NCBI RefSeq assembly: GCF_963853765.1
Contig: NC_088857.1
Location: forward strand, 6,386,001-6,450,000
Direction of reading: 5' to 3'
Origin: Magallana gigas
Taxonomy: Eukaryota
DNA: 64,000 nt
Made by a program: the position numbers and the translations under genes
The notes under the pieces: model-generated
What the model was told of the DNA's origin: nothing
Database searches by the model: none
What the model saw: only the letters and a program-made list of their open reading frames with translations
Part shown: in pieces, positions 1 through 64,000 of the stretch
Layout of the letters: the number at the start of each line of letters is the position of its first letter
Numbering within the stretch: the first letter of the stretch is position 1

Positions 1-231
1 CATAATATGATATTGTATCATATGATACAATATTATGTGATAAAGTAAAATATTATATAACACAATATTATATTATACATATTGTATCATATGATACAAT
101 AATATATTTTACAATATCATACAATACAATTTTATGTGATGTGATAATATATCATATTTTAAACCAATATCATATTATACAATATCGTATGATACAATAT
201 TATTACTTATTAGGTTAGTTACTGACTCACT

Positions 232-268
<37 letters not shown>

Positions 269-285
269 GAGGGGAAGCCGAGCCT

Positions 286-318
<33 letters not shown>

Positions 319-1190
319 AGTGAGTCAGTAACTAACCTAATAAGTGTTTTGTTTTCTCGAGGACTTTCAAGCGACATATTTATTCACAAATAGCGATGAT
401 CTACGCAAAGCCATGTACAAGATGCCTTACATCTCGTCCAATTTAACTCATTTTTAAAAACTCTTCAAAATTTTCAATCTCACCTTTCAAATACTCTTTC
501 AAAATCTTTGCTTCACCCATGTTACTTACAATGTTTTGTTGCTATTCAATTTTAAGTGTTTTCACCCTTTCCTCTGCAGAGATTTGAGCAAATTTCGACG
601 CTGCCATTTTGTTCTGCTCCAGACAAAACAATGTGACGTCAATATTCTAAGGGCAACTACTCTAATTTTAAAGAATTTCAAAGGGCAACTACTCCAAATA
701 CTTTAAGAACTTACGGGATGCAGTTTATGTATAAAATACTATGAAATGTTGAAATGAGTAAGCGAAGCGTCGACCAATGACGGCCATATTGCCTAATATT
801 ATTTCTCACAGAACAAATATAGAGATATATGAGGCAATCACATGCTATGTTTAAACCAATGAAAATGTGACATTTCAGTCCAAGGGAAAACAATATATCA
901 TAGGATACAATATTATATTTTGCAATATCTTATAGTATCATGTGATAAAATAATCAATAAATAATTCAATAAAATATTATACAATATTGTATCATAATAT
1001 ACAATACTATACATAACGATATCATGATACAATATCATAACATAAAATATCAAACAAATTGATACAATATCATATCGTATCATATAACTTTTTATAATAT
1101 TTTATATGATATTATATTGTATCATATTAAACAATATTGTTTCATACCATACAATTCTATATCATAGGAATCATGTTGTTTCATTTATCA
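1..1190. repeat. AT-rich degenerate tandem repeat (ATATCAT/GATACAATAT units), split by the element at 205-895
   Basis: Recurrent tatcata/gatacaata units at 1-200 and 895-1190. Confidence 0.6.
205..895 (-). mobile_element. Non-autonomous palindrome-ended element, putatively Crypton-derived, in a CNDP2 intron
   Basis: Perfect 60-bp inverted arms at 205-264 and 286-345. The minus strand has a decayed ORF remnant (MAASKFAQISAEE..., AKILKEYLK..ENFEEF, LDEM*GILYM.LR) resembling the N-terminus of Crypton-type tyrosine recombinase proteins. It interrupts an ATATCAT/GATACAAT low-complexity tract. Confidence 0.5.
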
Positions 1191-1199
1191 ACAAACACA

Positions 1200-2713
1200 T
1201 CTATCTATCGAGCAGGTTTGAGTGAGGAGATTTCTTTAGCATCCTTGATAATGGAGATCAGGCTCTGCATCTGAAGCAACCTCTGCGTTTCATTTATAAT
1301 ATAGTTAAATCAACTATGCAAGCTATCATCTATAAAAATGTGATCTGTTCCAAAAAAACTAAACCTCATCCAGCATCCGAAACCTATGGCTCAGATTCAG
1401 CATTCAAGCCTGTAAGGTGCATCAGTATACATAAGACGCATCTCCATGCAAGTTTGGTGAAGTTCAGACCAGTAATAACTAAGATATCATCATCAGAGGG
1501 CACTAGCAATTAAAACCTTAACCTGCTCCAGCATCCGCAACCTTTGGCTCAGATTCAACATCCATGCCTGTCAGGTGCATCTGTATCATAAGACACACCA
1601 TCCATTCAAGTTTGGTGAAGTTAGGACCTGTAATAACTAAGATATATTTTTTAGCATCCTTGATAATGGAGATCAAGCTCTGCATCTGAAGCTTCCTCTG
1701 TGATTCATTCATATTACAGTTTAATCAACTATGCAAGTTTGAAATAGTACTGTTATCTATTAAACATGTGACCTGTTCCAAAAAACTTAACCATATCCAG
1801 CATCTGAAACCTATGGCTCAGACTCAGCATTCAAGCCTGTCAGGTGCATCAGTATCATAAGACGCATCATCCATGGAAGTCTGGTGAAGTTAGGACAAGT
1901 AATAACTAAGATATAATCATCAGTGGGCACCTGTTTCAAAAACTTTAACCAGCTCTAAAAACCTTAACCTCCTCCAGCATCCGATACCTATGGCTAAGAT
2001 TCAGCATTCAAGCCTGTCTGATGCATCAGTATCATAAGACGCACCATCCATGGAAGTCTGGTGAAGGTAGTACAAGTTGTACCTAAGATATAATCATCAG
2101 AGGGCACCTGCAACAAAAACTTTAACAAGCTCTAAAAACCTTAACCTCCTTTAGCATCTGTAGCCTATAGCTCAGATTCAGCACCCAAGCCTGTCTGGTG
2201 CATCAGTATCATAAGACACACCATCAATGCAAATTTGGTGAAGTACGAACCTGCAGTAACTTAGATATTGCTATCAAAGGGCACCTGCAACAAAAACTTT
2301 AACCTGATCCAAAAACCTTAACCTCCTCCAGCATCCGAAACCTATAGCTCAGATTCAGCACTCAAGCCTGTTTGGTGCATCAGTATCATAAGACACACCA
2401 TCCATGCAAGTTTGGTGAAGTACGGACCTGCAGTAACTTAGATATTGCTATCAAAGGGCACCTGCAACAAAAACTTTAACCTGGTCCAACAACCTTAACC
2501 TCCTCCAGCATCTGAAATTTAGGACTCAGATTCAGCATCCAAGTCTTTCAAGTCCATAAGTAGGTCCAGATGCATCATCCATGCAAGTTTGGTGAAGATA
2601 GGACAAGTAATAGCTTAGATACAGGACCTGCAACAAAAACTTTAACCAGGTCCGGACGCCGACGCCGAGGGTATAGCATAAGCTCCCCTGACTTCGTCTC
2701 GGTGAGCTAAAAA
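1200..2713 (-). mobile_element. Helentron-type non-autonomous element (HINE) with about 7 tandem copies of a ~178-bp core
   Basis: Minus-strand start TTTTTAGCTCACCGAGACGAAGTCAGGGGAGCTTA (hairpin), followed by a GGCGTC microsatellite. Tandem units contain AACCTTAACCTCCTCCAGCATCCGA at about 1960, 2135, 2315 and 2492, with more diverged copies upstream. The 3' end is not clearly resolved. Confidence 0.7.
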
Positions 2714-2837
2714 CTGTTTTGTTTCATATCACCTTCTTTTGTAGGTTTTTCATATTTTGGATTTTTATTATCCTCTGAACAAGCTATGCCAATTTAAACT
2801 CATATAAGAATTTAATGATACTTTTTCAAAATCATAC

Positions 2838-3639
2838 CTTTAAGGCAGGCTGTACGTCCATATGTCCATACACCAATAGAGTTTTCTTTTGAGGGTCATT
2901 TCCAAGGGTTCCTAAAAATATTGGGGGGAGAGGAATTACGGACCCATCAGATAAAGTCTGTGTTCCAACATCAACCAACTCTGTCTTTGCTCCAAATTTT
3001 CCAAACTCCTGAAAAAACCCATACTTGCCATGTCATAGTTATTGCTGCAGTCTTTTGGACATATGACCCAAAATGCACGGTATTCAGAGTACGTACTAGC
3101 TGGCACGACCACTGCATGCTATTGATAACCAACTGTAATTCTCTATTACAAAGTTACCAAATATTAAACAGCTGCTAAATCAAGAACTTACCACCTTAAC
3201 CCATTCCTGCATTGTAAGGATGTCTGTTCTTGATTCTGGCCATGCTGACACACTTTTGATCGCCACTGTATCTGCCAGCCTCTTTATGTATTTCTCTTGA
3301 TTCTCATCAATATGTCTGTAATGAATGGAAACTATCAAAGTTAGGTCAGCAACAAACGCGACAATTTTACTTTATAAATATTATTTTCAGGGTACTTTAA
3401 TTTTGTAAGATAATTAATATGAAACCAATACAAAGTAAAGTTTTGGAAATACATTGTATATCACTGTACATTATTATACATGCATGTAAAAAAAAAATTG
3501 CTGCAGCTCAATTAAAGCTTTTAAAAAAAATTAATAGCAACAGTAGCTTAATTGCAATATAATTATAGACTAATTTCAACTGTAAGCGTGTCTGTAGCAT
3601 AACTTCAAAAACTTACTTGAAAAGTTTGACTGTAGACAT
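2838..3639 (-). CDS. CNDP2: Cytosolic non-specific dipeptidase (M20 family), 5' coding exons; gene continues off the left edge of the window
   Basis: Exons 3639-3617, 3315-3192 and 3008-2838 have GT-AG junctions in frame. They translate to [106 protein letters not shown]. This matches the CNDP2 N-terminus (IDENQ..Y...LA..VAI.SVSAWP; LPP...G.LG.DP.KKT...YGHxDVQPA metal-binding motif). Confidence 0.93.
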
Positions 3640-4469
3640 TGTACAGCTTTGTACAAAGACCCGTGTCTTTGTCGCCAGGTTTTGACCTCTTCCACTACCT
3701 GAGAAAAGCAGACCGGTGTGACGCAGAGATACACTACACAGACGCTGCAGTCCAATCATTGTTAAAAGTAACAATCAGATGATAATTATATTTTGGACAT
3801 GCACTCTGTCGCACATTACTGCCAGTTTTTTCCGGATCATATATGTATAACGTTACCAGCTGGTTACAATGGAATTGAATGTCATTTTAAAAATATAGTT
3901 AAACATTAAATAATACAACATTTCGACATATGACCTGATCAATCTACACAATCTAAATGTTCATCAGGGACGTATAATCGTCCCTGGTATGTAGTTTATG
4001 TATTGGGAAAAAACCTGGGACGGAAAAACAAACCAACCTAAAGAAAACCTCACCAAACTTTACGACTAGTTTCAAGTACAAACTAATAAATAAATCCCAG
4101 ACGGTGACAGGTCAAATTGTATACCAGACCATTTCACCCTCAGCTTGTTTCAGTTCATTTAATGTTCCTTGCTTATTTTAATATAATTTTATGAGTGTAT
4201 GATTTTGAAAAATAAATGATTTAAAAATGTTTTCTGCATAGTAATAATAAATCAATCGTTTTATAGTTAATCATTATTACGTGCTGTTTAAATATTTCTT
4301 TAACAAACATTTTTAGTTTAAGCACTTATATAGATGCTTTGTTCAGCACGTTAACTTTTTAGGGTCGTCAATAATGATATTTGATAAAGAAACACTTTAT
4401 TGCGCCTCTTCAAATATGCTAAATTGTTTTCAGGATAGAAAAATCCTAAAAGGGCAGGGTGATCGTGAA

Positions 4470-4564
4470 TCGTTTAGCATTTTACGTCACTTCCGCTTTC
4501 ACATCCGGGCATCCTCGGCAATATGGTCGCCGACAAGATATTTTTTTACAATCGGTGAATTCGG
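4470..4564 (+). promoter_or_regulatory. Putative shared CNDP2/PHRF1 promoter and PHRF1 non-coding first exon
   Basis: Locally CpG-richer patch with CRE-like TTACGTCA (4482-4489) and ETS-type CACTTCCG (4488-4495). A splice donor G|GTGAGC lies at 4564/4565, upstream of the acceptor at 4993. The patch sits between two divergent ATGs (3639 and 5000). Confidence 0.55.
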
Positions 4565-4999
4565 GTGAGCAGTTAATGTTATGCTTACGACTAGAACCCA
4601 TATGCAATGACCACTATATCTTCAAAAACTTTATAAATCGTCATAAATTACACGTAATTTTGTCTGATGTTTCTGTGTTTCTGTATGTCATGGATCATAT
4701 TTTGTTGTCGGTGAAAGATTCATCAGTCTCTGGCAAGCAATGCAACAATGTATTGAGCTGAGCATTTACCATCGGGCGAAGAAAAACATGATCTTTATAA
4801 TTAATGTATCTTTTTAAGGATACAATAGTTGAATGTGTATGTTACTGAAACACACAATATACCTGTACAATCCAGTTTTTATTTGCTATAAACCACTACC
4901 TTGATGTCATATGATCAGTTTACCAATAAGCCATTAAATTTTTACCGCTATGGTTTTAATGTTATGTCATTATTATTGTCTTATATAATCCAGGCTGTG

Positions 5000-17056
<12,057 letters not shown>

Positions 17057-17878
17057 TACTGTTGTGATGACCCGAGGCCCAAAGGGCCATGATCCAGACT
17101 TAAAGTACACTGTGTTGATCAGTGCCAGTGCAAAAGAGACTGACAATAATCCTCATGACAGACTGGGTGTGTATGCAGTTCTAAAGATCTCAACTAAACT
17201 CTAATGAGTGCTCTGTAACTTGTCTAATGTGTAAAGCTGACACAGAGAGTGAGAAAACACTGGTAACTTAGTTATCTAGCTCACAGTAAGGAGAGGACTG
17301 ACCATTGAGTGGGAAAGACTTAAGAATGTGACTTTATCTAAACTCAATGAAATGACATTACAGGACAATTGGGAGAGAGGCTTTTGTTTGTACATTGACC
17401 TTAAAGGCAAGCTTTTTTGTTGTAGAATGAATGATTAATAAGCATTTATCTGTACATTGTTAAAATCCATGAAGACAGCCAGATTCTAGTATTTATTACA
17501 ATGTGGGCAGCAAACCCAACTGTTTCTACTGTTCCCCATTTGTTTATATTTTGTTGACCTGTACCTTTTGAAGAATTTATCTCTTGATTTTAATGCGAAA
17601 AAAAAACAACAAATCTTTATTTGTAGTATGATGTGGTCTATTTATGAATCATGGATAAATTGATCTTTTGTACTTTTGTGATAAAAATGAGAAAATGTCA
17701 TTGTGTACAATATTTTGACACATCATGTCTGTAATTTTCTGCTGACGGTGGACAGTGACTCGCCATTACTGGCCTCTGTAGACCACCGCTCTCTTTTTTA
17801 CTGAGATATGGAATGTGTGAATGTTTATCTACCCTGTTCCTACGGAGTGATGGCCCCTGTTATGAAACAGGAGTAGAA

Positions 17879-17884
17879 AATAAA
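17879..17884 (+). terminator. Candidate polyadenylation signal of PHRF1
   Basis: AATAAA about 820 bp after the stop codon. Position only; not validated. Confidence 0.4.
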
Positions 17885-18206
17885 TAATCAATTACAACCG
17901 GGCCTTGTCCTCTGTTTATATCATGGAGAGTTGGAGGTTGGGGGCTATTTGAATTCCCAAGCTTGTCCAACAGATGATTGTGACATGGATTACGTGCCCT
18001 TACATGCTCAAAATGATGTATTATACTCATCATGCTTTATCATGTTTGGAATGTTTTAAACAGCACAGAATATTATTCATTCCGAAGTATTTTATCAAAA
18101 GATATGCATTACAGTTCATCATAAATTTATTGAATTGCTATACTGTATTGCAGCAATATTTATCTTTTTTCTAGTCTACCAAGAATTTGTATTATGTTTT
18201 TGATAA

Positions 18207-18523
18207 ATTGCAACTTCTCAGGCCTTTCTGACAAGCTCGAAAAAACACCTCGAATGTATTACATAGGCATCCTAGACAACCTCCCTTTTGATAAAACTTT
18301 ACATCAATACAATGCATTTTACGATCTGGTGAGATGTGAGCTAAATTTCATTAAAGTCAATGGCATTCCCTAAAACTTAACACAGAAGCGACATAAAAGT
18401 CTGCCTAGCTGATACTTATTTTTAGCGACTTCATTTTGTATAAAGTTCTGATTAACATCCGGTAATGTTAATTCAGTCGAGGTGCTTTTCCGAGCTTGCT
18501 CGAAAGGCCCATGAAGTTGCGAT
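18207..18523. mobile_element. MITE-like element with ~47-bp imperfect terminal inverted repeats
   Basis: ATTGCAACTTCTCAGGCCTTTCTGACAAGCTCGAAAAAACACCTCGA (18207-18253) is inverted at 18477-18523. Confidence 0.6.
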
Positions 18524-19082
18524 TGGTTTTTGATCATTCTTAAAATTCTAAGTTATCTTGGTACCTGGCTGACGTATAGTGCGAGGGTCTCTATGTTTTA
18601 TTCAAGAACCTCATCTTTGCACCGCTCTATCGCAGTAGGCGATTTGACATAAAAGAAGCTGAATAATGTCATTTTGTAAAAGTCATGATAAAATTAATTC
18701 AGACGTTGTTTGTGCAGACCTTGAGAATCTTTGTTAACGAAAACAAATTGTGGTTTACTTTGTCACGCGCCCCGCCGCTAATGTTGCTAAACTGTTTGGT
18801 ATGCTGTTATGCTGGATCATTTTTTCATGGATCTTGTCCAAGAATTAGCATAGTCTAATGATCCCAATCAATTTGACAACGTTACAACGGGACTGTGTTA
18901 GCCCCTCTCATATAAAGAAATGGTTGACGGTTTTATGCATATCATGATCAAAAGATGATCAAACAAATTGATACACGTATTTTCTGACCGTAGCTTCTTC
19001 TGAAATACCTTTCTTTGATATAATAATCATTTAATGTGCACGTTTGTATTAAACGGGAAAAGAAATAGCTCATTAGTGATGA

Positions 19083-19136
<54 letters not shown>
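19083..19136. repeat. (CT)n microsatellite
   Basis: Pure CT run. Confidence 0.95.
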
Positions 19137-19139
<3 letters not shown>

Positions 19140-21859
19140 ACAACCTGTCAGTATTCCAGGTGTACAGGGTTCCACCTGGACTATTTAAGTCGATCTATAT
19201 AACTGGACAGATACTTTGTAACCCAGCACTGAAGTCTTAATGGACAATTTGTCATCAAAGTCTCTGCCTACTTTTGTCTGACACTCATCCTGCCACGGTC
19301 GTGCACCCAGAGAGAGCCGAGGTGAGATTTAAATATATAATGACCCAAGCAGTCGACTAGGTGTCCCCCCATCTACATTTATTACATGACAGCTAGATTC
19401 TTTTTCCAAGTTAATGTACACTATTTTTGGTCAAAATTCAAGTCCGTTAGAATTCCACTTAAAATATTCTCTGCCTATTACGATATCTGTTGCACCAGAG
19501 TGTAAATGATGCGCAGTTTCGAAAATAAAATGAATAAAAGCAATGATACTTTGTTACGCATGATGCATGCCGTAACAAAAGTAAATTTTCTGTAAAAGCC
19601 TCACCAAAAGTTTATTTCTATTGAATTTCTGTATGGTTCATCTTGTACACCTGTTGGAAAATGATCTATTTGACATGTTAAACGAAGTCGCGAGTGTAGT
19701 AATCCAGGCCAGTAAATATGTAATCATTTTTTAAATATTAAAATCGATAATATTTACGATGTACTTTAGATTGCAATCAAATAACCGGATAAGGTTAAGG
19801 AAAATCATTAGAGGGTTTTGGTCAATGCCATTAGACATTGCTTTCCTATATTTTGAAATGCTGCAGAGTTGTGGTTGAATTGACAGCTTCGGGCAATTTA
19901 AATTCAAATTTGAATATTAACGATCTGATCTGCGTGTTATTTATAATTGTCAGGTCCAATCACTTTTGATATAATTTTTGTTAGAGCAATAAATTATCGC
20001 CGGTGTCTAATACATCAGCAAACCTCAGCGGTGTGTTCTTGCCAATGCTGCTCTAATTACATGTACTAGTAATTAGACCCAAACCAAGGCGTAAGGAAGA
20101 AATTTAAACGAAATTCAGCAAATTACAGGAGTTAAAAACCAATTCTTCTTATGTGTAATATAATGTAAGTAATTGAAGAAAAGTAATAAGCAGAAATGGC
20201 GAAATGTTCATTTGTTTCGAGTGACATGTTTGGAAGGGGTTGTTTGTACGGCGATATAACTTAATTGTCGTTAATGCTGGTGCGGTTTCTTAATGAGGAT
20301 TCTCTCGTTTTTTTTTCTTATCTTTCATTAAAGGTTGCACGTGTTAGAATTACTAATTTATTCTAATGGCATTACCGACTGTCCTTTCACGTACGATAAA
20401 AAGAATATAATGGTGCAACAGCAATTGAACTCATGATGAATTCACAAAACGGCTGTAAATTTGTTTTTAAAAAATCTGTACAGAGGTAAATGTGTGGCTT
20501 TTCAAGTTGTTCAATGTCAGCTTGTCAAGAGTATTTCGTTCTGTTCTTTTTAGATTCGTGATAACAAGACTGGACTTTGTTTGACATAGCTACAAAGTGG
20601 AAGATCTTGTTATGATGTCTCGAATACACACGGCATTCCTTTAAAATTGTCATAATCCCTGCAGAGGGATTTTATCGAATAAATAGGTGGGGATATTTTA
20701 AGAAACTCCTCCAAAAGAATCTGTTTAATATGATATGATTTTTTTTTTTGTGTCTTAAAACTTTACATCAGCAACATTTATTTTTACCCTTTATTGAAAA
20801 TGATCCACAAGGGTAAGGAAACAAAATCACTCAACAATAAGACACATATTTTTTTTCTCTTATAAGTATGGAATCCGGATAAGGGACATGTAACTCACAA
20901 ATACATCCTCATATTATCGAGGTTTGCGTTGATAATCCGATGACGATGGTGCGATGACGATGGAGCGAAAATGCGATGACTATGACACGACGATATAGCG
21001 GGATGAAGCGATGGTACGATAGTATAACGCGTTGATACGATATCGATAACGCGATGTTGCGATAACGAAGACGGGATGCTTTCTGACAATAATTTTACTA
21101 GATCAATTAACGCATTTGCCCGTACAAAACATCGTCCAAACAAATAGCTAATTCATCCGAACAAATAACTTATTCACCCAAACAAATAAATTATACATCG
21201 GAACAAATAAATTATTCACCCAAACAAATAGCTAATTCATCAGAACAAATAACTTATTCACCCAAACAAGTAACTTATTCACCCGAACAAATAACTTATT
21301 CACCCAAACAGATAACTTATTCACCCGAACAAATAAATTATTCACCCGAACAAATAGCTAATTCGTCTGAACAAATTCAAATTCGTCCGAACAAATCCAA
21401 CTTTCTGAACAAATTCCTATAGTTCAGATGAACACACTGAAAATGAATAATTTAAATAAATCTATATTTTGCATTATTTGACAGTACATATTAAATATGA
21501 ACGTTCAATCATTTTATTTACAAAACAATATATCCCACAGAGTAAAATAAAAACACTAAGGATCAATTTGAATGCCATTAAGAAAGACTGTTCATAGAAA
21601 AATGTATTTCTGAGAAATTTCCATTAATATCCATATGATTGTTCATGGAAAGCTCTATTCTAATGTGTGGGACATTTATCACTATCTCCTGTCTCTCCAT
21701 GATGTTCCTTCCTGCCTATTCCTGCCGTTTAATTAATTCCCCTCCGTCATTAAAGCACTTTTACGTATACTATCATTTTTTAATATATAAAACTACAACA
21801 TATTTCGAAGGAGTAATATGCACATTATATCTCAACACCAAATGTTTTAAAATCAACAA

Positions 21860-21863
<4 letters not shown>

Positions 21864-21923
<60 letters not shown>
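21864..21923. repeat. (TA)n microsatellite
   Basis: Pure TA run; source of the spurious YIYIYI ORF. Confidence 0.95.
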
Positions 21924-21931
<8 letters not shown>

Positions 21932-22300
21932 TGTAATTAAATACTCATGTGTAATCTTTATTCAGATATATCAAAGTTCAATAAAATAAATATCTTAAAA
22001 TCTATTCATTTTTTTTTTCATAAAAATGATACAAAATATAGGTCAAGTTTTTAACGAATACATAAAAATATGTACAGGGGGTTTTCAATCAACTTTTTTT
22101 CTTTTTCACTATATAAAATGAATTTCTTAAGCTAACTGGCTTTAAAAATTGTTCATTTTTTTTACCAGGTTGTTAAAACATTGACAATGTTAGTAAGTAC
22201 GTATATGCCCTCACTACCGTCCCCTTTTTATTACACAAAAAATTCACACACTGTATTACATTCACTTTGTAACAGATGAATTAGAATACTAACATATTTT

Positions 22301-22302
<2 letters not shown>

Positions 22303-22374
<72 letters not shown>

Positions 22375-22384
22375 CCCCCCCCCA
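22303..22384. repeat. (CT)n microsatellite followed by poly-C
   Basis: Direct observation. Confidence 0.95.
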
Positions 22385-22884
22385 ACCGGTCAGTATAATC
22401 TAGCTCACCATTATACGGGAATAAGCTCTTAGTTACTTTGCTCAAATATTTAAAGAATTGAATTATCGCCCTCCTCGTTTAATAACCTTGCCTTGATCAT
22501 GCAATTTTCTTTTCTTGTTTTGTTATCTGAATATATTAAACTATTATTTAGCTCTTTTAGATATTAATATGTCTGGCAAGAAGGGTGTGATTATTATGAT
22601 AGAGCATCGCGTCTTTGTTATCGCACCATCGTGTCATCACTATTGCACCATCGCGTCATCACTATCGCACCATCGCGTCATCACTATCGCACCATCGCGT
22701 TATCGCTATCGTACCATTGCGCTATCGAATTGGCGTGCCATCGCACCATCGTCATCGCATTGTCGCATCATCGACATTACTTGTGCTATTACAACATCGC
22801 TTCATCTTCATGCAGCATCGCTTCATCGTTATTGCATTATTTTATCATCGTACTATGGACGCAAACCTCGATGTAGCTGCAAGG

Positions 22885-23174
22885 CTGTAGCTCCCGGTCT
22901 GAAAAAAAAAATCGGATGGACGACCTGGGAGCTACAGTGCCACCCAGTGAAAATAATGTATATTTAATACGCACAAAAACGTGCTCTAGTTTTGGAGAAT
23001 GCTTCTCTACATGAAGAATGTAATAGTACTGATTGTTTTAACAGAATTTGCGTATAAATAAGGTTAATCAGTCCAAAACTTAGGCAAGTTTTGTGCGTAA
23101 TAAAAAAAATTTAAATGGGTGGCATTGAAGCTCTCAGGTCATCCATCTGAATTTTTTCAGACCAGGAGCTACAG
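22885..23174. mobile_element. ~290-bp MITE with ~60-bp TIRs
   Basis: CTGTAGCTCCCGGTCTGAAAAAAAAAATCGGATGGACGACCTGGGAGCTACAGTGCCACCCA is inverted at about 23116-23174. Confidence 0.7.
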
Positions 23175-23175
23175 A

Positions 23176-23462
23176 CCTTTTCACTAAAAGGCGTAAGATA
23201 CGACGAAACTTAAGTTAGGCCTTAGGGCGTACGCCAAAATTTAGTCCGGCGTAAACTGCGTTTCACTAAGAGGCGTACGCCTGGCCGTAAACACTAGTAC
23301 CGGACTAAGTTAAGGCCAGACTTACGTCCTTGACAACGAGCTTATGCACATGATCAGACAGATGATAAACAGAAGAGAGGAAGATAGATAGATAAACATA
23401 TAGATATATAGATAGATATATATTCTTAAGATAGATAAAAAGATACAAACTTGTCAATTGTG

Positions 23463-23533
<71 letters not shown>

Positions 23534-25226
23534 CTAAAGTATTCAGGCATAGTAATCCTGTAAAGTAACAAAATCACACAGCAAAACTTGCTAAAATGTT
23601 TTATTTGAAAGATATATTTGATGAGGCATATAGGATATGTTCATTCAGAATCATTAACTCAACAGAACTATTGTGTTATCGATATCTACGGTGATTTAAC
23701 CATGCTTCGAACACCCTTGAAATTTCTCTTTTGATCATGCGTCAATTATTGCCCGAGTATAAATATTTTTTTATTAAATTTCCTGGTTTCCTCTTGCTAT
23801 ATCATTGAAAGAAAATCAGTGAATTAGTTTAAAAATAGAAAATATAGCGAATTAATGTAATAATGAGCTGTTTAACCATGGATTGGACAATATTAAGCAA
23901 GCATCGAAAAATTATACAACTGATACTTAAAATAACGAAATTTGAATATTTCATGCAAAGAAAAAAAAATAAAAAACAAAACAATAAAAAAAAAGAAAAA
24001 AAAAAGGAAGAGGCTCGGATAAATATATTTATTACTTATTAAGATTTGTGTCAAGGTGAAATGTGGAGCAAAAATGACTTCGGAAATAATTGATGAATTC
24101 CAAGTCTTCTTCTTTTTTTTTTTTTACACAATTTGTTTCCGAAGTTATTTTTTTTTTTCGAATTATTTAAGTGAAAGGGTACATACAAACTAAAAGTGCA
24201 TGCACGTTTATTTGTAAATGTTTCACCAAAGTTATTAGATCCAAGGTACAGATGTATGTGTCAGACCTATGATGGACTCAACATAAACTACCCAAGTACA
24301 CTTACATGTGTATTTAGTATATTGAACGAGGCTTCATATAAGGAATAAGGAATCATTCTTTGAGTATTATGAGGAGATAATTTTGGCCGGGGAGGGATCA
24401 AATCCAATAAAGCCCGAATAAACATAGGTGGAGCTTCCATCATATCTTGGAATTAACATTTTAACAATACTGAAAATACTTTTATTATTAACCTTAGTTT
24501 AAGTACCTAAGCTTACACCTTTTACTCACATAAAAAAGAAATAAAAAAAGAGGAAAATATAAAAGTCAATAATTCGCTTAGTGAGTTTTAAATTTCAAAA
24601 TATCCCGCTCACACATATTTTGCGTGGAGGTAATGTGCGGGGGGGGGGGGGGGGATGAAATGCTTGCAATGCTAGACATTTCTTATAGAAATATACCTTT
24701 GTACTACATGTGCATCCTGTATGTATATTTTCTGCATTATTCATTGCCCAATTTACTAAAAAAAAATATGATACGTAAATCAAATTATTGAATAAAAATA
24801 ATCAAATGAAAACTAAATATCGATTTTCTAATTATGTCATTTAACATGTAAACGGCAAGTGCAAATATAAAGAATGTGCATAACACATGCTAAGAAAGTT
24901 TTTATTCGAGAATTGGTACCACCTATCAAAACTCTCTATTTTGTTAATTTCATATGAAATTAATTAAATTTACATGACAAATTGTACAATTTAACATTAC
25001 GGTCAGCACCGATATTCTCAGCAACAGAATTAGCAGTCAATTCCCGTTTACGCCTTAAGTTACGACTACCCTTGGCTAGGCGTAGATTTTTGTCTTAACT
25101 TAAGACGGACGCAAAGTTACGCCTTTAAGTGAAACGGACCTTAGTCCAAATATTTGACTTACGTCCGGACTTACGACAGGCGTAATGTTACGCCAGGCGT
25201 ACGCCTTTTAGTGAAACGGGCCCCAG
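23176..25226. mobile_element. TIR element (possibly PIF/Harbinger-like) with CGTA-rich subterminal arms
   Basis: TTCACTAAAAGGCGTA at the left end vs TACGCCTTTTAGTGAAACGGGCCCC at the right end. Both arms are rich in TTACGCC/GGCGTAA motifs. Contains a (GA)n tract at 23467-23529. Confidence 0.55.
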
Positions 25227-27919
25227 TGAAGCTAACCTCAATGGTGCAATGATGCAATATTAAACTAGGTGGCCCTATCTGGATTCAATATTTAAAAACT
25301 TTTCATTTTATATTGTCTTCGAAAACAAGGATTTGCAGTAAATATATTGAGACCAATGAAATGAAGTATTTGATTATCATAGCTTTCTGCATAGAAGAAT
25401 CAGGCTGATTGTCTTGGCATATTTGGAGTAAAATTGAAAGATGTAATACAGTGTCACATGTCAACGGTTTAACATTACGTGTATCAGTTGTTAGTCGGAG
25501 AGGAATGTTCTGTCGTTACGGGCTTCATTGTTGTTGGTTTTTTTATAGTCTTGTATATAATTTAGAGAATTAGATTATATAAAGTTGTATACACAGTGAC
25601 AAAATTATGTTTGGATCAGTTGTTATTTTTAGATCTGACCTTAGCAGAGTCCTTTTTCGATGGACCATGGCATTCTCTCCCCAGCGGTCGTGCTTCGCAA
25701 ACTTCGCTTCGTGCAAGCAAAGCTTGTGTAGCACGACCTCTGGTGAGAGAATGGGACCATAGAACTACATATAGTTAACCACATTTTACCTCCCTCCCCC
25801 CCCCCTACAAAAAAACCCACACAACCCGGAATTTTACAGCTGTAGCAGGAACTGGTCGGTCCTGCTATCAGATCAGTATTTTTTCTACATGGTTGGTTTG
25901 TATTGAAAGTGTTTTTCTGAAAACTTCGATGTAAATCAGCGAAAAAACTAATCTGTTTCAGAATTCGTTAGCCCACAGATTTGCCTTACCTTGATAAAAA
26001 CTTGTCAAAGATGACAGTTTGTTGGTTTCTTCGAGACATTGGTTACTTAAAGCGGAGAACAACAGAACCAATGGAGCAGCGTTCAACCTTGTCTCTCTGA
26101 TCTCCGAATTACGAATTCATACCGAAGGAATAAACTCATTTATATTTATTCTTTTCTGAATTCGTTTATCAGATATTCATACCTGCAACAGAATTAATTT
26201 AAAAAACTGTCCTCGAAGAAAAGGTTTTGACATTTTATTTTTACACACCGTGATAAGAAGATAATGCCAAAAAGAACAATTTTAAATTGCCAGAAAACAA
26301 TTCGTTCAATGCAATATAGTTTCGATCGATTCGACAATTGAATAAACAATTTCTCTCCATACCTTTCCAAAAAGAAAAAATTTAAGAAACGGAAAGAATA
26401 TACCAGTATAAAACCATATATATTTCTAAACACAAAAGACAAGACCTTTTTTAAAAAAGATATAGAGAAGCAGGCCCTTGTGAGACGCGCTGATATAGCA
26501 TTAAATTTTTGTCGAATTCCTAAAGTGTTGTTACTGATGTGTAAAAAACGATACAGGATATGGCTTGTCGACATCGTCAAAAGGAGATGTTAAAAGTGAA
26601 TCAAATAAAATCCAGACCCTAGCCATCAGGTGATTTCTTGCGACAGTAGGTACTGCAATCCATTCACTGAAGATTAATTATTTCAGGTTTTTAAAAAAAT
26701 GAATCATACTTGTTGAAGAATGTTAATGTCCAAACGATTGTTAAACGAGGGGTTGATTTATTGACACTGCGCCACAATCTGCCTGTAGAACAAGACCAGC
26801 GCGTGCGGTATGTGGACACTGATGGCTTCTGGTCAGGATGACGTCATCAGCTGCGGTATCAGAAACCACAGGGAGGTGTTTCAGCTCTTCATTTAGAGTT
26901 TTATGACTCTCTTGATGAACCTATTCTAATGTCCTAACCATCTGTCATTTGACGAGAAATATCATTTATTTATTTTTTTGAAATTACAAAGTACAATGGT
27001 ACAATGCATTTTACAGAATTTTATCAATAATTTATTTTTTTAAAGATGCACAAGAGACACCGAATTATAAGCGTATTTCATTTTATTTTCTAAAACTTAA
27101 ATCACATTAGTATTTTCTTAAACAAAAATTACCAGCTTTTTTACTCAATAAACAGGTCTAATAGTCTAGCATTACCAAAGCTTTAGCAAAGAGAAACCAA
27201 TTTCTTGCATTGATGGAAAAGAGAACGTTACGACAGGTTTTTTGAACGGATTATAATGATAAAGAAAAAAAAATTCAAATATTAAATTCACCATTTAACC
27301 AATTATAAGAGATTAAAAAAAAAACTTTAGATTTTTTTAAACTATTCTTTTTCCTATACAGTTTACATGACAATTCTAAAATAAAGAATAATTTCCAATT
27401 TATTTTAAAAATTAACAAAATATTTTAAATAGTTGTGTAAAAGTGCAGACAGTTTTTAAACAGTAACTGTCTCCCTGAACATAAAGGTACATGACAGGTA
27501 GCGAGAAAGTCTCCCACCAAGGCATTCCACGATCCGTCACGCATGAGCGACTATCGGTGTCATACAGGGCTCATTTGTTTTCTTACCCCTAGGTCACATC
27601 GTGCGTAACATCAGCTTTAGTCTTGGATCTTCATCGGACGAGGGAAGACTGTTGGAGCCGCAGACCTTGTTCAGTGTTCATGATAAAGCCTGAACAATGT
27701 AAAGGTTCAAACAGAGTGTTAGAACCATCCGTCAAGTTGGGACTGTGTTGATTTTGGAGACAATAACACGCGTACATGAAGCGACGGCTTGCTTAGAAAT
27801 ACATGGATCAGTGATTTGCTATTAACGTAAACAAATATTTATTATATCAAGCAGGATTTGTAATTAGTGCCCACTTTATGAGGAACCGTGCTAAAGGAGT
27901 CAAATAATTTGGTGAAACT

Positions 27920-30900
27920 ATGAACAGTCAGCGTTATGTTGCCTGTGTCTTGAACATCTTAATTCTCTTTGAATGTGCAGAATGTTGGTTTGGAAAGAAG
28001 CCTGCCAATAAGAAATGTTTGTTCGAACCATGCAAAGACTATTGCCGGAACGGAGGAACGTGTACCCAGGACGATTCAACGTGTAGTCCCCTCAAATGTG
28101 ACTGTCCGCCGGGGTTCACTGGAAGACGATGTGAGGAGACACTAGGAGAAACCACGGTGTCCGTGACTGCCCAGTCCTCTAGGGATGGGTGTCCACTGAG
28201 ACCGCTGGAGGATCGCCTGTGTTACCCATTCCCTTGTATACGCGGACACTGCAACAGCACGGGCGGACGACGGAGATGTGTCTGTGATAAAAACTGGACG
28301 GGGGACAGGTGCTCCCTGCTGGACTGTTCCTCCTGTGGAACAGGTGTGTCCTGTCAGCAGACATCTTGTGGCGAGATAACGTGTGATACCCCGAGTACAA
28401 CAAGGGAGGAAACGGTACAAACTACGAGTCCTCCGGATGGAATGGTCCTACGGCCGCTGATAGAACGACTGTGTGCGCCGACGTTTGAATGTATTCACGG
28501 AGTATGCAAAAACAGCGGGATCAGCTGTGACTGTGACGATGGATACACCGGGTTATTCTGTTCCGAAAGGCTGGCCACCACGACACAAACAACAGAAGAA
28601 GAAAAAGATGAAAAAGACATGAGAGATGTGTGTTCCGTAGATTACTCGCTCCGACCGCTCTCTGAGAGACAGTGCCAGGGCTCCCTCACGTGTAAGTACG
28701 GGGTCTGTGTGGAAGAAGCCGGGGAGTCACCGGCACGTGTGAGATACTCCTGTGGTTGTGACCAGCGGGCTAGTGGTCAGCAGTGCGAACACCGGTGTTG
28801 CCGTGACTGTGGAGAGCACGGGGAGTGTGTTCTCAGTAACGGACAGGAGCTCTGTAGCTGTCAGTACGGATTCGTGGGCAAAATCTGCAACGAAACGATA
28901 CTGGAGAGTAAGTTGTTTCCTACGTTGCTATATACAAGTTTTAAATGCATATATAGCTCGATTGTAAATGTTCAGGTATTTCGAACACCCCTATCTATAC
29001 ACGTGTGTTTGATCTTTAGGTGACGTGGAGGAGCAGGTGTCCGGGGGCTCCAGTAATTGGTACGCCTGGATGTTGGGGGTGTGCGCTCTGATTCTGGTCG
29101 TCCTGTTGGTGACCGTGGTCATCATTCCTTATCTATTGTGGCGCAGAGGATTCATTCTTATAATGAAAATTGTTCATTATCTCCAACCCACGGAGGACAA
29201 CGGTAAGACTTTCATATAAATGCATATTGCCATTGCCCCCTTTTGTATGTGCCCTGTCTCTTTCTGTCTGTCTTTCACTCTTTCTGTCTCTGTTTCTTTC
29301 TGTCTTTCAGTCTCTTTCTCTTTCTTTCTGTTTCTGTCTTTTGTCTGTCTCTGTCGGGGGGGGGGGGGGGGGGGGGGGGTTCCAAAATTACAATAACTTA
29401 AACATATATGTATTCATTAAGTTATGCTGGCTGTTGCAAAAGTCTTGCATTCTCGAGCTCTCTGAATGGTTAGATTTTTTTATTTTCACTTTATTTGAGA
29501 TTTATGTGTACATATGCAGGGGACCAATTCCAACTCTCTTAGTGGGTGACCGTTAGTATCGTGTTTTGCCTATGATTCTTTATAGTGTATACCACTAACA
29601 CACTATGGAAGTAAACCGGTTATTAAACAACAATAAATGCCGAATCTACACACAATATTCTGTACCTTAATCTGGTAATGTGTTTGTCCCGTGTCACTCT
29701 GTCACTTTATTTTCATGAACACTTTTATTTCTTGGCGAGTTGTGGTTTATCGTAAAGCACACTGTAGAATAAATGTTGATTGTTTTTACGTCGTAATTGC
29801 TATTCAGATATTTAATTACGCTTACATTTCTTTACGACCGCAGCTTCGTTTTTATGCAGCTTAAGGCTTGAAGTTTGAGATAAGATTTTTTAACTAAATA
29901 ATTAATTAAGGCAGTAAATGTACATACATGTGTAATTTTAAAATTTATTGTTCATGTACTTTTTTTAAAATGCAAACAAACTGGGACACTGAAAGTTTGG
30001 ATACTTACTATGTATTTTGCATCGTTTTTGATATATATTAATAATTTTTGAAAAAGTCTTTAAAACTTCAAACATGACACAATAAATTAACTACGGTGTA
30101 TTTCCTCATAATCACTCTAACTCAGAAATCTAGGAGCATAACTGTTCGGTTAACCAACTACATGCAAAAATAGAAGAGACAAGCAACTTTAAAGAATAAA
30201 AATCATAATGGATGGCTACAAGCGAACAAGACCGAATTTTTGGCTTGGTTATGTAAAACATTAAGAGAGGAACTTTGACAAATATGGCGCCGTTCTAACT
30301 GATGTGTTAAATCGCACCACGAGGTGCATGGAAACAGCAGAAACTAACGGAGTTCTAGCGTGACCTTCATCCGTCACTCTGGTTTAGTTGTCACGTGATT
30401 AAAGATTTCCCTCGGGATCAGGAGAGCTAGGGATCCATCAAGTGTTACACAGGAAGGGGTTTCTGAAATAAAATATGGACTTGTTTGATAATTAAAAATA
30501 AAAATATCCCATTGATATTTGTTTCCGAACAGAAACTTTTCTTTAAAAGAGAATTTCAAGGTAACTGGCGAAGAAAAGGGTTTTCTATCTTAAAATGTAT
30601 GAAATAAAATTGAGCAGGTGATCAAGTTACAACCAACTACAATAACAAATTTTACTGAAATGCTCGCAGTGCCAGTAATATTTAACAGAATACAATGCAC
30701 TGTGCAATAGTACTCCTGGTTGTTTATGGAAAGCTTTACAAGTGTATCTTTTAGCGGACCATCTGTGTCAGATCGCTGATAATAGCATTTATCAAATTAA
30801 AACAGGACAACTATAAATTATCGTATGTTGTCCTATAATATAAAGAAAAACATTGTGTGTTTGAATGACAGGCGATCTGAATAAATCTGCAATGCTAAAG

Positions 30901-32666
30901 ATCTCAATGAGAACAATCAGGGATGACCTTCAGCCGCCCGTAATTTGGACCAGTCAGACTGCAGGACTGATTCTCTTGTTTATCGAAAACCACTTTATTT
31001 TATTTTTTTCTTTTCCTTTTTAAAATAAATAAATAGAATAGAAACATCAAGATTTTGATCCGTAAAGAACAATGAAATAACCAACATTAATGGATTCTTT
31101 AATGGATGCATGTCTCAATTCCCTGAAACAACGTTCTTTTACCCACAAAATCTAATCTATGCAACATTATGTACCTTTTATTGTATTCTGCTTGCAATTT
31201 TTGATTTATTCTACATGAATAATGTTGCAAGTTAGGACATAATCTAGACAATTTTAAGTATTGTAAAAGTTACGAATGGACTAGTATTGCAGTGCTTGCT
31301 CACAATTCTGCAATGTAGAATTAATTGCATTTTTAAAGAATGAAAACTTTTGAATTGTTGTGCAACTTAGTCACTGCTGACATCAAATATATACAGAGTA
31401 TAAACATCTAACTTCGCATTGACCTGTATTACACGGGGCTATCCAATCTGTATGAGAAAGGAACTTGTCAAAATAATGAAACAGATAAAGCTGTACTTAC
31501 ACATGCAAGTCTCAAACTTAAATCTTTGTGCTTTACATTTTTATGACGGTCACAAAAAATTGGAATTGGAAAATTTTAAACTTATTATGTGTACTTAAAT
31601 TCTGTCAATTTTTAATTTATTTATCGATATATAAATAAAGTACAGATTCGATCGTTCCCGTCAACTCTCCATTGTGTCTCTATAGTGAACTTTTAATACA
31701 ATAAAAATTGCAGGCTGGTTAAGATAAAGGTTGTTGCATGAAGGGTTTTTGCGCGATTTGAATTGTACATATGTATAATAATATAATATTGTTTAACTAT
31801 ACATGCATCGATCTTACTTTTGTAGATGAGACTATGTATGACGCCCTGATAGCGTACAGTGCTGAATCAGACAGGGACGCCACGGTGGCCACAGACGTCA
31901 TATATCCATATCTACGTCATCAGTGTGGGTTCAAAGTCAAGTTCCGGGGAAACCAAAAAGGTAACTTTTCATGTCTTATCCTGTTTCTACTTTGTAATAA
32001 ACGCTATTATATGGGTTATTTAAAGAATGCATGTCTCAATTCCCCTTAACAACGCTCTTATATTAATTTAACCAGATAAAATTCAAAATCAAACATTTCA
32101 ATAGTTTTGATTTTATCTCTTTTCAAGCTATTTTAACCAAAGCACGTCGTCTTTTTCTGTTTTTAGCATCTGAGGACGACAATGGTGCTATCCAAAAATG
32201 TCATAGACTTGTTTTATTGGTTTCTAGTGATTTCATTTACCGGGAATGGCCATTGCTTTCTAGTGAAATATCCGAGGAAAGCTTTGATAGAATGAGAAAG
32301 CGAATTGTTCCAATATTTTTGGGGGAAGCTAGTAAACTTTGTTACTCCGCAGATAAACGTTTTCAAGATCTTGTTTCAAAAAGCGTGTTTATCACGTGGT
32401 CAGATCTAGAAAAGGACAAAACGAAGAACTTGACCCGAGTGAAATATTCACTGCCGAAGAAGACAAGATTCCCAAAGGAAACAGCAGACAAGGAACCGGA
32501 TCGGAAGGAAAATCCTGACGATTCAGGATTACAGAAAGATCCTGAAAACGGAACAATTCATAGCAATGGCGGGAACCATTTGCTCTGGAAGGACAAAATT
32601 GACTTCCTGCAATCTGTAGATTTCAACCATAACCCTTATAACATGCCATATTTCAAAGGGAACTAG
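27920..32666 (+). CDS. Type I membrane receptor: signal peptide, five EGF-like modules, TM helix, TIR domain (about 601 aa)
   Basis: Exons 27920-28907, 29020-29202, 31826-31960, 32167-32666 (all phase-1 GT-AG). Hydrophobic N-terminus; EGF Cys patterns (C.CPPGFTGRRC, C.CDKNWTGDRC, C.CDDGYTGLFC, C.CDQRASGQQC, C.CQYGFVGKIC); TM WMLGVCALILVVLLVTVVIIPYLLW. TIR box1-like YDALIAYS, then AIQKCHRLVLLVSSDF and IVPIFL. Confidence 0.85.
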
Positions 32667-33569
32667 CCCATCACGGAGATACATTTTTAAAATGTTATTA
32701 TAACATTTGATTAAATTCGATGCATTGACTGATTTGGTGCCAATAAAAATTTAATACATGTACACTGTATTCATTTTGATAAATGACGCCATGTTTTGTA
32801 CGTGTATCACCTCTTATTTAACGTTATTCTTTAAAATTTTTGCTTTTATATTTTAAAGTTTTGGTTTTGTTTTATATATCACTATTTTATGTATAAATTG
32901 CTCTATATCATTTACACCTGTTGCATGTATTTTACTTGGTTTTTTGTTATATGTCACCACGATTGACAAACCACACTTCAGTGTCGATGTTGAGCATGGC
33001 GGGGTCTCTGTGTGGATTGACCTTAAGGATGTCAAAGTAGAAGGGTGATCGAATTAATCAGTCGGTAATTACTTTTAAACATTAGCTCAACTTTTCTGAC
33101 AATGAGATAATCTGCATATGAAGTATCTGCTCTTCAAATAACGCAGAGGTAACCGTATGCATTGTATCTTATGAAGACAAAAGTGACAGCCATTGCTTGA
33201 GTTTGCAGATTTGTTTCAAAATTTTTATCAGTAGACCAGTCAACGTTTTCAAAAACCCGGACCTGTATAATGTATAAATCATTTCAAGAAAACAATTTTT
33301 GCTGTGAATAAAATCTGTGTACATTAGGTTTTGGACCCTGCTGATTGTTAAGGGCACCGACCCGCCAGCTTTTTGGCAGCTTCTAAAGTGTTGTTGCGAA
33401 ATTGTTCATATTTTGCATTTAAATTTGATAATGTTAAAAGTGAATCACTCTGTACCAGAGGTTTTCAAACAAATTAAGCGTCGTTAAACGAGGCTTAATT
33501 ATGAAATTAATTAAGGTTTTTATGTACCTTGTAACTTTGATCCATCTGATAAGTGTTTTGTTATTTACG

Positions 33570-33571
<2 letters not shown>

Positions 33572-33612
<41 letters not shown>
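33572..33612. repeat. (TC)n microsatellite
   Basis: Direct observation. Confidence 0.95.
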
Positions 33613-33614
<2 letters not shown>

Positions 33615-36600
33615 ACAAATCCAAATCGTGGAGGCATCTATCATTACCTAGATTTTGAATTGAAGACGATTGTTGATTAAGTTACAGAAGCGCGCATGTA
33701 TATCTTTATAGTAAATTTATATAATGTTACATGATGATTAATAAAAGGACTCTTTCTCTGAAAAGGTCCCAATGCTCTCAAATAATGGATTGAAAATGTT
33801 ATCATGTTAGAAGTGAAAGGTTGTTCTGTAGAACATAAACTAATGCAAAACCATTCCTCCCTAGAAAAATCACCCAAACAAAAACAAACCCAAAAGACAA
33901 ACGAAAAAGCAAACAAAAAAACAAAAAACAGAAAAATAACAAACAAAAACAGAAAAAAAACAAAAATACAAGCAAGAAAAAAAAATATAATATTTAAAAA
34001 TAAATAAGATAAAAATCAGTGTTAACACGTGCATACATATTAGATGGTTCTGAACATGTTGAAAATCTGATAAAGATCACTCTGTGTCGACAAATTGACA
34101 TTTGCCCGTCTGTTTTGTTTCTTATTCCAGGTGTCACTCGCTGAATAACAAACTAACGTTCTCTTTGAAGTGTGGAAAGAACTTCTGATCTTGATGAATC
34201 GCTGGAAAACCAAGCCAAAGCAGATTATAGTTTTTTGTATAATCAGTCATTGTTTATAAAACAAAAAGACGGAACATTATTATTTGATTTATTTGTATTT
34301 TATGCACACTGTGTTTACACAGAACTGTTCTTATAAATCAAAAGATAAAACATAAAAAAATTAAATGAAAATCGATCTCCAATAGATATAACCAGAGACA
34401 TAAATAGCATGTTATTTATGTGTCTCTGATATAACACACTGCTGAAGACCACATTAATGAATGGTCAAGAATTGCTGAAGAAACCGTAAAAGGCACAGTT
34501 CTCAAACATCTGTAGAGGATTGAGTTTCATTTCCTATTTCACTCCTATAAATTATTATTATCTTTTAAGATCCATTTAAAACTTAGAATATGATAAACAC
34601 AACACATATGATAATGTAAAAATATAGTAATTACATCAGCATGCACTAGACATTGTTCTCCACATCTATTTGGTCGTAAAACATACATATGTACATCAGG
34701 TAAAGGAGACGATCCTTGGTTCGCTGTTGAATGGATTTGTTTTGTACTGTTATGTAGAATTAATGAGATTACAGATTGATATTAAACATAAGGTTTTGTT
34801 CAGAGAGATTGAAGTCAGCAAAATATTATTCGTCTAGATATTCCGCTTTAGAATATCGTTCCTGTCAATTTTTGATGATTTTAACCAAAATACAAAAACC
34901 TGTCAAAAAAGTACAGTGTAAAAAGGTTTGTAAAGAAAAAAACTCAAAGATTTCTTCCATTCACATACCATCTTCTATACCTAAAGAAATTAACACAAAC
35001 GAAAACGGTCTTTTACGGAGATTGAAAAATCTTACATTTTGCTTTTACATTCGAAAATAAGGACTCCTCGCGCAATTTCTAAACATTATCAGCTGGATAC
35101 TTTCTTGCGTTCGTTAATGCAAACTTCCTACACAATTTGTTTTTAGCTACACTCTTCAACCTGACAAGTTGAAAGGTGCGATTTGAATGACATTGTCTTA
35201 ACCATGCGGTATCAATAAATCAGAAAAGTAAGCAAAATGTGATACGAGAGAGAAATTCTTGGAACAGAACGTTGTTGTGCTTGTTTCGACAATTGACAAA
35301 ATATGTTGCCGAAGGTGACCAAAATTAATATAGGAAATTACAGAAAAAAATAAATATAAAGTTTATAGTATAGCATGTTTTGACTGTAATTCAAACCTGT
35401 TTTCACAACAAATGATCACTGTATATTTGCTGAAATATGGAGTTGAGCACCAAAAAAAATCCCGTAACTTTGTTCGTGTTTTAGAAATTGTTCTGGTCAA
35501 TGTTTTCTTAGCACTTTCTTCCTCTGTCGATTCATCAGAGATTTGATTTCAGTTGCTATTACACGTCACAACAAACATGACATGAGTCATCACCCCGTAA
35601 TTTTTTTTTATTACTGCTGAAAGTTTTGATTTTCATGGCATAGTAAGCTCATAAAAGGTATCATTGGCAACATTTACTGATATGATTTTTGATATATACT
35701 AGTATCTCATCAGTTTTCGATACAGGTGTGTAGAAATACACTTTTTATAACAGCCCTAGCATCAATCACCGTATTAGTTTTTTTTTTTTAAATTAAATTC
35801 TTATGACATGTACATTTTTGCCATGAATTTCTGAAGGTAAGGTAATCAGTCATATTTCTACATGCAAGTCTAACATGGAATTTTCTTTATTACAAAATAA
35901 AGTACGCACCCAGTCACATTATTAAATACAAATACAATTAGTGTCAATAGAGACACGGTACATCTAAGCTCACCTGAATATGCACGTTTTTTGTATCAGG
36001 TGTCCACAGAGTTGGCTTATAGGCCTCTTGTTTATCTTTAACACTTCTCTCAGGACTCAGATAATAAACTTGGTCATCATGTTTTATTACTACTTGATAT
36101 GGTTTATATCAAGCCCCGATTATCCTGGCCATATTCTTGTTCTTGAACAATAAAGATTTAATATACACAATATCATATCTTTATTCAAAGAGAGTTAATA
36201 CTTATAAATGTAAATGATAACAACAGACTTCACATGATGACAAGGTCTCAACAAAAAATCCCTGTACAACTTAAACAATCAAGAATAAACAACCTTATAC
36301 TTGAGTTTACATCTTTTCTGTGAGGAGCATTATATACATATATATCCCCATATAATATAATCAATGCCTGGCACACAACACTTGATCATCTCATGATGTA
36401 ACCAAATCTATACATTACACAATGCAAATGAACAGTACAGAATATTAAAACAGAGTCTAAAAAGAGATTCATTAATTCTCATTATTCATTTTTTATATTT
36501 AATAATACAAATGTACATGTATAGTATCATACATTTTTACGCAAGATTTTGTTATTTCTATATAACTAGCAACAGTGAATTCAGCACTGCATAATGATAT

Positions 36601-36817
36601 CTTAATTAATCAGATTCTGCTTTTGTAACATTAAAAGTTAAAAAAAAGTGTATATTTTTTTAAAACCGGAAAAGCTGAATAAACAGCACTGATAAAAAAA
36701 GAACCAGCAAGTTATGAAATTTGTGAGATGGTAAAATATAAATACATTGCATCATTTCTCTTTATACCACAGAAATTAAAATAATCAGGATAATTGAGTC
36801 TATTTTTAGACATGATG

Positions 36818-39800
36818 TCAGTCCCAATAGAGTTTAAGGTAGGCAAGTTTCCGATGAAATTTCCTCTCTTCTTTTGTACTGTATAACTGCAATGGAAACC
36901 AGATGATTAATAACAGGTTTACTGTCAAAACTGATTTTCTTTCAATAAATATGACAAATGAATAATAAAAAAGTTCTAGACTCAACATATTTTTATCAAC
37001 GTTCTGAGCATAATTTTTTTTTGAAATCCAGTTTCTTGCAGACAAGTCATTAATTTAATTATTGTGCAACTTGAATAAAAATGATTTTTCCTAGCTACCT
37101 ATTGACCCAAAGTTTACACATGCACTGATTCTCAAAAGGGCAGACAAAAAGTTTAGAACCGTTTTAACAAGACCTTGAACTTTTGGTAGGACGTTACTAT
37201 CTATTTCTTTCATCAAAACAAGTTGAAAAATGACGCTGATCGATGCACTGATTGCATAGTCTTAGCTCAAAAGCCAGACCAATTTTGTTGATTTCAAAGA
37301 GTTATCGCTGAGTGGCTAGCAATGAAATAGACAGGCTTACATCACAGCGCTCTTTGACACAACTTCCCAAAGTCCAAGCTCTTGCTAAAATGGTTCTATT
37401 AAAGGTGACCTAGCTAATAATGACATATTCTTTTGAACTGGAGAATATTATAACAATCTGGACTTGTTTGGTGGAATATTGTGTGAAAACTCATCTATTT
37501 ACCTTTTCTGTGTTTTGGCCTATTGTGCTCTGTACTGTGATTTCAGGCAGAAAAACGGGGGTACCACCAAATGACTGATGCCACTGCACCTTACGGTTTT
37601 TGGGAATTTCGTGTTCATATGTCCCTGGTCTTTAACAAAATTAAAAAAAAATGACAGAATAGTTTATGTAATAATTATAAAGCAGAAAACAAGTAATTTA
37701 CAACTACACCATGTATCTTTCATATTGAGTAAAACACAGTTCAGATAATTTTTTAAGTCCTAGAAGGAATTCATATCATTTTGAGAAATCATTGATATTG
37801 ATATACAGCTAAATAATTACCCAGGTAGCACATCCACAATGTCCCGCTTGTAGATGGGGAATCTGTCAGCTCCCACCAGGAAAGGTTTCTTATCTGTGTC
37901 AAAGTCCATGAGCTTTGAGTTTTCCTGTTGATATTCTGTTGGGCATGGTGTCTCAAACTAAAAGTTCAAACCATTGATATACAATAATTGAGACCAGTTA
38001 CTAGCTATATATAACATACTTATGGATTCATGAATAAGGTATGAAAAAATATAACAAACTAATATTTTGAGTGATATTACTGGAAATGTGCAATTAATCA
38101 ACCATAGTCAGTAACAATTGTTTCCGCCAATAACAATGTAATCTTAGGCTGGCTCTTTTTAGAAATAGAGTTTTTAACAAAAAACAAAAAATTCTCAAGG
38201 AAGCATACTAAGTGTTTAGCTTTTTAATCAACATATCACTTAATAGATGTAGATGCAGATTATTAGACATAAAAAGAGCGAAAGCATCACAGAAACGTTC
38301 CACCTACCACCACAGTTTTGGGGAGCCTCCTGGACGTCCTTGCTCCTAGAGTGTATCCTTTGACACTGTTTAGGTTGTGTTCTACCTGGTACATAAAATT
38401 TGTTTTCTACAAAAGAAAAAAAAAATTCTTCACTACTATTCTAGAAGAATTTGACCATATTCATATATTATCGATTTAAAAAAGTGAGATGAGGGAAAAA
38501 ATTGAACAGTACTGTGTTTACTGATTTGTTTTTGTATGAATATTTATATGCATGTAAAATGTATTCAATGATCTGAAAATAAAATCTTCTCATGGTCTTC
38601 TGAAAAATGCATGTTTTTTTTCTTCTAATTTTGGTGATATTAAATACATGTAATATATCAAGTCAGATTTCACTTAAGATTAAGCGTAGAGTTCAAGTGT
38701 CCTTTTATTTGTAATATGTCAAAAGCTGGTCTCTCTTTATAAAAAATAGATGCGCTTTGTTTCTTACATCTTCATTTTCGTAGCAGCCAGGCCCTCTGTG
38801 TGGAGCTCCTCTAAGAGGCACAATCTCATTCCCAAATCTGTTTGGAGGCATCTTCACAGGGAAGAGCTCCCTGTCCATAGTGGTCATAAAAGAAACCTTC
38901 TGTTTCTTTTCCACTGTACCAAACAATCAGAAAAACATATGCTTATTCACATTTTAAGTACATTTGTCCATAAACTATATTACAAACTCAAGTACATATT
39001 TTCATATATAACATGAATAATTTTTGGCAATCTTTGGATACCAGAATGGCCAATTCTTATAGATTTGCCAATAATATACACATTAAATCAGATTCAGTAC
39101 AACTGGTTTTTTTCTATGGGTGCAAAGGATCCAGCATTCTTTTTTTTCAAGGGATGGGGTGGAGGGTGTGCAAAGAAAATAATTTTCTTCATAAGGGGTG
39201 GGCTGACAACGCCTATTTTCTGTAAATTAACTAATGAATTAAGTTTACTTAAGTTTGATTTCCAACTCAGGTTACCCACATCTAGCAGGACTAGTAAAAT
39301 CACTAGATTAGCTGTTACATAATTGAATTACATTCAAGCTTTATTTATCTACCTGAAATATGTTTATTTAGCTACTATTACGCAAATTTGATTTTTATGT
39401 AAAAATTAAAAACTGACAAAAAGTTGCAAGAAATTAATTGACAACCTATATTTGTACTTACAATCATAGTTTTGAAAAGCAGCCCAGAGCAGAAAGTTTA
39501 TAAACATGCTGCTTTTGAGCAGTTCTAATGCATTTTCATTGTTTGAGTAACTATATCTGTCCATCTTGTGTGCAATAAGGAATGGTTAAGTGTCAGTACT
39601 TCACATTGTGCTGAATTATTATCAATCAATTATCATGTTAACTATATTTGTAGAACTGTTTTTCATAGTGATTTGATTGAAGAAGCTGTTTGGTCACACA
39701 TAAGCAGTTTTTCACATCCTCCAAACTTTCAGAACTTTGATTGCTATTATGCTGAAGGTGCAATATTTTTTCATAAACTGTATTCAGGTTAGTTCAAAGT

Positions 39801-40939
39801 TGAAAATTATTGCTGCACCTATGTGCGACTTTTTGTACAAATGCTCTTTAAGAAAAAGTATGAGTAACTAAAAGTGAATAAACCAATGCAATACTTCAGG
39901 TAGGTAAATAAAGCTATGTAGGTTATTCAAGCTATGCAGCTAAATCTATAGTCTTTCCTAAGATATTTATGCAGCACATTGAAATAAAAAAAAAAAGAAA
40001 AATATCAAAGACATTTATTCACATACACCTTATCATTTTGCGCTTGGAAAAATAATTAATTAACAAGAACGAAAACAGATATCGTCCGAAGATTTATGAT
40101 AGGAAATGTTTACATCTTTTCTCCATTGGAAGTCACTCAAAATACCTCGCACAACTTTTTGACACTAACATATGGGTACCTTTATTCATCTCCTTTGCTA
40201 TATGCAAAATCCTCGTTGACCTTTTATTTTAAAACCTGACAAGCTAGAGGGGGCGTTTTAAAAGGAAATCTTGTGATTTTTACATACTGTTAATGAACAT
40301 CATTTGAACCCGAAGGTATTATAAACGTAGATAAATTTTAAGATCATGTGCAGCAAAAATATCTTGGAACAGATACTGGCGTGCGACCAGTTCTCCCCGA
40401 GTACCATTTCTCGCCAGTACATTGTGACGTCATTTTATGTGTTGATAAAATGACGTCACAATGTACTGGCGAGAAATGGTACTCGGCGACAACTGGTCGC
40501 ACGCCAGTATAGATATAGATCATGGAGTTTATTTTTAACAGGGAGGGGGAAACAATACAGTCCACTATGAGAATTATTTTCTGAGACATTCGGTCTTAAA
40601 GGGTTATAATTATAGCAAGCATAATTATAACACTTAATTTTTAAACATCTTTATGAGTTCTGCCCTAATGGTGTAAATTCACTGGGTTTTTTTATCCCTT
40701 GTATTGATATTATTTGTTGATCTCTCATATATAAGCGCATTTTTTTAACACCGTCTACAGATCAAATTAATCTTTTGGTTCTGGAAGCTGAAAATGATGT
40801 TTCGAGAAAATGCGGAATGAAAATTTTTGTAAACATCTCAAGTTTGCTATGAAAAACTTTTCTCTGGAGGTTCTGAATAAGGCCTATATTGGCACGCAAA
40901 ATTTATGAAGAAAATGTTAATGTAAAACTTACCCTCCAT
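36818..40939 (-). CDS. PIFO: Protein pitchfork / ciliary microtubule-associated protein 3 (STPGR-repeat family, about 194 aa)
   Basis: Exons 40939-40933, 38913-38768, 38406-38308, 37957-37821, 37629-37503, 36886-36818. Translation includes VSF..TMDRELFP...PPNRFGNEIVPLRGAPHRGPGCY, SVKGYTLGART, TPCPTEYQ, PGPGTYE and terminal RKLAYLKLYWD, matching pitchfork motifs (PLRGSPHRGPGCY, KGYTLGART, VAYLSLYY). Confidence 0.85.
40373..40510. mobile_element. 138-bp palindromic MITE-like element in PIFO intron 1
   Basis: 66-bp arms (40373-40438 and 40445-40510) with 2 mismatches and a 6-nt loop. Confidence 0.7.
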
Positions 40940-40989
40940 TTTGGTATGTATTTTTCAGGATATACTAGAATTATCAAAACATTAAAATA

Positions 40990-41100
40990 TGAATAAAGAT
41001 TTTTCTCAAAATGCTTCGATGTTGCTATGAAATCTGCGCATGCGTCATGAACATTAATTTCCGGATCCGAGAAATCCCCGGTGAAAACTGAATATTACGG
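40990..41100. promoter_or_regulatory. Putative bidirectional promoter PIFO/GTF2H1
   Basis: NRF1-type palindrome TGCGCATGCG at 41035-41044 and an ETS-like TTCCGG at about 41058, between divergent ATGs at 40939 and 41556. Confidence 0.55.
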
Positions 41101-41555
41101 GAAAAATTGTAAAAGCACACAAAAGGCGGTTTGACAACATTGTTCTAATATAGAACCTCCAATACCACCAATATGACGAAATCTCAGATACATAAAATCT
41201 CCATTTGATTTAAAATTCATTACAGGTAGGCCTAATAGAGATTAAATAACAGACGCAAAACCGTTCGAATTGTCTGTGTTGCACAATACTGACCATGTGA
41301 TAGACAGTAACAGGCCAGTCCAGTATCGAGAATTGTTCAATACATTGTAGGGTTAATTTTTTTCTGAAGACTATTATATTCACAACATCTGAATTTTCCC
41401 AGTTTTAAACATATACTTTCATAAAATTGTCAACACTTAACTTATACAGTTGTAAGTATCAGAGACATAAAGAACATTTTGTTATTGTTATTTTTTGTCT
41501 GTAAATACACAACTATACACAGTTTTAAACTATATAGGTTTCATATACCCAAAAA

Positions 41556-44500
41556 ATGGCAGCTCGGTCGGAGGAGGTACTACTGATTGTGAACCATGTG
41601 CGGAACAAGAAGACTGACGGCACGCTGTACATGATGGGGGAGAGGATGGGCTGGATGCAGGGCAGCAAGAGCACCTTCTCCATCAGCTATATGTATGCTG
41701 ATATCAAAGGTTAGGAGATAGTTGAAACAGTGTATGTTTCTGGCATTGAACTTTAAGCAGTTGAAGCATTAACGATGTTTCTCAGTCACAAAAACCTTCC
41801 TCTTCATTTTTTAACAACAGAAAAGACTGGTGGTTTTGATAAGTTATATTTATTTGAGATATTTTATATTTGTGAACTGCCAAAAGTTGATCAAATATTA
41901 CCAGACCAAAAAATTTGAAAAATGGAATGGATTAGAATTGAATAAATCGTATTAAGGTTCAATGTATTGAGAACAGAAAATGGCCATAAATTGTGTCAGA
42001 AACACACTTGCCCTCTTTTTTTCAGCACAGAAAATTTCACCTGACTCAAAAGAAAAAGTTCAGCTTCAGTTAGTATTGCATGATGGAGGAGCAAACACAT
42101 TTCATTTCATCAATCCCAAGGGACGGTCAGCGGCCATTGCTGACAGAGACGGGGTGAAGGATCTACTACAACAACTGATTCCAAAGTTCCGACGGAAACT
42201 CAGCAGTGAGCTGGAGGAGAAAAACAGGTGTGTTAAAAACAAATTCAGTGAGATGCACTGGTATATTTCTCAGACTCCAGTTTGTTGCGAATAGTTAATG
42301 GGAAGCAGAAATAAATATTTTGATATGTATAAAAGAGAAGAAAAACAGTTCTTTTATTGTGGGATCCAGGCATCTGAATAAATATTTTTTAATAATCTTT
42401 CGTTTTTGTCAGTAAGAATACGATATTTGATTAATGCATTGTTTGCATTTTAAACTACATGTATATTCATGAAATCTCTTTGTTGGGTCTGGGCTTTTCA
42501 TCTATTGTAACTATGGAGTGAACCATTTTTTCTCTTAACCATTTGAAGATTTATACAAAAAAATGTGTGGCACCATCTGAACAGTATGAATCTACTCACT
42601 ATGATTTGATAATAAATCCTTGAGTAAATAACATTTTAATCTTTGCTATAAAAAAGTGATATACAATCCTTAATAGTAGGCCTCCACCACTATGTACTAA
42701 ATTGTGCATAACAGGTTTGAATATAATAACCAAGTAATAAAATTAAATTTTTTTAATGTAGGATGCTCCAGGAAAACCCAGAGTTGTTCCAGTTATACAA
42801 GGATCTTGTGGTGACAGGAGTTATCACTGCTGACGAGTTTTGGGCTTCAAGGGTAAATGGCAGCAGCCTGTTCTTCTCAAGTATTAACGAGGCCGGGTCT
42901 AATTTTTTCTGCCCTAGATTTTTGAATGAAATTTTTTACATGAATTTCTACGGATATAATTATTATTTTAATAGAAAAAAAAATTAAACATTTACCACAC
43001 TGTTTGTTTAGGGGGTCATCTCAAAGTTTGTTAATTTTTAACATAGGACCCTATGGGATTTTGCTTGAAATGTATCAATTTTGCACATTTTTTACATTTT
43101 TTAAAAACTTCTGCTCTAGGGATTTCTTTTTCTGTTCTACATATTAAAGTTATTGCTAAAAGGCATCAAATGGTCAAATAAAAAAACCTTTTACCTCCTG
43201 GTTTGTTCCAGGGATCTTTTCAAAGTTGTTTTTTGTATACCCAATTTCCCAGTTTGTCAGATAATGGCTATTTTTTATTTGACAAAAGCGGAAATGGTGA
43301 TCTTTATAGTATTATTAAAACATTCAGACATATTTAAGCAATAAATAAATATATAACATCACATATTAAGGGTCATTAATATAAAATACATGGTTTCTGT
43401 CTTGAAATATATGAATTAAGCTATATTTAGGCGGGTTAAGAAAACCTGAGAGGGCTGGGCTTGCTGAACCCTCTTCACGTTTTCGACCCGAGCCCAAATA
43501 TAGCTTATACTTCGAGACATTTATGTTTATTCCACAATAAAAGTCAATTTTACGCATCAAACGAGCTATTTTCAACAAATTTCGCTGAATATCTGCAGTT
43601 GAAACTATCACGCCATGGGGTCAACAACGCAAAAAGATGACGTCACAATACAAATGAAACGCTGCGCGAAAGCGTGCGTACTCGTTCTGTATTCGGCCTC
43701 GTTAAACAATCACATAAGCTCAATTAAGCAGTGCTTCTAAAGTTTTGGCATATATCACAAGCCTGTTTGTAAGTTGTCTCATTATTGTTGTAGAAGAATC
43801 AGAGTACTGTCAAAACAGACAAGTCACAGAATGTGGGAGTGTCAGCCGCTTTCCTGGTATGAATTTAGATAAACTGGAACGGTATCTTTTCTCAGATTAC
43901 TTGATTTCGAAAAAGCAAATACTGTGTATTCATTTTATTGTTTCGGTGCAAATTTAAGGTAAATTTAATGCATCTTTCGTAATTTTTAGTGATCAAGAAA
44001 ATGACAGGTCATACGATTATTGCTATTGCAGAATTGTTTTTTCATTACATTTATTTGCAGGTCGATCAAGTACTGTGGTTTCATCAATATTCATTGAATA
44101 CCAATTTTCGTAGATTTTGTTGTTAAGTTGATCCACGAAATTTAATGTCCATTGAAGTGTAATTTCTATTAACATTTTCTATTGATAGGGTCATTGGCCA
44201 CGAATTTACGTATCCTTGAAGCTATGATTTTCACTTTATCCACGAAAATTGATACCCTTGAAAATTAATAAAACCACAGTAATACATGCAATTTATTTCA
44301 TTTTCTTTTATGTATCCAGGCTGATATTAAACCTCAGACAGATGGCTGTAATGGACTGAAGTACAACCTTACTGCTGACGTGATTGAGTCGATATTCCGC
44401 ACATATCCCATGGGTAAGCCTGCTGAGCTCCAACAATCAAATTGTCTCAGATTCTGTAAACCAACAATTATTGGCAATGATTTTATTTCTAGATGTGACA

Positions 44501-46802
44501 GCTAATGATTAGCTGGTTTGCAGTTATAATTTTTTGCAACAGAGCCTATCTAGGGTACATGTATGTTGATATTCAATAACAAATACTACACTGATTTAAA
44601 GACTGAATCGCAAATCTTGGCAAATATGAGATTATCAAAACCTTGTTTAATTTTTTCTTACATTTGCTAGCAACAGCATATTTCTTGGAATAGATGATCA
44701 TTATATTGAAAAATTGTTGTAGTGAAAAAGATGCATGCTGAGCATGTTCCTCACAACATGACAGAGAGTGAGTTTTGGACCAGATTCTTCCAGTCCCATT
44801 ATTTCCACAGAGATCGGACAGTGATGGGATCAAAGGATGTCTTCACAGAATGTGCCAAAGTTGATGAAAAAGGTCAGTCAGATTTCTCAGTTAAGAAATG
44901 ATTTTCTATTCAATATAACAAAGCTGTACTTATAAAATATCTATAATATTTTTTGTTGCCCTGAAAATTTTAGTTTTTAGCAGACCAATTAGTATTTGTT
45001 AAGTTTTCAGATTTGGCGTGTGTTTCTTGGCTTCAGTTTATCATATGTTTTTTTCTTTTAGATATGAAAGAAGAAATATCTTGTAAAATGGTTGACCCAT
45101 TTTTGGATCTCACAAAAATATCAGACTCTTCTCTCCATGAGGTATGAAAATATTAACAAATTTTAAGCAATTGCAATTATGTCTAAAAATGCCCATGTGT
45201 ATAATAAACAGTAGGTAATGTATGACAATCTGAACTTTCAGGATTATCGAGGTCTGACGGAAGACACAAGGATTAGTAATAATGTGACAAATGGAACCAT
45301 GATTCGGAGATTCAATCATCATTCTACTATGGTGCTGAAAGCTTGTACAAAAAACTCGCAAAATGCTCAGAGCTCAAGTGCAGCAGACAATTCTGTTCAG
45401 TCCAGTGATACTCAAAATGGAGAAGTGACACCCAAAGTGAATGGTGTAGTAAACGGAGAGCAGGGGCCGAGTACCAGCAAAGACTACTGGGAACCATTGG
45501 CCAAAAAACAGAAAATGCAGGAGAAGATTCACATGGATGATTTAGGAGACTTAAAGAGTAAAAAGAATGTGAATTTACGCCTACACAAGATGGAGGGTTA
45601 TCTACATGGTCCCACTCCTCTCATGATGTCTCGCTACACAACCAGTGAGGACCTGGTTCAATCCTCGGAGTCAGTGATGCAGGACGTCTACCAGTGGTCA
45701 CCTGACCTGTCAAATGTAGGTCAACCACGTTCTCTGTCAATGTTCTGTTTCTGTTGTGGACAGAAATCTAACTTTCATGTCTTAATTCGATCAGATGATA
45801 TTTCATTGTACTAGTAGTTATTCAGTGTATTGTTAAACACAACTTTTGTGTTTATTTCTGATACAGGTGCTGTCTGGGTCACAAGCCATTGTTATCCTCA
45901 GTGAACTCTCACCAGGAGGGGCCCTAATGAAAGGAACAAGTCATCAAGAATTGAATCGTAAGTCTTTGTCTAATTATTTACTAATAGTAATCTTTAAATG
46001 CAATCGATGCAAAGGTTAGCTCTTGGATAAATTGACACTTTCAAATGCACTTTGCATTCTGGGCGCTTTTTGTGATGGGGTAGTTCTAGATCTCATGCAT
46101 GCACCATGCTTTTAAAAACTATCGACAAATGCACATTAAATACCAAATTATGCTATATGATTAATATGAATGTCACTTCCCAACACTTGTTACAGAATTT
46201 ACTGATAATATTTAAAAAGTAAACTTTAACTTTACCTTCATAGCTTTTCTATTAAGTATTGTATTTATAAATTGGAGAAGGAAATACACATGCAGATGTA
46301 TTAATAACAGTAGTTGTTGGATGTCTTGATTCTTCTTCAGTTAAAAGTTGACCCATTTTTGTTGACAGAGATTGTTCCCCCTGATGTCCAGGAGGAGGTG
46401 AAGGCCAATTATAGCGCCCTGTTGGAACTGCTGCGCCACTTCTGGACCTGTTTCCCTGTGTCATCCAAATCCCTGGAAGAGAAGGTAATGGAGGGAGAAT
46501 CTATTTAATATTAAAGGGGGGAGTAGATGTTGTAAATAGAGAAGGGTGACTTGTCATTTATAGTACATTGGCTGATTTGTACATATGCAAGGGTTGATCC
46601 AAAAGTAATGTCACACAATTCACCGCACTTTTCATGAGCGCTGTATTGCGTAAAATGATGTGTCAACGTATTTAAGCAAAATTTTAATTCGAAATAAAAA
46701 CTTGATCATAGTTCATCAAAAAATTAAAAAGATATTAATAACATGATATATGTATGACATTGCTGCATCATGAATTTACATCTTTTTAGCTCAGCTGAGC
46801 CA

Positions 46803-46834
<32 letters not shown>

Positions 46835-46863
46835 GTCCGTTGTCTGTCGTTGTCAGCGTTGTC

Positions 46864-46902
<39 letters not shown>

Positions 46903-49900
46903 AAGAACCACTGGGCAGATTTCAACCAAATTTGGCACAAAGCACCACTAGGTGAAGTAGATTCTAGTTTGTTCAAATGATTGGCCACGCACTCTTTAAA
47001 GGGGAGATAATTGAGAATTATTGAAAATTTGTTGGTATTTTTGTCCCCCGCTGCAACGCGGAGCGGGGACATAGAAATGCCGGGCGTGTGTCCGTGCGTT
47101 CGTCCGTCACACTTTTTTGTAAGCGCTCTCATGCCTACAAATTTTGACGGATTTTCATTAAATTTAAACCAAATGTTTATACCACTATTACCTTGGTCAA
47201 GTTCGAAAATCAGCATTGGTCGATATTTTTTGTTGGAATTATGGGACTTTGACCACAATAATGACTCCGTTTTATCCAAAAATTGACCTTGTAAGCGCTC
47301 TCTTGCCTACAAATTTTGACGGATTTTCATTAAATTTATACCAAATGTTTATACCACTAATACTTTTGTCAAATTCGAAAATCAGCATTCGTCGATACTT
47401 TTTGTTGGAGTTATGGGACTTTGACCACAATAATGACTCCGTTTTATCCAAAAATTGACCTTGTAAGCGCTCTCATGCCTACAAATTTTGACGGATTTTC
47501 ATTAAATTTATACCAAATGTTTATACCACTAATACCTTGGTCAAGTTCCTAAATCAGCCTTGGTCGATAGACTCGATACTAGTATACTGCTTGACCGGCG
47601 GGGGACCCAGGAATTCTATTCTTGTTCAAAAATCTTCTTCTCAAAAACTATTCGGCCTGAAAAGCTTAAACTTGTGTGGAGGCATCCTCAGGTAGTGTAG
47701 ATTCAAGTTTGCTCAAATCATGGTCCCCGGGGGTAGGGTGGGGCCACAATTGGGGGATCAAGTTTTACATAGAAATATATAGAGAAAATATTTAAAAATC
47801 TTCTTCTCAAAAACTATCTGGCCAGAAAAGCTCAAATTTGAGTGGAAGCATCCTCAGATAGTGTAGATTCAAGTTTGTTCATATCATGGTAACCAGGGTA
47901 GGGTGGGGCCACAATGGGGGATCAAGTTTTACATAAGAATATATAGAGAAAATCTTTAAAAATCTTCTTCTCAAAAACTATCTGGCCAGGAAAGCTCAAA
48001 TTTGAGTGGAAGCATCCTCAGATAGTGTAGATTCAAGTTTGTTCAACTCATGGTCCCCGGGGGTAAGGTGGGGCCACAATTAGGGGATAAATTTTTATAC
48101 AGGAATATATAGAGAAAATCTTATAAAGAAATTCTTTTAAAAACTATTTGGCCAAGAAAGCTCAAATTTGCATGTAACCATCCTCAGATAATGTAGATTC
48201 AAGTTTGTTCATATCATGGTCCCTGGGAGTAGGGCGGGGCCACAATGGGGGATAAATTTTTATATATAGAGAATTAAATCTTTAAAAATCTTCTTCTCAA
48301 AACTATTACACCAGGAAAGCCCAAATTTGAGTGGAAGCATCCCCAGATCGTATAGATTCAAGTTTGTTTAAATAATAGTCCAGGGGTATGGTGAGGCCAC
48401 AATGGGGGATGCATTTTTACATAGGAATATATAGAGAAAATCTTTAAAAATCTTCTTTTTAAAGACTATTTGGTCAGAAAAAGCTTAAACTTGTGTAAAG
48501 GCATCCTCAGGTAGTGTAAATTCAAGTTTGCAAAATCACAGTCCCTAGTGATAAGGCAGGGCCGTGATGGCGGTTTAAAGTTTTACATAGGAATATCTAG
48601 AGAAAATCTTTAAAAATATTCTAGGAAAGTTTTCGGTCCAAAACTCAGTACTTAGTGTGAAAGCAAAGGTTATGCAGATTTAAGTTTGATGAAACCATGA
48701 TTTCTTAGAGAAAAGTGGGGCCACGAAATTGGGGGGGGGGGGGGTATATAGGAATAGAGAAAAATCTTCTTACAGGTACAACAACAAAAAGGGTTTGGTA
48801 TTTACAAAAAAAAAAGAGATGGATAAAAATTGGCAGATTTTTAATATTTTTTTTAGCAAGATCTATTGTACTTAGTTGTCAAGATATTTTGATACTGTAA
48901 TGCTAATTTGATCAGAATTAAGGCAATTGTTGCTCAGGTGAGCGATGTGGCCCCTGGGCCTCTTGTTTAAGGTTTTAATTTAAGAATAAATTTCAAGTTA
49001 CACAAGTTGAGAAGCTCTCAACAACAAATGTCAATATTTTGAAATAGATATAACAAAGACGTTTCAAAAAATATTATAAAGGGAGCGTTACCGTCCATTT
49101 TAGATAATGTGCAGTTTCTTTTGTCTCTAGGTAAAGTACCGTTATTTAAAGGGTCGGACATGGAATTGTGATATGAAGCATTAATTGCTTTGATAGATAG
49201 AAATCACTCAAAAATGTTGAGGATTTCATTTATCCAGGCACGTAGCATCGGGGGGGGGGGGGGGGGGGGGGGGGCGCCAGGGGGGGCCCGGGCTCCCCTC
49301 CCCCCCCCCCATTTTTTTCTGGAGCAACTAATTTTTTAGAATTTACATATAAAAAATTGAATTATCATGGAGTTGCCCCCCCCCCCCCCCCCCCCCCCCA
49401 CTTTTAGGGAGCATGTAAAAAATTAATATGAAAATAAGGAAATTAGGATTGACATTGAAGTTTACTGATTGCACATTAAATAATCCGATACACTACTTCA
49501 TATGTCACTAAAATAGTTACTTGATTAAGACAAAAGGATAAAGAATATGTGAATAGGCCATCATGACCAATCTTTTTAAGAAAGTTAAATCCTTCTCTGT
49601 GCCATGAAGGTGAATAAGGCAGGTGCTTATTCCTGGTTTCTGTAGTGGATGAGAGTCATTGCTTAATTTCAGCTGGGTGGACTGAGACAATTTAGATAAA
49701 GTGCCTTGTCTAAGTGCACAACATCAAGTGACCATAGCAGGGTTTGAACCAGTGACCTTTCGGTTACTAGCCTAATGCCTGTGATCATTAGCCATGTGCT
49801 CCATTTGAGCCATGTGCTCCACTAATCGTTTTAGAAAGGACTAAATTATAAAGTCCAGAAATGATGTTGCTAAAGTGCAATCTAATTAAAATTAGATCTT

Positions 49901-52900
49901 GATCGCTAAACTTAGTGTAGGGATCCTAGTGAGCGGATCTAACATCTAATCTTAATTAGATTGGCTAAAGTGCGGCAACTATCCTTATTCCATTCTCTAT
50001 GAAAGATATCTTCAGAAGTAGTAATCATAACTTACTAAAAAAAATTCATACTAAAATTTTCAAATACATGTGTTATCTAAATTGAAATAGGTGGCTATCT
50101 CAAAGCGAAAATTCTGTCACTTTACACTGATTATTCTATAATTCACTATTTCATTGGATCTGTGACATTACTTTTGGATCAACCCTCTTACATGTTTGTC
50201 ATTATAGTTACAGTATTTGAGTGTCACTGGTGACATATTGACATTACTCTCATTTGTCTAGGTGTGTCATCCATCATTTGTAAACTTTTGAACAAAAGAT
50301 TCTTGTCTAAATATTTTGTTTGAAACATTGGTAGGGTCACAGGAATATAGGTTTCAAATTTTATTATTTTATTACCGGTACTTTGTTTCATTATTTTTAT
50401 TTTAATTACCAAAATTGTGAAAATTGGACGCTTGTGCCGGGAATTCTGTTGCTTGAGATGACCTTATACACATGTACATTTAGTTTTTCTTTTTAAGATT
50501 TTCTTTTTTCATATTAAATTTGTTTCAAAAGCATCTGTCACCGAGGGGAAAGGGCACTATAGGAAAAGGGGAATTAACTTGTATAGGCCCAACCCAAGAG
50601 ACAGGGGGTCAGCCTAGTCAATAGGCTTAAATTGACCTCTAAGTCGAATATGCATAGAGCTATAACTCGAAGGCAGGTTTCACAATTTATTGATTAAGTG
50701 ATTTTAATTAACTTATAAAATATCAACAATAATCAAATAGAATAAAGTCAAAAGAACAGGATAAAAATAAATATTTCTTAAAAAGCCAAATGAGTCAGAA
50801 TGAATTTAACTCAATGTTGCTTAGTCTACTGACGGACTGGTGGACAGTCAACTAGATAGTCAGTGTGAAGACATAAGCAACATGAGATAGTGGCCGAAAG
50901 AGTCTGACTGAAATTTAGCTCGATGTTGCTTAGTCTTACTGACAGACTGATGGACAGTCAACTAGATAGTCAGTATGGAGACATAAGCAACATGAGGTAG
51001 CGGCCGAAATGAGTCAGATTGAAATTTAGCTCGATGTTGCTTAGTCTTACTGACAGACTGGTGGACAGTCAACTAGATAGTCAGTATAAAGACATAAGCA
51101 ACATGAGGTAGCGGTCGAAAGTTTCTGACTGAATTGAATAAATTTCTAACTGTATTTATATTCTAAAAGATAATTAATGAAAGTGAGGCACAGTACTCAT
51201 GATAATTACTCAGAACAATTACATTGACTAATTGGGGATAATTAGGAGAGTAGACTGACCCTCGCTAATTAATTGTCATCTGGCATGAGTTAACTCTAAA
51301 ACACGTTACTCAAAATTACACACCATGACAGATTTAAAATTTTAAGAATGTTGGCCGCAGCCACAACTTAGAATTATTGAATAAATTCTGTGTAGTCCCC
51401 CATCCTGACCTTATCTGCCACATATATTTTATTGCTTTGCTATGACTTATTAAAAAAAGCATGGTGTGGCGTACCTGTGTCATATTCTCCCAATATACTT
51501 TAATGTGATCTTACAATTTTTAGATTTTAAAAATCTGCTGTTTAGATGTATTACCCTAAATCAAATGTATTTTCATCAATCTGTCATGACAAAAACCATG
51601 TAGAAAATGAAATTAGATATTGTCACCCCTTTGTCAGTACTTATATGTAATTTTATTCCTGTAAGGTTGTAAAAATGAAGTCAACATTAGAGAGATTTCA
51701 GATGGCCAAGCTAATTCCCCTCAAAGAACGACTTCAGGAGTACCACTACACTGTTAATGTAAGTAATCATAATATCAGTTTTAGTCCTGATAACGTCAGT
51801 GTACAATTGTATGTCATTTTAATACCAGTGTTAGTTGTTGTTAAATCAGTGTAAGTCATTTCAGTATAAGTGTGCAAATATAAGTCGTAATTCATTGCAA
51901 GTGTAAGTCAATGTAATACCAATGTAAGTCATTGCAAGTGTCATTGTTATATAAGTGCAAGTCATTATAATATCAGTGTAAGTCAATGTAATATCAGTGT
52001 AAGTCATTGCAAGTGTCATTGTTATATCAGTGCAAGTCATTATAATATCAGTGTAAGTTAATGTGATATCAGTGTAAGTCATTGCAAGTGTCATTGTTAT
52101 ATCAGATTAAGTCATAATAATATCAGTGTAAGTCAATGTAGTATCAGTGTAAGTCATTGCAAGTGTCATTGTTATATCAGCAAAAGTCATTTTAATATTG
52201 AAGTAGGTCATTGTAACACCTCAGATTTATAAGTCATTGCAATATCAGTGTAAGTCATTTCATTGTAATATCAATGCAAGTCATCATAATATCAGTGTAA
52301 GTCAATGTAATATTAATATCAGTGTAAGTCATTGCAAGTGTCATTATAATATCAGTGTAAGTCAATGTAGTATCAGTGTAAGAAATTGCAAGTGTCATTG
52401 TTATATCAGTGTAAGTCATTGTAATATTGATGTAGGTCATTGTAACACCTCAGATTAAGTCATTGTAATATCAGTGCAAGTCATCATAATATCAGTGTAA
52501 GTCAATGTGATATCAGTGTAAGCCATTGCAACGCAGGTAGGTTAAGGCAACTTTTAGTTTAATGACCGTCAAAATTATGATCTATTTGAAAACTGTTTAT
52601 TTTTATGAAAACAGTGTGTTATATTAATACCAAGTGAACGTGTTCACCAAGATATTATTTTTCTACTTCGGAATCGACTCGATCTTTGAAGCTGCCGTGC
52701 CATGGTATCACGTGACAGTTATAAATAGATCAATTTTTTACCTTAACAAAAAATCAAAAAGTGTAACACTACCCCGAAGTTCATTTGTCTGTTTGTTACA
52801 ATAATTCGATCGTCAATTAGTTCAGGTTTATTAGTATTACTGCTAGAATCCTATTGTTAATCGCATGAAATAAATATTGTAAATATTTATCGGAAACCCT

Positions 52901-54036
52901 CTCAACTTCTATAATTTCATTGAAAATATTACGGATATTTCATTTAAAACAACAATTCACAGGATTCTAGCAGTACTTTTCAAGTAGTTTAGGTCATACA
53001 CCGTTGATATTTAACAAAGTCATCTTTCATAATATCCGGGGTAGTGTTACACTTTTGCCTTTTTCTGTACACACTGACAGAGGAAAGGCTGGTCAAGCCA
53101 TATAAATGTCGATCTGCTTACCTTATAACACTCGCTGATTAAACAAAATATCCATGCCTGTATTATCCTGATTATATCCTAACTGACACTCATCTAAATC
53201 TTAGGTATCTGTATTAAATAAGTCTTATTTCGGCATTGTTTACACTGCATTCCGATGATTTGTCTCCCGACATGATCTTCTCTATTAAACATGCTTGTGA
53301 CGTCATCAATGATAATTATACGTAATAGAGAAAAATCAAAGATATATTCAGTTAGAAGAGTTTTTAGTGATATTTTATGTCTGTAGTTTTTATAATTTAA
53401 ACCAGAGATAAAGTTAAAATCGACATGTTTCTGAGTAAAATATGACATCATGCTGCTTATTGTGACGTCATATCGATCAGAGGAATTTGATCGCTGTTAG
53501 TTGCCTTATCATACCCGCGAAGTGTTATTGTAATATCAGTGTAAGTCATTGCAATTGTCATTGTTATATCAGTGTAAGTCATTGTAATATCGATGTAGGT
53601 CATTGTAACATCTCAGTGTAAGTCATTGCAATATCAGTATTAGTCATTGTATTATCAGTATAAATCATTGTAATATCAGTGAAAGTCATTGTAATATCAG
53701 TGTAAGTCATTGCAATATTAGTGTAAGTCAATGCAATATTAGTGTATGTGATTTTAAGTGCAAGTCATTTTAATATCAGTGTAAGTCATAATAATATCAG
53801 TGTAAACCATTGTAATATCAGGGTAAGTCATTGCAATAAGTGTTTATAAAATTACTAAAAATCAATTGGGATTGGAAGCAAAATCACAAATCTCAGGGTT
53901 CTGAATTTGTCGATTTAATTAATTAAATTATTTACAATTTCTTTTACAGCTGACAAGTCACATGGAGGAACTGCTGGCAGCAGCAAACAGGAAGTTTGAC
54001 ATGTGGCAGTCCAGGAAGTCCACTGTCAAAAGGTGA
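41556..54036 (+). CDS. GTF2H1: General transcription factor IIH subunit 1 (p62; PH domain + BSD domains, about 564 aa)
   Basis: Exons 41556-41709, 42026-42227, 42762-42852, 43794-43856, 44320-44413, 44723-44872, 45062-45141, 45242-45715, 45867-45957, 46369-46484, 51666-51758, 53950-54036. Motifs: [112 protein letters not shown]. Confidence 0.96.
43400..43735 (-). mobile_element. Second palindrome-ended (Crypton-like) non-autonomous element, in a GTF2H1 intron
   Basis: Imperfect hairpin TAAGCTATATTT...GAGAGGG...CCCTCTTC...AAATATAGCTTA (about 43416-43506), followed by a CpG-rich body. The layout resembles 205-895. Confidence 0.4.
44071..44281. mobile_element. ~210-bp TA-flanked MITE
   Basis: TACTGTGGTTTCAT ... 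ATAAAACCACAGTA terminal inverted repeats. Confidence 0.65.
46783..48966 (+). mobile_element. Helentron-type element with about 7 copies of the 166-bp Cg170-like satellite
   Basis: TTTTTAGCTCAGCTGAGCCAAAGGCTCAAGTGAGCT hairpin plus (GTC)n. AAAATCTTCTTCTCAAAAAC recurs about every 165 bp from 47629 to 48762. The 3' end is GCTCAGGTGAGCGATGTGGCCCCTGGGCCTCTTGT. Confidence 0.85.
47041..47626 (+). mobile_element. Second Helentron-type element with a 172-bp core, nested inside the previous one
   Basis: 5' hairpin GTCCCCCGCT..AGCGGGGAC plus a GTCC microsatellite. TTGTAAGCGCTCTC occurs at 47117, 47289 and 47461. The 3' subterminal IR is CGGCGGGGGAC and the end is CTTGTT. Inserted in a T-run of the host element. 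Confidence 0.8.
49595..49822 (-). mobile_element. tRNA-derived CORE-type SINE
   Basis: Minus strand: A box TGGCTCAAATGG, B box GGTTCAAACCC, then CORE-like CACTTAGACAAGGCACTTTATCTAAATTGTCTCAGTCCACCCAGCTG. Confidence 0.65.
50790..51135. repeat. Three tandem ~110-bp units, each internally palindromic
   Basis: ATGTTGCTTA at 50814, 50923 and 51034, each followed about 60 nt later by its reverse complement TAAGCAACAT. Confidence 0.85.
51765..53840. repeat. ~21-bp minisatellite (GTAAGTCATTGTAATATCAGT), split by an insertion at 52532-53519
   Basis: Many ATATCAGTGTAAGTCA units at 51765-52531 and 53520-53840. Confidence 0.85.
52532..53519. mobile_element. 988-bp TIR element with an apparent AA target-site duplication
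   Basis: CGCAGGTAGGTTAAGGCAACT vs inverted CGCGGGTATGATAAGGCAACT (3 mismatches). It is flanked by AA on both sides within the CATTGCAA|GTGT minisatellite unit. Internal inverted pairs lie at 52761/53037 and 52841/52961. Confidence 0.7.
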
Positions 54037-54243
54037 TGGTCACACTAGGTTGTTGGTGCTATGTTATACAATGGGAGCAGGTCGCACTATGGGAGCATGT
54101 CATACTATGCCGTATGGGAGCATAATGTTAACTACAGAGGACAATCAGACCTGATTTCTGTGATTATGCTGTGGTCTTTGATGCTATGAATGAAGAGACT
54201 GTTAAATTTTAGTGTTTCTTTTGTGTCTTACTTTATTCAATGC

Positions 54244-54249
54244 AATAAA
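54244..54249 (+). terminator. Candidate polyadenylation signal of GTF2H1
   Basis: AATAAA about 210 bp downstream of the stop codon. Confidence 0.45.
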
Positions 54250-54671
54250 CTAATTATCTTCATGTGTGAAACGATTTGTGGTTTAAAATTTAATGGAATG
54301 TTTATGCAAGTGTTGGAAGAACACAATCAGTATGAGTAAAAATTGAATGTTGATTATGACATCATTTATTTAATACCACAACATGTAAACATGCAGATCT
54401 CTTTATATACTAATAACGTATTGCTGACTGTGTAGTTTGTCACATTACCTTGTTGAGTCAAAATAAGGAACAGAAACATCTTTCTAGAGACTACAGCAGT
54501 TTATTTTATCATAAATGGTCGTTTTTATGAGACTCCTTTTGTTTGGAGATCAGTATGTATATATGTATACATGAAGAATTCCACTATGTTTGAATCCTAC
54601 ATAAATGAAAGTCAAGTAGTATCATTGCAAGGAATGGACCTTATTTAAACAATCGAACAGATGTTCATAAT

Positions 54672-57214
54672 CTATCCTCCTCGTCCTCCTCGTCCTCCGC
54701 GTCCTCCACGTTGTGACCGTGCCTCCAACATGGCGGTCATATACTGCTCCTCGCAGACGACAAGGGCTTTAAAGAGGGTGATTAGTTTATCGTTCCGTAA
54801 AGACATGGCCATGAGTTTCCACAAGTCGTACATGTCGCCAGACAGGCAGGGCGTGGAGCGGGCGGCAATCGTCTTCTGCAGACATTCGTTAGAGCAGGTC
54901 GCTGTGTTGTCGCAGCCCGTCATGTCATACAGCGGGTCGTTGTGTAGGGCCAGCATGAACCCACGGTACGTACACCCAAACACGGAGTCCCCGATCTCCA
55001 GCGCACACAGAGGGATGTTCTTGAAGCTTTCACAGTGGTGGTCGTCCCAGTTCTCCCTTGGGTAGTAGATGAGGATGGTTTTACACAGTTCCTGTTTGGG
55101 CCCCATTCCCCACGTGATATCATCACGTACGCCCACTGTGTTATACTCACATGTCAGCTTCAACATGTCACCTGGGAGGACCGGTACGGGGGTAGTGTAC
55201 CTGTTTTGTATAGAGAGCTAAAAGATACAGCATCTCTCTAATGAAATACAAGTACACAAATTTCTCATTTGGGATAAATGAGTATTTCGGAACAAAGTCG
55301 TGAAATTAAATAAAACTTTCTTATCCTTGAAAATTCACTGATACGGTACAAATTTCAATTCAAAATTTGACATCTTTTTCAATTTTCAGTGTTATCACGT
55401 TAGTAAAATATGATATATATAAATTCATATAAATCTATAATTTACAGTTCAATGCAGCTCTGTATTTAATAACACACTGACACTGACCAGAACACTCTTG
55501 GATTATACACGTCATATTTGGTGTCTTCTGTTATGGAGTTGTAGATCCTGTCGTTTCTTTCAACATCAACCCTTTGTTTAACCCCTGAAGATATAAAATA
55601 CTGATTCTTTAATCAACCTTTACTTAATTGTAATGAGAAGTATGGTTGTGACGTATCTCGCTACATACCATAGTGTCCCATGATGTTGACTCCCGCCACA
55701 ACCGTCACAGGTGACCTCATCTGAAACTGTGTGCACGAGCTGGGACAAGCAGACGACACCGAGTAGCTGGGGAGATTTCCGGGAATGCTGAAGTGTGTCT
55801 CCTCCAGGATAGCTACACCTGCGTTATACTTCTTCAGGTTCGGTGTCAGGTACAAAGACATTCCGGCGTTTGTTGTACCAGGCTCTTTCAGTGGGTTTAG
55901 GAACGTCCACTACAAAATTAAGTTTGTTTTGTTTTTAAAGAAACCACACTGATTTTCAATGCCATTCCTTGCAAGTCGGAAGAACTAATAACTTTATAAT
56001 ATGTATTACCTTCATCAGGACTTGTTTGTATCCCGTTTGGCCTATTAAAAGACCGACATCCCTTGGGAAACAGTTGCCCTGGTCCATTTCACCTTGGTCC
56101 ATGATTGCTATCAAGTCCTGGCATGGTTTAGCGACAGAAGAGGAACATTCAAACACCGACTTCCTTGTTATCTCGCCAGAGTTTGGGTCTACAAACAAAA
56201 TATGAGTTAAAACGCGGCAAAATGCATCCGTGAAAAGAATTCCACACAAAAAGATGAAAAAGATCTAACCACTTACTGCAACCATAAACCGCCACTTGCC
56301 CCAGAAGTTTATGCTGATAGTTGATTGGTTTAGATGCTATCACGTGATAGTCAGTTTTCACGGGTAAATCAAAAATTCGACATGCAAAGGTTGATTCCCT
56401 CAGAGGTATGGAATAGTTAACAAGGAACATGTCATACTTCTGCACACCTGTATTCAAAAATGAAAAAGTAAACATTTTCAAATCAGATTATTTATTTTCA
56501 AGGAATGGAAATTTAGAAAATAGTGAAGAGATGTAATGTAACCTGGTTCGTCTATTTGTTCGCAGTCTGTGGACACTTTGTCAGCACTGCAGTCCAGCGA
56601 GGCGTTCATTGCCTGACATGTAGGGCTATCCCAGGGCTCACAGACTCCTGTGTGAGACAAAAACATCTAAAATAGTATTGAGCTTATAGACATTGGTGGC
56701 TGAATCAATGTTATTGTAACAAACACACGGACCAACAACTTCTCTAAGATTTCCAGAAAAATAAAGCAAAAGCACAGTGGTGAGTTGCTGCCATATGTCA
56801 ATACTAATAGTATATTTACATATGCTTTTTTATTTTGATATCATTGTCAAAAGTACTTTGTATAGGCTTTCAAGAGTGTTATTCTTTCGTGTGTCGTGGC
56901 TTTTTCATTTATGCATGTGCAAGGAATACGTTACAACATATACCTGTACCTACAGCCTGTACACACCTTTTGAAGGCTTTATTGTCTCACCTGTTGAGAT
57001 GACTTTGCAAGAATAACAAATTCACTAATGGGCACTTTGTGTATCCTCGATCGTGTCTTGTTTACATTTAATCAAACGGTTCTTTGAATATTCATTAATG
57101 ATAAATTGCATCACCAGTTCACCTAGCCAGCCATGTCATTTTTAACATGTACTTGTAGCACTATACGTGTGTTGTTTAGCTTATTGATTACTTAAAGTTT
57201 ATGCACTTTAAGTT

Positions 57215-57294
<80 letters not shown>

Positions 57295-59726
57295 ATCATT
57301 ACAAAGTAAAATTGTGTCGTAACACAGGACTGTATTATTAGATAGGAGGCACATATATATGTAAATATATGCCAGGCACTTGACACAGTGTCGTAATTGC
57401 AAATTACAATAAAACTTAATTACAGTGATTAAATTATTGATAAGTAATGTCTTGCTTTAAATATCTATACTATTATTACAATTAATATATTTGTTAGTCA
57501 CTCTAACAACCAGTCATATAATTGCTAATCTATATTCGATAATTTCTGCATGCTTATATTTATGGCCGAGTGATGATTACATTTAATGTTTAAATCATGA
57601 TTACAATTAGTGATAAAGTTATTATTTCATTTAGTCATAATATCATGATTACATTAAATTTTCAAGTCTTGATTAGTTTAGTGACTAAGTCAGGATTATA
57701 TCTAACGTTTAAACTTTGATTTTATTTAATGTTTAAGTTTTGATTACCTTTAGTGATAAATTCATTATTACATTTTATGTTTAAGTCATAATTACAATTA
57801 GTGATAAAGTCATTAGACTCTTTTGTGATTAAGCAATGAATACATTTTGTGATATAATCATGAATAAATAATGTTAAACCACGGTTACATTTATGATTCC
57901 CATACCATGAATACATTAACGTTTAAATCATGGTCTTTTTTAATGGTCTAGTAATTATTACATTTAATGTTTAAGTAATGATATCGATTTTATTTAAGGA
58001 AGTCATTATAACACTAAATAATCAAATCATATTTACATTTACAATTAATGATCAAGTCATGATTACATATACAAGTAAAGGTTAAGTCATTATTATATTC
58101 AATGTTTAAACTGAACGCTATGATAACAATTTTGATAACATAGTATTACATTTAACGTGATGACATGATTATATTTAGTAGTTTTGTCGCAATCACAGTG
58201 AATATCGGGTTTGCATATCACGAACATTTTTCATCTCTGTGTTGATGCATGCTATGATTTATTGTTGGTTCAAAATTTTAAACAAGTGGCATGATAACTT
58301 TGTATGCATCCAGAACTTTAAAGCAGTCTCAATGCTGTTATAGCTCCACTCAATGTTTCTCGTTATTCAGACTTGACAAATTACCTCGCGATGTTTACCG
58401 ACCCCTACGTCATGCATATAGTATACTAGTATACTTCATGGTAAAGCTTTCTTTGAATCATTGTACGAGCCATGCCGCGGATCAAGGGGTCATGATTTTT
58501 TTAATTCACATAGCAAAATTACTGAAGATATGCCTTGGACCCCCCCCCCCCCCGGAAACACATTTAACCATTTAACATTTTACAGTTGTGTTTAAAGTCT
58601 TGTATTAATTTAGTATACCTGGGTGGGAGAAAGCCGGAAGGCTGAGGTTTCTGTTGGAAGTGGACCATTCACAGTTAGGGTCCCCTAATTCCAGTCCATT
58701 GTATTTCCCGTCCCCATCAGAATCCAGGCGGCAGATGTCGCTCCATATCTATTGGGAGGTCAAATAGGTGTTAGATTTAGTACAGGTATCCAAATGAATT
58801 GGTAAGAATTTACCCTAGTAGTAATGGGTAAGGAATATTAAGTATATGTGCATGTATTTTACCTTTCTCATTGTTTTATCATTCCTATATCCGACCTATA
58901 CAAAATCGTTATGCAAGTACCCCCTCTCCCCTTTCCAAAAGAAAGGTTCTAAAGAAAGCCCCAAAAGCCTCCACAAAAAAATATCTTTAGTTTAAACTCT
59001 CTCTCATGCCCGGACACTACACTGAAGTTAATTTTCAGGGTCAGGATGGGGGGGGGGGGGGGGGGGGGGTTGAGGGGCTAGTCTACTTCACAACAAAGCT
59101 CAGGTGATGTAAATGAGATTTCATATAAAATATCAAAATGTGAGTAAATGTATATAATAACGATATAATCTAAATGAATAATTCAGTCAAGAGACTCCAT
59201 TTGTCTATAATTGAAAAATCCATGCACTTATGGTTTAATATTAATTCCCTTTACTTACTACCGTTTTATATATATTTACCTGTACATTAACTGTCAACGT
59301 TCGGGATGTACATGTAATAAAACATTCATGCTGGGAAACGAGTAATGACGTACACTGATTACCATTGACAATGACTGTAACAAGCTGGTCACTGACCACA
59401 AAACTCTAGCGAGGACGGAATAACCCAGGACTGTCTGACCACTCACAAGATTCAAACTCACTGCTGTCGCTCAGTGGAGGAATATTTCAATTAAACATGT
59501 AGTTATTAAGAATTATTTCACCTACCTTATTAGCTTTAATAAAATCATGTCCGAACTGGTTTCTTGGTCCTGACCCGTAAGGTCCTAAGTGGCCAACCCC
59601 GTTCCATATGAGGGAGGGGTTACAGGGGTTGGGCACTTTATCTCCGTTAGGGATCAGGTCGTTGTACGTGGGCCATCCTCGAGCGACCGGTATCAAGAAA
59701 AAACCTATCAAACCCAACACGTGCAT
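54672..59726 (-). CDS. Secreted temptin-domain + copper type II ascorbate-dependent monooxygenase-like (DBH/MOXD1 fold) protein, probably catalytically inactive (about 550 aa)
   Basis: Exons 59726-59526, 58748-58619, 56647-56543, 56447-56277, 56188-56010, 55909-55669, 55584-55488, 55200-54672, all in phase. Signal peptide MHVLGLIGFFLIPVARG. Temptin motifs IPNG..VP.PC...W.GVGH...G.G.RN.FG.DF and C.LDSDGDGK.NG.ELGDPNC.W...SHPG. Monooxygenase motifs AC.IFDLP...YHVIA..P, VYGC, PGD.LKLTC.YNT, G.G...ELC...L.YYP. Confidence 0.87.
57218..57290. repeat. (TA)n microsatellite
   Basis: Direct observation. Confidence 0.95.
57400..58170. repeat. Degenerate AT-rich tandem repeat (ATTACATTTAATGTTTAAATCATG-like)
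   Basis: Recurrent attacatt/aatgtttaa/gtcat motifs in intron 2 of the temptin-monooxygenase gene. Confidence 0.5.
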
Positions 59727-61137
59727 TCTCGGCTCTTGTGTCAGAATTCGTCCTAGCTATAGCTTACTTCTTTTTCTGATGTTAATTCATGCAAAAGGAC
59801 TAATCACTCAAAGTAATTAATTGGACTGCGCATGATGTACTTGTGAAAGTTTTATGCACAAAGTTGTGAAACGATAAATAAAACGTTAAATATAGGCTGA
59901 GACTCGTTTCGCGTTGAATGGAAAAAAAGTTTTTAGTCACTCAGTTTCGAAGCCACAGTACTCGTCCCTTCTTTATTCTAATACATTGCTAAAAATTGTT
60001 CTTTCCATCATAAACATTTATTCAGTGTATGTGAAATGAGAATGCTACAATTGTTAGCTGAACGATAAAGATGGTAATTTTTAGGAATAATAAACAATTT
60101 AGGCGTTGTCAACTTATAATGCAACTATATTTAAAGGCACAATCTGCCATTATTATAAATCATATAAAAATGCTAGATTCAGAACAGAGCCATGTCTTAA
60201 TTAATTCATTTAAATCAGACTTTAAAACACCTAACTCTAATGTTGACTTTAAGATCATTAGTTTTAACAATATGAAAAAAAAATGAAATATGTCAGTATA
60301 TTTAAAAAATAATAAATATTAACCCCAAAAAGTATCAAATGTAGAGTTGTTTGTGTTGCTAATTAGGATATGCAGTTCTGAAAATAGAGTATACCTTTCT
60401 TCGAAATCCTAATTCCTAGGCCTACAGGATCGACACTCAAACCGATAAAAAAATATAGTTATGCATTTTATTATGAAAACCATGTTTATCATAAATGACA
60501 TTACTTCTCTAATAAAATATATATCGAATTCCTCATTGATACTGCTGTCAGTGCTTCTTACTGACAATGTGGGTTAATTTTCTGCAACTTCAATGTTTAA
60601 AAACTTTTATGAACGGATTTTATTATAAAACTTATTGATAATAAAAAGAAGTTCATTATTGAATTTTTTCTAGCTCTTTTCAATGACACACAAAATAAAG
60701 AAAGGTGAAAATGAAACCTTTTGACTTTTGAGCGTTAACCAGTGCATAAATATCATGAATGATGAACTGTCGCTACCAAAAATGGAAGAGATTCCCAATT
60801 TAAGTATATATACAACATATAACATATAATTTAAGATGTGCTAAAAACAAATTCACAAAATGGTCATCATACTTTGTGTACGCAATTAGTTAATTAGTTT
60901 ATATACCCATTTAATGTTTTAAAGATTTTGAAGTTTGCAAGTGCACTTAAAGCAGTACAAAATTCAAAGAACTAAGTTCATAAGTATAATATCATTGCAA
61001 AAACTCAGCACAATCATGTGTACAGTTGATGTGTATACATCTAAAAGATATATGGTACATGAATATTGTGTACGTGTCATCAATAATATTACACTTCCTG
61101 GCGAATTGGTTTACACCTGTACACAAATTCAAAGTTA

Positions 61138-62319
61138 TCATCCCATAATTTTTTCCAGAAATTTAACCCAAAAAGGTACGTTCCCTGCTTTCTTTTCTCC
61201 TCGAAGACGAATTTTGTCAAGCGAACCTTTAAATAATGGGCTTCGAACACAAGTTCCATCCGATTTATCCATACGATATCCTCGCCTGCAGCCACAAGAA
61301 TACGAGCCGACTGTATTCCTACAGATCTTGTCTTCAGCACACTGCCCCACCTGATCATAACACTCGTCCTGGTCTATGCACAGAGAGAACCGGGAACTCC
61401 ACACGTGTCCCGGCTTCTCTGAGGCACAGTCACACGAGAAGTTTAATCTGTTGCGGGTCATGTCCTCAAAATCCACGTTTTGTCCTTCGCTCCACGTACA
61501 CGCCTTGTTTTTTAGTGTTTTACATGGGTTTAGTGGGTCCTCTGGAGCAGATATTTCGTCTCTCACGTTTCCCATTGAACTTTTGCCGTAACACGGATCC
61601 GGACAGAACCACAGGAAGGCACAGGTCCACAAAGAGACCCATTCCGACTGGTTCCCCCCGTACTGGGATCTAAAGTCGACCACGGTTCTATTAGCTGCTT
61701 CTACCGTCATTGACAAAGAATCAAGACATCCATCTGCCTTATCGTCTACAAATCGTAAGAGAGGACTTTTCAGTTCTGTAAACCAACACATGTAATACGC
61801 AGCGGTGGCGCGATAGCGAAATATATCAAGTTCGGATTCGAATGGCCAGAAATTGTGTCGCTTGGCAAGCTTCTCCTTTCCTTGAATTTTACTCACAGAT
61901 TTTGAGTCACGAGCTTTCTTGAAAATTTCGTTGATACATGCCAGTTCACTCTCCTCACACGCAAGAGTCAAACTTGGCTCCATCTGTACGATTCGTGGAT
62001 TAGGAAAATGTTTATGGAGCCCTCCTTTTCTTTGGATTTTACCTCTGATTTGTCGTGGATCCACTGCAAAGTATTTGTGAGCCGCCAGAAATGGTCCTAC
62101 TATTTTTAGCTTCTGTCTCACTGGGCTCATAAGGATATCTTTAACTTTGGGATCGTCTCTTGAAATGGGATGAACCCAGCTAACTTTTGGCTTTTTGGTA
62201 GGTCCAAGTGCATTATTCGAAATGGTTTTGTTCGTTTCCGTTGTCTGGTTTACAACGAATTTCCACAATGAAATTGAGAAAACCAGGCACCATATAAAAG
62301 AGCTGCTTATCGTTCGCAT
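61138..62319 (-). CDS. Intronless 393-aa secreted or signal-anchored Cys-rich protein with one C-terminal calcium-binding EGF domain; family unassigned
   Basis: Uninterrupted ORF with a hydrophobic N-terminus (FIWCLVFSISLWKFVV) and cbEGF consensus CIDQDEC...C...C.NTVGSYSC.C..GY. Balanced composition, unlike the repeat-derived ORFs in the track. Confidence 0.85.
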   Translation of the reverse strand: MRTISSSFIWCLVFSISLWKFVVNQTTETNKTISNNALGPTKKPKVSWVHPISRDDPKVKDILMSPVRQKLKIVGPFLAAHKYFAVDPRQIRGKIQRKGGLHKHFPNPRIVQMEPSLTLACEESELACINEIFKKARDSKSVSKIQGKEKLAKRHNFWPFESELDIFRYRATAAYYMCWFTELKSPLLRFVDDKADGCLDSLSMTVEAANRTVVDFRSQYGGNQSEWVSLWTCAFLWFCPDPCYGKSSMGNVRDEISAPEDPLNPCKTLKNKACTWSEGQNVDFEDMTRNRLNFSCDCASEKPGHVWSSRFSLCIDQDECYDQVGQCAEDKICRNTVGSYSCGCRRGYRMDKSDGTCVRSPLFKGSLDKIRLRGEKKAGNVPFWVKFLEKIMG

Positions 62320-62328
62320 GCTGTTTTA

Positions 62329-62350
62329 TGACGTCACGAATATGACGTAA
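62329..62350. promoter_or_regulatory. Tandem CRE sites just upstream of the intronless EGF gene
   Basis: TGACGTCA at 62329-62336 and TGACGTAA at 62343-62350; the ATG is at 62319 on the minus strand. Confidence 0.5.
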
Positions 62351-62825
62351 ATCATAGTTTTGAGTGTGAGATTTCGTTGTTGAATAAGTTCGATCACAAA
62401 ATACAAAATGAATGCGTACTATTTTGACAGTGATATTATGATTTTTGATACTGGTTTAACTCTAGAATATCAAAAATTTTCAATGAAGAAAAGGGAGACA
62501 ACTCTTGAAGCGTGTTGTATCAACGCTGCAACGTGCTGCTGCCACAATCAAGGAATGAACAGTTGCTCCGAACAAGTGCTTCGCCAACGTAAGTATTTTA
62601 TGAAATCATTCAAAATAATTGGGCGATAAAATACAAGTGACGTTAATATTACTCGCAGGTATGAATAAATTCGAATTTCCTCGCAATTCTCAACGATGAT
62701 ATTGAAGAAATCTAGCCTGATTTTCTGTACGATGTTGCAATATAAGCTTGAAATTATGGAATGTTGCCATAAAGAAAGGTTTCAAGAACTTATTTGTCTC
62801 CATAAAAGACTTGAACTGTCGAACA

Positions 62826-63143
62826 CCAATCCACACTTTACAAAAGTTTTGTCCCTTGGCCGCCATCTTTGGGGAAAAACCCATATATTTCTCACAGTAG
62901 CCTTTGTAGTTTAGAGGGCTGTAACTTCGTCATTAGACATTAGAAATCCGTTTCCGCTGTAAATTTTATTGCCCCAAATTGGGGCAACCCACACATCGAA
63001 GGAATAAATTAAATTCCAAGAGAGATTTCTTCACAGGACGCCCAAATACTTGGTTGCATAAAGAAGAGAAAAGTTGTTTTTTCCCTTTTGACCTTTGGGT
63101 TGACCCCGCAAAGGGGAACAACTTTTGTAAAGTGTGGATTGGA
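62826..63143. mobile_element. MITE-like element with ~32-bp TIRs
   Basis: CCAATCCACACTTTACAAAAGTTTTGTCCCTT is inverted at about 63111-63143. Confidence 0.6.
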
Positions 63144-63739
63144 CTATAACACTGACATATACAAAAAAGGTAAATAAGTTGAACGTTATGGTATATGTAG
63201 TATATTGATACCTATAAATAGATTTCTATCATTTGAAATAATTGATTACTTTATATTTCATAAATAATGAGTATGTACATGTATGTTTCAGGAATTATGA
63301 TCCGCCTTTTTGGACCCCTTCTCCTTTAAATTGATATTAATTTATTTTTTTCATAGCGACCACCCAGGCCAACACACCTCTAATTTCTTATCTAATTATT
63401 AATTGGATACATTTTTTTTAATTTACCAGTTAATTTAATGGCTTCATCACAAGTTATCGGTTTAATGAATGTATTCATAGATAAACATGGCGAGAAACTT
63501 ATGATTATATGTTAGATATTTATGGTTTATCAATGATAAAGTTTCTACAAACGTTAAACATAATCATTATAATGAAATCTACATATGTGGAAGGAGTTGA
63601 AAGCATATATGCATAGTGATACTTGCTTGAATTCAGTTTTTGAAGTTTTATATTGTCATAACTGTAATTTCGTCGTACACTCTTAGCTACAGTACGTATG
63701 TAAAGTTACAACAGCAAAAGGCATATGTATGGAACGCCG

Positions 63740-64000
63740 GGACTGTCTTATATGAGGATTTAACATTATACGCAGTGTTCTCCTCATTATATTTGGTAGT
63801 ATATTCATTATATGAGGTCTTTTTTACATTATATCGTGTGCATTTTCCATTATATATAGTACTTCTTTCATTATATGATGTAGTTATTTCACTATATTAT
63901 GTACATCTATCATTATATGAGGTGCTTCCAACATTATATGAGGTGCTTCTAACATTATATGCGGTCGTTCTAACATTATATGCGGTGAACACAACATTAT
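63740..64000. repeat. ~21-bp tandem repeat (AACATTATATGAGGTGCTTCT), running off the window
   Basis: Repeated CATTATATG units. Confidence 0.75.

What the first reader, a model, noticed from the sequence alone, without database searches (positions are those of the whole stretch)
54672..59726. Temptin-fused copper monooxygenase that has lost all six copper ligands (secreted pseudoenzyme)
DBH/MOXD1/PHM enzymes need CuH (His-His, His) and CuM (His-x-His, Met); this is established. In this intact 8-exon ORF the aligned positions read LLGQVAVYGC instead of xxHHxxxxxC (GQ at 56301-56296) and LMKWTFLNP instead of LQxHWNNP (Thr at 55906-55904). They also read NIMGHYG instead of NHMHxLG (55684-55676) and QELC instead of xEMC (Leu at 55088-55086). 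The signal peptide, cysteine scaffold, calcium-binding temptin motif (DSDGDGKYNGLELGDPNC) and splice sites are all preserved, which argues against a pseudogene. Temptin is known as an Aplysia pheromone-complex protein. Inference: a catalytically dead monooxygenase fold repurposed as a secreted binding, scaffold or signalling protein (pheromone, mucus, shell matrix or ligand carrier). This is the best candidate for an undescribed system in the window.
Basis: partly seen in the sequence, partly recalled or inferred. Interest (0 to 1): 0.8.

Follow-up and report, generated by a model that had tools for sequence, protein, structure and literature searches.

The report
Copper-less temptin-fused monooxygenase paralogue
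This oyster gene encodes a secreted relative of the dopamine beta-hydroxylase type of copper enzyme that has lost all six copper-holding residues, yet is expressed, correctly spliced and strongly conserved, so it is most likely a non-catalytic descendant of an enzyme.

Summary
Window 54672-59726 (minus strand) holds an intact 8-exon, 550-aa gene. Its parts are a signal peptide, a temptin domain, the two domains of the PHM/DBH copper monooxygenase core, a Cys-rich helical tail and an RGG repeat. All seven introns are confirmed by transcript contigs from three studies and by raw RNA junction reads. The six copper-ligand positions read G195, Q196, T264 / I338, G340, L413 instead of H,H,H / H,H,M. 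The predicted fold is still that of PHM/DBH (pLDDT 91).

The gene is one of eight temptin-fused paralogues in this genome. Six keep all ligands and one keeps two of six. It belongs to a pteriomorph-bivalve clade in which every sampled member has degenerate ligands. Oysters and the pearl oyster have 0/6; mussels and scallops have 2-4/6. Against the Saccostrea orthologue, dN/dS is about 0.05-0.11, though dS is saturated. The temptin domain and the cysteine scaffold are fully kept, and decay is confined to the active-site shell.

Best reading: an ancient, selected, secreted pseudoenzyme, that is, a copper-free binding or scaffold protein. Its actual role is unproven. Relatives occur in mantle transcripts and in abalone nacre. 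It is a new variant of a known kind. Automatic annotation already calls it "MOXD1 homolog 1-like". I found no paper that notes the ligand loss.

The parts
54423..59767 (-). Whole transcription unit (5'UTR to 3'UTR) as far as transcript contigs reach
   Evidence: L027 aligns up to 59767. The contig of run X1 reaches down to 54423.
59526..59726 (-). Exon 1: start codon, signal peptide (residues 1-17, MHVLGLIGFFLIPVARG) and the first half of the temptin domain
   Evidence: (Temptin_C 50.7 bits). No other hydrophobic segment is present in the protein.
58619..58748 (-). Exon 2: second half of the temptin domain, including the invariant DSDGDG..NG.ELGDP.C calcium-type loop (58724-58671)
   Evidence: The domain is 54% identical to Aplysia temptin Q7Z0T3 over 98 aligned residues.
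56543..56647 (-). Exon 3: Cys-rich linker between the temptin domain and the catalytic-type core
   Evidence: All 5 conserved linker columns are kept.
56277..56447 (-). Exon 4: first half of the CuH-type domain. The former CuH His-His pair now reads G195 Q196 (56301-56296).
56010..56188 (-). Exon 5: second half of the CuH-type domain
55669..55909 (-). Exon 6: end of the CuH-type domain and start of the CuM-type domain. The former third CuH His is now T264 (55906-55904). The former CuM H-x-H now reads I338-M-G340 (55684-55676).
55488..55584 (-). Exon 7: middle of the CuM-type domain
54672..55200 (-). Exon 8: end of the CuM-type domain (former CuM Met is now L413, 55088-55086), the conserved Cys-rich helical C-terminal domain and the stop codon. 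There is no hydrophobic C-terminal anchor.
54675..54711 (-). C-terminal RGG repeat (9-nt unit). The window has four RGG; the transcript L027 and the C. angulata protein have two.
   Evidence: TRF; comparison of the 3' ends

Best explanation
The gene encodes a soluble, secreted, copper-free descendant of a temptin-domain DBH/MOXD1-like monooxygenase, that is, a pseudoenzyme. Shown: the gene is intact, spliced as modelled and transcribed. Its product keeps the N-terminal temptin module, the cysteine scaffold, the predicted two-beta-sandwich PHM/DBH core and the C-terminal helical domain. It has none of the three CuH histidines and none of the CuM His-His-Met. The loss is old, being shared with Saccostrea and Pinctada, and their mussel and scallop orthologues show intermediate states. 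The protein has since evolved under strong purifying selection, no faster than an intact paralogue. Inferred: (a) it binds no catalytic copper and cannot hydroxylate. In PHM, single substitutions of these ligands already empty the CuH site; the activity loss of such mutants is from my own knowledge. (b) It is exported through its signal peptide and released, because it lacks the C-terminal hydrophobic anchor that most intact relatives carry. (c) It works by binding rather than by turnover. The temptin module probably provides Ca2+-dependent protein association, as proposed for Aplysia temptin. The emptied interdomain cleft or the beta-sandwich surfaces probably hold a ligand or a matrix component. 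My most likely setting is mantle or epithelial secretion into the extracellular or shell organic matrix (about 35%). The alternatives are a carrier or decoy for the substrates or partners of the active paralogues, or a water-borne signal.
For: Gene model and splicing. Domains. Ligand columns. Fold: AF2 pLDDT 91; Foldseek DBH 4zel E 1e-25; PHM TM 0.77-0.80 normalised by target. Selection: against Saccostrea (same 8-exon structure), dN is 0.13-0.15 and dS 1.3-2.5, giving omega 0.06 (NG86), 0.08 (ML) and 0.11 (LWL85). Omega is low in every domain where it could be computed; dS is too saturated in the C-terminal tail. Pattern of decay: of 100 columns at least 88% conserved in intact members, the protein keeps 81. 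It keeps 39/39 in temptin, 5/5 in the linker and 8/8 in the tail. 19 of 48 core columns are changed, including all ligands and neighbours such as W265, D275 and S277. Former ligand sites now vary between the two oyster genera at 4 of 6 positions (GQ/T/I/G/L against KK/T/V/R/L). Phylogeny: the ten ligand-degenerate bivalve proteins form one clade (FastTree 98, IQ-TREE SH-aLRT 93). The orthologue subclade has support 99 and follows the species tree. The path length Crassostrea-Saccostrea is 0.24, against 0.33 for an intact paralogue pair. Genome context: there are 8 temptin-fused loci; six read HHHHHM, one reads GGKHHI, and this one has 0/6. Ordinary non-fused DBH/PHM-type loci exist elsewhere. 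PDB titles record empty CuH sites in the H107A and H172A PHM mutants. No anchor. [quoted passage not shown] A 'DBH-like' secreted candidate is differentially expressed in M. gigas mantle (PMC11464482).
Against: No biochemical data exist, so absence of copper and of activity is inferred from sequence. I could not inspect model coordinates, so a rebuilt site from oyster-specific histidines (H191, H341, H429, H430, conserved in Crassostrea and Saccostrea only) is not structurally excluded. dS is saturated, so omega is approximate. Tissue of expression is unknown because run and sample names are coded. The gene did not appear under a recognisable name in the mantle differential-expression table that I searched. 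The shell-matrix link therefore rests on relatives, not on this gene.
Confidence: 0.8

Rival explanations
1. It is still a redox enzyme. A new metal site, copper or another metal, has been rebuilt from other residues, or the fold now supports different chemistry.
For: Four histidines outside the classical positions (H191, H341, H429, H430) are conserved between Crassostrea and Saccostrea. The fold and the cleft are predicted intact. The next structural neighbours after PHM/DBH are PNGase F entries, which shows that the fold can host other chemistry.
Against: None of those histidines is conserved in the Pinctada orthologue, and only H180 and H301 are shared by the ligand-less trio in the core. 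Former ligand sites drift freely between orthologues. Second-shell residues that are invariant in intact members are also lost. The PNGase F matches are weak (TM 0.25-0.38).
Confidence: 0.05
2. It is a decaying gene, a young or polymorphic pseudogene that merely still has an open frame.
For: Loss of all catalytic residues is what a dying enzyme gene would show first.
Against: The frame is intact and the splice sites are canonical. Transcripts appear in at least four studies. The exon structure and the open frame are the same in Saccostrea. Omega is about 0.05-0.11. Full-length orthologues exist in Pinctada, Mytilus and scallops. The temptin, cysteine and tail columns are perfectly retained.
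Confidence: 0.02
3. It is a non-catalytic regulator of the active paralogues. It could be a decoy that sequesters their substrate or reductant, or a partner that pairs with them through the conserved C-terminal domain, much as DBH dimerises through its C-terminal domain.
For: The C-terminal domain is fully conserved with the intact members (8/8 columns). Six intact paralogues are encoded in the same genome. DBH is a disulfide-linked dimer or tetramer through a C-terminal helical domain (PMC4846438).
Against: Most intact relatives appear membrane- or GPI-anchored, while this clade is soluble, so co-localisation is not assured. No co-expression or interaction data exist. Foldseek did not align the tail to the DBH dimerisation domain. 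No complex prediction was run.
Confidence: 0.12
4. It is a water-borne or mucus-borne chemical signal or signal carrier, like Aplysia temptin in the attractin pheromone complex.
For: The N-terminal module is 54% identical to Aplysia temptin over 98 aligned residues, about three quarters of its 125 aa. The protein is soluble and secreted. Temptin-like proteins are found in snail trail mucus and attract Biomphalaria (papers listed; PMC10075465).
Against: Known pheromonal temptins are small stand-alone proteins of about 100 aa. All eight fused paralogues share the same temptin module, so the module itself does not single out a signalling role. No behavioural or secretome evidence exists.
Confidence: 0.08

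Closest known systems
[quoted passage not shown]
   Same: Both Pfam core domains score above the cut-off. The predicted two-beta-sandwich core superposes on DBH (E 1e-25) and PHM (TM about 0.78 by target). The core cysteines and the motif frames (..VYGC, W.F.NP, N.M..YG.E.C) are conserved. The protein has a signal peptide and a C-terminal extra domain.
   Different: All six copper ligands are replaced. A temptin module stands in place of the DOMON domain. There is no membrane or GPI-type C-terminus. It is therefore not expected to be an enzyme.
Ligand-intact temptin-fused paralogues (for example C. angulata 'DBH-like monooxygenase protein 2 homolog' P0174, Mya arenaria P0025, Aplysia 'dopamine beta hydroxylase-like protein' P0156)
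   Same: Identical domain order (Temptin_C, Cu2_monooxygen, Cu2_monoox_C, Cys-rich tail). They share 30-34% identity, the same invariant temptin loop and the same cysteines.
   Different: They read HH-H-H-H-M at the ligand columns, and most end in a hydrophobic anchor-like tail. The window protein has neither.
Aplysia californica temptin (Q7Z0T3), a water-borne pheromone-complex protein
   Same: The window protein's residues 18-111 match residues 23-117 of the 125-aa temptin at 54% identity (Foldseek E 3.7e-10, TM 0.64-0.66). The DSDxD calcium-type loop is shared.
   Different: Temptin is a stand-alone small protein. Here the module is the N-terminal domain of a 550-aa protein.
[quoted passage not shown]
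   Same: It has the same double similarity (temptin plus TBH/DBH-like), a signal peptide and an R/G-rich C-terminal region, and it is found in a secreted shell matrix.
   Different: It comes from a gastropod.
Engineered PHM ligand mutants (H107A, H108A, H172A, M314I; PDB 6alv, 6ala, 6amp, 1yi9)
   Same: Each has one of the substitutions that this protein combines. The entry titles record an empty CuH site in H107A and H172A.
   Different: Those are single laboratory mutations in an otherwise active enzyme. Here all six positions plus second-shell residues changed naturally and the protein was kept by selection.

Membership tests
[quoted passage not shown] | Pfam PF01082 and PF03712 above the gathering score | tested here: met
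   44.7 bits (cut-off 30) and 50.7 bits (cut-off 23) on P0152, which is 99.6% identical to the window protein.
[quoted passage not shown] | Two-domain beta-sandwich catalytic-core fold | tested here: met
   AF2 model with pLDDT 91. Foldseek gives 4zel at E 1e-25 and PHM entries at TM 0.77-0.80 by target. This is a predicted structure, not a solved one.
[quoted passage not shown] | CuH site: three histidines (PHM H107, H108, H172; DBH H262, H263, H333) | tested here: not met
   The positions read G195, Q196 and T264. DBH ligands are as given in PMC4846438.
[quoted passage not shown] | CuM site: His-x-His plus Met (PHM H242, H244, M314; DBH H412, H414, M487) | tested here: not met
   The positions read I338, G340 and L413.
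[quoted passage not shown] | Copper binding and ascorbate/O2-dependent hydroxylation | not testable with these tools
   Needs recombinant protein, ICP-MS and activity assays.
Temptin domain proteins | Pfam Temptin_C above the cut-off, with the invariant DSDGDG..NG.ELGDP.C loop | tested here: met
   110 bits (cut-off 27). The loop is invariant in 60 of 60 aligned family members. The domain is 54% identical to Aplysia temptin.
Temptin domain proteins | Ca2+ binding and pheromone-complex activity | not testable with these tools
   Claimed for Aplysia and Biomphalaria temptin in the literature cited in PMC10075465. No solved structure resembles the domain.
Pseudoenzyme (non-catalytic homologue kept by selection) | Clear homologue of an enzyme family that lacks the residues essential for catalysis | tested here: met
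Pseudoenzyme (non-catalytic homologue kept by selection) | Expressed and under purifying selection, with orthologues conserved across species | tested here: met
   Transcripts and junctions. Omega 0.05-0.11. Orthologue clade.
Molluscan shell matrix / mantle secretome protein | Signal peptide and no membrane anchor | tested here: met
   The N-terminal h-region is followed by ARG|W. No other hydrophobic window is present. This was judged by inspection, not with a dedicated predictor.
Molluscan shell matrix / mantle secretome protein | Mantle-enriched expression or detection in shell, mucus or seawater proteomes | not tested
   Run metadata are coded. Only relatives have such evidence.

The most novel reading that the evidence does not exclude
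The pteriomorph clade is a natural series in which a two-copper monooxygenase was dismantled stepwise. CuH is gone and CuM kept in mussels. CuM is half gone in scallops. Both are gone in oysters and pearl oysters. Over the same series the protein was released from the membrane and acquired a new, copper-independent extracellular function. That function would be, for example, a Ca2+-dependent organiser of the shell or mucus matrix, or a non-turnover binder of amines or peptides. Under this reading the mussel forms with an intact CuM site could be single-copper proteins with a distinct activity.
Probability: 0.2. Interest if true: 0.65.

Novelty: new variant of a known kind. Interest (0 to 1): 0.45.

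Why it matters
The PHM/DBH/MOXD1 family is usually treated as uniformly catalytic, and bivalve "DBH-like" genes are counted as monoamine-pathway enzymes. This gene and its clade show that some of those annotations are copper-free proteins that cannot make noradrenaline or octopamine. That matters for interpreting oyster neuroendocrine, copper-stress and biomineralisation transcriptomes.

The graded ligand loss across mussel, scallop, pearl oyster and oyster orthologues also offers a natural test set. It could show which copper site can be lost first, and what a PHM-type fold can do without metal.

The wider temptin-monooxygenase family is sizeable and, as far as I could find, unstudied. It has eight genes here, runs lophotrochozoan-wide, and includes a cytochrome b561 fusion among metagenomic relatives. 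Its substrates are unknown.

Tried and rejected
- **Alternative splicing restoring ligands.** Rejected: one isoform with the modelled junctions is seen in all runs laid.
- **Misalignment of ligand columns.** Rejected: the motif frames (..VYGC, W.F.NP, N.M..YG.E.C) and the invariant M339, E412 and C414 anchor the columns.
They are not conserved in Pinctada.
- **Fold of the temptin domain.** Foldseek against PDB and a VIA-align wide search found nothing. Only Aplysia temptin matched in AFDB Swiss-Prot.
- **Tissue of expression.** Run and sample names are coded, so no tissue could be assigned.
- **Literature.** I found no paper on natural ligand-less members of this family or on the temptin-monooxygenase fusion as such. 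The Peng et al. 2021 temptin paper is not held.
- **Earlier scan findings.** They hold nothing relevant beyond this same stretch.
- **Failed runs.** The first tree and alignment runs timed out and were repeated with faster settings.
- **Artefact.** In one search the 'own' row shows FM at the first two ligand columns. This comes from a tblastn match that read through an intron in the wrong frame; the spliced sequence gives GQ.
- **Not run.** No complex prediction was run, because I do not claim a specific partner.
Full report
**1. What is there**

The minus strand of window 54672-59726 carries an 8-exon gene. The exons are 59726-59526, 58748-58619, 56647-56543, 56447-56277, 56188-56010, 55909-55669, 55584-55488 and 55200-54672. 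Every intron is GT..AG, and the joined CDS of 1653 nt translates without interruption into 550 residues.

A transcript contig from a public run (L027) encodes P0152, a 544-aa protein with two substitutions relative to my model plus a shorter RGG tail. It aligns to the window in exactly these eight blocks.

Transcript contigs of three further runs from three studies were laid on the window, together with raw polyA RNA reads of a fourth. These reproduced all seven joints (CT..AC on the plus strand). Contig word depths were 18-221. None of the few variant positions falls in a ligand codon.

**2. Domains and ligand positions**

Pfam finds Temptin_C, Cu2_monooxygen and Cu2_monoox_C, all above the curated cut-offs (110, 44.7 and 50.7 bits, exon-wise).

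An intact relative (P0025, Mya arenaria) aligns to human DBH (4zel) and rat PHM. Its motifs MHHIIVYGC, EFHWNNP, NHMHTMG and DEMC lie on the known ligands. The DBH ligands are His262, His263 and His333 for CuH and His412, His414 and Met487 for CuM (PMC4846438).

In family alignments, 75 of about 100 full-length members read HH-H-H-H-M at these columns. The window protein reads G195, Q196, T264, I338, G340 and L413. The flanking invariant residues (C202, M339, E412, C414) fix the register.

The protein has 24 cysteines and three N-glycosylation sequons. It has a 17-residue signal peptide and no other hydrophobic segment. The pI of the mature protein is about 5.5.

**3. Fold**

With a 60-sequence family alignment, AlphaFold2 gives mean pLDDT 91. 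Foldseek places the core on DBH (E 1e-25) and on some thirty PHM entries (TM 0.73-0.80 normalised by target). Unrelated jelly-roll proteins follow only far behind.

The temptin module was modelled alone (pLDDT 85). It has no counterpart among solved structures. It matches Aplysia temptin Q7Z0T3 at 54% identity over 98 aligned residues of that 125-aa protein. I could not inspect coordinates, so statements about site geometry are inferred from alignment only.

**4. The family and this genome**

An exhaustive HMMER search with exon 8 found only 155 representatives. Word-based searches with full-length relatives returned named proteins from bivalves, gastropods, a brachiopod (Lingula) and an annelid (Owenia). 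All have the same three-domain architecture. They are variously auto-named DBH-like, MOXD1 homolog, tyramine beta-hydroxylase-like or, in UniRef, Temptin. The 90% cluster of P0152 contains XP_052688704.1, 'MOXD1 homolog 1-like' of Crassostrea (Magallana) angulata, which differs from the window protein at five residues. The window is therefore from an oyster of the gigas/angulata group; this is inference.

In the window's own genome, Pfam hits for the three domains co-localise at eight loci. Reading the ligand columns from tblastn matches gives the following:

| Loci | Ligand columns |
|---|---|
| Six loci | HHHHHM |
| C2:42.89 Mb | GGKHHI |
| The window gene | 0 of 6 |

Non-fused DBH/PHM-type loci also exist, so the animal does not depend on this gene for catalysis.

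**5. Evolution**

The orthologues read as follows at the six columns:

| Protein | Species | Identity to window protein | Ligand columns |
|---|---|---|---|
| P0151 | Saccostrea cucullata | 81% | KK-T-V-R-L |
| P0003 | Pinctada imbricata | 49% | GG-I-I-N-V |
| P0153 | Mytilus edulis | 40% | HG-Q-H-H-M |
| P0004, P0164 | scallops | 37-38% | HH-L-Q/L-H-I |

A sister group (P0012, P0013, P0014/P0165) reads GGRHHI, SAHQNL and DQRHHM.

Both a FastTree tree of 98 rows and an IQ-TREE quick tree of 44 rows put these ten proteins in one clade (support 98 and 93). The orthologue subclade has support 99 and a topology that follows pteriomorph phylogeny. Both are fast analyses; no AU test was run. A few isolated ligand losses occur elsewhere, in unionids and in a scallop paralogue.

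The Saccostrea gene has the same eight exons, with near-identical lengths. It also has the same upstream EGF_CA neighbour.

Pairwise codon analysis gives dN 0.13-0.15 and dS 1.3-2.5, which is saturated. That corresponds to omega 0.06 (NG86), 0.08 (ML) and 0.11 (LWL85). Omega is 0.05-0.07 in the temptin, linker and both core domains; in the C-terminal tail dS was too saturated to compute. On the tree, the Crassostrea-Saccostrea path for this protein (0.24) is no longer than the path for an intact paralogue pair (0.33).

Of 100 columns at least 88% conserved among intact members, the window protein keeps 81. It keeps all 39 in the temptin domain, all 5 in the linker and all 8 in the tail. It keeps only 29 of 48 in the core, and the 19 changes include the six ligands and neighbouring residues. 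Four of the six former ligand positions differ between the two oyster genera, against about 20% divergence overall; my binomial estimate is p about 0.02.

Only H180 and H301 are shared by the ligand-less trio in the core.

**6. A further correlate**

47 of 70 intact members end in a hydrophobic, anchor-like C-terminus. Only 3 of 21 ligand-degenerate members do, and none in the window gene's orthologue group. Phylogeny confounds this count, but it fits a shift from a tethered enzyme to a soluble secreted protein.

**7. Function**

- **Shown:** the points above.
- **Inferred from established knowledge:** without the CuH histidines and the CuM His-His-Met the protein cannot bind the two catalytic coppers. 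PDB entries of the single mutants H107A and H172A are themselves described as lacking CuH. That M314I and H172A are nearly inactive is from my own knowledge of the PHM literature.
- **Inferred:** the protein is secreted and acts by binding.

Literature context comes from five sources:
- Cu2_monooxygen-domain and 'DBH-like' transcripts are among the secreted candidates differentially expressed between the two mantle lobes of M. gigas (PMC11464482).
- The 'DBH-like' gene LOC105321753 lies about 150 kb from Temptin-1. That spacing matches the own-genome pair C2:42.89 Mb (the GGKHHI paralogue) and C2:43.04 Mb (a temptin hit). The identification rests on spacing only.
- Stand-alone temptins are mantle-specific in zebra mussel and in the oyster (PMC9210306, PMC13664851).
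- A 2026 preprint on bivalve monoamine enzymes simply counts 'several MOXD1 (DBH-like)' genes.

None of these papers notes a ligand-less clade, and my searches for one found nothing. The library covers only open papers.

**8. Verdict**

The fusion with temptin is a family trait, not a peculiarity of this gene. What is new is an old, selected, copper-free and anchor-free clade within that family, with partial-loss orthologues in mussels and scallops. Its role (matrix or scaffold protein, decoy, or signal) is open. I rate it a new variant of a known kind, of moderate interest.

Noticed in passing
window 61138-62319 (-): A single 393-aa ORF with a calcium-binding EGF domain (EGF_CA, 34 bits) lies directly upstream on the same strand. 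An EGF_CA gene occupies the same position in the Saccostrea locus L036, so microsynteny is conserved.
   Followed up: partly
window 54675-54711: The C-terminal RGG repeat (9-nt unit) has four copies in the window and in the contig of run X1. It has two copies in transcript L027 and in the C. angulata protein. This is a length polymorphism in a basic Gly-rich tail, reminiscent of the R/G-rich tail of the abalone nacre relative.
   Followed up: partly
G000:C2:42889971-42895182 (locus L034): A second ligand-degenerate temptin-fused paralogue reads GG-K-H-H-I, so CuH is gone and the CuM Met is Ile. By its roughly 150 kb spacing from a stand-alone temptin gene, it probably corresponds to the mantle-expressed 'DBH-like' LOC105321753 of PMC11464482.
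   Followed up: partly
P0208 (ENA metagenome protein, 678 aa); also P0209: P0208 is a natural fusion of Temptin_C, Cu2_monooxygen and Cu2_monoox_C with a cytochrome b561 domain and keeps all six ligands. It joins the monooxygenase to the kind of ascorbate-recycling electron carrier that serves DBH in chromaffin granules. P0209 has Temptin_C plus b561 only.
   Followed up: partly
G000:C7:33053500-33102000 (loci L028, L029): Two ligand-intact temptin-fused paralogues lie about 39 kb apart on the same strand, which looks like a recent tandem duplication. A separate cluster of non-fused DBH-type hits lies at C2:60.87-60.91 Mb.
   Followed up: no
window 57205-58150 (intron 2): The intron holds an (AT)37 microsatellite and a degenerate 24/48-nt AT-rich tandem array of about 10 copies. 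A few raw RNA reads of the opposite orientation fall at 58040-58413.
   Followed up: no
family-wide (P0174, P0184, P0025, P0167 and others): Most ligand-intact temptin-fused monooxygenases end in a hydrophobic stretch of 15-20 residues that looks like a GPI signal or a tail anchor. This suggests that the presumed active enzymes are cell-surface tethered.
   Followed up: partly
Temptin domain, window protein residues 18-146 (model mf18aba99dd99): The temptin domain models confidently (pLDDT 85) but resembles no solved structure, either by Foldseek against PDB or by an exhaustive VIA-align search. No solved structure was found that resembles this fold.
   Followed up: yes
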